From contig JAZKCG010000004.1 in NCBI GenBank assembly GCA_040388175.1, positions 45,160 through 109,159 of the forward strand: DNA of 64,000 nt. The letters are read 5' to 3'. Origin of the DNA: Bacteroidota bacterium. GTDB lineage: Bacteria > Bacteroidota > Bacteroidia > Sphingobacteriales > Sphingobacteriaceae. Shown here piece after piece: positions 1-64,000 of this stretch. Every line of letters begins with the position of its first letter. Position 1 is the first letter of the stretch. A program made the position numbers and the translations under genes. The notes under the pieces were generated by a model. That model saw only the letters and a list, made by a program, of their open reading frames with translations. It was not told the DNA's origin and searched no databases.

Positions 1-992
1 GCAGCCTTATCCTTACCCAATCCCGGGCCTATGCTAATGGCAGAGAATTTCTTCCAGTCTATTTCGGGCAACGCGTCACCTTTTCTTACAATCGCCATTA
101 TTTCGGGCGAATAAGTATTTAATGCGGCAAGTCCGCTTTCGGGCACACACGCCGTAGTTAAACCAGAACCAGCATACGCGCATCCGGCACTACTTAACAA
201 TGCCGCTCCCATAGTTTCAGGCTGCCCGGCTATGATCAACCCATGCCCATAGGTGCTTTTGTTACTAAATTTGTGTCGTGGCTTTAATATCTCTTTAACA
301 TCTTTTTCCTCAACAAACTGGTAGGGTGATGCTAACGACTTAATAAAACCTTCATTAAGGCCGATATTCACCACTTCCCAACATTTAATATGTGGTGCAG
401 ATTCAGGCAATAAAAAATTAAGCTTGGGTTGCTGGAAAGTAATAACCAGGTCGGCTTTTATAACAGTCGCCTCGCTGTCCATTTCGCCGTCTGCAAAAAA
501 ACCGGTAGGCACATCAACAGCAACTACGGTTCTATGCAGGTTGTTAATATAGTCGGCCAGTTTTTTATAATCGCCGTGCAGCGATTTATTTAAGCCACTG
601 CCTAATAAAGCGTCAATAATGATATCGCTATCGTCTGCGGGGAAATCAGCACCGGGCTTAAGCTCATATGCCGTTATCCCTTTCTGACCCAGCCTTTGCA
701 GATTACTATTAAAGTCGCCAGTACTCTTTTCAGAAAATCGTGCTACGTTAATTTTAATATTAAGGTATTTATGCTCGTATAGCATACGCGCTATCGCCAA
801 CCCATCGCCCCCGTTATTTCCTGTTCCGCAATAAACAGCTATAGCCTGCTTCTTATCCGGGAAATGATTAATGAACCAGCCAACAAAAGCTTTTGAAGCC
901 CGCTCCATCAAATCGACAGAACTTATGGGTTCATGAGCAATGGTGTAAGTATCCGCTTCGCGGATCTGTTGTGCGGTTAGTAGTGGCAGCAT
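1..992 (-). CDS. nnr: Bifunctional NAD(P)H-hydrate epimerase/dehydratase (YjeF/Nnr), 3' end beyond the window edge
   Basis: Manual translation from the ATG at 992 gives MLPLLTAQQIREADTYTIAHEPISSVDLMERASKAF...YCGTGNNGGDGLAIAR..., followed by IDALLGSG, AVDVPTG, KYSHKSTYGHGLIIAG and AIGPGLG motifs. It is absent from the ORF track because it has no stop in the window. Confidence 0.92.
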   Translation of the reverse strand, partial: MLPLLTAQQIREADTYTIAHEPISSVDLMERASKAFVGWFINHFPDKKQAIAVYCGTGNNGGDGLAIARMLYEHKYLNIKINVARFSEKSTGDFNSNLQRLGQKGITAYELKPGADFPADDSDIIIDALLGSGLNKSLHGDYKKLADYINNLHRTVVAVDVPTGFFADGEMDSEATVIKADLVITFQQPKLNFLLPESAPHIKCWEVVNIGLNEGFIKSLASPYQFVEEKDVKEILKPRHKFSNKSTYGHGLIIAGQPETMGAALLSSAGCAYAGSGLTTACVPESGLAALNTYSPEIMAIVRKGDALPEIDWKKFSAISIGPGLGKDKA

Positions 993-1064
993 AGGGTATA
1001 AATTTAAACTTTATACCTTTTGTTTTATAATACTTCTAAATTTGACCTTGAGCTTACGCTAAAA

Positions 1065-1481
1065 ATGAGAAAATTATTGCTATTCGTATCTATCGTTTGT
1101 ATAAGCTGTGCGCCTAAATCGTCGACCATAGCAATACATATCAACCTGGTCAACAATAACCAATCCCTTAAAATAGCAGGCATCGACCCTGTAATTTTAA
1201 ATGACATTAACCGCGACACTTTAAAAAACTGGCAAAGCTTGTTCGCTATTTATCGCCTTCCGGCAGATACAGACATGAAAGATTATCAACCTATACAACC
1301 TGGAAAATACCTGCTTAAAGACAGCGCGCTGGTATTTACACCCGATACCCCTTTTATCAAACAACAAAGCTATTTTGTGCGCTATTATAACTATGCCGAT
1401 AATACTACTATCTGGGATTACCTAAGGCATAAAACCACTAAGGGGCAATTACATTATACCGATTTGATTTTTAAGCCATAA
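1065..1481 (+). CDS. Hypothetical lipoprotein
   Basis: ORF 1020..1481. The ATG at 1065 gives MRKLLLFVSIVCISC, a lipobox-like signal. Confidence 0.7.
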   Translation: MRKLLLFVSIVCISCAPKSSTIAIHINLVNNNQSLKIAGIDPVILNDINRDTLKNWQSLFAIYRLPADTDMKDYQPIQPGKYLLKDSALVFTPDTPFIKQQSYFVRYYNYADNTTIWDYLRHKTTKGQLHYTDLIFKP

Positions 1482-1508
1482 ACCCATTGCAAAATGGATA
1501 ATATTTAC

Positions 1509-1516
1509 TATATTTG
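1509..1516 (+). promoter_or_regulatory. Bacteroidota sigma-70-type -7 element (TAnnTTTG) upstream of rimP
   Basis: TATATTTG lies ~100 nt upstream of the rimP start. Confidence 0.65.
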
Positions 1517-1530
1517 CATCCAAATTAAGA

Positions 1531-1557
1531 AAGAGGGGGCCATTTGCCCCCTCTTTT
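1531..1557 (+). promoter_or_regulatory. rimP leader hairpin (attenuator/terminator-like)
   Basis: A 10-bp perfect stem, AAGAGGGGGC/GCCCCCTCTT, with a short U run lies between the promoter and rimP. Its position matches rimP-leader motifs known in other bacteria. Confidence 0.6.
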
Positions 1558-1559
1558 AG

Positions 1560-1583
1560 TTTACCTCCCGATAGCTATCGGGA
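1560..1583. repeat. REP-like palindrome TCCCGATAGCTATCGGGA, copy 1
   Basis: An 18-bp perfect palindrome sits within 24 nt identical to 60087-60110. Confidence 0.8.
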
Positions 1584-1614
1584 CATTCTGCCGGTGGCGG
1601 AAGGGGGAGCGAAT

Positions 1615-2085
1615 ATGAATATCGAAAAAAGAGTTATTGAACTAGTTGAAGAAAAGATTGCCGAAATAGGGCGTCCGGATCTGTTTTTAGTAAGTGCAAA
1701 ATTGCACAGTAACGGAAAACTGATTATACTGGTTGATGGTGATAATGGCATAGGTATTGCCGAGTGCGTGCAAATAAGCCGTTATGTAGGCTTTAAACTG
1801 GAGGAAGAAGATGTTATTAAAACACCTTATAACCTGGAAGTTTCATCGCCGGGTATTGATACACCGTTAACCTTAACCAGGCAGTACACCAAAAATATTG
1901 GGCGCGACCTGGCCATAAAAATGGCCGACGGCGCTAAAAGAGAGGGTAAGTTAACAGCTATCACACCAGATGCCGTTACTATTGAAGAGAAAATAAAAGA
2001 AAAAGGGAAAAAGGCCGAAATTATTGAAAGCATTATCCCGGTTGAGCAAATAACAGAAACAAAGGTTTTAATATCATTTAAGTAA
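1615..2085 (+). CDS. rimP: Ribosome maturation factor RimP
   Basis: Contains the YNLEVSSPGIDTPL motif and lies upstream of nusA-infB. The likely start is the ATG at 1615. Confidence 0.93.
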   Translation: MNIEKRVIELVEEKIAEIGRPDLFLVSAKLHSNGKLIILVDGDNGIGIAECVQISRYVGFKLEEEDVIKTPYNLEVSSPGIDTPLTLTRQYTKNIGRDLAIKMADGAKREGKLTAITPDAVTIEEKIKEKGKKAEIIESIIPVEQITETKVLISFK

Positions 2086-2167
2086 GAAACCATCATGAGC
2101 AGCCAAATAAAAATCAAAGCTCATGATAGCTTCATTACCTTAAAGAAACTAATAATTTCAATGAAAA

Positions 2168-3403
2168 ATGAGCAATATTAATTTAATTGATTCTTTCCAG
2201 GAATTCAAAGATTTTAAAAACATCGATCGTCCAACGATGATGAGCGTGCTGGAAGACGTTTTCAGGAGCATGATCCGTAAAAAATACGGAACTGATGAAA
2301 ACTGCGACGTAATTGTGAATACAGACAATGGCGATTTGGAAATATGGCGCACACGCGTGGTTATGGAAGATGGCTTTAGTGAGGATGATGATTTGGAGAT
2401 TGAACTGGCAGAAGCAAAATTACTGGATGCAGATCTTGAAGTGGGTGATGATTATGTTGAGCTGATCACCTTAGAAAGCTTTGGCCGTCGTGCTATATTA
2501 GCTGCACGCCAGACATTAGTATCTAAAATTTTAGAATTAGAGAAAGACGAGATCTTCAAAAAATACAAAGACCGCGTTGGCGAGATTGTTACCGGCGAGG
2601 TTTACCAGGTTTGGAAAAAAGAAACTTTGGTTTTGGATGATGAAGGAAACGAACTTTTATTACCAAAAACAGAGCAGATCCCTGCTGACTACTTTAAAAA
2701 AGGCGATAGCGTTAAAGCTATTGTTTACAAGGTAGATATGCTGAACGCTAACCCTAAGATCATTATATCACGTACTGCACCAGAATTCTTACAACGTTTG
2801 TTCGAACTGGAAGTACCTGAGATATTTGATGGTTTGATCACGATCAAAAAGATCGTTCGTGAACCGGGCGAAAGAGCGAAAGTAGCAGTTGAATCATACG
2901 ACGACCGTATTGATCCCGTTGGTGCCTGCGTGGGTATGAAAGGATCACGTATACACGGTATCGTTCGCGAATTAAAGAACGAAAATATTGATGTTATAAA
3001 CTATACCAACAATATTCAGTTATATATACAACGTGCATTATCGCCGGCTAAGATCACTTCTATTAAATTAGATGACGAGAAAAAAACAGCCGCGGTATAT
3101 TTAAAACCAGACCAGGTGTCGTTAGCAATTGGTCGTGGTGGTCATAATATTAAACTGGCAGGTAAGTTAACCGGCTATGAAATTGATGTTTACCGTGAGG
3201 CCGATGAGCATGACGAAGATGTTGATATTGAAGAATTTTCTGACGAAATTGAGAGCTGGATTCTTGACGAATTTAAACGTATTGGTCTTGACACAGCAAA
3301 ATCAGTTTTGGCGTTAACTGTAGGCGAATTGGTAAAACGTACCGACTTAGAGGAAGAAACAGTAAAAGAAGTGCTATCAATATTACAAGCAGAATTTGAA
3401 TAA
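2168..3403 (+). CDS. nusA: Transcription termination/antitermination factor NusA
   Basis: S1 and KH motifs (REPGERAKVAV, GACVGMKGSRI, LAIGRGGHN); synteny with rimP and infB. Confidence 0.98.
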   Translation: MSNINLIDSFQEFKDFKNIDRPTMMSVLEDVFRSMIRKKYGTDENCDVIVNTDNGDLEIWRTRVVMEDGFSEDDDLEIELAEAKLLDADLEVGDDYVELITLESFGRRAILAARQTLVSKILELEKDEIFKKYKDRVGEIVTGEVYQVWKKETLVLDDEGNELLLPKTEQIPADYFKKGDSVKAIVYKVDMLNANPKIIISRTAPEFLQRLFELEVPEIFDGLITIKKIVREPGERAKVAVESYDDRIDPVGACVGMKGSRIHGIVRELKNENIDVINYTNNIQLYIQRALSPAKITSIKLDDEKKTAAVYLKPDQVSLAIGRGGHNIKLAGKLTGYEIDVYREADEHDEDVDIEEFSDEIESWILDEFKRIGLDTAKSVLALTVGELVKRTDLEEETVKEVLSILQAEFE

Positions 3404-3427
3404 AAACAATAAGCAAAATTAAAATCG

Positions 3428-3435
3428 TATTTTTG
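3428..3435 (+). promoter_or_regulatory. Internal TAnnTTTG promoter element for infB
   Basis: TATTTTTG lies ~30 nt upstream of the infB ATG. Confidence 0.55.
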
Positions 3436-3465
3436 CATTATTAAGCAGGAAAGAAAAAGCAATAA

Positions 3466-6400
3466 ATGTCAGAAGACAAGTCTATAAAATTAATTAAAGC
3501 AGTAAAAGAACTGAACATTGGTATGGGTACCATTGTTGATTTCTTAGCTTCCAAAGGTTTCAAAGTTGAAAAACAACCAATGGCAAAGCTGGATAACGAC
3601 ATGTACAATACCTTGTTAAAAGAGTTTGCTGTTGACAAAAGTATTAAGGAAGAAGCCAAGCAGATCAGTATCGGTAAGATACGTAAAGAAGAGCCTGTGG
3701 CCACTCCTGATAAGCCGATAGAGACCCGCCGTTCAAGAGATTTCGAAAACGAAGAGATCCTGATCAAGAACGCCGGTAACTTTACTGCCCCGGCAACAGC
3801 TCCGGTTGAAAAACCGAAGCAAGAGCCTGCTCCTGAACCTGTGAAGGCAGAGGAAAGCAATAACGACAGCAATGATTCGCTTCCGGGTGTAAAAATTGTA
3901 GGGAAAATAGACCTTAACAATTTAAATGCGAAACCGGCCGAAAAGGTAAAAGAGGAAGCTCCGAAACCTGAGCCTGTTGCAGCGCCTAAAGAAGAACCAA
4001 AGGCTGAGGTAAAAGCACAGGAACCGCCAAAGGTGGAAGTTCCTGAAGTAAAAAAAGAAGTTGTACCTGAACCGCCAAAAGCTGAAGTTCCTGAAGTAAA
4101 AGCACCGGTTGCTGTTGCTCCGAAAGCACCTGCTGTTATTACACCTGTTACTGTAACACCTGCTGCCACTGCCGATCCTGCAAACGAAGAAGGTGGCGAC
4201 AATGAGGTAATAAGAGCTAAAGCAGAGCGCTTAAGCGGGCCCAACATTATTGGTAAGATAACTTTACCGGTTGTGCCAAAACGCAACCCGGTAGCATCGT
4301 CGTCAAACACCAACGCCGACCATAAACGCAAACGTAAGCGTAAAGATGGCCCCGGACAAGGACAACAAGGTGGCGGCAACCCTAATAACAATCAACAAGG
4401 CACTAACCCTGCCGGTGGCAATGCACCGCAAGGCGGCAACAATGCCGGTGGCGGAAACAGAGGCGGTGGTGGCTATCAAGGCAATCGCCCTAATAATACA
4501 GGTGGCGGTGGTTACCAGGGCAATCGCCCTAATAACAACTTTAACCGTAATGCCCCGGCAAGCGGCCCTAAAGAAGAACCATCAGAAAAAGATATACAAG
4601 ATCAAATCAAGGCAACACTTGCCCGTTTAAGCGGCGCTGGTAAGTCTGGTAAATTTGCTCAGCGTGCTAAGTTCCGTCGTCAAAAACGTGACGATGTAGC
4701 TGCCAATGCCGATGAACTGGCAATGGAGCAGGATGCACAATCAAAAGTATTAAAGGTTACAGAGTTTGTTACGGCTAACGAGTTAGCTATAATGATGGAT
4801 GTATCTGTTACGCAGATCATCTCAACCTGTATGAGCCTTGGTATGTTCGTATCCATCAACCAGCGTTTGGATGCCGAAACCCTAAGCATTGTTGCTGATG
4901 AGTTTGGTTACCAGGTTGAATTTGTAAAACCACAGGATGAAGAGTTTATCTTAGATCAACCGGACGCTCCGGAAGATCTGATCCCACGTGCACCGATTGT
5001 GACCATAATGGGCCACGTAGATCATGGTAAAACATCGTTGTTGGATTTTATCCGCAAAACCAACGTAATAGGTGGTGAAGCAGGTGGTATAACCCAGCAC
5101 ATTGGTGCTTACGAAGTAACTTTACCTGATAACAAAGGAAAAATAACATTCCTGGATACACCGGGCCACGAAGCGTTTACCGCTATGCGTGCCAGGGGTG
5201 CACAGGTTACAGATATTGTAATTATTGTTATTGCTGCTGATGATAGCGTGATGCCACAAACCCGCGAGGCCATAAACCACGCGCAGGCTGCAGGTGCACC
5301 AATTATCTTCGCGTTCAATAAAATTGATCGCCCGGGTGCTAACGCCGATAAGGTGCGTGAGCAACTATCAGCCATGAATATTTTGGTTGAAGAGTGGGGT
5401 GGTAAATATCAAACACAAGAAATTTCGGCAAAAACAGGTTTAAATATCGAGTTGCTGTTAGAGAAAGTATTGTTAGAAGCCGAGTTGCTTGAACTTAAAG
5501 CTAACCCTAATAAACGTGCCGTAGGTACTGTTATTGAGGCTGCTTTAGATAAAGGCCGTGGTATTGTTACCACTATTCTGGTACAAGCCGGACGCCTGAA
5601 AGTAGGCGACCCGATATTAGCCGGTTGTTATAGTGGTCGTGTTAAGGCATTGACCAACGAGCGTGGCCAAAGGGTTGAATCTGCAGGGCCATCAACACCG
5701 GTACAGGTGTTAGGTATGCAGGGCGCACCTACTGCCGGTGATAAATTTAACGTGTTAGAGACTGAGGTTGAAGCACGCGAAATTGCCAACAAACGTTTAC
5801 AATTACAACGCGAGCAAGGCTTACGTACACAGAAACATATCACACTTGATGAGATCGGCCGTCGTTTGGCAGTTGGTAACTTTAAAGAGTTGAACATTAT
5901 TGTTAAAGGTGACGTGGATGGTTCTATCGAAGCTTTATCAGATTCATTATTGAAACTATCAACCGAGCAGATCCAGGTTAACGTGATCTCTAAGGCAGTG
6001 GGTCAGATCTCTGAGTCGGACGTATTATTAGCTTCTGCTTCTGATGCGATCATCATTGGTTTCCAGGTACGCCCATCAGGTGGTGCCCGTAAACTGGCCG
6101 AGGCTGAGCAAATTGACATAAGGCTTTACTCGATCATCTACGACGCAATCAACGAGATCAAAGCGGCAATGGAAGGTATGTTGGCACCAACATTCGAAGA
6201 GAAGATTGTTGCAAACGTTGAGATCCGCGAGACATTCAAGATCAGCAAAGTTGGTACCATTGCAGGTTGTATGGTGTTAGACGGCAAGATAACTCGTAAC
6301 AGCAAGATCCGTATCGTTCGCGAAGGCGTGGTGATCTACACCGGCGAACTGGCTTCGTTAAAACGTTTCAAAGACGATGTGAAAGAAGTATCGGCCAACT

Positions 6401-6495
6401 ACGAGTGCGGTCTTAACATCCAAAACTTTAACAACATTGAAGTAGGCGACATTGTTGAAGCTTACGAAAACGTAGAAGTTAAACGTAAACTGTAA
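3466..6495 (+). CDS. infB: Translation initiation factor IF-2
   Basis: G-domain motifs [18 protein letters not shown] and NKID; long low-complexity N-terminus. Confidence 0.99.
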
Positions 6496-6511
6496 TAACT
6501 ATTGCAAAAAC

Positions 6512-6546
6512 AAAAAAGGCTCATCGATAATCGATGAGCCTTTTTT
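6512..6546 (+). terminator. Intrinsic terminator after infB (bidirectional with the convergent ALDH gene)
   Basis: AAAAAAGGCTCATCGA-TAA-TCGATGAGCCTTTTTT. Confidence 0.9.
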
Positions 6547-6558
6547 GTTTTATTTCTA

Positions 6559-6580
6559 CCGCGTCATTGCAATGACGCGG
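6559..6580. repeat. 22-bp perfect palindrome; collapsed form of the GTCATTGCGAG...CTCGCAATGAC repeat family
   Basis: CCGCGTCATTGCAATGACGCGG carries the same outer ends as the elements at 56813 and 59957. Confidence 0.65.
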
Positions 6581-6591
6581 TTGTTTTATAT

Positions 6592-8214
6592 TTACAATAT
6601 AAACTTCGTACTCAAAAAGTTCGACGAATTATCATTCACGATCTCATTCAAAATATGCTTATTGCTTTCATTCAACTTAGTAGCCACCAATGACCGTATA
6701 GAGAACGACCGTAACGCGTCATGCACAGAAAGCGTACCCTCCGCGCTATCCTTACGGCCGGTAAACGGGAACACATCCGGACCACGCTGGCATTGACTGT
6801 TTACATTCACCCGGCTCACCAAATTCACAAAGGGGTCGATTAGCGACGCGATCTCATCCGCATCATTACTAAATATACTCACCTGCTGGCCATGCGGCGA
6901 ATCGATCTGATAGGCTATCGGCTCCTCGATATCCTCAAAAGGTACTACCGGTATAATCGGACCAAACTGCTCTTCACGAAACAACTTCATTTTGTCATTT
7001 ACCGGGTATAAAATAGCCGGATACACAAACGAAGCCACGCTTGCGCCACCGTTCTCATTGATCACCTTTGCACCGTTCGCCACCGCGTCGGCAATGGTTT
7101 CTTTAAGGAAATCGGGTTTATGCGGTTCTGGGAGCGGGGTTAGTTTAACATCCTTATCCCAGGGCAAGCCAAACGGTAATTTAGGGATAGCCTCGCTTAA
7201 CAGCTTCAAAAATTCATCAGCCACATCTTTATGTACGTAGATGATCTTGATAGCGGTACAACGCTGACCGTTAAAAGATAACGACCCTAAAATACATTCG
7301 CTTACTGCCAGTTTCAGATCAGCATTTTTAGTGATGATGGCCAGGTTCTTGGCATCTAAACTTAATACTGCCCTTAAACGGTTTATTTTAGGATGACGCT
7401 TTTTAAGATCATTAGCTACTTTGCTTGAACCAATAAACGCCAGTACATTAATATTACCCGTTGCCATCAAACCCGGCGTAACAGTAGCACCCCGGCCATA
7501 AACCGTATTTACCACGCCTTTAGGGAATGATTCCTGAAAAGCTTTTAGTAACGGATAATGTAATAGCGTACCATGTTTAGGTGGTTTAAAAAGCATGGTG
7601 TTGCCCATGATAAGGGCAGGTATCAACGTAGTAAAGGTTTCGTTAAGCGGATAATTGAACGGCCCCATACATAACACTACACCCAATGGCGAGCGCCGTG
7701 CTTGCGCCACAACCCCCTCGGCTATCTCAAACCTTGATGATTGCCTGTCGATATCTTTCAGCGCGTCTATAGTAGCATTGATATATTCAATGGTACGGTC
7801 AAACTCTTTGGCCGAGTCGGCATATGATTTACCGATCTCCCACATGATCAGTTTAACAACAATGCTGCGTTGTTCGCCCATTTTAAAAATGAAGCGCTCA
7901 AGGCATTTTATACGCCCGTCAACGCTCATGGTGGGCCATTCGCCCCTGCCGTTATCATAAGCGGCTATAGCCGCGTCAAGGGCTTCGTTTGCCTCCTTTT
8001 CGGTGCATACCGGGTAGGTACCAATAAATTTTCGGGTTAAACCATCGGGGCCGGGAATGCAGACCGGCGAATACACTTCGCTAACGGGACCGTTCCATGG
8101 TTTCATTTCGCCATTGCAAAGATATTCGCGCTGGTGTATCTCTTCTATCCTGAATTCTTCCGGTATCCGGTTTTCTTCAACGAAGATCGATTGGAGCTGT
8201 TCTTCAAAACTCAT
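6592..8214 (-). CDS. gapN: Aldehyde dehydrogenase family protein, GapN-like (non-phosphorylating NADP-GAPDH)
   Basis: Motifs GPFNYPLN, FKPP, FIGSS, catalytic NGQRCTA, EEQFGP and PFTGRKDS. Substrate specificity is inferred. Confidence 0.75.
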   Translation of the reverse strand: MSFEEQLQSIFVEENRIPEEFRIEEIHQREYLCNGEMKPWNGPVSEVYSPVCIPGPDGLTRKFIGTYPVCTEKEANEALDAAIAAYDNGRGEWPTMSVDGRIKCLERFIFKMGEQRSIVVKLIMWEIGKSYADSAKEFDRTIEYINATIDALKDIDRQSSRFEIAEGVVAQARRSPLGVVLCMGPFNYPLNETFTTLIPALIMGNTMLFKPPKHGTLLHYPLLKAFQESFPKGVVNTVYGRGATVTPGLMATGNINVLAFIGSSKVANDLKKRHPKINRLRAVLSLDAKNLAIITKNADLKLAVSECILGSLSFNGQRCTAIKIIYVHKDVADEFLKLLSEAIPKLPFGLPWDKDVKLTPLPEPHKPDFLKETIADAVANGAKVINENGGASVASFVYPAILYPVNDKMKLFREEQFGPIIPVVPFEDIEEPIAYQIDSPHGQQVSIFSNDADEIASLIDPFVNLVSRVNVNSQCQRGPDVFPFTGRKDSAEGTLSVHDALRSFSIRSLVATKLNESNKHILNEIVNDNSSNFLSTKFIL

Positions 8215-8350
8215 AATTTACAAATTGGTTGTTTGATATAACAAGTATAGGGATAAAAGTCATATAAGCAAAAAGATAGTGTAAAAAATACACTATCTTT
8301 CAAATAAAATATTATTATCTAATTGAAAATCAGAACAATAAAATCATAAA

Positions 8351-9025
8351 CTATAAGATAATTTCTTCGCCAATAGCAGGCAGTTTGATATTTATCCCCG
8401 CTTTCACAAACTTTTCTACCGCTTCATTCTTATCAATAACAATAACCGGGAAAGTATCATAATGCACCCCTATAACGTTCTTACAGTTAATAAAACCGGT
8501 AGCTTTTATAGCGTCATCTACGCCCATGGTATAATTATCGCCAATGGGTAAGAAGGCCCAGTCCAGGTTCTCATCTTCCAGTAGTTTCATATCATAGGTA
8601 AGCGCGGTATCACCTGCGTAATAGATCTTTTTACCTTCCGAGTAAAGCACAAATCCGGCAGGATTACCACCTGATGAACCGTCAGGCATGGTGCTGGAGT
8701 GTACCGCATTAACCATTTTTACACGGCCAAAATCAAAGTTAAATCCGCCGCCAATATTCATACCATGCGCTTCAATTCCCTGGTTACCTAACCAATTGGC
8801 TATCTCTGCAATGCAGATCACTTTTGCACCGCTGCTTTTCTGGATAGCCACCAAATCGGCCACATGATCACCATGCCCGTGCGATACCAGGATATAATCA
8901 GGTTTAAGGCTATGGATGTCAATATGTTTAGCAGCAGGATTAGGCGTAATAAAAGGATCGAACAAAAGTTTTTTTCCTTCGGTCTCGATCATGATGGTCG
9001 ATTGTCCGTAATAGGTAGCTTTCAT
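8351..9025 (-). CDS. Metal-dependent hydrolase, metallo-beta-lactamase fold (UPF0173-like)
   Basis: HGHGDH motif, plus AVHSS, YYAGDT, LPIGDNYTM and VHYDTF. Confidence 0.9.
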   Translation of the reverse strand: MKATYYGQSTIMIETEGKKLLFDPFITPNPAAKHIDIHSLKPDYILVSHGHGDHVADLVAIQKSSGAKVICIAEIANWLGNQGIEAHGMNIGGGFNFDFGRVKMVNAVHSSTMPDGSSGGNPAGFVLYSEGKKIYYAGDTALTYDMKLLEDENLDWAFLPIGDNYTMGVDDAIKATGFINCKNVIGVHYDTFPVIVIDKNEAVEKFVKAGINIKLPAIGEEIIL

Positions 9026-9041
9026 GACTATGATATTTAAT

Positions 9042-9190
9042 AAGCCCCTCCCAAACCCTCCCCGGTAGGGAGGGCTTCAAAAAAGAACCGTCAATTTAAA
9101 AATAAAAAGTCTCCCCTACCGGGGGAGATTATTCACAATTTAATTTTATTTAAACGGCGTTCATGAGGGCTGCGCCGTTTAGAGGGGGCT
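9042..9190. repeat. REP-like inverted doublet (CCCTCCCCGGTAGGGAGGG family), second unit interrupted by ~48 nt
   Basis: Unit 9042-9077 is the reverse complement of 9107-9130 joined to 9179-9190. Confidence 0.7.
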
Positions 9191-9191
9191 G

Positions 9192-9497
9192 TTACTTGCC
9201 AAACATCCCGCCCATACCACCAAACATATCTTTGGTAACGGCGGCCATTTCGCTTTGGCTAACATTGTCGGCCTGCTCCACGGCTTTGTTAATGGCGATG
9301 GTCAGCAACTCTTCCAGCTCTTCTTTATCGGCCCCTTTAAAAAACTCCGGATCAATATTTACCGACTGGATAATTTTATTGCCCGTAGCGGTAACGCTTA
9401 TTTTTCCGCCTTCTGCCGTACCGGTAACAGTAATAGCATCCAGTCTTTGTTTTACTTCGCCAGCCTTTTGCTGAACTTCAAATAGTTTATCGAACAT
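9192..9497 (-). CDS. YbaB/EbfC family nucleoid-associated protein
   Basis: TGTAEGGKISVTATGNK...IDP...ELEELLTIAINKA pattern; 101 aa. Confidence 0.88.
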   Translation of the reverse strand: MFDKLFEVQQKAGEVKQRLDAITVTGTAEGGKISVTATGNKIIQSVNIDPEFFKGADKEELEELLTIAINKAVEQADNVSQSEMAAVTKDMFGGMGGMFGK

Positions 9498-9536
9498 GTT
9501 AACTCCTTTATCTTTTTATAGAACAGTATTTACAGC

Positions 9537-10865
9537 TTAGTGTTTACGCGCTTTGTGCTTTTTAACGGCGCTGTGTTTGGCTACCGGTTCTTTCTTATGT
9601 TTTTTAACGGGCTGTTTTTTCTTTTCTACAATAGGGGCCTGTGCCTGTTCATCCTCTTCCTCGCCGTCGCGGCCGTAAGCCCCCGCACGTACTACGGGCA
9701 TGCCGGTCATTTTAAACAGATCATCAAGATGTAGCAGGCTGCCGTTGGCCATATTATCCAGCAATATAATTACTACGTCTTCCTTCATATCGCGCAGAAA
9801 GTTATGGCGAAAGCCATGCCACCAGCCGGTGTGATAAACCACTTTCTCGTTAGGAGCCTCAAACAAATGCCAGCCGTAACCATACCCAAAATGACCGTTC
9901 TTTAACGGAACACGGTTGGTATAAGCCGAATCCTGCGTGGCTTGTTTAATGAGCATTCCGGCACGCAGCGCACGATCGAATATAAAAAGATCGCCCACGG
10001 TGCTATAAATACCTTTATCGCCAACGGGTCCATCCAGGTAGTTTTGTGCTACCGAGTACCGCCAGCTGTTACGATCGTGCCCCAATACCTTGGTGGGTAT
10101 TTTATCGTAAGTGGCCTTGGAGTATACATTGGTATGCTTCATGCCGGCGGGCAGAAAAATGTTCTGCATCATATAATCGGCGTACGACATATGTGCAGCC
10201 TTCTCTATAATAGAGCCCAGCACCATAAAATTGGAGTTGTTGTAATGGTAACCTTTGTCGGGCACGTTATAACGTGCGGGTTTGTACTGGGCCAGTAAGT
10301 CCATCATTTGCTGGTTGGTAACCCCCTTTTTCTGGTCGCGGTGTTCTTTGCGGAAAACATCGTCGATAGCATATACATAGTTGGGCAGGCCCGAGCGGTG
10401 CGTAAGCAGCATGCGGATGGTTACGCCATGATATGGAAAATTGGGGAAAAACTGCTGCACGGAATCTTCAAGGCGCAGCTTACCCCGTTCCATTAACTGC
10501 AGAATGGCGGTAGCAGTCATAGTTTTACTGATGGACGCCAGTTCAAACTGAGAGTTAAGCGTCAGGCTGTCCTGGTGCGGGTAGTTAGCCCAGCCGAATG
10601 CATTTTGGTAAACTATCTTTCCTTTTTTTGCCACCAGTACGTTACCGTTAAAACCGGCTGCCGTATGCAGGTGCTGCATAAAAGCATCTATCTGTTTATC
10701 CGCATTTTTAGGGTTATAAGCCAGCAAAGCCTTAGTATCTAACGGTTTACTTTTGTCGCCGCCCCCAAGTAAAGAATTTTCATTATCGCCCGATTTTGAC
10801 GAGCATGATGCCAATAAAAGTAAGGCGGTGGTAAATGTTAGCAGGCTGTATTTCACTAATCTCAT
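9537..10865 (-). CDS. Serine hydrolase (class C beta-lactamase/PBP-like) lipoprotein
   Basis: SISK (SxxK), YNN and HTG motifs; LLASC lipobox; K/H-rich C-terminal tail. Confidence 0.88.
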   Translation of the reverse strand: MRLVKYSLLTFTTALLLLASCSSKSGDNENSLLGGGDKSKPLDTKALLAYNPKNADKQIDAFMQHLHTAAGFNGNVLVAKKGKIVYQNAFGWANYPHQDSLTLNSQFELASISKTMTATAILQLMERGKLRLEDSVQQFFPNFPYHGVTIRMLLTHRSGLPNYVYAIDDVFRKEHRDQKKGVTNQQMMDLLAQYKPARYNVPDKGYHYNNSNFMVLGSIIEKAAHMSYADYMMQNIFLPAGMKHTNVYSKATYDKIPTKVLGHDRNSWRYSVAQNYLDGPVGDKGIYSTVGDLFIFDRALRAGMLIKQATQDSAYTNRVPLKNGHFGYGYGWHLFEAPNEKVVYHTGWWHGFRHNFLRDMKEDVVIILLDNMANGSLLHLDDLFKMTGMPVVRAGAYGRDGEEEDEQAQAPIVEKKKQPVKKHKKEPVAKHSAVKKHKARKH

Positions 10866-11003
10866 AAATATATACTATCTCAATAAACGACTGCGAAAAT
10901 TGGAAATTATAACCCATGCCGGAATTAAAGTTTTAAACATTTTTATTGTTTTAGTTAATAACGTTGCTAAATTTAAAAAAGCAACCAATCACCTAAATTA
11001 TAT

Positions 11004-12038
11004 ATGAAAACTTATCACAAGCCATTCTTAACATTAGTACTGTTCTTTTGTTCGGCAATAACTTTCGCGCAGGACAACCAGGCCATGACATTAATGAAAG
11101 AAGGCACTGCCCTACACGATGCAAAAAAATATGATGAAGCCCTTGCCAAGTACGACGCGGCCCTTAAAATAGAACCTAACAATACCACGGTGTTATATGA
11201 AAAAGCGTTTACCTTATCCGTCTCAGGAAAACTTAATGATGCCATGCCGATATTAGAAAAACTTGCAATAACCGAACCTACGCCACGGGTATATGCTTTG
11301 TTAGCCAATATTTATGATGACCGCAAGCTTTACGATAAATCAATAACCTATTATAATAAAGGGATTGCCCTTGAGCCACGGGATGCTAACCTCAGGTTTA
11401 ACCTGAGTATATCCTACCTTTTGCAAAAGAAATATCCTGAGGCGGAAGCAGCAGCTACCGAAGCTATAAAATTAAACCCTAAACACGCCAGCAGCCACCG
11501 TGCCTATGCCATTGCTACTTATAACGAGGGTAAGCATGTAAATTCTATCATGGCCTGGTGCAACTTTTTGATCATTGAACCGCAAACACAACGATCTATA
11601 GAGGCATTAACCTATATAAAACATATGCTATACTTCAATGTTAAAGAAAATACCATGAAGATAGGAGGAACAGATGAGCTAACAACAGGGCAACAATTGG
11701 GTATAGCTTTAGCTGTAAATACAAGTTTAATCATCAGCAAAAATGCAGACGGCAATAATAGCGCTAAGGTTAGTTCGTTAGATTCACTAACAGGGCCATT
11801 ACCTGCAATATTTAAGTTAACATTCGAAAAGGATGAGCCCACCAACACCCTGTTTTTTAAGAAATATTACGCCAAATTTTTTAGCGATTTGGCAAACAGT
11901 GGCTATATGCAGGCCTTCGGCCGTTACATAACCATCAGCGCTTTCAGGAACGACAATATTGCCTGGCTAAAAGAACACCAGGACAACCTTAAAGCCTTAA
12001 CTACCTGGGTAAATACTTATAAACGAGAAACAGAATAA
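11004..12038 (+). CDS. Exported TPR protein (paralog 1)
   Basis: Signal peptide and repeated TPR-like helices (ALAKYDAALKIEPNN, YYNKGIALEPRDANLRFNL). Confidence 0.8.
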   Translation: MKTYHKPFLTLVLFFCSAITFAQDNQAMTLMKEGTALHDAKKYDEALAKYDAALKIEPNNTTVLYEKAFTLSVSGKLNDAMPILEKLAITEPTPRVYALLANIYDDRKLYDKSITYYNKGIALEPRDANLRFNLSISYLLQKKYPEAEAAATEAIKLNPKHASSHRAYAIATYNEGKHVNSIMAWCNFLIIEPQTQRSIEALTYIKHMLYFNVKENTMKIGGTDELTTGQQLGIALAVNTSLIISKNADGNNSAKVSSLDSLTGPLPAIFKLTFEKDEPTNTLFFKKYYAKFFSDLANSGYMQAFGRYITISAFRNDNIAWLKEHQDNLKALTTWVNTYKRETE

Positions 12039-12039
12039 T

Positions 12040-12918
12040 ATGCTTCTAAAAAAACTTTGCGCCACATTACTATTGCTACTGCTTTTTACAGCGCCACTTT
12101 TAGCACAAGATGCCGACGACCCTGCCACCAACTACAAAACCGCGCTGGAACTGGTTAATGCCAACAAGGGCACAGAAGGTATACCCTACCTGGAGAAAGT
12201 AATTAAAACCCAGTCCAACTATACCAACGCGGCTTATAGTTTATTGGGTGGTATTTATGACAAGGCGCTGCAACCAGAAAAAGCCATAACAGTTTATAAA
12301 GAAGGGCTAAAAGCCTTCCCGCAGGACCAAAACCTGTATTTTAATTTAGGCATAGCCGATTTTAGAGCTAAGTTGTACACGGATGCCGAACTGGCCGCTA
12401 TCGAAGCTATTAAACTGGACCCTAAACACGCCAACAGTCAGCGGTTATACGGGTTGGTGACTTTCCACCAAAACAAGCGTTTAAACGCGTTGCTGGCTTT
12501 CTGTAGTTTTTTACTGTTAGAACCAAACGGTCCGCGCACCGAAGAAGCAACTACCAATATGCAAAGCATTTTAAAAGGAGGCGTATTAAAAGCAGACGGA
12601 CCGGGCAAAGCATCGCCTGCTGATGCTAAAGAGATAACCGCAGGCAACGCTATCATAGCAAACGCCATAGCATCTGCCCAGGCTAAAAACCTTACAGGTA
12701 CCGCCTTATTAGCCTATCAGCTTAAAACTATCTTTACCCAGGCCGGACTGGCATCTGCCAAAAAAACCAACAGAAGCTTCTTTGATAAATTTTATGCCGA
12801 TTACTTTTACAAGCTGGCACAAAGCGGCAACCTGCTGGCATTTGTGAAATTGGTGGATAATAAAACAGAAGATGCGGGATTGAGTGATTGGATTAAGGGA
12901 ACGGAGCGTGGGTTTTAA
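12040..12918 (+). CDS. Exported TPR protein (paralog 2)
   Basis: Signal peptide; shares EAIKL.PKHA and FF.K.YA..F..LA.SG blocks with paralog 1. Confidence 0.8.
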   Translation: MLLKKLCATLLLLLLFTAPLLAQDADDPATNYKTALELVNANKGTEGIPYLEKVIKTQSNYTNAAYSLLGGIYDKALQPEKAITVYKEGLKAFPQDQNLYFNLGIADFRAKLYTDAELAAIEAIKLDPKHANSQRLYGLVTFHQNKRLNALLAFCSFLLLEPNGPRTEEATTNMQSILKGGVLKADGPGKASPADAKEITAGNAIIANAIASAQAKNLTGTALLAYQLKTIFTQAGLASAKKTNRSFFDKFYADYFYKLAQSGNLLAFVKLVDNKTEDAGLSDWIKGTERGF

Positions 12919-12928
12919 GATATCTAAT

Positions 12929-13037
12929 GTCCCCTCAGGGTCTTCCAACGGAGACCCTGAGGTAGCACAATGCAAAACGCAGGGTCCTCTGCGAGAGACC
13001 CTGCGGGGACAAAAAAACTGCGAGAGCCCCTGCTGAC
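12929..13037. repeat. REP-like double hairpin (CAGGGTC/GACCCTG family)
   Basis: Stems CCTCAGGGTCT/AGACCCTGAGG and CGCAGGGTC/GACCCTGCG are bounded by GTCCCC...GGGGAC; a degenerate third unit is at 13018-13037. Confidence 0.75.
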
Positions 13038-13087
13038 ACAGAGACATATTTATTAACCTCATGGTGGCGCTATATTGTCAGTAATTC

Positions 13088-13192
13088 TGTTTCATTCTGT
13101 TTCACTCCATTTTTATTAAGTATTCATTTACAGCACATTGAACTAAAATCCTGTTTCATCTGTTTCACTTGTTTCATATTTTCGCTGAAACA
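13088..13192. repeat. TGTTTCA heptamer cluster
   Basis: Copies at 13088, 13098, 13152, 13161 and 13170; inverted copy TGAAACA at 13186. Confidence 0.75.
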
Positions 13193-13282
13193 AGCGTTCT
13201 GATAAATATCGCTGCAAAGCTTTAGCTTAATAAATATGTTTAATATCTTAACGCACTGTAATAACATCATAGATCAGCATAT

Positions 13283-15337
13283 TTGCGCGTGAATAAGAAA
13301 CACCTTTGGGCCTGTATATTAATAATGGTGCTGTTATGCACCATTACTTACCTGAACCATTTTGAAAATGCCTTTCATTTTGATGATTCGCATACCATAC
13401 AAAACAACGCCTATATCCGCGATCTGCATAATATACCCCTGTATTTTAAGGATGGGCGCACCAGTAGCTCATTACCGCAAAACCAGTCGTACCGGCCGGT
13501 GGTATCTACCTCGCTGGCGTTCGACTATTGGCTGGGCGGTGGTTACAACCTGTTCTTCTTTCACTTGTCAACCTTTATACTGTTTCTATTACAGGGTATA
13601 TTAATGGTCTTCTTCTTTAAGAAGATCTTTAATACAGCTACGTCAAATACCAAGCTAGCCGCCTACACCGCATTGCTCACCGCTACCTGGTACCTGCTGC
13701 ACCCCGCCATTGCAGAAACGGTAAACTATATCATCGCTCGCGCCGATCTGCAATCTACCTTATGCGTATTGCTGGCTTTTGTGCTGTATATCTACTCGCC
13801 ATTCTGGCGCAAAACCTACCTGTACAACCTACCCATAGTTATTGGTACGCTGGCCAAACCACCCTCGGTCATCTTTGCTCCTTTGTTGTTCTTATACATC
13901 CTGTTGTTCGAGGAACAGTTAAGCCTTACGGATATATTCAGACGGGATAAGTTCAAACAGTTATTAGCGGTCATTAAAAGATCGGCACCGGCATTCATAG
14001 TTTGCCTGCTGATGTACTATTGGCAATCCATATTCACTCCAAAGACCTGGGAGGCTGGCGGCACCTCGCCCTTATCTTATTTAATCACCCAGCCGTTTGT
14101 GATGCTGCATTACTTTGCCATGCTGTTTGTACCCAACGCGCTAAGCGCCGATACCGACTGGCAACTATTACATAGCATTGCCGACTGGCGTTTCTTTGTG
14201 GGGATGACGTTTGTGCTGTCCATGATCGCGATAGCTTTCATTACTTCGCGCAAAGCACAGCTACGCCCTATAAGCTTCGGGATATTATGGTTCTTCCTGG
14301 CCTTACTACCCACATCAAGTATTATCCCGCTGGCCGAGGTATTGAATGACCATCGGATGTGCTTCCCGTTTGTGGGCTTAATTATCAGCGTGGTGTGGAC
14401 CATCGCCTTACTTATAAAAGCGTGGCTGCCCTTACAGGTAAAAAATGTCCGTATAACGCTTATGGTAGTTTTGGCATTAACACTTTCAGCTTACGCCTAC
14501 GGTACTTACCAAAGAAACGAAGTTTGGTATACCGAAGAAACCCTATGGCATGATGTTACCATAAAAAGCCCGGGCAACGGTCGTGGTTTAATGAACTATG
14601 GCCTGTCAAAAATGGCCAAAGGCGATTATGTTACTGCTGATATTTACTATCAAAAAGCATTAAAGCTATTACCCTATTACCCGAGCCTGTATATTAATAT
14701 GGGGATATTGAAAGCGGCCACAGGCCACGCCCATGAGGCCGAACGCTATTTTAAAACAGGCATAGCCTACGGCAACAGTCTGCCTGACGCTTATTTATTT
14801 TATGGCCGCTACTTAAAAGAGCAGAAGCGTTATTTTGAAGCTATCCCCCAGTTTGAAAAAGCTTTGATGCTATCGCCGGGGCACTTGTATGCTATTAACT
14901 TATTGATGGATACCTATCTCGAAATTGGCAATTGGGATGCGCTAAAAGAAATGGCAAACAATACTCTGCAAATATCGCCGGGCAATAAGGACGCGCTGTA
15001 TTACCTGGACGCGGCCAATAAAAAGACAAACAAATTAGATATAGAAGCCGACAAAGTAAAAGCAGCCCCAACTGCCCAAAAATACCTCGACCTGAGCTTG
15101 CAATATTACCAAACCGGTAAGTATCAACAATGTATTGACGCGGCCACACAAGCTATCCGCCTTAAACCGGATTATGCGGAGGCTTATAACAACATCGGCT
15201 CGGCGTATAACCTGTTGCAGCAGTACGACAAAGCTATTGCCGCTTTAAAAAAAGCAATAGCTTTAAAACCCGGTTTTCAATTGGCTAAGAACAACCTTAC
15301 ACAGGCACAACAAGAACTTGCCGGACAAAAGCATTAA
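13283..15337 (+). CDS. TMTC-like multi-TM GT-C-fold protein with C-terminal TPRs (putative protein O-glycosyl/mannosyltransferase)
   Basis: FHFDD, YRPV, LHP..AETVNYIIARAD and TYQRNEVW..EETLW blocks are followed by TPR repeats. Confidence 0.7.
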   Translation: MRVNKKHLWACILIMVLLCTITYLNHFENAFHFDDSHTIQNNAYIRDLHNIPLYFKDGRTSSSLPQNQSYRPVVSTSLAFDYWLGGGYNLFFFHLSTFILFLLQGILMVFFFKKIFNTATSNTKLAAYTALLTATWYLLHPAIAETVNYIIARADLQSTLCVLLAFVLYIYSPFWRKTYLYNLPIVIGTLAKPPSVIFAPLLFLYILLFEEQLSLTDIFRRDKFKQLLAVIKRSAPAFIVCLLMYYWQSIFTPKTWEAGGTSPLSYLITQPFVMLHYFAMLFVPNALSADTDWQLLHSIADWRFFVGMTFVLSMIAIAFITSRKAQLRPISFGILWFFLALLPTSSIIPLAEVLNDHRMCFPFVGLIISVVWTIALLIKAWLPLQVKNVRITLMVVLALTLSAYAYGTYQRNEVWYTEETLWHDVTIKSPGNGRGLMNYGLSKMAKGDYVTADIYYQKALKLLPYYPSLYINMGILKAATGHAHEAERYFKTGIAYGNSLPDAYLFYGRYLKEQKRYFEAIPQFEKALMLSPGHLYAINLLMDTYLEIGNWDALKEMANNTLQISPGNKDALYYLDAANKKTNKLDIEADKVKAAPTAQKYLDLSLQYYQTGKYQQCIDAATQAIRLKPDYAEAYNNIGSAYNLLQQYDKAIAALKKAIALKPGFQLAKNNLTQAQQELAGQKH

Positions 15338-15415
15338 CGGTAAGTGTTACTTTTTAGTTGCCCCTACAAGAAAATGGCAGATCTTTTCATCATACCGCAC
15401 AATGAGTATGCTTCT

Positions 15416-16231
15416 TTATACCTCTGCCATTTCATGGATCTCTTTTACAATCTCATCTAATTTTTGTGTGGTAATGATCATATTATCAACAACCACCGCA
15501 TTGTCCTCGTCTTTAGGATCATCGCGGTTAAACAATTGGCCAAGACCAAGCAATGTGGCCACCTGTGCTCTGACTTTGTGCGATTGTATCCAGGCAATTT
15601 TTCTTAAACGTACGTTTTGCAGTTTAACTTTTCCTAATTGCTTATTGATCTGCAGGAAAGATAAAATGGTAATAATTGATGCAGAAATGATCAACGTAAT
15701 GATCCAGTAATGCAGACGTTCAAGCGAGGCCTGTGCCGCTTTTACATCGGCTATAGATTCACGCTCTAACCCGGCTATCTCTGTGTCAAAAAACGTTTGT
15801 ATGACCGTAATATTTTTGATATGCTTATCGCGATCATCATATTGCTGTGTATCGGTCGAATCAACATTCATCAACCAGTCTTCTTCGGTATTGATCTGTT
15901 TTGCTAAGGTATCCAGTTTTATTTGGGTTTCATCCGGAACCAGCCGTTTAAGTTGTAACATGTCAAAACTTATTTCCCACAACCCCTTTCCGTAAGTATG
16001 AACATAAGCTTGCGAAGGGCTGTTTTTATAAGTAGAGATGTAAATGATGGCGTTTTTAAAATCGTTTGATACCTTTTGGTACTTACCTACCAGGTTTTCG
16101 GTCCTGATAACCGCATCATTTGATTGAACCAATAAATTATAGTTTTTTTGAGTAAGATAAATCACCGCAGTAAGCATAATAATAATGATTATGCCTAAAA
16201 ACAGATTGTTCTTACTTTCTTTCTTTTCCAT
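15416..16231 (-). CDS. Membrane sensor with a DHp/HisKA-like helix pair but no HATPase domain
   Basis: Two TM segments flank a helical extracytoplasmic region; the H-box-like IAWIQSHKVRAQVATLLGL is ~45 aa from the C-terminus. Confidence 0.7.
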   Translation of the reverse strand: MEKKESKNNLFLGIIIIIMLTAVIYLTQKNYNLLVQSNDAVIRTENLVGKYQKVSNDFKNAIIYISTYKNSPSQAYVHTYGKGLWEISFDMLQLKRLVPDETQIKLDTLAKQINTEEDWLMNVDSTDTQQYDDRDKHIKNITVIQTFFDTEIAGLERESIADVKAAQASLERLHYWIITLIISASIITILSFLQINKQLGKVKLQNVRLRKIAWIQSHKVRAQVATLLGLGQLFNRDDPKDEDNAVVVDNMIITTQKLDEIVKEIHEMAEV

Positions 16232-16451
16232 TATGTATTAAAGCAGGGGTATAATTGGATTTAAATTTAGGCATTGATTGTTACAATTTAGTTACAATCA
16301 CCTCTAAATAACGTAAATTATATCATTTATAGTGGTTTGACATTCATAAACGTTAATAACGTTAACATATGTTTGAAATTATTGCTTGTTCGGTATTTTA
16401 TCTACCCTCCATTTTAGTATATTTACCCCACAAACTTAAAACTTGTTGCCA

Positions 16452-16862
16452 ATGAGTACTTTATTTGTATTAGATGATGACCCTCTGTTTCATCGCATCA
16501 TTGAATTGGCGCATGCTAAGTCAAGCCTCTATAGACATATATCTCACCACTACGAAGTTAAGCCGCTCATTAATTATTTATGGAACAACAGGCAGGACCG
16601 CTCTAATTTGCCTGATGTTTTATTTGTTGACCTTAATATACCCGTTGTTGACGGCTGGGAGTTCCTTGACGAACTGGATAAGATCTATTCCAAATTGTGT
16701 AAAAACATCATGGTGTATGTAATTTCAGTATCTGTTAGAAAAGAAGATCAGATCAGAGCCACCCAATATCCTTGTGTACAAGAGTTTATCATTAAGCCTG
16801 TTAATATGGATAAACTAAGAGCCATAGCCAAACAAAACACCCAGTTTAATTTAAACGAATAG
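16452..16862 (+). CDS. Single-domain response regulator (receiver)
   Basis: LDDD acidic pocket, FVDLNIP phospho-Asp and FIIKP lysine. Confidence 0.9.
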   Translation: MSTLFVLDDDPLFHRIIELAHAKSSLYRHISHHYEVKPLINYLWNNRQDRSNLPDVLFVDLNIPVVDGWEFLDELDKIYSKLCKNIMVYVISVSVRKEDQIRATQYPCVQEFIIKPVNMDKLRAIAKQNTQFNLNE

Positions 16863-16879
16863 TTATTGGATGATACCAA

Positions 16880-17593
16880 TTGGTTTTAAGAGATAATAAT
16901 ACGTATCTTATCCATCGTGTTATTAACCAGTTTGATATTAAAACCAATAATGCCGTGCATAAACTGATCCTGGTATTTCTATTCTTTACCCACTATACCT
17001 TCGCGCAAACCGATGACTGGACACTAAGAGAAAACAATAACGGCGTACAGATATTTACGCGCAACATAGCCAATTCGAAAATTAAGGCGATAAAAGTTGA
17101 GTGTCACCTCGACGCATCTCTATCGCAAGTCGTATCCGCACTAATGGATATCAAGAATAGCGAAGAATGGCTATACCATACAGCAGGGAATTATTTGATA
17201 AAGCAGGTATCAGCCTCAGAGCTATACTATTATTCGCTGGTTGAAATGCCCTGGCCGGTAAGCAACCGCGATTTTATTGCCCATCTAAAAGTAACGCAGG
17301 ACGAAGCCACCAAGACCGTAACTATTGATGCTCCTTGCATACCTGATATGGTACCGGTAAAAGCGGGTATTGTGCGTATAGCTAATTCAAAAGGCAAATG
17401 GATAATTACACCTGTAAATAATAACCAGGTAAAGATCCTTTATACATTACACGCCGACCCGGGAGGTAGTATACCTTCATGGCTTACAAACCTTTTTGTA
17501 ACACAAGGACCATCACAAAGCTTTAAAAAATTCAAGCAGCACATCCAAAAACCGGTCTATAAAAATGCACGGCTGGATTATATCGTGAATTAA
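16880..17593 (+). CDS. START/SRPBCC lipid-binding domain protein
   Basis: W.LR....GVQIFTR, MPWPVSNRDF and HADPGGSIPSWLTN motifs. The true start may be the GTG at 16955. Confidence 0.85.
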   Translation: MVLRDNNTYLIHRVINQFDIKTNNAVHKLILVFLFFTHYTFAQTDDWTLRENNNGVQIFTRNIANSKIKAIKVECHLDASLSQVVSALMDIKNSEEWLYHTAGNYLIKQVSASELYYYSLVEMPWPVSNRDFIAHLKVTQDEATKTVTIDAPCIPDMVPVKAGIVRIANSKGKWIITPVNNNQVKILYTLHADPGGSIPSWLTNLFVTQGPSQSFKKFKQHIQKPVYKNARLDYIVN

Positions 17594-17594
17594 A

Positions 17595-17625
17595 TATAGC
17601 GATGGATTTAAGGCCCATCGCTATA
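17595..17625. terminator. Hairpin between the convergent START and MFP genes
   Basis: 11-bp stem TATAGCGATGG/CCATCGCTATA. Confidence 0.6.
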
Positions 17626-17637
17626 AGATCAAAAACA

Positions 17638-18723
17638 TTACTGTTGGACACTGTCTCCATCCTTCACATCATCACCTGCTTTATTTAGTATTTTATCAGT
17701 TGCAGATAACTTACCAAATACCTCTGTTGAATCTTTACCTACCAGCCCTTCTTTGATATCTACCAATTTCGCCTTGTCGTTTTGAACGGTTACAATGTAT
17801 TTCCGTTCTGTTGACCGTACAATGGCACTATTAGGCACCAACAAAGATTTCGCACCAGATAACATAGGGATCTTTACCTCTGCATACATGCCCGGTTTAA
17901 GCTGACCATTGTTGCTGATCACATCAATCTCAATAGCTTCCGATCGCATACCGCCTAAACTGTTAGCAGAGCGGCTTATTTTAGCCGTATGCTCAACACC
18001 CGGCATGGCATTAAATACAAAATTTACCTTTTGTTTCAAATCAACCTTATCTACATAGTTTTCAGGGATGGCTACTTCTAACCGTAGCTTATGGGTGTCC
18101 TGTAGTGCCAGCATGGGCTGATCTGTAGTCTTACCCGGAGCGACCAAAGCGCCGGGCGAAACATTGCGTTCTACAATAGTACCATCGAACGGGGCATAAA
18201 TCCGCAGGTAACCCTGCATAGTTTTTACAGACGCCATATTTGACCTTTCTGCCTGTGCGATAGCATTATCAGCCTTCATACGTGATACCGCGTTATCCAG
18301 TTCGAGTGGTGATACCGAACCGGGCTCTTGCGCGGCTTGCTTTAAACGCTCATATTTCTCCTTACTGGCGGTAGCTGTTTCCTGTGCCTGTAAATAGCGT
18401 GAATTGGCTGCCTGTAGCTGTGATTCCATTTCCGGGGCTTCCAGCGTAAGCAAGAGCTGACCTTTTCTTACTTCTGATCCACGGTCTACATAAATTTGTT
18501 TGACAAAACCATTTACTTTGGGAAACAGGTTTACTTCATTAAACGGGTTCAATACTCCCGGCAAGCGGGCATAGCTTGATAATGCCTTTTCGGTAATGCT
18601 GCCTATCTCGTATTTTTTTGCTACCGATGACTTAGCTTGGGTAAGGTCGACCGGTTTTTCATTACCGCCGCAGGCTGCTAAAAAGCCGGTAAGTATGCCT
18701 AATATAATTAATTGATTTTTCAT
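17638..18723 (-). CDS. Efflux RND periplasmic adaptor (MFP) lipoprotein
   Basis: LAAC lipobox; PKVNGFVKQIYVDRG, IYAPFDG and LKPGMYA motifs. Confidence 0.93.
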   Translation of the reverse strand: MKNQLIILGILTGFLAACGGNEKPVDLTQAKSSVAKKYEIGSITEKALSSYARLPGVLNPFNEVNLFPKVNGFVKQIYVDRGSEVRKGQLLLTLEAPEMESQLQAANSRYLQAQETATASKEKYERLKQAAQEPGSVSPLELDNAVSRMKADNAIAQAERSNMASVKTMQGYLRIYAPFDGTIVERNVSPGALVAPGKTTDQPMLALQDTHKLRLEVAIPENYVDKVDLKQKVNFVFNAMPGVEHTAKISRSANSLGGMRSEAIEIDVISNNGQLKPGMYAEVKIPMLSGAKSLLVPNSAIVRSTERKYIVTVQNDKAKLVDIKEGLVGKDSTEVFGKLSATDKILNKAGDDVKDGDSVQQ

Positions 18724-18726
18724 GTT

Positions 18727-21700
18727 CTATAATGTTGAGGTTTGAATAGCTGGTGTTTCTTCGGGCATTAATGATGGGGATACATAAGTGGTCTTATCCT
18801 GCACCCAGGCAAAAACCAGTGGTAAAATAAACAGAGCGGCCAGTGTCGACGCAAACAGACCGCCAATTACAGCGCGCCCAAGTGGTGCGGTTTGCTCGCC
18901 GGCCTCGCCCATGCCTGATGCCATTGGGATCATACCCGCCATCATAGCCAAACTGGTCATTAATATAGGCCTTAAACGGATAGCAGCACTGGTGATAGAT
19001 GCACGCGTAGCGTCTTTAAATTCTATCCGTAGCTTTTCGCCATTGGTCACAATTAATATCGCGTTAGCAACAGATACCCCGGTGGACATGATCATACCCA
19101 TGTACGATTGCAGGTTAAGTGTAGACCCTGTTAACAACAATGCTGTTAACGACCCTAAAATAACCGCCGGTACCGTAGACAGTACCGTTAATGATAGTTT
19201 GAACGATTGATAATTGGCGGCTAACAACAGAAATATCACCAGCACCGCGAAACCTAAGCCACTTTGCAGGCTATTCATCGTTTCGGTCAATAAGCTGCTC
19301 ATCCCTCTCAGATCGGCAACCAAACCCTTAGGTGGTTTACCCAGGCCTTTTATCACTTTTTGCACATCGGCAGTAGCGGTGCCCAGATCTTTTTTATAAA
19401 TATTAGCGCTTACCGTTAAAAAGCGGCGCGGACCGGTACGGTCATATTCGCCGGGGGCATAAGTTATTTTAAAGTCGGCCACATCAGCCAATGTCGGGGT
19501 GCTTTGGCCTTTTAGTAATGGGATCTCCTTCAACTCGTCCATAGTATTCATGGTATACTCGGGTATCTGCACCTGCACCTGGTAGGTGTACTGCTTATCT
19601 TCATCCAACCATTGGTTCTTTTCTGTAAACCGGCTTGATGAGGTACTTGCCGTGACGGATCTTGCGATGTCTGTAACATTCAACCCAAATTGCGATACCT
19701 TTTGCCTGTCGAGCGTAATAGCTATTACGGGGATCTTTAACGGCTGGGTTATTTGCACGTCGCGCAGATAGTCTATCTTTTTTAAGCCGGCAACGGCCTT
19801 GTTGGCATAATCTTCTATCTGGGCCATGTCTTTACCGGCAACCCTTATTTCGATAGGGGTTGCGGCACCCTGGCTCATTATCTTCTCGGTCATATCAATA
19901 GGCTCAAACGTTATGCGCAGGTCGGGCATGGCATGGGCTATATTTTTGCGCAGCGCGTCCTTCAATTCGTCCATGTTCACCTTGTAGCTTTCATCCAGTT
20001 TAACCTGCAATACCGCCTCGTGCGTGCCGGTATTAAAAATATACAGGTTACTGCTGCCATAACTGCTTGGAATGATACCCACATAACCCGAACTGATCTC
20101 TACATGATTGTCTACGGTTTGGTTAATGATATTGAGCACTTGTTTAAACTTATCTTCGGTACGTTCTAAACGAGTGCCATCGGGCGCTTTTATACGGATC
20201 AGGAATTGCCCGTTATTAAGTTTGGGCATCATGTCTTTTCCTATGGTTGCAAATCCAACCCCGGCCAATACAATTACCACTACCAGATAAACCGGAATGA
20301 TAAGTTTTTTGTTAGGCATCCACCGGGTAATGATCTGCATGAACCGCATTTTTATCCGCTCAAACAGATCGTTTTTCTCCGGGTGTTTTTGTTCTTCTTT
20401 AAGATGTTTGTTTACCTGTTCTTCTTCCTGTTTATTTAAAGCCTCACCCGCGTGGGCGTGTACCTGGTCGTGATGATAATGTTGGTAGCGTTCGGCTTTG
20501 ATCATCCAGTTACTTAATATCGGCACTAAGGTTTGTGCCAAAATATAGGACACGATCATGGTTAAACCAATGGACATTGACAGCGGCAAGAACATCGCCT
20601 TCGGCACACCATTCATCAGGAAAGAGGGTGCAAATACCGCCAGTATACAAAGCAAGATCAGCAATAACGGGAATGAGATCTCTTCGCAGGCATCATAAAT
20701 AGCCAGCCGTTTTGATTTGCCCATTTCCAAGTGTTGGTGAATATTCTCTATAGTCACCGTCGCCTGGTCCACCAGGATACCAATAGCCAATGCCAGGCCG
20801 CTCAAAGTCATGATATTGATGGTTTGCCCAAACAGGCCCAACAACATCACCCCTAACAGAATAGACACCGGGATAGTGATGACCACAATTAAACTGCTGC
20901 GCAGATCGCGCAGAAAAAGCAGCACCATTAATCCGGTAAGTAGTGCCCCTAACCCGCCTTCGGTCATTAAACTTTTTACAGCATTGATTACAAATATAGA
21001 TTGATCAAACTCGTACGATACCTTAATATCATCGGGCAATAAGCTCTGCATCTCGGGCAGTTTGCTTTTCAAGCCCTGCACCACAGACCATGTTGAAGCG
21101 TCGGCAGTTTTTACTATCGGGATGTAGACCGAGCGTTTGCCATTGATCAACGCGTAATCGACTGTAACGTCCGACGCATCGGCTACCCTCGCCACATCTT
21201 TTACCAGTACCGACACGCCATTTTTGGTCTTGATAGGGATATCGCCAAACTCTTCTGACTTTTGCACCAGCGAGTTAATGGTGGTAGTGAACATGGTATT
21301 ATCTATCCTCAAATTACCTGATGGCGACATGGCGTTAAATTTTGCCAATGCCTCTACCACCTGATCGGGTGTAAGATCGTAGCTGCGCAGTTTGGCCGGA
21401 TCAACATTTACGGTTATGGAGCGCGAGTTGGCACCAAACGGTGGCGGTGCAGACAGCCCGGGCACTGAAGCAAACATGGGCCTGATACGTGTAGCCGCCA
21501 TATCATAGATCTCTTTCAGGCTTCGTCCCGGAGCAGATAGCACCAGTTGCCCTACCGGTAATGACGAAGCATCATAACGGATAACCTGCGGGGGTAAAGC
21601 ACCGGGTGGGAAGAACTTCATGGCCCGGTTAACCTGTAAGGCTACCTGCGCCTGCGCTTCGGCCATGTTGGTGCTTTCATAAAAGCTGATCTTGAGCATG

Positions 21701-21966
21701 GTTAGCCCCTGAATATTTTTGGTGGAGATATTTTTAATACCGTTCACATACAGAAACTGATCCTGCAAACGGGTAGAAAAGAAACCCTCCATTTGTTGTG
21801 GCGACATACCGCCGTACGATTCTATCACGTAAATGGTAGGGAGGTTTAGCTGCGGAAAAATATCTATTGGTATATTAATAGCGCTTAACACAGCGAATAA
21901 CATCAGGCTGGCTGTAATTACCACCACTGTTATAGGCTTTTTAAGCGCGGATGTGACCATTGACAT
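18727..21966 (-). CDS. Efflux RND transporter permease
   Basis: 1079 aa; IPIDIFP, NIMTLSGLALAIGILVD and RLRPILMT motifs. Confidence 0.95.
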   Translation of the reverse strand: MSMVTSALKKPITVVVITASLMLFAVLSAINIPIDIFPQLNLPTIYVIESYGGMSPQQMEGFFSTRLQDQFLYVNGIKNISTKNIQGLTMLKISFYESTNMAEAQAQVALQVNRAMKFFPPGALPPQVIRYDASSLPVGQLVLSAPGRSLKEIYDMAATRIRPMFASVPGLSAPPPFGANSRSITVNVDPAKLRSYDLTPDQVVEALAKFNAMSPSGNLRIDNTMFTTTINSLVQKSEEFGDIPIKTKNGVSVLVKDVARVADASDVTVDYALINGKRSVYIPIVKTADASTWSVVQGLKSKLPEMQSLLPDDIKVSYEFDQSIFVINAVKSLMTEGGLGALLTGLMVLLFLRDLRSSLIVVITIPVSILLGVMLLGLFGQTINIMTLSGLALAIGILVDQATVTIENIHQHLEMGKSKRLAIYDACEEISFPLLLILLCILAVFAPSFLMNGVPKAMFLPLSMSIGLTMIVSYILAQTLVPILSNWMIKAERYQHYHHDQVHAHAGEALNKQEEEQVNKHLKEEQKHPEKNDLFERIKMRFMQIITRWMPNKKLIIPVYLVVVIVLAGVGFATIGKDMMPKLNNGQFLIRIKAPDGTRLERTEDKFKQVLNIINQTVDNHVEISSGYVGIIPSSYGSSNLYIFNTGTHEAVLQVKLDESYKVNMDELKDALRKNIAHAMPDLRITFEPIDMTEKIMSQGAATPIEIRVAGKDMAQIEDYANKAVAGLKKIDYLRDVQITQPLKIPVIAITLDRQKVSQFGLNVTDIARSVTASTSSSRFTEKNQWLDEDKQYTYQVQVQIPEYTMNTMDELKEIPLLKGQSTPTLADVADFKITYAPGEYDRTGPRRFLTVSANIYKKDLGTATADVQKVIKGLGKPPKGLVADLRGMSSLLTETMNSLQSGLGFAVLVIFLLLAANYQSFKLSLTVLSTVPAVILGSLTALLLTGSTLNLQSYMGMIMSTGVSVANAILIVTNGEKLRIEFKDATRASITSAAIRLRPILMTSLAMMAGMIPMASGMGEAGEQTAPLGRAVIGGLFASTLAALFILPLVFAWVQDKTTYVSPSLMPEETPAIQTSTL

Positions 21967-21973
21967 AGTTAAA

Positions 21974-23350
21974 TTAATTTACAAGGTTCAAAATTGATGG
22001 TAGCTGGTTACCTGTAATTGCCTTCTGGAACAGGGCGCTGGTATAGGCATATTTAGCCTGGGCATAATCAGTCTCGGCGCGGTACAGGATGTTCAAAGCC
22101 GCGTTTAACTCGATAATATCGGTCAGCCCGCTTTTATACAGCGATAGTTTTTGGCGATATCCCGCATTTGCTGCCTTTAATTGGTTGGGGATCTCCTGTA
22201 ACCGTTGTTTAGCGGTATTCAGTTCCACATCGGCCTGGTTAATGCTTAACGCGAGTTGTGACCTTTGTTCATCCAGTTTTTTAGCTGCATAGTCGGTAGC
22301 TGTTTTTTGAGTGCGCAGTTTTAATTGTTTTCGTCGCAAATCGAACAGGTTGTAGGATATGCCTACTCCTACCAGGTAATTATCGCGGTCAAAACCCCAG
22401 CCGTTAGCCAGACTACCAAACTTATCATTGGTAATACTTGAACCACGCCCCCAGGCCGCTGCCTCTACCAATATTTTAGGGTTGTATTGTTTCTTTACCA
22501 GGTCCTCACGCTGCAGGCTATTTTGTACTATAGCCTTATAATAATTGATGTAAGGGTGGTTGGCTGTATCGGCATTAAGCGCAATGCTTGTTTGGCTTAT
22601 CAATGTCGCCCCTGCCAGTGTATCCGGCACAATGGTTTGGTAAGGCAGGCCACTTATAGCCGATAGTTGCAGCTGTGTTTGCTTAAATTGGTTATCCAGT
22701 TCGATATAATTTAAACGGGCTTTTGAAAGTTCGGCCTCGGCAATGCTGGTATCTACGCCCGGGCGTACCCCGCTTTTGGCTAATGACTGTATGGACCTTC
22801 TGATCTGCTCATTACGCTGGATGTTGCGCGATTGGATAGTCAAATAATCCTGCAAACGCATCAATTGCAGGTAGCCGCCAATGGCATAGGTTTGCAGTTG
22901 ATAACGCGACCGTTGAAACTGGTTTTGCTCGACAACGATATCAGACCCGGCCACCTTATTTTGAGCAGCGTAGGCACCAAAGTTATAGGCTTCCCAATCT
23001 AACGCGGCAATACCTAAATTAACCAGGGCTGTACTGGTATTACTTTGCGCACGTACCCCGCTTGAGTTGGACGGAACGATGCCGAAGCCAAAATAACCAC
23101 CTGCAACATTGTTATTGGTACCCACATCGGCCTGGTAATTTAATTTGAGATTAGGCAGCCAGTTATTGCGTACCTCTGTGGCCTGTGCCTGTTTAACGCT
23201 GATAGCTGCCGAGTCGGCCAGTAACGCTGGCGCTTTCTGGTCAACCGTATTTAGCAACGCCTTTAAACTTAGGGGTGGCTGCTGCTGTGCATAAGCAGAT
23301 ATCATGCAAAAACATAATACCGCCATGCACTTATACTTTAAATAGTGCAT
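21974..23350 (-). CDS. TolC family outer-membrane efflux protein
   Basis: WLPNLKL, ISYNLFD and YKSGLTDIIEL motifs; in an operon with the RND genes. Confidence 0.9.
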   Translation of the reverse strand: MHYLKYKCMAVLCFCMISAYAQQQPPLSLKALLNTVDQKAPALLADSAAISVKQAQATEVRNNWLPNLKLNYQADVGTNNNVAGGYFGFGIVPSNSSGVRAQSNTSTALVNLGIAALDWEAYNFGAYAAQNKVAGSDIVVEQNQFQRSRYQLQTYAIGGYLQLMRLQDYLTIQSRNIQRNEQIRRSIQSLAKSGVRPGVDTSIAEAELSKARLNYIELDNQFKQTQLQLSAISGLPYQTIVPDTLAGATLISQTSIALNADTANHPYINYYKAIVQNSLQREDLVKKQYNPKILVEAAAWGRGSSITNDKFGSLANGWGFDRDNYLVGVGISYNLFDLRRKQLKLRTQKTATDYAAKKLDEQRSQLALSINQADVELNTAKQRLQEIPNQLKAANAGYRQKLSLYKSGLTDIIELNAALNILYRAETDYAQAKYAYTSALFQKAITGNQLPSILNLVN

Positions 23351-23438
23351 TCTTTATGAGCTAAGAAATTAAAAAATGGAATTATAAGGCATGATGACGC
23401 CACTGGCGATCACGCGTGTATTGAGGAGAAAAAAGGTC

Positions 23439-23819
23439 TTAAATAGTAAGCTTGCCGCCGAGCAGGTAAAGCTGTCCCGGGAGAGCAAGACTATAATTTA
23501 TCGACGCTAAAAAGCTTTGTGTAGTCGCTTTAACCGACCGTAAAACAGCAGGCAAAAACATACTTAAGGCAACTGCAAAAAGCAGCCCGGAAGGCAAAGC
23601 GGGGTTAGCCAGCCGTTGTTGAACGTTAGCGATGCTTGATTCCTGTTCCTCAGCATACTCCTGTTTACGCTTAGTAAATGACTTGACCAGGATACTGGGG
23701 CTGCGGTGGTGTACCGTTTTGAAATAATGCTGATAACGTAAGTTAAACCCTACAAATGGTTTGGCCACAAACATAAGCATGGCAACAACCAATAGATATT
23801 TAAATTTTGCAGGGAGCAT
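23439..23819 (-). CDS. Hypothetical small membrane protein upstream of the efflux operon
   Basis: 126-aa ORF with two hydrophobic stretches, co-oriented with tolC. Confidence 0.65.
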   Translation of the reverse strand: MLPAKFKYLLVVAMLMFVAKPFVGFNLRYQHYFKTVHHRSPSILVKSFTKRKQEYAEEQESSIANVQQRLANPALPSGLLFAVALSMFLPAVLRSVKATTQSFLASINYSLALPGQLYLLGGKLTI

Positions 23820-23983
23820 ATCGGGTTAACGCAATTATTTCACCAAAGTTGCAGACGATCTGTTTAATAAACAGGAATGTAACGGAATATTTGCAATGAA
23901 TAAGCTAAGCGGTATAGATACACGAGGCAATAAATATTTCTCATAACCTGTAAGGAATGATAAAGCAGCGCGACTAACGATAC

Positions 23984-24433
23984 ATGAATACAAAATATCA
24001 TCAATACGCGCCACTAATATTAAGATTAGTTGTTGGCTATGGTTTCGCTGCTCACGGTTGGGCAAAAATAATCAGGGGACCAGCAGGCTTAGAAAAATTA
24101 TTGACTCAAACGGGCATTCCCTTACCTCATTTAAGTTCTTTGATATTACCTTATATAGAATTGTTAGGCGGTTTAGCTATTTTGTTAGGCATATTTACTA
24201 CTATTATTGCTACACCTCTTATTTGTACTATGGTTGTTGCTGTAATAACCATCCATTTTAAGTTTGGGTTTAGTACGGTGAACACCATCGGCCTAACATC
24301 AACCGGACCTAAATTTGGCCCGCCGGGTTATGAGATCAATTTATTATATATAGCTGGTTTGCTGTCATTAATGCTTACTGGAGCAGGGGTGTTTTCTGTA
24401 GATGATTGGCTAATCAAACGAAAATCGCGATAG
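23984..24433 (+). CDS. DoxX family membrane protein
   Basis: LRLVVG..FAAHGWAK, ELLGGLAILLG, GYEINL and GAG.FSVD motifs. Confidence 0.9.
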   Translation: MNTKYHQYAPLILRLVVGYGFAAHGWAKIIRGPAGLEKLLTQTGIPLPHLSSLILPYIELLGGLAILLGIFTTIIATPLICTMVVAVITIHFKFGFSTVNTIGLTSTGPKFGPPGYEINLLYIAGLLSLMLTGAGVFSVDDWLIKRKSR

Positions 24434-24435
24434 CA

Positions 24436-25206
24436 TTATTTTATCCCGGTGGGCAATACGCTTACTGATGTCCAGCCCCCATCAACAATCAGGCTTTGCC
24501 CGGTGATGTGTTTGGCTTTGTCTGATACCAGGAACAGGGCCGTATTAGCTATATCACTTACATAAGCAGGGCGGCCCATAGGGGTTATTTCTGACCAAAC
24601 CTTTTCGTAATCTTCTTCGAGGGTTGTGCGCTCGGTTAATGTAGCGCCCGGGGCTACAGTATTTACGTTTATTTTATAAGGCGATAATTCTATTACCAGG
24701 TTTTTGGCCAGCATTTCTAACGCGGCTTTAGTCATAGCATAAGCGGCAAGACTTTTCAATGCCTGGTGCCCTACTACCGACGAGGTGAAAAGTATAGCCC
24801 CACCATTAGGCTGTAACTTCATTTTATTTGATGCTGCCTGCGCCAAAAAGAACGATCCGCCCAGGTTAACCTGTAAAACTTTAAAGAACGCTTCCTGCGA
24901 GTAGGTAGCAAAATCGCCGTATAATGTGATACCTGCATTGGCAATTACAATATCCAGGTGACCATATTGGTTAATAGCCGCCTCGACTAATCGGTTAATG
25001 AAATCAAGGTCGCTCGAATCGCCGGGAAAAGCGATACAAGTTTTTCCATTATCGGCGTTAATCAGCGCGGCGGCATTGTCAGCCAATTTAGCGTCAAGAT
25101 CATTCAAAAAGACTGTCGCACCGTGGCTTACCAATTGCCTGCATATTTCAAACCCAATGCCCTGGCCCGCACCCGTAACAATAGCTACCTTATTCTTAAA
25201 ATTCAT
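24436..25206 (-). CDS. SDR family oxidoreductase
   Basis: TGAGQGIG, NAG, YAMTK (YxxxK) and DGG motifs. Confidence 0.95.
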   Translation of the reverse strand: MNFKNKVAIVTGAGQGIGFEICRQLVSHGATVFLNDLDAKLADNAAALINADNGKTCIAFPGDSSDLDFINRLVEAAINQYGHLDIVIANAGITLYGDFATYSQEAFFKVLQVNLGGSFFLAQAASNKMKLQPNGGAILFTSSVVGHQALKSLAAYAMTKAALEMLAKNLVIELSPYKINVNTVAPGATLTERTTLEEDYEKVWSEITPMGRPAYVSDIANTALFLVSDKAKHITGQSLIVDGGWTSVSVLPTGIK

Positions 25207-25360
25207 ACTGTAGGTTAATGTGGTTCCTTTAAAACAAAAAAGGCCCGGATCATAGATTCCGGACCACCAAAGTAAGTAAATAAAGTTTCAAATGGTAGTG
25301 CAGATAATTACTTCCAGTCTGCCGGGCCAAAGACGCTGTTTTTCGGCGTATTTTTCGTAT

Positions 25361-25616
25361 TTTTGTGTAAGCCCAAACGCCTGTTAAGGCGACATATTTT
25401 GCGAAAAACGCAAGCACGCATAAACGCAATTATTTCACAATACACTTATATCCAGAAATTTAAGTTAAATACTTACTGTGGTAACGTGTGATAGGCTGTG
25501 AAATAGGGTGAAAATTCTGTGATAGCGTGTGATTAGAGGTGTTATAAGTGTGGTAAACCGTGCAGTTTGATACGCAAAACTGTCCCAAGGGTAAAGCTTT
25601 TAATGCGTTTGCCCTG
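25361..25616 (-). repeat. Dispersed ~260-bp non-coding element with a helically phased CAC array, copy 1
   Basis: Its reverse complement aligns with 46077-46335, without indels over the first ~160 nt. Confidence 0.9.
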
Positions 25617-25720
25617 TAATTAGAACCAGCAACATAAAGATCTGAAGCCTTTTTATTTTGATTTATTTGTAAGTTAGCGTAGCTATTACAGCAACCTGTT
25701 ATCTAACCAAATAACTTTAT

Positions 25721-27277
25721 ATGAAGGCAAAATATTTCATGCTGCTACTATTATGGCCTTTCGCCATAATACAGGCTAATGCGCAAAACGCTACTATCAG
25801 TCAGCCGGGCGGCTCATTAAAGCTAATAAAAACAGGTACGGGTAAACCGCGTAATATCGTTTTTATTTTGGCTGATGATCATCGATATGATGCGCTTGGA
25901 TTTTTAAAGACACAGGATTTTATTGAAACCCCTAACCTGGACCGGATAGCCCGCGAAGGTGCTTATTTGCCTAACGCGTTTGTGAACAATTCGCTTTGTT
26001 CGCCATCAAGGGCTTCTATCCTGACCGGGTTGTATTCGCATAAACACACGGTTATTGATAATGAGCACGCCGTGCCTGCTAACTTGATATTCTTCCCGCA
26101 ATATTTGCAGCAGATAGGTTACCAAACCGCAATGGTAGGTAAATGGCATGCCGGCAATGATGGCGACGAGCCTAAACGCGGGTTTAATTACTGGCTATCC
26201 TTTAAGGGCCAGGGATCATACCTACCCGAAAAGAATGGGCTGAATTTTAACGGCAAACATATTCCGCAAAAAGGCTATATCACGGATGAATTAACCGATT
26301 ACGCGTTGGACTTTTTAAGTCATCGTCAAAAAGATAAGCCATTCATGCTGTACCTGGCACATAAAGGCGTACATGCCGATTTTATACCTGCCGAACGTGA
26401 TAAGGGCCGTGCTGCCAAGTATGAGTTTAAACCACCATTCACCATGGACCCCAAAAATGTAGAGGGTGCGCCTATGTGGGTACAAAACCAACGCAACTCA
26501 TGGCACGGGGTTGATTTCCCTTACCATAGCGACCTTAATATTGGCGAATACTATAAACGCTACGCCGAGACTTTGCATAGCGTTGATGAGTCGGTAGGTA
26601 AGGTGATGGATTACCTGAAAAAAGAGGACTTATTAGAATCGACACTTATTATTTATATGGGCGATAATGGCTTTCAGTTTGGCGAACATGGCCTGATAGA
26701 CAAACGCAACGCTTACGAAGCGTCTATGCGGGTACCGATGCTGGCTTATTGCCCCGAGGTGATTAAGCCGGGTACTGTAGTTAAGCAAGTGGTAGCCAAT
26801 ATTGATATAGCTCCAACCCTATTAGATGCAGCAGGGCTAAAAGCCCCTGCCTATATGGATGGTGCAAGCTTTTTGCCTTTATTAGCAGGTAAAACTGTTA
26901 CCAACTGGCGTAAAGGTTTATTGTATGAATATTACTGGGAGCGATCCTTCCCGCAAACACCAACCATGCATGCTTTGCGTAATGACCGGTTTAAATATAT
27001 CCACTACTATGGTATATGGGATACCGACGAGTTGTACGACCTGCAAGCCGACCCATTAGAAGCCAAAAACCTGATACGCGACCCGCAATATGCAGCTACC
27101 GTAAAAAGCATGGGTAAAGAATTGTTCCAGGCCTTAGCGGACACCAAAGGGATGTACCTGCCGCTGCATGACAATTTAGGCGGACAATCAAACCTGCGCA
27201 ACAAACATGGGTCGCCGGAAGCTAAGTTCCCGGATTATTTGATTAAGGATGTGAAGGGTACGAAGAAGCAGGATTAA
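25721..27277 (+). CDS. Formylglycine-dependent (Cys-type) sulfatase, exported
   Basis: ILADDH, CSPSRASILTG, GKWH and GDNG motifs; signal peptide. Confidence 0.95.
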   Translation: MKAKYFMLLLLWPFAIIQANAQNATISQPGGSLKLIKTGTGKPRNIVFILADDHRYDALGFLKTQDFIETPNLDRIAREGAYLPNAFVNNSLCSPSRASILTGLYSHKHTVIDNEHAVPANLIFFPQYLQQIGYQTAMVGKWHAGNDGDEPKRGFNYWLSFKGQGSYLPEKNGLNFNGKHIPQKGYITDELTDYALDFLSHRQKDKPFMLYLAHKGVHADFIPAERDKGRAAKYEFKPPFTMDPKNVEGAPMWVQNQRNSWHGVDFPYHSDLNIGEYYKRYAETLHSVDESVGKVMDYLKKEDLLESTLIIYMGDNGFQFGEHGLIDKRNAYEASMRVPMLAYCPEVIKPGTVVKQVVANIDIAPTLLDAAGLKAPAYMDGASFLPLLAGKTVTNWRKGLLYEYYWERSFPQTPTMHALRNDRFKYIHYYGIWDTDELYDLQADPLEAKNLIRDPQYAATVKSMGKELFQALADTKGMYLPLHDNLGGQSNLRNKHGSPEAKFPDYLIKDVKGTKKQD

Positions 27278-27292
27278 TACTAAAATTTGATT

Positions 27293-27322
27293 AGGTGATC
27301 CATTTTAAAATGAGGATCACCT
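27293..27322 (+). terminator. Hairpin after the sulfatase gene
   Basis: AGGTGATCC/GGATCACCT stem; lacks a clear U tract. Confidence 0.45.
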
Positions 27323-27413
27323 GGTATGAGACTTTGTTGGTTGACTATCCCACTGCATAGTTTTATCACAATAATTTACTACATTAATACCATCAAACCT
27401 AAAGCCGACTACC

Positions 27414-28589
27414 ATGAAACTGATTACCTGCACATTGGTCTGGATACTTCTTAGCCTGAACATCCTGGCCCAGCAAAATTTTAAAATTACAGGTACAGTT
27501 AAAGACGAAAAAAACACCCCGCTACAATCTGTAACTGTTTTTATTGATGGATCTAATAAGTATACCATGACCGATCTAAACGGGCATTATTCATTTGGTG
27601 GTATAGAACCGGGGACTTACAGGGTAGCTACCAGTATGGTTGGTAGGGGATCTGAAAGGTTAATGGTTATTGTATTAAACAAGTCGGTCACGGCAGATCT
27701 TGTAATGAAACCTAAGCCTATCGAACTGAATGAGGTGGTAATAGGTACTGATTCGAGACGGAATGAAATGTTACGGATCTTTACTAATAAATTCCTGGGT
27801 GTTACAGAAAACGCACAAAGCTGTACCATCATCAATCCTAAGATTATAGAGTTTACAACCAATAAAAGCATCCTGCTGGCTACAACACCTGATTTTCTGA
27901 TCATCGAAAATAAAAATCTGGGCTATCGTATTAAATATCTGCTTAAAATATTTAGATATGACAGGGCTTTTAGTCTAACCAGCTATACAGGCGATTGCAT
28001 ATTTGAAGAATTACCGGGGTCAACAAAACAAAAGAAAAAATGGATCGAAAACAGGCGAAAAGCTTACCAGGGTTCCTTTATGCACTTTTTAAGGAGTTTG
28101 TATGCAGGCAATACGCGCGAACAAGGCTTTAAATGTTATGCCTTCATTGACAGTGCAAAAACACCGACCGTAAGTGACGAACTTATCGATATGAGTCAAT
28201 ACGTTACTCGCATAGACAGTAATTTTATAAGGCTGGCTTTCACAAAAAAATTTAAAGCAGACCATATTAGTACAAAGGCTTTAGCAGTAAAAAGAAGTTC
28301 GCAAGGGACAGAAGTAGTTAAGTTCTTTGGCGATACTACAGGGGTACCCGATTCTGTTAAAAAAGGAATTTCTCTGATCGTACCAAAGTCGGAAAAAGAA
28401 CGACGCTTAATGGCAGCCTCCTTCCTTGCATCACACAGGGGTAATGATGCAGGTGTTGTTAAACTATATTTGAATTTCACGGTAGTTGACCGTAACGGCA
28501 ATTATATGGATTACCGAAGTTTTTTACTGGAAGGACTTTGGAACGAGTTACAAATGGGCGATAGGTTGCCTTTTACCTATCAACCATAA
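27414..28589 (+). CDS. Carboxypeptidase regulatory-like domain protein
   Basis: ITGTVKDE...TDLNGHYS...LNEVVI N-terminal domain, followed by F...FLG and R.KAYQGS..HFLRS blocks. Confidence 0.8.
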   Translation: MKLITCTLVWILLSLNILAQQNFKITGTVKDEKNTPLQSVTVFIDGSNKYTMTDLNGHYSFGGIEPGTYRVATSMVGRGSERLMVIVLNKSVTADLVMKPKPIELNEVVIGTDSRRNEMLRIFTNKFLGVTENAQSCTIINPKIIEFTTNKSILLATTPDFLIIENKNLGYRIKYLLKIFRYDRAFSLTSYTGDCIFEELPGSTKQKKKWIENRRKAYQGSFMHFLRSLYAGNTREQGFKCYAFIDSAKTPTVSDELIDMSQYVTRIDSNFIRLAFTKKFKADHISTKALAVKRSSQGTEVVKFFGDTTGVPDSVKKGISLIVPKSEKERRLMAASFLASHRGNDAGVVKLYLNFTVVDRNGNYMDYRSFLLEGLWNELQMGDRLPFTYQP

Positions 28590-28594
28590 AATAC

Positions 28595-28620
28595 AAAAAA
28601 GCCCCTATTCGGGGCTTCTT
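28595..28620. terminator. Bidirectional intrinsic terminator
   Basis: AAAAAAGCCCC-TATTC-GGGGCTTCTT. Confidence 0.75.
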
Positions 28621-28628
28621 GTTATCTC

Positions 28629-38034: not shown

Positions 38035-39375
38035 TTAAAACGACTCGTTCAAATTGAGAAAGAATCCCTTATTTCCATATCTGCCAAAAGCATAATCGAG
38101 CGCCAGGTTGGTACGGGTAGCTTTGTTGAAAAGCACACGTAAACCACCACCATATCCGGGCTGAAATACCTGGAATAGTTTGGTGCCATGCTCGTCGTTA
38201 GCACTTTGCATACTGCCGAACACCACACCGCTTACAAACTTATTGGCGAGGATAGGGAACCGGAATTCGGCCTCAGTATCATTAAACTGTGTGCCTTTAA
38301 AATATTGAGAGGTATACCCCCTGCCGCTTCTGAAGGTACCATCGCGGGCAGTTCCGGGCAGTTCAAGATAAGGGACGTTACCGCTTACCAGGTAAGACCC
38401 CCAGTTCCAGAAAGCGATGACCGTTTCAGGGCTGGTGGACGATAAACTGACATATTTTCTCAGATCAGAAGTGATCTGTACAGAGTTCTTGGTGCTACCT
38501 ATCCATGTTTGATTGATGCGTACTCCTGCATCAAAATAAACACCTTTGTAGGCACGGTTGGGGTTATCTCGCGTAGTGTAAGCAATATTAAATAAAAAAC
38601 CATCCGCCGAATAATGATCTTGCGGAAAACCATGTTGATTATTATAAACACTTGATGGGGTGGCGTTATTAGTGGTGTCTTTATTGGTGATCCCGCGCCT
38701 TACTTCGAATGATAAACCCGCGCCAACAAACACATTTTTACCTATATTTTTATAAACTTTCTCGCGAATATTGTAGTAATAAGAATGGATAGCATAACCT
38801 TTATGCGTTCCATTTGCTAATACTTTATCTGCAGCTGTACCGCCATTAATATCCTGGCCTATGCCGAGCCCATAATCAGGCGTTACTGTTTTAGCAGCAA
38901 CTATATTACCCTGAAAATTCCATTTATTACCCGGTGTAAAAATATTATGGTTGATATAAAAGTAAAGAATGCCTTTACTGGTGATAGATGCTGATGTAGC
39001 TGCTACGGAAAGCAAAGTTTTAGGATCATCACCCAAACGCTTGCCTGCTACCGCCTTTATTCCCAATTGTGCACCGATGGTAGGATTTGCAGCAATGTTA
39101 GGCACAATGGTGATGCCTGAGTTCTTTTTCAAAGTATCGGCCTTCCTTCCGGGATGGAATATATTACGGGTAAGGTCATTAAAATCGTACTGTTTATTAA
39201 TGTTCTCACGCAGACCGGGACTACCTGTCTTTTTTATCTTTAATGAATCGGCTTTAAGAGAATCAGCCGGAACGTTAACTTGCCCATAAACGAAACCCGG
39301 CGCTATGATAAGGGTAAATAACAGTTTCAGTAAAGAACTTTTTTTAATAGTGGTCTGTCTGTTTGCCATTTCCAT
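38035..39375 (-). CDS. BamA/TamA-like outer-membrane beta-barrel
   Basis: RGY....FKG, EAEFRFPI, GGGLR and LDYAFG motifs; terminal Phe. Confidence 0.8.
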   Translation of the reverse strand: MEMANRQTTIKKSSLLKLLFTLIIAPGFVYGQVNVPADSLKADSLKIKKTGSPGLRENINKQYDFNDLTRNIFHPGRKADTLKKNSGITIVPNIAANPTIGAQLGIKAVAGKRLGDDPKTLLSVAATSASITSKGILYFYINHNIFTPGNKWNFQGNIVAAKTVTPDYGLGIGQDINGGTAADKVLANGTHKGYAIHSYYYNIREKVYKNIGKNVFVGAGLSFEVRRGITNKDTTNNATPSSVYNNQHGFPQDHYSADGFLFNIAYTTRDNPNRAYKGVYFDAGVRINQTWIGSTKNSVQITSDLRKYVSLSSTSPETVIAFWNWGSYLVSGNVPYLELPGTARDGTFRSGRGYTSQYFKGTQFNDTEAEFRFPILANKFVSGVVFGSMQSANDEHGTKLFQVFQPGYGGGLRVLFNKATRTNLALDYAFGRYGNKGFFLNLNESF

Positions 39376-39416
39376 ACCTACCTAAGCATTATAAAGGGCA
39401 TTTTGTTTGTAAAACG

Positions 39417-40739
39417 TTATACCGGTACATACACCGCATACCCTCTTGGTGCTGCCCAAAAGTCGCTAAACCCATAAGCGTTGGTTTGTTTGGGTTGTGG
39501 CATAGCCATATCGCCATTGCTCCACCACGCTGCTGCCGAAAAGTTTTTGTTGATCCATTTGGTCTTTACCCTGCTGCCGTTCCATTGCCCGGTGTTATTT
39601 AATACATAGATCAACCCTGGCTGCCCATTTATTCCTTCGCGTTGCATGATGTATAAATTATCATCCACATATAAAACAGTCGTTTCGCCGCCGGCATATT
39701 GTTCATGCACTTTTACCAGCGCTGCTATGCCGTTAGGGGTGTTTTCGCGGGCTAAATTCCAGTTAAAATAATCCTGCCAAAAAACACAAGGGTATCCCTC
39801 GTGGGTAAGAATGAAAGAATAGGCCAGCATTTTATCATTTATAATAGCATCTCCCCTAATTACATCATGGTTTTCTACAAACGTTACCGCCGTATCCGCA
39901 AGCCCGTCTGTTAACAAGGTACCATTTTCGGTCAGCGTTTTCAGGCTGAACCCATAGGTCATGCAAAGATCCTTTAAACGGTAACGGAGCGGGAAATCAA
40001 ACGCGTTGATAGGGTTATCGCTCCAGGTATTCACCTCGGCCAGCCAATCGTATATATTGCGATCGCTGTCCCAGCATTCACCCACTCCAAACGGGTTAAA
40101 TTCGGTATTGCCTTTTAGTCCCCTCATCTCTTGTATGGCGCGCACCATCCAGGCTCCATATCCCTTCACAAAATCAAAACGGAAGCCGTCCATACCAATA
40201 TCTTCCAATAACCATTGGGCATACTCTAAGAAACCGGTATAAACATAGGGGTTGCGGTGGCAAAGGTCGGGCATATCACCAAATGCGCTTTCGTCCATCG
40301 TCTCATATTTACAGGGGTGAAAACACTCCCAGTTCCGTGGGAATTTACCACTGGCGGTATCAAATTTGGTATTCCGTGTAACGTTATCTAATTGATTTAC
40401 CTCCGGCTCGCCGCCGTTATTATGGTTCATCACCATATCAACATAAACATCAATTTTATGCTGATGGGCAGCAGTCACCAAACTTCTTAACTCTGCTTCA
40501 TTACCAAACCAGGTTTTTACGCCGCCTTTCTGATCAAAGTCGCCCAGATCATAATAATCAAAAGGGTCATACCCCATTGATTTTTGCGCCCCCGCTTTAT
40601 TAATAGGTGGCAACCAAAGCGCAGTGAAGCCCACTTCGCTTAGTGATGCAACTTTACTTTGTAAAAAATTCCACCATTCAAATTCCTGGTTCTCTAATTG
40701 GGGGCAGTTCCAATAAAACGCCTGTAAAATAACACCCAT
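39417..40739 (-). CDS. GH13 alpha-amylase (GH13_7-like), no signal peptide
   Basis: GVILQAFYW, FRFDFVKG, GECWD and FVENHD catalytic regions. Confidence 0.9.
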   Translation of the reverse strand: MGVILQAFYWNCPQLENQEFEWWNFLQSKVASLSEVGFTALWLPPINKAGAQKSMGYDPFDYYDLGDFDQKGGVKTWFGNEAELRSLVTAAHQHKIDVYVDMVMNHNNGGEPEVNQLDNVTRNTKFDTASGKFPRNWECFHPCKYETMDESAFGDMPDLCHRNPYVYTGFLEYAQWLLEDIGMDGFRFDFVKGYGAWMVRAIQEMRGLKGNTEFNPFGVGECWDSDRNIYDWLAEVNTWSDNPINAFDFPLRYRLKDLCMTYGFSLKTLTENGTLLTDGLADTAVTFVENHDVIRGDAIINDKMLAYSFILTHEGYPCVFWQDYFNWNLARENTPNGIAALVKVHEQYAGGETTVLYVDDNLYIMQREGINGQPGLIYVLNNTGQWNGSRVKTKWINKNFSAAAWWSNGDMAMPQPKQTNAYGFSDFWAAPRGYAVYVPV

Positions 40740-40835
40740 CTTAAAAAATATTTTTATAAAATTAGCTAAAATAACTCTTTTGCAGGCAATATCCGTAAAC
40801 TTGTAATTATCAATTATAAACCAAGATCATCATCA

Positions 40836-42170
40836 ATGGACAAGAGAATTTTGAAGCTATTTGCTTTTGCCTGTCTTTTATTTATATGCGTAAAAAACTA
40901 CGCTCAAACACCTATTACTGCCGATCTCACTATTAAAAAGAATTTAACCGACAACCAACTGCTTGACCTGGTGCAAAAACAAACCTTCCGATACTTTTGG
41001 GATCTGGGCCACCCGGTAAGTGGTATGGCACGCGAACGTAGCACCACCAGCAAAAAATTTGGCGATAACGTAGTAACCACCGGCGGTACCGGTTTTGGTA
41101 TCATGGCAACTATTGTTGCTACCAACCGCAAATTTATTCCACGTAAAGAAGCCGCTGCACATACACTTAAGATAGTAGATTTTTTATTAAAAGCCGACCG
41201 TTTTCATGGCGCTTACCCGCATTGGTTAAATGGCGAAACAGGCAAGGTGATCCCGTTCAGTAAGAAAGATGATGGTGCCGATATTGTGGAGACCTCTTAC
41301 CTGTTTCAGGGTTTGTTGACCGCACGGCAATATTATACTGCCAATAACCCGATAGAAAAAGAGCTGCGCACTAAAATAAAACAATTATGGGATGGTGTTG
41401 AATGGGACTGGTTCACCCAAAACAAAAATGTATTGTACTGGCACTGGAGCCCTAATTACAATTGGGATATGAACCTGCCCATTCATGGCTGGAACGAGTG
41501 TTTGATCACTTACGTAATGGCAGCAGCGTCGCCAACTCATGCTATTAATAAAAAGGTTTATACCGAGGGCTGGACAAATAGTAAAACCTTTATCAACGGT
41601 AAAACTTATTACGGCAAATATACATTGCCTTTAGGCCCCGACTTTGGCGGATCATTGTTTTGGACCCAATATTCGTTTATGGGCTTAAACCCGCATGGTT
41701 TAAAAGACCAATATGCCGATTACTGGCAGCAAGCCACTAATCACACTTTAATAAACCGTGAATATTGTGTTGAAAATCCGCTTAAAAATAAAGGTTACGG
41801 TCCCAATTGTTGGGGCTTAACCGCCAGTGACAGCTGGCGGGGTTATGCGGGGCACTCGCCTACCGAGGACCTGGGGGTTATTACACCAACCGCCGCGTTA
41901 TCAGCTTTTCCTTACACGCCGCAATATTCTATGCAAGCTTTAAGGCATTTTTATGAAGACTTAGGCGATAAGATCTGGGGCGAATATGGTTTTGTTGATG
42001 CCTTTAGCGAGCAACATGATTGGTATGCCAAATCATACCTGGCTATAGACCAGGGACCGATCATCGTTATGATAGAGAATTATCGCAGCGGCCTGCTTTG
42101 GAAATTATTTATGAGTAATACTGATGTAAAGGGAGGATTAAACAGATTGGGTTTTACTACTGCTAATTAA
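40836..42170 (+). CDS. GH144-like endo-beta-1,2-glucanase ('glucoamylase family')
   Basis: GMARER, GGTGFG, DIVETSYL, WNECLITY and YLAIDQGP motifs. Confidence 0.88.
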   Translation: MDKRILKLFAFACLLFICVKNYAQTPITADLTIKKNLTDNQLLDLVQKQTFRYFWDLGHPVSGMARERSTTSKKFGDNVVTTGGTGFGIMATIVATNRKFIPRKEAAAHTLKIVDFLLKADRFHGAYPHWLNGETGKVIPFSKKDDGADIVETSYLFQGLLTARQYYTANNPIEKELRTKIKQLWDGVEWDWFTQNKNVLYWHWSPNYNWDMNLPIHGWNECLITYVMAAASPTHAINKKVYTEGWTNSKTFINGKTYYGKYTLPLGPDFGGSLFWTQYSFMGLNPHGLKDQYADYWQQATNHTLINREYCVENPLKNKGYGPNCWGLTASDSWRGYAGHSPTEDLGVITPTAALSAFPYTPQYSMQALRHFYEDLGDKIWGEYGFVDAFSEQHDWYAKSYLAIDQGPIIVMIENYRSGLLWKLFMSNTDVKGGLNRLGFTTAN

Positions 42171-42228
42171 TCATTTGGTTTATTGGGTTATTATCTGCTA
42201 CCTTTAGATAAACCTTTAATCCTTAATT

Positions 42229-42954
42229 ATGAAAATCGTTGCCTCTATTTTCTTAGCATTACTATCATTTTGTGTAAATGCACAGGATATGCAAAAATAT
42301 CTTAATGACACCCGTGACTTAGTAAAACAAGGTAACTTTAAAGAAGCTTTGAAACGCGATATATGGTTTCATGACCACGCGTTGCAATATAGCAGGGCCA
42401 TGTCAGGAGTACGTTTATCGTTCGCACTTGGTGATTGGAAAACGCTTGGCGATAAATATCCACCCGCTTTAGCTGCACTAATTAAAGTAAGGGATGATAA
42501 AACCAAATTAGTAGAAGCGAATGGTGGCCCATCTAATCTTTTCCAGGATGTGGCTGCAATAAATCGTACACTAAAAGAAGATGCCAAAACTATTGCATTA
42601 TTTAAAGGTGTCATTAAAGCCCATCCGGATTCAGCACAACACAATTGGCATTATGTTAAAAGATTATTGTTTGATGCTAAAGAGTACACTTTGATTCATA
42701 AATATATTCGTACCCCTTTTTATGAATTTACCATTTTAAGAGAATCATACAATAGTAGTGTTTCTTATTATCCAAAAATGGGTATAGGGCAACCAAGTGT
42801 CAAACGAATTACAGAAGAAAATTTCATTAAAGGAGTAACTCAATTAATTCAATATTCCCGGGCCGTTAATGATACCAGATCAGCAAAAGATATTCAACAA
42901 CAGGCCGACCTGATTATTAATGATGGACGTATTGAAACAGCCTTGAAGGGATAA
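42229..42954 (+). CDS. Exported hypothetical protein, all-helical and AT-rich
   Basis: Signal peptide; 241-aa ORF. Confidence 0.75.
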   Translation: MKIVASIFLALLSFCVNAQDMQKYLNDTRDLVKQGNFKEALKRDIWFHDHALQYSRAMSGVRLSFALGDWKTLGDKYPPALAALIKVRDDKTKLVEANGGPSNLFQDVAAINRTLKEDAKTIALFKGVIKAHPDSAQHNWHYVKRLLFDAKEYTLIHKYIRTPFYEFTILRESYNSSVSYYPKMGIGQPSVKRITEENFIKGVTQLIQYSRAVNDTRSAKDIQQQADLIINDGRIETALKG

Positions 42955-43113
42955 GAAATTTCTGTTTCTGTAAAAAACCTGTCTCAAATAAACACACATA
43001 GTAAAAGTTGCTAACTTGGTGGTTACTTTATAAACCACCCTAATCAAATTATGCAGATATGAATTGGTTGTGCTTAATGGCGCTGTCAGATCTATATCGC
43101 TAATAGCAACTAT

Positions 43114-45297
43114 ATGAAAAAAACGCTACTCTTATTAAGCTTTGCGGCCATTTCTTTGGCAGCATGGACGCAGGTTAAACCTGTTGCTTCAACGCTCCCG
43201 CAAAAAACCGCTTTTCAAACCGGCAGCCCCTGGATCCCGCAGATTGACGTACGATCTGACATGGCCATAGTTTACGGCACTAATGACCGCCCCAATATGA
43301 CTTTCGAGCAGCGTGTACAATCATGGCGCGATCATGGTTACCAAACCGCTTTCATGACCGGCATTGCGTGGGGCAGCTATGATGATTTCTTTTTAGGTAA
43401 ATGGGATGGGAAGAACCATTTAGATCTTGCCCAGGTTGAAAAAAGCGGCAAGCCTATTATGCATGGCCGCAACATCCCCTACGTAGTGCCTACCGATGTA
43501 TTTATTGAATACATGAAAACAGCCGTGATGAAACGCGTTATTGACGTGGGTATTAAAGAAATATTTTTAGAAGAGCCCGAGTTTTGGGCACGTGGTGGAT
43601 ATAGCGAACCGTTTAAAGCCGAATGGCAAAAGTTTTATGGCTTTGCCTGGAAACCACAGGATGAAAGCGCGGAGAACACCTACCTGTCAAGCAAGTTGAA
43701 ATACCAGTTATATTATAATGCCATTAAGCAGGTATCAGATTATGCAAAGGCTTACGCTAAAAGCAAAGGCATCGGCATTAAGATTTACATCGCCACACAC
43801 TCGCTGGTAAATTACTCTTCATGGCAAATTGTAAGCCCGGAAGCCAGTTTGGCATCGTTACCGGGCATTGATGGCTATATAGCACAGGTATGGACCGGCA
43901 CCTCGCGCGAGGCCACTTATTTTAACGGTGCCCGTAAAGAACGTGTTTTTGAGAACGCGTTTTTGGAGTATGGTTCGATGGTATCTATGACCGCGCCAAC
44001 CAAACGCAAACTATTTTTCCTGACCGACCCGATAGAAGACGCGCGCCGTGATTGGGCAGATTATAAACGTAATTACCAGGCTACTTTCTCTGCTAAATTA
44101 CTATACCCGGTTGTTGCGAATTATGAAGTTATGCCATGGCCCGAGCGTATTTATACAGGCAAGTACCGTTTAGCCAATAGCGACTCGAGTGTATACATCC
44201 CTAAGTATTATTCTACGCAAATGCAGATCATGGTCAATTCGTTGAACAACATACCGGTATCTGCCAATAAAGTAACAGGGGTAAATGGTATCGGGGTGTT
44301 AATGAGTAATTCGCTAATGTTCCAACGCTTCCCTACCCATAATGGTTTTGAGGATCCGCAGTTTTCTATCTTCTACGGGCAAACCATGCCACTGGTAAAA
44401 CGCGGTGTACCTGTACAAACCGTACACATGGAAAACTTAGGCTATGCCGCTACTTTAAAGGATATTAAAGTTTTGGTGATGAGCTACTCGAACATGAAAC
44501 CGAACAGCGCCCAGGTACATGAACAATTGGCGGCATGGGTTAAAAAAGGCGGTGTATTAATTTACGTAGGTAAAGATGACGATCCATACCAAACCGTATT
44601 AGAGTGGTGGAACACCAAAGGCAATACGTATACAGCACCATCACAACATTTGTTTAAACTATTGGGCATAAATGCCGGTAGCGGAAAATCTAAATACAAA
44701 GTAGGACTGGGCACGGTTTACGTGATCCGTGAAAATCCAAAAGACTTTGTGATGCAAGCCAACAATGATGAGAACTATCTGAACACTGTAAAACAAGCCT
44801 ACGAGACTGATAGCAAAGCAGGCAAATTAGTATTCAAAAATAACCTGTATTTAGAACGCGGCCCGTATGATATTATAGCGGTGTTGAATGAAAATCCGGA
44901 TACCAAACCGTACACCGTAAAAGGTCCGGTGATCGATCTGTTCGACCCGACACTACCCGTATTGGCAGAAAAAGTGGTAAATCCGGGCGAGCAATCTTAT
45001 TTATACGATGTAAAAAGGGTTGTTAATAAAGCGAAGCCACAAGTACTGGCATCGGCATCAAGAGTATCTGATGAGCAAATCCAAGCTCGTCAGTATAACT
45101 TTGTGACCAAAAGCCCTGTCAACACTATAGATGCTATGCGGATCTTATTACCGGCACAGGCCAAAAAGATCACTCTTACAGATAGCAAGGGACAAACAAT
45201 CACCAACGTTAAAAGCTCATGGGATGCTTCTTCAAATACCCTGTATTTAGGTTATGATAATAGTCCGGATGGGATCCATGTAAGTATTACGTGGTAA
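43114..45297 (+). CDS. Exported hypothetical protein, probable glycoside-hydrolase-like TIM barrel plus glutamine-amidotransferase-like domain
   Basis: Signal peptide; IFLEEPEFW and IAQVWTG motifs; LKDIKVLVMS...LAAWVKKGGVLIYVG resembles beta-galactosidase trimerisation domains. Confidence 0.6.
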   Translation: MKKTLLLLSFAAISLAAWTQVKPVASTLPQKTAFQTGSPWIPQIDVRSDMAIVYGTNDRPNMTFEQRVQSWRDHGYQTAFMTGIAWGSYDDFFLGKWDGKNHLDLAQVEKSGKPIMHGRNIPYVVPTDVFIEYMKTAVMKRVIDVGIKEIFLEEPEFWARGGYSEPFKAEWQKFYGFAWKPQDESAENTYLSSKLKYQLYYNAIKQVSDYAKAYAKSKGIGIKIYIATHSLVNYSSWQIVSPEASLASLPGIDGYIAQVWTGTSREATYFNGARKERVFENAFLEYGSMVSMTAPTKRKLFFLTDPIEDARRDWADYKRNYQATFSAKLLYPVVANYEVMPWPERIYTGKYRLANSDSSVYIPKYYSTQMQIMVNSLNNIPVSANKVTGVNGIGVLMSNSLMFQRFPTHNGFEDPQFSIFYGQTMPLVKRGVPVQTVHMENLGYAATLKDIKVLVMSYSNMKPNSAQVHEQLAAWVKKGGVLIYVGKDDDPYQTVLEWWNTKGNTYTAPSQHLFKLLGINAGSGKSKYKVGLGTVYVIRENPKDFVMQANNDENYLNTVKQAYETDSKAGKLVFKNNLYLERGPYDIIAVLNENPDTKPYTVKGPVIDLFDPTLPVLAEKVVNPGEQSYLYDVKRVVNKAKPQVLASASRVSDEQIQARQYNFVTKSPVNTIDAMRILLPAQAKKITLTDSKGQTITNVKSSWDASSNTLYLGYDNSPDGIHVSITW

Positions 45298-45312
45298 TTA
45301 TAAAAGAGCCAT

Positions 45313-45350
45313 AAAATCCGGGAAGGTCTAAAAGGCCCTTCCGGATTTTT
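45313..45350. terminator. Bidirectional intrinsic terminator
   Basis: AAAATCCGGGAAGG...CCTTCCGGATTTTT. Confidence 0.75.
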
Positions 45351-46024
45351 TATTTTGCCAGCACGTAAAAGTGCATGTCTTTACGATTTACAAAGCCCAT
45401 GTTTTCATAAACCTTTACGGCTCTTGTATTATCACGTTTTACGTGTAAAAAGGGGATATTGCCTTCGGCCGTTACGCGGTTGATATGGTATTGCAGCAGC
45501 TGTTTAGCGTAACCCTTCCCGGTATAATCCGGGTGTGTGCAAACCGCGCTGATCTCGGCATAAGGTAATGGGTTCATTCGTTGGCCGGCCATGGCGATTA
45601 GCTGATCGCCGTCAAAGATCCCGCGATAGTGCCCAAAGTCAATGGTACGCGATAAGAACGGACCGGGATTGGTTAGTTTGGTCAGTTCCAGCATTTGCGG
45701 GATATGTTCATCAGTAAGGGTAACAAAATGGGAAGTATTAACCGGGATGGTATCGCCATGATAGATCATTTGCAGGCAGGGGATATATTGCAGCATTTTC
45801 CATTCGCCAACCATTTCGACCTCAACCGGCGAGATAAATACTATTGGGTAATTATGCGTTATCAGGTCATATCCTTTGCTAAAGTTAGCTGCTGTATTCT
45901 CTTCAAATCCAATAAATGGCGAAACCTCTTTATCAAAATATTTAACCTGCTGATTGCCATAGGCCAGATTTTCATTACCTGTAGCTAAAGCATTATAAGC
46001 AGGGTTATCTAATATGTGTTCCAT
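45350..46024 (-). CDS. GNAT (FR47-like) acetyltransferase
   Basis: HILDNPAY, PGPF, MAGQR and EISAVCTHPDYTGKGYA motifs. The likely start is the ATG at 46024. Confidence 0.9.
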   Translation of the reverse strand: MEHILDNPAYNALATGNENLAYGNQQVKYFDKEVSPFIGFEENTAANFSKGYDLITHNYPIVFISPVEVEMVGEWKMLQYIPCLQMIYHGDTIPVNTSHFVTLTDEHIPQMLELTKLTNPGPFLSRTIDFGHYRGIFDGDQLIAMAGQRMNPLPYAEISAVCTHPDYTGKGYAKQLLQYHINRVTAEGNIPFLHVKRDNTRAVKVYENMGFVNRKDMHFYVLAK

Positions 46025-46076
46025 TACCGCAAACCTATAAAAAAGATTTTTTAATAGCTGTGAGAACAAAGTAAAC

Positions 46077-46335
46077 CAGGGAAATCGCCTTTAAAGTTTT
46101 ACCCTTGGGGCAGTTTTGCGTATCAAACTGCACAGTTTATCACACTTATATCACCTCAAATCACACGCTATCACAGCAATTTTACCCTGTTTCACAGCCT
46201 ATCACACTTTATCACAGTAAATATTTAACTTAAATTGCTGTATATAAGCGCATTGTGTAGTAATTGCGATGCGTACGGGTTGATTGCGTTTTCCGCAAAA
46301 CACCTCGCCTTAACAGCGTCTGGGCATATACAAAA
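46077..46335 (+). repeat. Dispersed phased-CAC element, copy 2 (a further 19-nt start of the element is at 46390-46408)
   Basis: Inverted match to 25361-25616. Confidence 0.9.
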
Positions 46336-46411
46336 GTACATAATATTGCTAAGAATACGAAAATAAGTTGAAGTATTTAGGTTAGCGTCCAGGGCAAACG
46401 CATTAAAATTT

Positions 46412-46535
46412 CGGCTAAAGCCTTTGTTACTTTTGTTAGTCATCCGTTCCATAAATGGAACGGCAATGAGCAAAATTAATTGCCGTTTGGCTTTAGCCAA
46501 CGGCCAGTTGATAAAAAAAGAACAGGCTTTAGCTC
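46412..46535. repeat. REP-like GGCTAAAGCC / CCGTTCCAT hairpin element
   Basis: GGCTAAAGCC, the CCGTTCCAT-AA-ATGGAACGG stem, TTGCCGTTTGGCTTTAGCCAACGG and GGCTTTAGCT. Confidence 0.7.
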
Positions 46536-46621
46536 AATATTAAACGTCAAACCCTTTTTTAATTTAAAAGCGATTTCCCTGCAAAGTAAACGGCAAACTT
46601 TTACTGTTTAATTACCGTTGT

Positions 46622-47095
46622 ATGTTGATGAAGAAAATAACTTTAAGTTACCTGGTAGTTTTATTGATGACAGCCTGTTCATCTCCGGATAGCAGATCAA
46701 CCAAAACAGACACCCTCAATAATAACGATACTTTAGCTAAGGCCAAAACGGCTGTATACTCCTTATGCTTTTTAAATAAGCAGGCGAAAGATAGCACCAG
46801 CATTGAACTGGTGATACACGGCATTACAGTGACCGGGCAAATGAATTGGCTACCTTACCAGAAAGATAGTAGAAAAGGGACATTAGATGGCATTATAAAA
46901 AACGACACCTTGCATGCCACCTGGAGTTTTATGCAGGAGGGAATGAAAGATACTTTAATGCTAAACTTTCGGTTTAAAGACAATCAACTTGCACAAAAGC
47001 CTTTAAAACTGAATGTTAAGACCGGGCGTGAGCAAACAGATGAATCAGGGAGTTATAGTATTAGTTATGAAGCCAACGACGTGTTGCACAAATAG
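46622..47095 (+). CDS. Hypothetical lipoprotein
   Basis: LLMTAC lipobox. Confidence 0.75.
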   Translation: MLMKKITLSYLVVLLMTACSSPDSRSTKTDTLNNNDTLAKAKTAVYSLCFLNKQAKDSTSIELVIHGITVTGQMNWLPYQKDSRKGTLDGIIKNDTLHATWSFMQEGMKDTLMLNFRFKDNQLAQKPLKLNVKTGREQTDESGSYSISYEANDVLHK

Positions 47096-47101
47096 CGTAT
47101 G

Positions 47102-47248
47102 TTATCGATCATAGATCTCACACATAACCAACCCCAGCATAATCCCAAAAGCAACGCCCAGGCCATGATGGTGCAAAACTATCCCCGCAGCAAAACCAAT
47201 TATAAAGCCAATAACAAATACGATGCTTTTCTTCCTTTTTGTACTCAC
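47102..47248 (-). CDS. Small (48 aa) glycine-rich membrane protein, not in the ORF track
   Basis: Manual translation from GTG gives MSTKRKKSIVFVIGFIIGFAAGIVLHHHGLGVAFGIMLGLVMCEIYDR, starting 30 nt after the bactofilin stop. Confidence 0.6.
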   Translation of the reverse strand: MSTKRKKSIVFVIGFIIGFAAGIVLHHHGLGVAFGIMLGLVMCEIYDR

Positions 47249-47278
47249 CGGCTAAAACTACACTAAATACAGAATGTA

Positions 47279-47662
47279 TTAAGCGCTTTTCTTAATTTGA
47301 TGAGTATCGGCAGTTACCATTACCAGGCGACCATTATAAACACCACCGGTTTCAACCAGCAGAATGCCGGTCTCAATATCGCCGGTTATTTTTCCGGAGC
47401 TTCTAATTTCGAGTGACTTTGCAGTAATGTTACCCGTAATGATGCCGTAAACTATCAATTCTTTGGTAACAATATTTCCGTCAACCAGGCCATTTTCGCC
47501 CAATATCAATCCCTCGCTCACATTTACATCACCCTTTACGTGGCCATCTATGCGTACCACAGCAGGTGCTGTAATATCACCGTCAACCTTAGCACCTTCG
47601 CTAATCAATGTTGATATGGTTTGCAAATCAAGCGCTATCTTTTTTTTAGAAAAAACACCCAT
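47279..47662 (-). CDS. Bactofilin (polymer-forming cytoskeletal protein)
   Basis: TLISEG.KVDGDI...VRIDG.VKG beta-helix repeats, ending G.YNG.L.M. Confidence 0.93.
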   Translation of the reverse strand: MGVFSKKKIALDLQTISTLISEGAKVDGDITAPAVVRIDGHVKGDVNVSEGLILGENGLVDGNIVTKELIVYGIITGNITAKSLEIRSSGKITGDIETGILLVETGGVYNGRLVMVTADTHQIKKSA

Positions 47663-47673
47663 TATACCGGTTA

Positions 47674-48540
47674 TTAATTATTTAAGGTCAAGAATTTAAC
47701 AGGATTAACCGGACGGCCATCCTTACGTACTTCATAGTGCAGGTGGGTGCCGGTTGAACGGCCCGTAGAGCCAACCTCGCCCACTTTATCACCTACCGAC
47801 AGCAGTTGCCCTACTTTAACAGTAATGCGCGACAGATGCCCGTATAATGTCTGAAAACCATTGGCATGCGCAACGGTAACGCAATTACCGTAACCACCAT
47901 TCCACCCTGCAGATATAACACGACCGTTAGCCGTACATTTTGCGGCATCGCCACGGCTGCCTTTAAAATCGATCCCGGGATGAAATTCGGCATGTTCAGT
48001 ATTAAAGGGATCACTTCTATAACCAAAGCTTGATGTCATTGAACTGATCCGCGGATAACCCATTGGTGTAAAACCTACCGTGTTTACCAGGTTGGTCAAA
48101 TAATCATTATAGGCCATATAAATTTCCTTGTCAGAAAGTTTGGCATCGGCTTCCTTACTATCACCACCAACAGATTTGGTTGCAAAGCCTTTTAAGCCGC
48201 GCTTTCTTAAATAATCATTAATATGTTTTAGCTTGCCTTCAATAGCCTGTATATAGCTTTGAGCGCTATTCTTTTCGGCCTCCTGTTGTAAGGCTGCCGG
48301 GATCTGCCCTTTAAGGCTTACAATTTGTGATATTAGTTTTTGTTTTTCCAGCTCTTGCTGCTGGCTTTTGTTGTTAAGGAAAACTATTGACCCGATCAGT
48401 AAACCTATTACTCCAACAACGCCCATAGCATAATATTTTAACCGGGCTATATGGCTGGTGCGTATTTGTATAGTTTTAGTACCCTGCTTATTTTTACTTA
48501 AAATAACAATCGTACTAACATCCTTCTGATTTACTTTCAT
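47674..48540 (-). CDS. M23 family peptidoglycan endopeptidase
   Basis: N-terminal TM segment and coiled coil; HPGIDF, GYGN, GRSTGTHLHYEV motifs. Confidence 0.93.
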   Translation of the reverse strand: MKVNQKDVSTIVILSKNKQGTKTIQIRTSHIARLKYYAMGVVGVIGLLIGSIVFLNNKSQQQELEKQKLISQIVSLKGQIPAALQQEAEKNSAQSYIQAIEGKLKHINDYLRKRGLKGFATKSVGGDSKEADAKLSDKEIYMAYNDYLTNLVNTVGFTPMGYPRISSMTSSFGYRSDPFNTEHAEFHPGIDFKGSRGDAAKCTANGRVISAGWNGGYGNCVTVAHANGFQTLYGHLSRITVKVGQLLSVGDKVGEVGSTGRSTGTHLHYEVRKDGRPVNPVKFLTLNN

Positions 48541-48726
48541 TTACCTATATCACGATTAGGGGCGTGCAATTTAAAAAATGCTAACAACAAATCAACATTA
48601 ATTCAAACAATTTAACATTTACTTTGTATGCTCATTGTCAACATGGTGACATTATTACGAATTTTAAAACTTTAATGTTGCTCATTTATTACTTTTGTAT
48701 ATAAATTATTTGAAAAAAGACACATT

Positions 48727-49140
48727 ATGATGTATCCAGAATATTTAGTGACCCCAATGCGCGAAGAGTTAACCCGCGTTGGTTTTGAAGAATTAAAAGA
48801 TGCCGATGCCGTTAAACAAGCTATTGAAGGCGAAGGCACTGTATTGGTAATGGTAAACTCTGTCTGTGGTTGCGCGGCAGCTAATGCACGCCCTGCGGCG
48901 CGTATGTCTACCCAAAACGCCAAGCACCCTGATAAATTTGTAACGGTTTTTGCCGGTATGGAAAAAGAAGCTGTTGATACCGCACGTAACTACATGCTGC
49001 CTTATCCTCCGTCATCACCTGCTATGGCTTTGTTTAAAGATGGCAAACTGGTACATATGATAGAGCGTCATCAAATTGAAGGCCGCCCTGCACAAATGAT
49101 CGCTGATAACCTGATTGGCGCGTTTGAGCAATATTGCTAA
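48727..49140 (+). CDS. BrxA/BrxB (YphP/YqiW) family bacilliredoxin
   Basis: NSVCGCAA, PPSSP.MALFKDG and ERHQIEG motifs. Confidence 0.93.
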   Translation: MMYPEYLVTPMREELTRVGFEELKDADAVKQAIEGEGTVLVMVNSVCGCAAANARPAARMSTQNAKHPDKFVTVFAGMEKEAVDTARNYMLPYPPSSPAMALFKDGKLVHMIERHQIEGRPAQMIADNLIGAFEQYC

Positions 49141-49190
49141 GTTTAGAGGTTAGTGATCGGTTAATTAGAGAGTAGTTAGCTTTGATATAG

Positions 49191-49222
49191 AAAGTCCGTT
49201 GAATAAAACAGCGGACTTTTTT
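49191..49222. terminator. Intrinsic terminator
   Basis: AAAGTCCG...CGGACTTTTTT. Confidence 0.75.
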
Positions 49223-49230
49223 ATTGGTGA

Positions 49231-51624
49231 TCATTCTACCTTTAATGTTTCAACCGGGTTTGCCAGTGCTGCTTTAATAGATTGAAAGCTGATGGTAACA
49301 AAAGCGATCAAAACAGCTACTATGCCGGCAAGCGCGATAACCCACCATTGGATATTAATGCGATAAGCAAAATCCTGCAGCCATTTATTCATAGCATACC
49401 ATGCCAGCGGCGAAGCGATCAGGATGGAAATAAAAACCAATCTTACAAATTCCATAGACAGTAATCTTACAATTCCTGATATGCTTGCACCTAATACTTT
49501 GCGTATACCTATCTCTTTATTACGTTGTTCGGCAGCGTAGGCGGCAAGGCCAAACAGGCCCAGGCAGGCAATAAATATAGCCAGCGTACTAAAAGCGATA
49601 AACAACTCGCCGATGCGCTCTTCTGACCGATAGGTAGCATCAAAATCTTCATCCATAAATGAATAACTAAACTCCTGGTTAGGCGAAAAAACTTTCCATT
49701 TATTTTTCACTGTGCTTATAAATGCAGCTATATTTGCCACTTTTACACGTGCGCTTACCGCGCCGCGGTTTTCGTTATAAACCAACGCTACCGGTTTAAT
49801 TTCATTTCTTAATGAGCTGAAATTAAAATCCTTCATAACACCGATAATATGAAAACTTTGCAAACCCACACTATTGCGGTAAATGGGTTTATTAAGCGGA
49901 TTTTTAAAACCAAAGCGTTTCACAAAAGCCTCATTTACAATAAGACCAGTGCTATCTGTACCCATTTGCCTGGAAAAATTTCGTCCGGCTACCAGTTTGA
50001 TGCCCATTGTATTTAAATAATCCTCATCAACCGGCCAGAATTCCGATAATACATCCTGTTTAATATCCAGCGGTAATTGCGGAAACATGCCAGTAATGTT
50101 CCTGTCCTCGCCAGTAGGCAAATATGCCGACATAGTAGCACTAACCACACCCGGCATCTGTTTTACTTCCTGTTTGAAAGTGGCAGCCTGATTACCCAGC
50201 ACATTTACATTTTTAATAACCAGCACCTGGCTGCGGTCAAACCCCAGGCTTTTGTTATGGATATAGTTTAACTGGTTATAAATAACGATGGTACCTATGA
50301 TCAAAAATATCGAAATAGAGAATTGGAAAACCACGAGGAAACTGCGTAGATATCCACCTTTAAACCCGGTGGTTAATTTTCCTTTCAGTACCTCTATCGG
50401 CTTAAATGAAGAAAGGAAAAATGCAGGATAAAATCCGGCCAGCAATCCTATCAATAATGCAAAAATTAACGCGGGCAATAACCAGGCAAATGTATTTAAA
50501 CCCAGCGAAAGGTGTTTTGCGGCTACTTCATTAAATAATGGTATTGCCAATAAGGCCAGCACAATGGCTATAATAAACGCGATGAAGGTAACCAGCACTG
50601 ATTCTGTTAAAAATTGCGCTATTAAATATTTACGTGCCGAACCTAATACTTTGCGCACCCCAACTTCTTTAGCACGGCCCGAAGATCGGGCAGTTGATAA
50701 ATTCATAAAATTAACACAAGCTATCAACAGAATAAATACAGCGATCATCGAAAAAATATATACATATTTAATATTGCCGCTGTCTGAAAGCTCATACTGG
50801 CTATGCGAATGCAGGTGGATATCCAACAATGGGGTTAGTTCATAATTTAAATAATTGCCTCCCTTGGTCATTGAAGGAGGGTAATATTTAAGGGCAACTA
50901 AGCGTAAGTTTGCTTCCAATTTATGAATATCAGTACCGGGTTTAAGTACTACATAATTGTGGATACCGCTATATCCCCAGCCACCTGCATAATATTCGGG
51001 TATGGAATTATAGGATAAAATAAAATCATAATTAAAATGCGACTGTAAAGGAATATCCCTGATCACACCGGTAATTTTGTAGAAACTGGTATCATTAATA
51101 GTTAAGGTTTTGCCTACCGCTTTTGTATTGTTAAAATATTTTTTAGCCATACTTTCTGTAATCACCGCGCTGTGGGGTGATGATAGCGACGTTGCCGGCA
51201 CGCCTTCAATCATAGGTAGTGTAAATACATCAAACAAACTTGACTCTGCAAAGGCCACATTCTTTTCCTGGATGTTACTATTCCCTTTTTTGATGTTAAA
51301 TTTTTGCGAGGTTTTAAATAAAGTAGTTTTGGGAATGATCCTCGTCATTTTTTCTACTTCGGGATAATCCTTCAGAGCATACACCAGCGGTTTCTCAGAC
51401 CCGGCATAAGAAGCCTCATTGCCATTCAATTTCGCGTTTTCGGTTATACGGTAGATCCTGTCAACTTTTTTATTGTATTTATCATAGCTTAACTCATCTG
51501 CAACGTATAACACTATCAATAAACAGGTGGCTAACCCTACCGAAAGGCCCAGCACATTAATAGCAGTAAAACCTTTACTTTTTTTTAAGCTGCGATAGGC
51601 TATTTTGATATAATTTTTTATCAT
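49231..51624 (-). CDS. MacB/FtsX-like ABC transporter permease (double FtsX)
   Basis: INVLGLSVG, CVNFMNLSTAR...RAKEVGVRKVLGS and EIGIRKVLGAS motifs. Confidence 0.93.
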   Translation of the reverse strand: MIKNYIKIAYRSLKKSKGFTAINVLGLSVGLATCLLIVLYVADELSYDKYNKKVDRIYRITENAKLNGNEASYAGSEKPLVYALKDYPEVEKMTRIIPKTTLFKTSQKFNIKKGNSNIQEKNVAFAESSLFDVFTLPMIEGVPATSLSSPHSAVITESMAKKYFNNTKAVGKTLTINDTSFYKITGVIRDIPLQSHFNYDFILSYNSIPEYYAGGWGYSGIHNYVVLKPGTDIHKLEANLRLVALKYYPPSMTKGGNYLNYELTPLLDIHLHSHSQYELSDSGNIKYVYIFSMIAVFILLIACVNFMNLSTARSSGRAKEVGVRKVLGSARKYLIAQFLTESVLVTFIAFIIAIVLALLAIPLFNEVAAKHLSLGLNTFAWLLPALIFALLIGLLAGFYPAFFLSSFKPIEVLKGKLTTGFKGGYLRSFLVVFQFSISIFLIIGTIVIYNQLNYIHNKSLGFDRSQVLVIKNVNVLGNQAATFKQEVKQMPGVVSATMSAYLPTGEDRNITGMFPQLPLDIKQDVLSEFWPVDEDYLNTMGIKLVAGRNFSRQMGTDSTGLIVNEAFVKRFGFKNPLNKPIYRNSVGLQSFHIIGVMKDFNFSSLRNEIKPVALVYNENRGAVSARVKVANIAAFISTVKNKWKVFSPNQEFSYSFMDEDFDATYRSEERIGELFIAFSTLAIFIACLGLFGLAAYAAEQRNKEIGIRKVLGASISGIVRLLSMEFVRLVFISILIASPLAWYAMNKWLQDFAYRINIQWWVIALAGIVAVLIAFVTISFQSIKAALANPVETLKVE

Positions 51625-51664
51625 GACGATTATAATTACAAATCCACTTAATTAATATTCATAG

Positions 51665-51770
51665 TAAGACCAATTAAATGCCAATAATTTAAGTTACTGA
51701 TTATCAAATAATTAAAAACAAATCAGCACTAATACCCGTACGGTTTCGATACACCCGTCGTTCGCTTTTA
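51665..51770 (-). promoter_or_regulatory. Possible sigma-54-like promoter with an upstream dyad-like activator site for the permease gene
   Basis: The minus strand reads TTGGCATTTAATTGGT (good -24, imperfect -12), with GTGTATCGAAACCGTAC upstream. Confidence 0.3.
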
Positions 51771-51878
51771 TTCTGATCAATGCTAACCATAAAAACATGG
51801 TGTAACATTTTAAAAAGCCTTGCGTCTTAAATATTAATTAAAACGCTTAATTTCGCTAAAAACTGATTCGTTATTCTG

Positions 51879-54368
51879 ATGAGAAAACACACATTAGCCG
51901 GTTTCTTTACCGGTATTGTAATTACTGCTGGCTCTGTCGCCACAGTAATGGCCCAGGCGCCAAAGGCCGAATCGCCGGAAATGAAAATTTACCGCGCCAC
52001 GCCTACCCGTATCAACGACTTGATCCATACTAAACTTGATGTACGCTTCGACTACAAAAAATGCTACTTATATGGCAAAGAATGGGTTACTTTAAAACCT
52101 CACTTTTATCCTACCGATACCTTAAGGTTAGATGCCAAGGGGATGGATATTAAAAATATCTCTATCGTTAAAAACGGCAAGAACATCCCGCTTAAATATA
52201 AATATCAGGACAGCCTGAGTTTAGCTATCCAGTTAGATAAAGTATATCATAATAACGAAAACTATACCGTTTACATCGACTATACTTCAAAACCAAACGA
52301 GCTGCATGTAAAAGGCAGCGCGGCTATTAACGATGCTAAAGGCTTATATTTTATCAACCCTGACGGTACAGAAAAAGATAAACCAACCCAGATTTGGACA
52401 CAAGGCGAAACCGAAAGCTCATCATGCTGGTTCCCTACCATCGATAAATCGCAGCAAAAAACCACCGATGAGATCAGTATGACCGTTCCGGCAAAGTATG
52501 TTACCCTATCAAACGGCAGGCTGGCATCGCAAAAGGTTAATGGCGATGGCACACGCACAGATACCTGGAAACAGGAATTGCCACACTCGCCTTACTTGTT
52601 TATGATGGCCGTAGGCGATTTTAAGATCTACAAAGACAAATGGCGCGACAAAGAAGTCAGCTATTACCTCGAGCCAAAATACGCCCCTTATGCCAAAGAG
52701 ATCTTCGGCATGACGCCGGAGCTGATCGAGTTTTATTCAAAAACTTTGGGCGTTGATTTTCCATGGTATAAGTACTCGCAGATCGTAGTACGCGATTACG
52801 TGAGCGGCGCTATGGAAAACACATCAGCTACCCTGCATGGCGAATATGTGCAAGGCACCAAACGCGAGTTATTGGATGCTTATTATGACGCGGGCCGCAG
52901 TACTATCGCGCATGAACTATTCCACCAATGGTTTGGCGATTTGGTTACTGCCGAAAGCTGGAGCAATTTGACCGTAAATGAGTCATTCGCTGATTTTAGC
53001 GAGATGCTTTGGGCCGAGCATAAATATGGTAAAGATGAAGCTGACGCGCATAGCTATACCGCTATGGTGAATTACCTGTCGCAACCGGCAAATAAAACTA
53101 AGGACCTGGTGCGCTTCCATTACAATGATAAAGAAGATGTATTTGATTTAGTGACCTATCAAAAAGGTGGCCGCATTTTAAATATGCTGCGCAATTATTT
53201 AGGTTATGACGCATTTTACAAAGGCCTGGGCATATACCTTAAAACCAATGCCTATAAAGCCGGCGAAGCGCAACAACTCCGTTTAGCATTAGAAGAAGCC
53301 AGCGGTCGAGATCTGAACTGGTTCTTTAACCAATGGTACTACAGCCATGGTAACCCAACTTTAAAGATCAGTTACAACTGGGATGAGGCTACTAAAAAAG
53401 AAACTGTTTACCTGCAACAAACGCAGGATGGCAACGGCTTTATTTTGCCAATGGCGATTGACATCTACGCCGGTGGCAAAAAAACACGTCACAATATCTG
53501 GATGAACGACAAGGCTGATACCTTAACTTTTGCATCGGCAGTAAAACCGGACCTGGTGAATGTTGACGGCGACAAAGTTTTGTTAGCGGAAAAACGCGAC
53601 AGCAAAACATTGGACGAATATGTGTTCCAATATTTTAACGCGCCATTATACCTGGACCGTTTTGAAGCGATAGATAAAGCTACCCCAGAGCAGGGCAGTG
53701 AGGGCGCACGTAAAGTAATGTTAGCCGCTTTAAAAGACAAATACTACGGCCTGCGTATTAAAGCCATCAAAGGTTTAAACATGACTAATGATGATGTACG
53801 CAACGCGGCACAACCTATCTTGTTGTCATTAGTGCAAACAGATGAGAATACCTTAGTTCGTGCTGCCGCGATATCGACATTAGGCAAATTAAAAGCGCCC
53901 GGCATGATGAACACGTTTAATGAAGCATTGAAAAGTGAATCGTACGCGGTACAAGGTGCTGCTTTAGCCGCAATTGCTTTACAGGAACCTGCACAGGCAT
54001 TAACCTTAGCTAAAGCGTTCGAGAAAGACAACAAAAATGCCCTTACCCTGGCCATGATCAATGTTTATGCAACTGCCGGAGGTGATGCTGAATGGCCGTT
54101 TGTATACCAACAATTTAAAGATGCTACTATACAAAACAAGTTTGCTATGGTTAGAGAATTTGCAGGCATGACCGGCAAAGTTACCAAGCCAGAGTATGCC
54201 CAACAAGGCATAGGCATTATTAAAGATACCGCCATTAAATACAAAATGTATGGCGTTGCCCAGCCATTAATCACCATGCTTGACGGCATAAAAACACAAC
54301 GCACCCAAATGAGCGATACCGCATCGGCTAATGCTGTTGATGAAGCTATAAAAGAGATCAATAAATAA
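51879..54368 (+). CDS. M1 family aminopeptidase with a C-terminal HEAT-repeat domain
   Basis: GAMEN motif and HELFHQW followed by NESFA (HEXXH...E). Confidence 0.95.
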   Translation: MRKHTLAGFFTGIVITAGSVATVMAQAPKAESPEMKIYRATPTRINDLIHTKLDVRFDYKKCYLYGKEWVTLKPHFYPTDTLRLDAKGMDIKNISIVKNGKNIPLKYKYQDSLSLAIQLDKVYHNNENYTVYIDYTSKPNELHVKGSAAINDAKGLYFINPDGTEKDKPTQIWTQGETESSSCWFPTIDKSQQKTTDEISMTVPAKYVTLSNGRLASQKVNGDGTRTDTWKQELPHSPYLFMMAVGDFKIYKDKWRDKEVSYYLEPKYAPYAKEIFGMTPELIEFYSKTLGVDFPWYKYSQIVVRDYVSGAMENTSATLHGEYVQGTKRELLDAYYDAGRSTIAHELFHQWFGDLVTAESWSNLTVNESFADFSEMLWAEHKYGKDEADAHSYTAMVNYLSQPANKTKDLVRFHYNDKEDVFDLVTYQKGGRILNMLRNYLGYDAFYKGLGIYLKTNAYKAGEAQQLRLALEEASGRDLNWFFNQWYYSHGNPTLKISYNWDEATKKETVYLQQTQDGNGFILPMAIDIYAGGKKTRHNIWMNDKADTLTFASAVKPDLVNVDGDKVLLAEKRDSKTLDEYVFQYFNAPLYLDRFEAIDKATPEQGSEGARKVMLAALKDKYYGLRIKAIKGLNMTNDDVRNAAQPILLSLVQTDENTLVRAAAISTLGKLKAPGMMNTFNEALKSESYAVQGAALAAIALQEPAQALTLAKAFEKDNKNALTLAMINVYATAGGDAEWPFVYQQFKDATIQNKFAMVREFAGMTGKVTKPEYAQQGIGIIKDTAIKYKMYGVAQPLITMLDGIKTQRTQMSDTASANAVDEAIKEINK

Positions 54369-54389
54369 TTGGTGTCAATTATATTGGAG

Positions 54390-54418
54390 AAAGGGAGGCT
54401 TACACAGCCTCCCTTTTT
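54390..54418 (+). terminator. Intrinsic terminator
   Basis: AAAGGGAGGCT/AGCCTCCCTTTTT. Confidence 0.85.
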
Positions 54419-54527
54419 GTTTATAAATAGTTCGATGACAAAAATCTCTATCAAAAAAGGATAATAAAGGCTCATACTTTTTTAATAATATTGTATAACC
54501 ATTATTAACCCTTACCTAATACTTTTA

Positions 54528-55370
54528 TTGATGCTGTTAAAAAGAACGCTTACAGTTGTTTTATTGCTGGCGATATTTTTGAGTTCGCCGGTTTTTGCTG
54601 TGCCTAAAAACATCAGGGTATTAGTATACACCAAAAACGGCAAGGGTTACGTGCATGATAATATCGCAGCAACGGTTAAGTGTATTCAGAAATTAGGCGT
54701 TGAAAATGGTTTTAAAGTGGATGTTTCTGATAATCCGGCTATTTATACCGAACAAAACCTGCAACAATATACCCTGCTGATATTTGCAAGCACCAATAAT
54801 GATGTATTTGATAACGATTCGCAGAGATTAGCCTTCAGACGATATATAGAGGCCGGTGGTGGTTTTGTGGGTATCCACTCGGCAGTAGGTACAGAACGCA
54901 ACTGGACCTGGTTCAAACAAATGCTGGGCGGCACTTTTGCCTGGCATGCGCACCACCAAAAATTTACCGTAAAAGTTATAGACCCATCGCACCCAACCAT
55001 GCAAGGCTGGCCGTTGGTAAGTGAGCGCGAATTGGGCGACGAATGCTATTTTACTAAAGAACTTTACCCCGGCATTAAAGTTACCATGGTGCATGACCTT
55101 ACCACATTGGATAAACGCGATTCGGTAGAGATCAGGAAAAACCGGGGATCATTCGCGGATCTATTCCCCGCCGAGTGGTACCAACAATTTGATGGTGGCA
55201 ACATCTGGATAACCACATTAGGGCATGACAAAGAATACTACCAACAACCCAAGTTTAGTAATCACCTTTTAAAAGGCATATTATTTATTGCCGGCCAATC
55301 AAAAAAGTTCGATCAATCAAAAGCTTATGCCGATAACCGGGACACTCCTGTTCGGTATTCATCCAAATAA
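54528..55370 (+). CDS. ThuA-like domain protein
   Basis: GYVHDNI, GGGFVGIHSA and TTLGH motifs. Confidence 0.88.
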   Translation: MMLLKRTLTVVLLLAIFLSSPVFAVPKNIRVLVYTKNGKGYVHDNIAATVKCIQKLGVENGFKVDVSDNPAIYTEQNLQQYTLLIFASTNNDVFDNDSQRLAFRRYIEAGGGFVGIHSAVGTERNWTWFKQMLGGTFAWHAHHQKFTVKVIDPSHPTMQGWPLVSERELGDECYFTKELYPGIKVTMVHDLTTLDKRDSVEIRKNRGSFADLFPAEWYQQFDGGNIWITTLGHDKEYYQQPKFSNHLLKGILFIAGQSKKFDQSKAYADNRDTPVRYSSK

Positions 55371-55380
55371 ACCAACAGCC

Positions 55381-56787
55381 ATGGATACTAAAAAAACTGC
55401 TTACACCCGCCGAGATTTTGTTAAAACCGCCGCGCTAACTACGGCGGCCTTCAGTTTTCCGGCTATTGTACCGGCATCTGTATTTGGTAAAAATGCGCCA
55501 AGCAACAAGATCAATATCGGGCAGATAGGTTGCGGCCGTATAGCCTGCACGCATGACCTGGTCGAGACCTTTAAATATGACAAGGCCCGCATTATGGCCA
55601 TGGCCGATGTTGATCATAAGCGCTTATTGAGTGGCAAAAAAATGATAGAGGGTTGGTATGATAAAAAGATGGGCAAGACCAACTATATCGATGTGAAGAC
55701 CTACGATGATTACCATGATCTACTGGCCAATAAAGACATTGACGCTGTCATCATCAGCACACCCGACCATTGGCACGCCCAACCCGCTATAGAGGCTGCT
55801 ATGGCCGGCAAACATATCTACCTGCAAAAGCCAACCTCGTTAACTATCGAAGAGGGTAGGGCCATGAGTAACGCGGTAAGCAAATCGGGGGTTACTTTTC
55901 AGTTAGGTAGCCAGCAACGGGGTGCCTATCCATGGCCGCAGTTTAAAAAAGCCTGCGAACTGGTACGCAACGGCCGCATAGGCAAGCTACATACCGTAAA
56001 TGTTGGCCTTCCGGCAGATATAGTTGGTGGCAATACCGCCGAAATGCCCATCCCCGAAGGGTTAAATTATGACATGCTGTTAGGATCTACTCCTTATGTA
56101 TATTATACGTTGGATAGGGCGCATTCTACTACCGACATTGGTTCGCGTGGTGGCTGGCTACGTTGCGAACAGTTTGGCGCGGGCATGATAACCGGTTGGG
56201 GTGTACACCATATTGACATTGCCCATTGGGGAATGAATACGGAATATACCGGCCCGATAGAAATAGAGGGGCACGCCAATTTCCCGAAAACCGGCCTATG
56301 GGATGTGCATTTAGATTTTGATGTAAAGGCCAAATATGCCAACGGCATTAATATGCTCATTAACAGCAAAAACCCCAACGGAATAAAATTTGAAGGTACC
56401 GAAGGCTGGATCTTTGTAGCCAGGGATGGCGGTGGCGTTACGGCTTCCGACCCGGTAGCTAATAAGGCCGCAGCCTTTAAGGCCAGTGACCCGAAGATAT
56501 TGACTTCAGTAATAGGACCCAACGAAGTACATCTTTACGCCGACGATCACGAACAGCATGGCAACTGGTTGGATTGCATAGAAAGTAAAAAGCCAACCAT
56601 CAGCCCGGTTGAAGTAGCGCACCGCTCCTGCAGCGCCTGTCTTGTGGCGCACATTTCCATGAAAGTGCCCGGCAAATTATATTGGGATCCAAAGACCGAA
56701 CGCTTTAAGGATAACGCAGAAGCTAACAAGCTGCTATCGCGTCCGCAACGCTATCCTTATGGGACGAATTATGTGAAGGTGGGGTAA
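55381..56787 (+). CDS. Tat-exported Gfo/Idh/MocA oxidoreductase
   Basis: TRRDFVK twin-arginine signal; IGQIGCG, ISTPDHWH, YLQKP and WGVHHID motifs. The likely start is the ATG at 55381. Confidence 0.9.
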   Translation: MDTKKTAYTRRDFVKTAALTTAAFSFPAIVPASVFGKNAPSNKINIGQIGCGRIACTHDLVETFKYDKARIMAMADVDHKRLLSGKKMIEGWYDKKMGKTNYIDVKTYDDYHDLLANKDIDAVIISTPDHWHAQPAIEAAMAGKHIYLQKPTSLTIEEGRAMSNAVSKSGVTFQLGSQQRGAYPWPQFKKACELVRNGRIGKLHTVNVGLPADIVGGNTAEMPIPEGLNYDMLLGSTPYVYYTLDRAHSTTDIGSRGGWLRCEQFGAGMITGWGVHHIDIAHWGMNTEYTGPIEIEGHANFPKTGLWDVHLDFDVKAKYANGINMLINSKNPNGIKFEGTEGWIFVARDGGGVTASDPVANKAAAFKASDPKILTSVIGPNEVHLYADDHEQHGNWLDCIESKKPTISPVEVAHRSCSACLVAHISMKVPGKLYWDPKTERFKDNAEANKLLSRPQRYPYGTNYVKVG

Positions 56788-56812
56788 TACTTTAGAATAA
56801 AAGATAAAAAAA

Positions 56813-56905
56813 ATGTCAATTGCGAGAAGGAACGACGAAGCAATCGCACGTAGTAATATCTACACTTTTCTCCGTGCGATTGCCACGCTACGCTCGCAAT
56901 GACAT
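56813..56905. repeat. GTCATTGCGAG/CTCGCAATGAC palindromic element (degenerate copy)
   Basis: ATGTCAATTGCGAG...GAAGCAATCGCACG...CGTGCGATTGC...CTCGCAATGACAT. Confidence 0.8.
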
Positions 56906-56916
56906 ATAATGCAAAC

Positions 56917-56950
56917 AAAAAAGGGCCTGATCCTAAAATCAAGCCCTTTA
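56917..56950. terminator. Terminator between the convergent oxidoreductase and ahcY genes
   Basis: AAAAAAGGGC...GCCCTTTT. Confidence 0.65.
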
Positions 56951-56981
56951 ATCTTTTAGCTTTCGCCTTTAAACTTACAGC

Positions 56982-58298
56982 TTAATAACGGTAGTATTCC
57001 GGTTTAAACGGACCTTCAACAGTTACGCCGATGTATTCGGCCTGATCCTGGTCAAGTACTTCCAGCTCTACACCAATTTTAGCAAGATGTAAACGGGCAA
57101 CTTTTTCGTCTAAGTGTTTTGGTAAGGTGTAAACCAGGTTTTCGTAAGCGCCGGCGTTTGTCCAAAGCTCTAATTGCGCTAAAGTTTGATTGGTGAATGA
57201 GTTACTCATTACAAAGCTTGGGTGGCCTGTAGCACAACCTAAGTTTACCAAACGGCCTTCAGCTAAAACAATAACGTCGCTACCATTGATGGTATATTTA
57301 TCAACCTGTGGTTTAATTTCAATTTTGGTATCGCCATAAGCGCTGTTTAACCAGGCCATATCGATCTCGTTATCAAAGTGACCAATGTTACAAACGATGG
57401 CTTTGTCTTTCAATGCACGGAAATGTTCTTCGCGAACAATGTTCATGTTACCGGTAGCGGTCACTACGATATCAGCCTCTGCAATAGCAGTGCTTAATTT
57501 CTTAACCTCAAAACCTTCCATAGCTGCCTGTAAAGCACAGATAGGGTCGATCTCGGTAACAATAACACGTACACCGGCGTTACGTAATGAATCTGCAGAT
57601 CCTTTACCTACATCGCCATAACCACAAACAACACCAACTTTACCGGCCATCATCACATCGGTAGCGCGACGGATCGCGTCAACTAATGATTCGCGGCAAC
57701 CATATTTGTTATCAAATTTTGATTTGGTAACAGAATCGTTAATGTTGATAGCAGGGATAGGTAATGTACCGGCTTTAACGCGCTCATATAAGCGGTGTAC
57801 ACCAGTTGTGGTTTCTTCTGATAAACCTTTAATGCCTGATACTAATTCAGGGTAACGATCAAATACCATATTGGTTAAATCACCACCATCGTCTAAGATC
57901 ATGTTTAATGGTTTGCGGTCCTCGCCAAAGAACAAAGTTTGTTCAATGCACCAATCAAAATCTGGCTCATTTAAACCTTTCCATGCATAAACAGAGATAC
58001 CGGCAGCAGCGATAGCAGCAGCGGCATGATCCTGAGTTGAAAAAATGTTACATGATGACCACGTAACTTCTGCACCCAATGCAACCAATGTTTCAATTAA
58101 AACAGCGGTTTGGATGGTCATGTGCAGGCAGCCTGCAATGCGTGCACCGGCTAACGGTTGTGCAGCGCCAAATTCGTGGCGCAGGGCCATTAAGCCCGGC
58201 ATTTCTGCTTCGGCTAAGCCTATTTCTTTACGGCCCCATTCGGCTAAAGAAATGTCTTTTACTTTGTACTTGGTGTAAGCGGTCTCTACTGATGACAT
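56982..58298 (-). CDS. ahcY: Adenosylhomocysteinase
   Basis: [36 protein letters not shown] and GRLVNLGCA motifs. The likely start is the ATG at 58298. Confidence 0.98.
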
Positions 58299-58516
58299 AG
58301 CGTTTTTATTTTTTTGAGCTGCAAAATTAACACATTCCCCTGTCAAAACGAAATTGTAAGGTATTCATTTGGCGATTATTGCAGACAGGTGATGAGATAT
58401 AAGTACTTGCTACAAAGTATAGGCCTTTCATCTCGTGTAGAAATCCTGCTATTACTCCATTAAAATCCCCTCCGTAACTTTTTAAATATTATTTTACATA
58501 CCACCTGTTTTACCCC

Positions 58517-58524
58517 TACCTTTG
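58517..58524 (+). promoter_or_regulatory. TAnnTTTG promoter element for fumC
   Basis: TACCTTTG lies ~25 nt upstream of the ATG. Confidence 0.6.
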
Positions 58525-58549
58525 CGCCTGAAAATTATACTGTATAATA

Positions 58550-59947
58550 ATGAGTTTCAGAACCGAACATGATACCATGGGCGCGGTACAGGTACCCGCC
58601 GATAAATACTGGGGAGCACAAACCGAACGCTCACGCAATAACTTTAAAATTGGACCAGAGGCTTCTATGCCTAAAGAAATAATTGCGGCCTTTGCTTACC
58701 TGAAAAAAGCTGCCGCCTTTACCAATACCGACCTTGGTGTGTTACCCGCCGATAAACGCGACCAGATAGCAGCTGTTTGTGATGAGATACTGGCAGGGCA
58801 GTTAGCTACGGAGTTTCCGTTAGTGATCTGGCAAACCGGCTCAGGTACACAATCAAACATGAATGTTAATGAGGTTATCGCTAATCGCGCACATGTCCTT
58901 GCCGGCAATAAACTGGGCGAAGGCAAGACCTTTATCCACCCTAACGATGATGTAAACAAATCACAATCATCAAACGATACTTACCCTACCGCTATGCACA
59001 TTGCCGCCTATAAAATGGTGATCGATGTAACCATACCTGGTATTGAAAAATTACGCGATACACTACAGGGAAAAGTTGAAGCTTTTAAAAGCGTCGTAAA
59101 AATTGGCCGTACCCATTTGATGGATGCTACGCCATTAACATTAGGGCAAGAGTTTTCAGGCTATGTATCGCAACTGAACCATGGCTTAAAAGCTTTACGT
59201 AATACTTTAGACCACCTGTCTGAATTAGCTTTGGGTGGTACCGCGGTTGGCACCGGCATTAACACCCCAAAAGGTTATGATGTTAAAGTTGCCGAATACA
59301 TCGCACAATTTACCGGCCTGCCTTTTATCACCGCCGAGAACAAATTTGAAGCATTGGCTGCCCACGATGCAATTGTAGAGAGCCATGGCGCTTTAAAGCA
59401 GATCGCGGTTTCCTTAATGAAGATAGCTAATGATATCAGGATGCTGGCATCAGGCCCGCGCTCCGGTATCGGCGAGATCCATATCCCGGATAATGAGCCG
59501 GGATCATCTATCATGCCAGGTAAGGTTAACCCAACACAGAACGAAGCCGTTACCATGGTGGCTGCCCAGGTTATGGGTAATGATGTTACCATATCCATCG
59601 GTGGATCAAACGGACATTATGAACTGAATGTATTTAAACCGGTAATGGCTGCTAACTTCCTGCAATCGGCACGTTTAATTGGCGACGCCTGCGTATCGTT
59701 TAATGACCATTGCGCCGTTGGTATAGAGCCAAACTATGCCGGCATTAAGAAACACTTAGAGAACTCGCTGATGCTGGTTACTGCCTTGAACCCGCATATC
59801 GGTTATGAAGCTGCTGCCAAGATCGCTAAAACAGCATTGAAAGAAAATCAATCGCTTCGCGAAGCTGCCATAGGTTTAGGTTACTTAACCAACGAGCAGT
59901 TTGATGAGTGGGTTAAGCCTGAGGATATGATAGGTTCACTAAAATAA
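58550..59947 (+). CDS. fumC: Class II fumarate hydratase
   Basis: [20 protein letters not shown] and [11 protein letters not shown] motifs. Confidence 0.98.
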
Positions 59948-59956
59948 AATTAAAAG

Positions 59957-60050
59957 CGTCATTGCGAGGAACGAAGCAATCTCTACATAGGACAATCACC
60001 GTGTAAATTGATTAGCGTGCGTAGAGATTGCTTCGTTCCTCGCAATGACG
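59957..60050. repeat. GTCATTGCGAG/CTCGCAATGAC palindromic element with a perfect 30-bp inverted repeat
   Basis: 59957-59986 is the exact reverse complement of 60021-60050, with a 34-nt spacer. Confidence 0.92.
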
Positions 60051-60067
60051 AGATTTATAAATTGTCA

Positions 60068-60583
60068 ATGCAAAAAACTTTTTCTATTTACCTCCCGATA
60101 GCTATCGGGATAGCTTTCACCTTTCTGCTTTCCTCCTGTTCCCTCAACCCAAGCCTGCAAGGCAAAGGCGAAAGCTATTTACAGGGCGAATGGACACAGG
60201 ATAGCATCCCGATGCAAAAACAGTTGCTCAGTTATTCGCTTTTTAAGTTTAAATTTAGCTGCGACTCGGTATTTATCGAGGTTAATTCGGTTAGCAAGGT
60301 AAACTCGGGTATGGATAGCTGCATGAATGCCGGTCGTTGGATGGAATATATCCGGGGCACCTATCACCAAAGTAATGATACGTTGCATATAAAAGGCAAC
60401 TTTTGTAATGCCGACTATACTTTGAAAAAACAAATTGGCTGTTTCCGTTCGGGGCCATACGAGGAGTTTTTTAAAGTGGGTAAAAAAACTGATTCGCTGG
60501 TTCAATTTTTAAGTACATCAAACGTTATTCCTGTTAACTTACATTTAATTAAAAAGATCACCTGTGATCCAAAACCGCTATAA
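60068..60583 (+). CDS. Hypothetical lipoprotein
   Basis: The ATG at 60068 gives a signal ending LLSSC. The upstream extension in the ORF track reads through the repeat. Confidence 0.75.
   Translation: MQKTFSIYLPIAIGIAFTFLLSSCSLNPSLQGKGESYLQGEWTQDSIPMQKQLLSYSLFKFKFSCDSVFIEVNSVSKVNSGMDSCMNAGRWMEYIRGTYHQSNDTLHIKGNFCNADYTLKKQIGCFRSGPYEEFFKVGKKTDSLVQFLSTSNVIPVNLHLIKKITCDPKPL
60087..60110. repeat. REP-like palindrome TCCCGATAGCTATCGGGA, copy 2, in-frame in the signal peptide (LPIAIG)
   Basis: 24/24 identical to 1560-1583. Confidence 0.8.
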
Positions 60584-60585
60584 AT

Positions 60586-61380
60586 ATGAAATTTAACTTC
60601 CTTAAAAAAGCAGCTATCGCGATAGCAATTCTATATGCGCCATTACAAAGTATGGCGTGGGGCACTAATGGGCACCGTATTTCAGGCCAGATCGCCGAAG
60701 ATCATTTATCGGCCAAAGCTCGCGCAGCGGTTAAAGCGATATTGGGCTATGAGTCTATAGCTATGGCCAGCAACTGGGCAGATTTTATCAAATCAGACCC
60801 TAACTACAGCTACTTGTATAACTGGCATTTTGTTGATTTTGAAAGGCCGATGAGCTACCCCGAAATGGTGGAGTTTTTAGAGCACGATACTGATGTAAAT
60901 GCCTACACCAAGCTTAACTTTTTAATAGGCGAACTAAAAAAGAAAAGCACCACTGCCGAAAATAAATTACTATACCTGCGTATGCTGATCCATATTGTGG
61001 AGGATATCCACCAGCCTATGCATACCGCGCATGCAAGCGACAAAGGCGGTAACGATTTTAAGGTGAACTGGTTCAGTAAACCAACTAACCTGCACTCTAT
61101 TTGGGATACAGAGCTGGTTAATTTTCAAGAATTAAGCTATACCGAATATGTAGCAGCTATTGATCACCCTACTGCCGACCAGGTAAAAGACTGGCAGGCT
61201 GCTCCACCAAGCAAATGGATCTTTGAATCAAGCCAATTGGCAGAGCAGTTTTACAACGAAATTAAACCAGGCGATACGTTAAACTACAAATACAATTTCA
61301 CCCACCTGGATATCCTTAACCAACAACTGCTTAAAGGCGGCATCAGGTTAGCAGGATTATTGAACCAGATATTTAATTAA
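60586..61380 (+). CDS. S1/P1 nuclease, exported
   Basis: WGTNGH, WADFIKS, HIVEDIHQPMH and LHSIWD zinc-ligand motifs. Confidence 0.95.
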   Translation: MKFNFLKKAAIAIAILYAPLQSMAWGTNGHRISGQIAEDHLSAKARAAVKAILGYESIAMASNWADFIKSDPNYSYLYNWHFVDFERPMSYPEMVEFLEHDTDVNAYTKLNFLIGELKKKSTTAENKLLYLRMLIHIVEDIHQPMHTAHASDKGGNDFKVNWFSKPTNLHSIWDTELVNFQELSYTEYVAAIDHPTADQVKDWQAAPPSKWIFESSQLAEQFYNEIKPGDTLNYKYNFTHLDILNQQLLKGGIRLAGLLNQIFN

Positions 61381-61470
61381 TGTGCAGATATGTAGATGCG
61401 AGGATGTGCAGATAATTTAGCTCATCAAAGCATTTGCACATCTGCATATTTGCACATCCGCACATCCACA
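61379..61470. repeat. Degenerate octamer (ATGTGCAG / TGCACATC) inverted cluster
   Basis: Repeated ATGTGCAGAT is followed by several (T)TGCACATC units. Confidence 0.7.
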
Positions 61471-61904
61471 TGAAAATACTAATGGTTTGCCTGGGCAATA
61501 TCTGCCGTTCGCCGTTGGCGGAGGGCGTTATGCAGCACCTGGCCGATAAAGAAGGTTTAAACTGGGAGATCGACTCGGCAGGTACCGGCGACTGGCATTT
61601 GGGCGAAGGGCCCGACAGACGGTCAGTACGTACCGCCCACGAACATGGCATAGACATTAGTCAGCAAATTTGCAGGCTTTTCAGGCGCAGTGATTTTGAT
61701 GATTTTGACCAGATCCTGGTGATGGATAGAAGCAACCTAAACAATATCCTGGCTATGGCTCGCAATGCCGATGATGCTAAAAAAGTAAGCCTGTTATTGG
61801 TTGACCAGATAGTACCAGACCCTTATCATGACGACAGGCAATTTGAACCTGTCTTTAAGTTGATAGAACAGGGCTGTAAAGCTTTTATTGAACGATATAA
61901 ATAA
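61470..61904 (+). CDS. Low-molecular-weight protein tyrosine phosphatase
   Basis: CLGNICRS P-loop and DPY motif. The likely start is the ATG at 61470. Confidence 0.95.
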   Translation: MKILMVCLGNICRSPLAEGVMQHLADKEGLNWEIDSAGTGDWHLGEGPDRRSVRTAHEHGIDISQQICRLFRRSDFDDFDQILVMDRSNLNNILAMARNADDAKKVSLLLVDQIVPDPYHDDRQFEPVFKLIEQGCKAFIERYK

Positions 61905-61921
61905 ATTTACCACCATATAAA

Positions 61922-62140
61922 ATGGACGAGCTAATAGTAAAAGACTGTAACGGAAACCAGTTGCATGACGGCGACTCAGTAACGGTAATAAAAAGCCTTA
62001 AAGTAAAAGGTGGCGGCACTACCATTAAACAAGGTACTACTGTAAAAAAGATCCGCCTTACTGATGATCCGGATGAAGTTGATTGCAAAATTGACGGGAT
62101 GAGCATCGTGTTGCGCACAGAGTTTTTGAGGAAAAAATAA
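61922..62140 (+). CDS. PhnA/YjdM C-terminal domain-only protein
   Basis: KDCNGNQLHDGDSVTVIKSLKVKG...KIRL; no N-terminal zinc ribbon. Confidence 0.8.
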   Translation: MDELIVKDCNGNQLHDGDSVTVIKSLKVKGGGTTIKQGTTVKKIRLTDDPDEVDCKIDGMSIVLRTEFLRKK

Positions 62141-62141
62141 C

Positions 62142-62213
62142 TTGGTGAGCGGTGAATAGAGAATGGTGAGTTGTTAGTTTTTCATTCTCTATTCACCACT
62201 GCCTACTCACCAA
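62142..62213. terminator. Long inverted repeat between convergent genes
   Basis: Perfect 15-bp IR GGTGAATAGAGAATG/CATTCTCTATTCACC, plus an outer TTGGTGAG/CTCACCAA pair. Confidence 0.65.
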
Positions 62214-62214
62214 C

Positions 62215-64000
62215 TTACATATTCCTTCTATACTGCCCCCCAACCTCATACAAAGCATGTGATATTTGCCCTAACGAGCAATACTTGCACGCTTCCATTA
62301 AACTTTCAAATATATTGCCGCCGCTTATAGCGGTTTGCTGCAAATCTTTTAATAGCTGCTGTACCTTATCCTGGTTACGTTCATGAAAAGCGGCTAATGC
62401 ATTTATCTGGTATTGCTTTTCGTCCTCGGTAGCGCGTATCACTTCTGATGGTGTAATGGTGGGCGATCCTTTTTTATTGAGGAATGTATTTACCCCTATT
62501 ATCGGGTACCCGCCGTTATGGTTCAGGGTTTCGTAGTATAATGATTCTTCCTGGATCTTACCGCGCTGGTACATGGTTTCCATCGCACCTAAAACCCCGC
62601 CACGGTCATTGATGTTTTTAAACTCAGTCAATACAGCTTGCTCTACCAGGTCGGTCAGTTCTTCAATGATGAATGAGCCTTGAATCGGATTCTCATTTTT
62701 GGCCAGCCCCAATTCTTTATTTATAATCAGTTGTATAGCCATAGCCCTACGTACCGACTCTTCGGTAGGCGTAGTAATAGCCTCATCATAAGCATTGGTA
62801 TGCAGCGAATTACAATTATCATAAATAGCATACAAAGCCTGCAACGTGGTACGGATATCATTAAAGTCGATCTCCTGCGCATGTAATGATCGCCCGCTGG
62901 TTTGGATATGGTACTTCAACTTCTGCGATCGGTCATTTCCTTTATATTTAGTTTTTATGGCCTTGGCCCAAATCCGACGTGCAACCCTACCTATTACCGA
63001 ATATTCAGGATCGATACCGTTGCTGAAAAAGAACGACAAATTAGGTGCGAAATCGTCAATATGCATCCCCCGGCTTAAATAATACTCCAAATAAGTAAAC
63101 CCGTTTGATAAAGTAAAGGCCAGCTGCGTTACCGGGTTAGCACCTGCCTCTGCAATGTGATACCCAGATATAGACACCGAATAAAAATTGCGCACCTTTT
63201 CATCAATAAAATATTGCTGCATATCGCCCATCATGCGCAGTGCAAACTCTGTACTGAAGATGCAGGTATTTTGCGCCTGGTCTTCCTTTAAGATATCTGC
63301 CTGCACGGTACCGCGCACAGTGGCTATAGCCTGGGCCTTTATTTTTTGGTATATATCGGCTGGTAAGACTTGATCACCAGTCAGGCCAAGCAATATCAGC
63401 CCGAGACCATTATTACCTTTAGGTAACCTATTTCCATTGTATGTTGGTCGCGATACGTCCTTATCATCATACAACTCCTTAAACTTCGCCTCAACCAAAT
63501 GCTCCAGTTTATTTTGGGTGATATATTTCTCGCATTGCTGATCAATAGCGGCATTCATAAAAAAGCCTAATAGCATAGGTGCAGGACCATTAATGGTCAT
63601 AGATACCGATGTTGACGCATCGCAAAGGTCAAACCCTGAATATAGTTTTTTAGCATCATCCAGCGTAGCTATGCTAACGCCCGAGTTGCCTATCTTGCCA
63701 TAGATATCGGGCCGAATATCGGGGTCTTCACCATACAACGTAACCGAGTCAAAAGCGGTACTTAAACGGTGCGCAGGTTGCCCTAAGGATACATAATGAA
63801 AGCGCTTATTAGTGCGCTCTGGGCCACCCTCGCCGGCAAACATTCGTGTTGGATCTTCACCCTCTCGTTTAATTGGGAAAACCCCGGCAGTGTAAGGAAA
63901 TTCGCCCGGTACATTTTCCGTCAGCAGCCACCTTAAAATATCCCCCCATGCCTCATATTTTGGCAGAGCTATCTTAGGTATCTGCAATTGCGATAGCGAG
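62215..64000 (-). CDS. icmF: C-terminal mutase domain of an IcmF-like fused acyl-CoA mutase, 5' end beyond the window
   Basis: [49 protein letters not shown] and C-terminal GGQYRRNM. The frame stays open to the window edge. Confidence 0.85.

What the first reader, a model, noticed from the sequence alone, without database searches (positions are those of the whole stretch)
25361..25616. Dispersed ~260-bp non-coding element with nine CAC cores phased at one per helical turn (copy 1)
Seen: GTG cores end at 25480, 25490, 25500, 25510, 25521, 25531, 25541, 25552 and 25562 (mean spacing ~10.25). The reverse complement matches 46077-46335, with about 17 differences and no indels over the first ~160 nt, so phasing is preserved. 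It then continues into an AT-rich block (ATTTAACTTAAATT) and a more diverged tail. No ORF is shared. Both copies sit between divergent, functionally unrelated genes. Established: 10-11-bp phased iterons mark cooperative protein arrays such as plasmid R1 parC/ParR. Inference: an undescribed chromosomal nucleoprotein site or non-autonomous mobile element whose partner protein binds or wraps one face of the helix. This is my best candidate for a novel system.
Basis: partly seen in the sequence, partly recalled or inferred. Interest (0 to 1): 0.8.

Follow-up and report, generated by a model that had tools for sequence, protein, structure and literature searches.

The report
Small mobile element carrying phased repeats
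The "phased CAC array" is real, but it sits inside a small non-coding jumping element (a MITE with ISAs1-type ends) that has spread to many intergenic sites in a Mucilaginibacter genome. That is an ordinary kind of element, and only the role of its internal repeat array is still unknown.

Summary
Nine GTG cores lie on a 10.25-bp lattice at 25476-25562, and the reverse complement matches 46077-46339.

The finding is only the right-hand part of a larger unit. Copy 2 is a 505-bp element (46077-46581) with these features:
- 18/19-bp terminal inverted repeats, CAGGGAAATCGCYTTTAAA.
- A perfect 10-bp target-site duplication, GTTTACTTTG.
- A close relative (95% identical neighbouring protein, same gene order) that has the same site empty, with a single GTTTACTTTG.

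A copy in another Mucilaginibacter genome also has a perfect 10-bp duplication. In the apparent source metagenome, depth rises from about 9x to 100-650x exactly between the two ends, so there are many copies.

CAGGG termini and 10-bp duplications are what I found at reference ISAs1-family insertion sequences. The inverted repeat shares 13 of 15 bases with that of ISAsp2. The element is therefore a new MITE family, most likely moved by an ISAs1-family transposase that I could not locate.

Copy 1, the reported interval, lacks the left 190 bp, the left repeat and a clear duplication. It looks like an immobile remnant.

The array motif is TGTGATA, with GTG kept in 36-37 of 37 units across four copies. 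It is cargo of unknown role. A protein-binding platform, a promoter or leader, and neutral tandem repeats are all still possible.

The parts
46077..46581 (-). Copy 2: complete 505-bp composite MITE. It consists of a left S module and a right R module.
   Evidence: TIRs and TSD. Precise empty site in L075. X1 depth is 97-658x inside against 8.8x outside, with a sharp edge at 46581/46582 and a fall across 46055-46085 at the other end.
46582..46591 (-). Left copy of the 10-bp target-site duplication GTTTACTTTG
   Evidence: Identical to 46067-46076. The relative L075 has a single copy at 9947-9956.
46067..46076 (-). Right copy of the 10-bp target-site duplication GTTTACTTTG
46563..46581 (-). Left terminal inverted repeat, CAGGGAAATCGCTTTTAAA
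   Evidence: 18/19 match to the reverse complement of the right end
46077..46095 (-). Right terminal inverted repeat, ...TTTAAAGGCGATTTCCCTG
   Evidence: Five X1 contigs diverge here into dissimilar flanks.
46390..46408 (-). Internal TIR copy, TTTTAATGCGTTTGCCCTG, in the same orientation as the right end. Together with the left TIR it bounds a 192-bp S module (46390-46581).
   Evidence: Identical to the right end of copy 1. Three X1 contigs carry a CAGGGAAATCGC end at this position, preceded by sequence that does not match the window, so a short S-only form probably exists.
46131..46217 (-). Copy 2 phased array: 9 units of the (T)GTGA(T/A)A motif at 10-11-bp spacing, with one core decayed to GTA
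46110..46131 (-). Hairpin GCAGTTTGATACGCAAAACTGC, identical in all four copies. This is the segment with the highest depth.
   Evidence: Note that L001 and L002 were retrieved by searching for this 21-mer.
25318..25616 (+). Copy 1 (the finding): R module only. It lacks the S module, the left TIR and a clear TSD, so it is probably an immobile remnant. The left limit is uncertain (25311-25318).
   Evidence: Alignment with copy 2 and L001. No TSD of 8 bp or more within 900 bp. X1 depth rises in bin 25306-25339 and falls after 25611. The element is absent from the same intergenic region in L063, L067 and an X5 contig.
25476..25562 (+). Copy 1 phased array: 9 GTG cores with a mean spacing of 10.25 bp
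25562..25582 (+). Copy 1 conserved hairpin, GCAGTTTGATACGCAAAACTG
25598..25616 (+). Copy 1 right end, TTTTAATGCGTTTGCCCTG. Its reverse complement is CAGGGCAAACGCATTAAAA.
   Evidence: It shares 13/15 bases with the ISAsp2 TIR CAGGGGAAACGCATC.
25457..25471 (+). AT-rich palindrome AATTTAAGTTAAATA. It lies between an inverted TGTGA-type motif (25433-25445) and the direct array. The same block is at 46222-46236 in copy 2.
25358..25365 (+). TATTTTTG, a match to the Bacteroidetes -7 promoter box TAnnTTTG, pointing into the array. Copy 2 has TACTTTTG at 46331-46338 on the minus strand. This is an inferred promoter only.
   Evidence: Read from the sequence. The consensus is from my own knowledge. No RNA data are available.

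Best explanation
**What it is.** The finding is the right-hand (R) module of a family of non-autonomous DNA transposons (MITEs) in a Mucilaginibacter genome.

**Structure of the complete form (copy 2, 505 bp).**
- It has inverted CAGGG-type ends.
- The left S module is 192 bp, carries hairpins, and is itself bounded by a third, internal copy of the end sequence.
- The R module is 313 bp. It carries, in order:
  - a promoter-like TAnnTTTG box;
  - a small palindrome;
  - an AT-rich palindrome;
  - nine or ten TGTGATA units at 10-11-bp spacing;
  - an invariant hairpin.

**How it moves.** A DDE transposase of the ISAs1 family, encoded elsewhere in the genome, most likely binds the CAGGG ends, cuts the element out or copies it, and inserts it with 10-bp staggered cuts. 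This gives the 10-bp duplications. Using the left end with either the internal or the distal right end would move the S module alone or the S+R composite.

**Copy 1.** It has lost the S module and the left end and is probably fixed in place.

**What is shown and what is inferred.** Shown here: the ends, the duplications, an empty site, and high copy number. Inferred: the family of the transposase.

**The array.** It is cargo. My best guess is a cooperative binding platform for a DNA-binding protein, either the transposase or a host regulator. It may sit downstream of an element-borne promoter that reads out towards the neighbouring gene. Nothing here tests this.
For: - **Ends and duplication of copy 2.** 18/19-bp TIRs and a perfect 10-bp TSD, GTTTACTTTG.
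- **Empty site.** L075 has a GNAT protein 95% identical and the same gene order. It carries one GTTTACTTTG and no element.
- **Independent copy.** The L002 copy in another Mucilaginibacter genome is 444 bp and has a perfect 10-bp TSD, AAGTGAGATC.
- **Different contexts.** The four copies lie next to different genes.
- **Absence at the copy-1 site in relatives.** L063, L067 and an X5 contig all lack the element there.
- **Copy number.** In run X1 depth rises from 8.8x to 97-658x inside the element, with a sharp edge at 46581/46582 and a fall near 46077. Several contigs diverge into different flanks at both ends.
- **No coding capacity.** No element ORF has a Pfam match above threshold (one 14.5-bit hit against a cut-off of 27), and the shared 42-aa ORF has no relatives.
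- **ISAs1 signature, checked on reference elements:**
  - ISAs1 has CAGGG ends, is 1212 bp, and has a 10-bp TSD.
  - ISArsp11 has CAGGG ends and a 10-bp DR (PMC6305408).
  - ISEc1 has the ends CAGGGAAAGATC and CAGGGCAAGATT.
  - The ISAsp2 TIR CAGGGGAAACGCATC matches our CAGGGCAAACGCATT at 13 of 15 positions.
- **Array conservation.** GTG is kept in 36-37 of 37 units, flanking positions are weaker, and every spacing is 10 or 11 bp.
Against: - **No transposase found.** None was found with matching ends.
- **Few readable copies.** Only four copies could be read as sequence. The rest are known only as depth and contig ends.
- **Copies without the hallmarks.** Copy 1 and L001 lack a left TIR and a TSD, so how R-only copies reached different loci is unexplained.
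- **Weak left end in L002.** Its left end is a poor inverted repeat of its right end.
- **No evidence for array function.** Variation among the X1 copies is too low to show selection on cores over spacers: 2 of 27 core positions vary against 10 of 58 non-core positions.
Confidence: 0.85

Rival explanations
1. The array is a working nucleoprotein site. A protein binds TGTGATA units cooperatively along one face of the DNA, and this function is why the module is kept. Mobility would only be the means of spreading it.
For: - GTG is nearly invariant while the spacers drift. L002 has quite different spacers but the same 10-11-bp lattice, with one extra unit.
- An inverted pair of the motif lies across an AT-rich palindrome from the direct array, which resembles an operator or origin layout.
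- From memory, the heptad TATCACA fits WATCACW, the unit bound in arrays by the omega repressor of pSM19035.
Against: - No candidate binding protein is linked to any copy, and the neighbouring genes are unrelated.
- The arrays show block duplications: 41-bp blocks in copies 1 and 2, and 31-bp blocks in L002. These keep both period and cores without selection.
- Variation among X1 copies does not separate cores from spacers.
- The omega heptads are contiguous at 7 bp, not spaced at 10-11 bp.
Confidence: 0.25
2. The R module is mainly an RNA feature. It would be a dispersed small-RNA gene, or a promoter-plus-leader that the element places in front of genes, with GUGA repeats acting in the transcript.
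For: - A TAnnTTTG box sits at the same place in copy 1, copy 2 and (as TATTTTTA) L001.
- All four copies point towards the start of the next gene, 53-216 bp away.
- The consensus fold has 6 pairs with compensatory changes, and an invariant hairpin.
Against: - No Rfam family reaches threshold. Gut-1 scores 19-22 bits against a threshold of 50, and poplar-1 scores 21.5 against 110.5.
- Single-sequence folds are barely better than shuffles, with z-scores of -2.25 and -1.23.
- Two of the four orientations are uninformative because the flanking genes are divergent.
- No RNA run holds the sequence.
- This reading does not explain the TIRs, the TSDs or the empty site, so at most it adds to the MITE reading.
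Confidence: 0.15
3. The array is a neutral internal minisatellite with no function. The phasing would simply reflect tandem duplication of a 10-11-bp unit.
For: - Higher-order repeats are visible within the arrays.
- MITEs with internal tandem repeats are known in the same phylum, for example BrickBuilt of Porphyromonas gingivalis (PMC4596501).
Against: - Unit number is stable at 9 in three copies and 10 in L002. Units within a copy differ from each other, while matching units in different copies agree. This is unlike an actively slipping minisatellite.
- In L002 the left arm of the R module is much more diverged than the GTG cores.
Confidence: 0.3
4. The element is a decayed coding repeat, or the iteron origin of an integrated plasmid.
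For: - A 42-codon frame is open on the CAC strand in all four copies, and 6 of 12 differences between copies 1 and 2 are synonymous.
- The layout of iterons plus an AT-rich block resembles an oriV.
Against: - A 10.25-bp period is not a multiple of three.
- The peptide differs completely in L002 beyond the hairpin, and L001 has a frame shift upstream.
- No relative was found among 5.8 billion proteins and no Pfam match passes threshold.
- There is no rep or par gene nearby. The element has dozens of copies with TSDs, and nothing matches in the plasmid or phage collections.
Confidence: 0.02

Closest known systems
MITEs derived from ISAs1-family insertion sequences (family examples: ISAs1, ISEc1/H-repeat, ISAsp2, ISArsp11)
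   Same: - CAGGG termini.
- 10-bp target duplications.
- A TIR sharing 13/15 bases with that of ISAsp2.
- Small, non-coding, multi-copy and intergenic.
   Different: - No cognate transposase has been identified.
- The host is a Sphingobacteriia member (Mucilaginibacter).
- There is a third, internal copy of the end sequence, so the element is modular (S alone or S+R).
- It carries a phased repeat array that I did not see in the non-coding parts of ISAsp2 or ISAs1.
BrickBuilt MITE of Porphyromonas gingivalis (PMC4596501)
   Same: A MITE in the same phylum with leader and tail subunits, small inverted ends and an internal block of tandem repeats. It is always intergenic, multi-copy and reported to contain promoter elements.
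   Different: BrickBuilt repeats are contiguous 23-nt units that vary in number. Here the units are 7-bp motifs on a 10-11-bp lattice with a stable count. I found no sequence relationship.
BOX elements of Streptococcus pneumoniae (from memory)
   Same: A modular dispersed intergenic element (boxA, a variable number of boxB units, boxC) with effects on neighbouring genes.
   Different: Different phylum, a 45-bp repeat unit, and no ISAs1-type ends.
Centromere and operator arrays: R1 parC/ParR iterons and the omega-repressor heptads of pSM19035 (from memory)
   Same: Seven to ten direct repeats of a short motif, bound cooperatively. The heptad TATCACA fits WATCACW.
   Different: Those arrays sit next to their own par or regulator genes on plasmids. 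The omega heptads are contiguous at 7 bp. Here the array rides on a transposon with dozens of chromosomal copies and no linked binding-protein gene.

Membership tests
MITE (non-autonomous DNA transposon) | Terminal inverted repeats | tested here: met
   Copy 2 has 18/19-bp TIRs, CAGGGAAATCGC(T/C)TTTAAA. The left end of L002 is degenerate. Copy 1 and L001 lack a left TIR.
MITE (non-autonomous DNA transposon) | Target-site duplication of fixed length flanking the element | tested here: met
   Perfect 10-bp duplications at copy 2 (GTTTACTTTG) and L002 (AAGTGAGATC). None was found for copy 1 or L001.
MITE (non-autonomous DNA transposon) | An empty site, with one copy of the target, in a related genome | tested here: met
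   L075 9947-9956 has a single GTTTACTTTG with conserved flanks on both sides.
MITE (non-autonomous DNA transposon) | Small, multi-copy, and without a transposase gene | tested here: met
   Copy 2 is 505 bp. Depth is 11-75 times that of the flanks in X1. ORFs are 91 aa or shorter with no Pfam match above threshold.
ISAs1 family (as the source of the ends) | Ends beginning CAGGG | tested here: met
   All four end sequences in the window begin CAGGG. The same holds for ISAs1, ISAsp2 and ISEc1 and for ISArsp11.
ISAs1 family (as the source of the ends) | Direct repeats of 8-10 bp | tested here: met
   The duplications here are 10 bp. ISAs1 on pKAM339_1 has 10 bp and ISArsp11 has 10 bp. The 8-10 bp range itself is from memory of the ISfinder table.
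ISAs1 family (as the source of the ends) | TIR sequence similar to that of a family member | tested here: met
   CAGGGCAAACGCATT against ISAsp2 CAGGGGAAACGCATC matches at 13 of 15 positions.
ISAs1 family (as the source of the ends) | A cognate DDE transposase (DDE_Tnp_1 with the associated N-terminal domain) with the same ends in the same genome | not testable with these tools
   The window's genome is not in the protein or genome collections: the best protein hits are 89% and 95% identical. About 106 kb of related loci held no copy and no such gene.
Partition-site or iteron arrays (R1 parC/ParR type) | Phased direct repeats of about one helical turn | tested here: met
   9-10 units with a mean period of 10.25-10.33 bp in four copies.
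Partition-site or iteron arrays (R1 parC/ParR type) | Adjacent cognate par or rep genes, or a plasmid context | tested here: not met
   The neighbours in the window are an SDR, a sulfatase, a GNAT and a protein with no Pfam match. The two other copies lie upstream of genes I read by eye as an alcohol dehydrogenase and an aspartate kinase. Nothing matches in the plasmid or phage collections.
Any Rfam RNA family (best: Gut-1, poplar-1) | Score at or above the family's gathering threshold | tested here: not met
   No match at gathering threshold. Gut-1 scores 19-22 bits against 50. poplar-1 scores 21.5 against 110.5 and hits only one copy.
REP elements mobilised by RAYT transposases | 20-40-bp palindromes with a GTAG or CGTC tag, and a nearby RAYT gene | tested here: not met
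   The conserved hairpin starts GCAG or GTGCAG, not GTAG or CGTC. It is embedded in a 300-500-bp unit with TIRs and a TSD. No RAYT-like gene turned up among the window ORFs: I listed 49 but ran only 27 through Pfam, including the element ORFs.

The most novel reading that the evidence does not exclude
The TGTGATA array is a real cooperative binding platform, either for the element's transposase or for a host regulator. By riding on a MITE it has been copied in front of dozens of unrelated genes. This would give the cell (or the transposon) a dispersed set of identical nucleoprotein or promoter modules, that is, transposon-driven wiring of a regulon or of chromosome-organising sites in Bacteroidota.
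Probability: 0.2. Interest if true: 0.6.

Novelty: new member of a known kind. Interest (0 to 1): 0.3.

Why it matters
It turns an apparently exotic "phased iteron array" into something testable and mostly familiar: a new MITE family with ISAs1-type ends in soil and freshwater Mucilaginibacter.

Practical consequences:
- Short-read assemblies of these genomes break at the element.
- It separates closely related strains by presence or absence at specific loci.
- It may bring a promoter and a protein-binding array to the 5' side of genes.

MITEs of the ISAs1 family are barely documented, and nothing is known about what ISAs1 transposases recognise beyond the CAGGG ends. A family with three usable ends and a modular structure could be a convenient system for studying that. 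The array remains the only unusual part.

Tried and rejected
- **Rfam.** The whole window at gathering threshold gave nothing. Permissive searches of both copies gave only sub-threshold Gut-1 and poplar-1 hits, caused by GUGAAA words.
- **Genome-collection scan** with the 21-nt hairpin found only two loci, both in one Mucilaginibacter MAG. The window's own genome is evidently not in the collection.
- **Metagenome scan** with an array pattern was a poor choice.
- **Viral-contig scans** with the hairpin and with the TIR gave none or chance coding hits.
- **Plasmid and phage blastn** found no match.
- **RNA runs.** None hold the sequence.
- **Search for more copies through the shared 42-aa ORF** found no protein sharing words with it.
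- **Failed look-ups.** The window's last gene and P0006 were not on record.
- **Search for a Bacteroidota ISAs1 transposase seed** through the plasmid collection found only Proteobacteria, Cyanobacteria, Actinobacteria and the like. The partner was not found.
- **Related Mucilaginibacter loci.** About 106 kb (L063-L070, L075) contain no copy.
- **Exact insertion point of copy 1.** Alignment to L067 failed because the intergenic regions are too diverged. A 7/10 match, TAATTACTTC against TAATTAGAAC, flanking copy 1 is suggestive only.
- **Sigma-70-type promoter and terminator scan** was not informative for this phylum.
- **Rejected readings.**
  - Coding repeat, replication origin and REP/RAYT: reasons are given under the rival explanations and the membership test.
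  - DnaA boxes and CRP half-sites: considered from memory and set aside, because the array motif TGTGATA lacks one base of the 9-mer DnaA box, and CRP dimers bind inverted, not direct, half-sites.

Full report
**1. The observation**

Reading 25100-25900 and the reverse strand of 45800-46600 shows the described sequence. GTG cores end at 25480, 25490, 25500, 25510, 25521, 25531, 25541, 25552 and 25562. The spacings are 10,10,10,11,10,10,11,10.

The second copy has the same lattice, with one core decayed to GTA. The two copies match without gaps over 192 nt with 23 differences, 17 of them in the first 160. With a few gaps the match runs to 25357/46339.

A three-unit version of the motif occurs six times in the window, all inside the two copies, against 0.01 expected by chance.

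There are two corrections:
- A 42-codon ORF on the CAC strand is shared by both copies.

**2. Organism and context**

The window has 42.6% G+C. The best protein matches are to Mucilaginibacter.

Copy 1 lies between a short-chain dehydrogenase gene (24436-25206, minus strand) and a sulfatase gene (25721-27277, plus strand). Copy 2 lies between a GNAT acetyltransferase gene (45350-46024, minus strand) and a 157-aa protein with no Pfam match (46622-47095, plus strand).

I saw no transposase, rep or par gene. I listed 49 ORFs of 90 aa or more and ran 27, including the element ORFs, through Pfam.

**3. More copies**

An exact scan of one genome per species with the 21-nt hairpin found two further copies, both in a Mucilaginibacter MAG (L001 and L002). 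They sit upstream of genes I read by eye as an alcohol dehydrogenase and an aspartate kinase.

All four copies have 9-10 units with a mean period of 10.25-10.33 bp. Over 37 units:
- G, T and G of the core are kept 37, 36 and 36 times.
- T precedes the core in 30 units and A follows it in 30.
- The spacers are close to random.

The motif is (T)GTGA(T/A)A.

**4. Copy number and boundaries from a metagenome**

Run X1, a watershed metagenome, holds 96% of the sampled words of the locus. Laying its contigs on the window gives these results:
- Flanks are at 8.5-9.3x.
- Inside the element depth is 97-658x, highest over the hairpin.
- Depth steps from 155.6x to 12x to 8.8x at exactly 46581/46582.
- Depth falls near 46077 (bin 46055-46085) and after 25611.
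- Contigs of the source strain break at the element.
- Four or five other contigs run from each end into unrelated sequence.

There are therefore dozens of copies per genome equivalent, or fewer if several related strains in the sample contribute.

**5. The real unit: inverted ends, duplication, empty site**

The tail motif of copy 2 (TTAAAGGCGATTTCCCTG) recurs in inverted orientation at 46564-46581. On the element strand copy 2 reads:

GTTTACTTTG | CAGGGAAATCGCTTTTAAA ... 505 bp ... TTTAAAGGCGATTTCCCTG | GTTTACTTTG

This is an 18/19-bp terminal inverted repeat with a perfect 10-bp direct repeat of flanking DNA.

L002 is 444 bp and is flanked by a perfect AAGTGAGATC duplication. The chance of a 10-bp match within 900 bp is about 0.001 for each.

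The GNAT protein of a relative is 95% identical (P0121). Its contig (L075) has the same gene order and reads ...AAAAGTTTGCC GTTTACTTTG TGCTGATAC... It has one copy of the decamer and no element, with conserved sequence on both sides. That is a textbook empty site.

At the copy-1 locus, three more distant relatives lack the element: L063 (327-bp spacer), L067 (174 bp) and an X5 contig (139 bp).

**6. Which transposon family**

From memory, the ISfinder table gives CAGGG ends and 8-10-bp repeats for the ISAs1 family. I checked this on reference elements:

| Element | Source | Ends | Length | Duplication |
|---|---|---|---|---|
| ISArsp11 | Arthrobacter plasmid (PMC6305408, Table 3) | IRL CAGGGCTGATGC... 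| 1,306 bp | 10-bp DR |
| ISAs1 | Aeromonas plasmid | CAGGGCGGGATCGC... / CAGGGCGGGAGCAC... | 1212 bp | 10-bp TSD CTTTGATGGC |
| ISEc1 (H-repeat, around yhhI) | E. coli K-12 | CAGGGAAAGATC / CAGGGCAAGATT | 1291 bp | none seen |
| ISAsp2 | Anabaena plasmid | CAGGGGAAACGCATCTAA at both ends | 1607 bp | none seen |

The window holds four end sequences: CAGGGAAATCGC(T/C)TTTAA twice and CAGGGCAAACGCATTAAA twice. The second form matches ISAsp2 at 13 of 15 positions.

The ends and the duplication length are thus ISAs1-type.

**7. Modular structure**

Copy 2 carries a third end sequence at 46390-46408, in the same orientation as the right end and identical to the right end of copy 1. It divides the element into two modules:
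- **S module (46390-46581, 192 bp).** It has inverted ends and contains two hairpins.
- **R module (46077-46389, 313 bp).**

Three X1 contigs carry a CAGGGAAATCGC end at this internal position, preceded by sequence that does not match the window. Short S-only elements therefore probably exist.

L002 has the same S+R layout.

Copy 1 and L001 start near the internal end sequence, which is degenerate in them (TCTGCCGGG). They have no left inverted repeat and no duplication of 8 bp or more. I read them as R-only remnants. How such remnants came to lie at different loci is not explained. A 7/10 match (TAATTACTTC against TAATTAGAAC) flanks copy 1, but I cannot show it is a duplication.

**8. What the R module carries (element strand)**

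In order:
- A TAnnTTTG box: TATTTTTG at 25358-25365, TACTTTTG in copy 2, TATTTTTA in L001. It matches the Bacteroidetes -7 promoter consensus as I know it.
- A small palindrome, TTGCG-N5-CGCAA. L002 has a different palindrome at the same place.
- An inverted TGTGA-type motif.
- The AT-rich palindrome AATTTAAGTTAAATA.
- The array.
- The invariant hairpin GCAGTTTGATACGCAAAACTGC.
- The end sequence.

All four copies point towards the start of the next gene, 53-216 bp away. Two of these cases are uninformative because the flanking genes are divergent.

**9. The array: what can and cannot be said**

*Coding is excluded for practical purposes.*
- The period is not a multiple of three.
- The peptide is not conserved in L002.
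- No relative exists among 5.8 billion proteins.
- No Pfam match passes threshold.

*A known RNA family is excluded*. The folds are weak, with z-scores of -2.25 and -1.23.

*For a DNA-binding platform:*
- The cores are invariant while the spacers drift.
- Every spacing is 10 or 11 bp.
- L002 keeps the lattice with different spacers.

*Against reading much into that:*
- The arrays contain block duplications of 41 bp (four units) in copies 1 and 2, and 31 bp (three units) in L002. These preserve period and cores automatically.
- Among the X1 copies, 2 of 27 core positions vary against 10 of 58 other positions, which is not a significant difference.
- No array of this kind is present in the non-coding ends of ISAsp2 or ISAs1.

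I therefore treat the array as cargo of unknown role. My rough weights, which are not exclusive, are:
- protein platform, 0.25;
- neutral tandem repeat, 0.3;
- RNA or leader function, 0.15.

**10. Comparison with known systems**

It works like, and passes the tests for, a MITE with ISAs1-type ends.

The nearest described analogue in the phylum is BrickBuilt of Porphyromonas gingivalis, a MITE with an internal minisatellite and promoter activity (PMC4596501). Its repeats are contiguous 23-mers and are unrelated in sequence.

The resemblance to parC/ParR or to omega-repressor arrays is one of form only. The defining linkage to partition or regulator genes is not met.

**11. Verdict**

- The "novel nucleoprotein system" reading is not supported by anything beyond the pattern itself.
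- It is a new member of a known kind.
- Interest is modest. It rests on the unexplained array and on the modular use of three ends.

Noticed in passing
window 28609-28908 and 30202-30501; 28912-28958 and 29768-29814; ORF 29049-29723 (-): There are 300-bp direct repeats (91%) and, inside them, 47-bp direct repeats (96%). They bracket an orphan 224-aa ORF with no Pfam match above threshold and a 92-aa fragment that duplicates the 3' end of the GSDH-like gene 30222-31466. In relative L067 the GSDH-like gene directly follows the sulfatase gene. This looks like a separate insertion with a long duplication.
   Followed up: partly
window 59957-60050: A large hairpin with 42-nt arms, 88% complementary, and a 10-nt loop (CGTCATTGCGAGGAACGAAGCAATC...). 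It lies just after the gene at 58550-59947, which matches the fumarase-type gene called at the start of syntenic locus L075. It may be a terminator or a REP-like palindrome.
   Followed up: no
window 1551-1583 and 60078-60110: A 33-nt repeat (88%) containing the palindrome TCCCGATAGCTATCGGGA. One copy is just upstream of the ORF at 1615 and the other is at the 5' end of ORF 60068-60583.
   Followed up: no
window 25242-25265 (- strand): A terminator-like hairpin followed by TTTTTTGTTT lies upstream, not downstream, of the SDR gene. It is conserved in relative L063. It is part of the local sequence, not of the element. It may be a leader or attenuator, or the end of an unannotated transcript.
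   Followed up: partly
L063 12134-16106: In the relative, the sulfatase gene is followed by genes with MC6, DUF2326 and putAbiC domains, which looks like a defence island. These genes are absent from the window at that position.
   Followed up: no
L063 9760-9930: The relative's SDR-sulfatase spacer holds about 165 bp that are unrelated to the MITE. It has repeated GCGTAAAAAACCGC and CCGTAAAAACCCGC words and a GCGCAATTAGCGCC palindrome. It may be another small element or a regulatory region.
   Followed up: no
L003, L006, L008, L010-L012 and about 20 more loci from metagenomes Ga0137394 and Ga0137397: The array pattern pulled out an unrelated, highly repeated sequence end: GACATGTAATAAGTAGGTTCTGTCTTATC...CTGTGATAAGGTGTGAAAAAGTGTGAAAAC. 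Each copy is followed by different sequence, like the terminus of a eukaryotic transposon in a soil metagenome.
   Followed up: no
window 25437-25519 and 46174-46242: Weak Rfam Gut-1 hits (19-22 bits against a gathering score of 50) arise because Gut-1 also has repeated GUGAAAU words. The model's hairpins are not supported here.
   Followed up: yes
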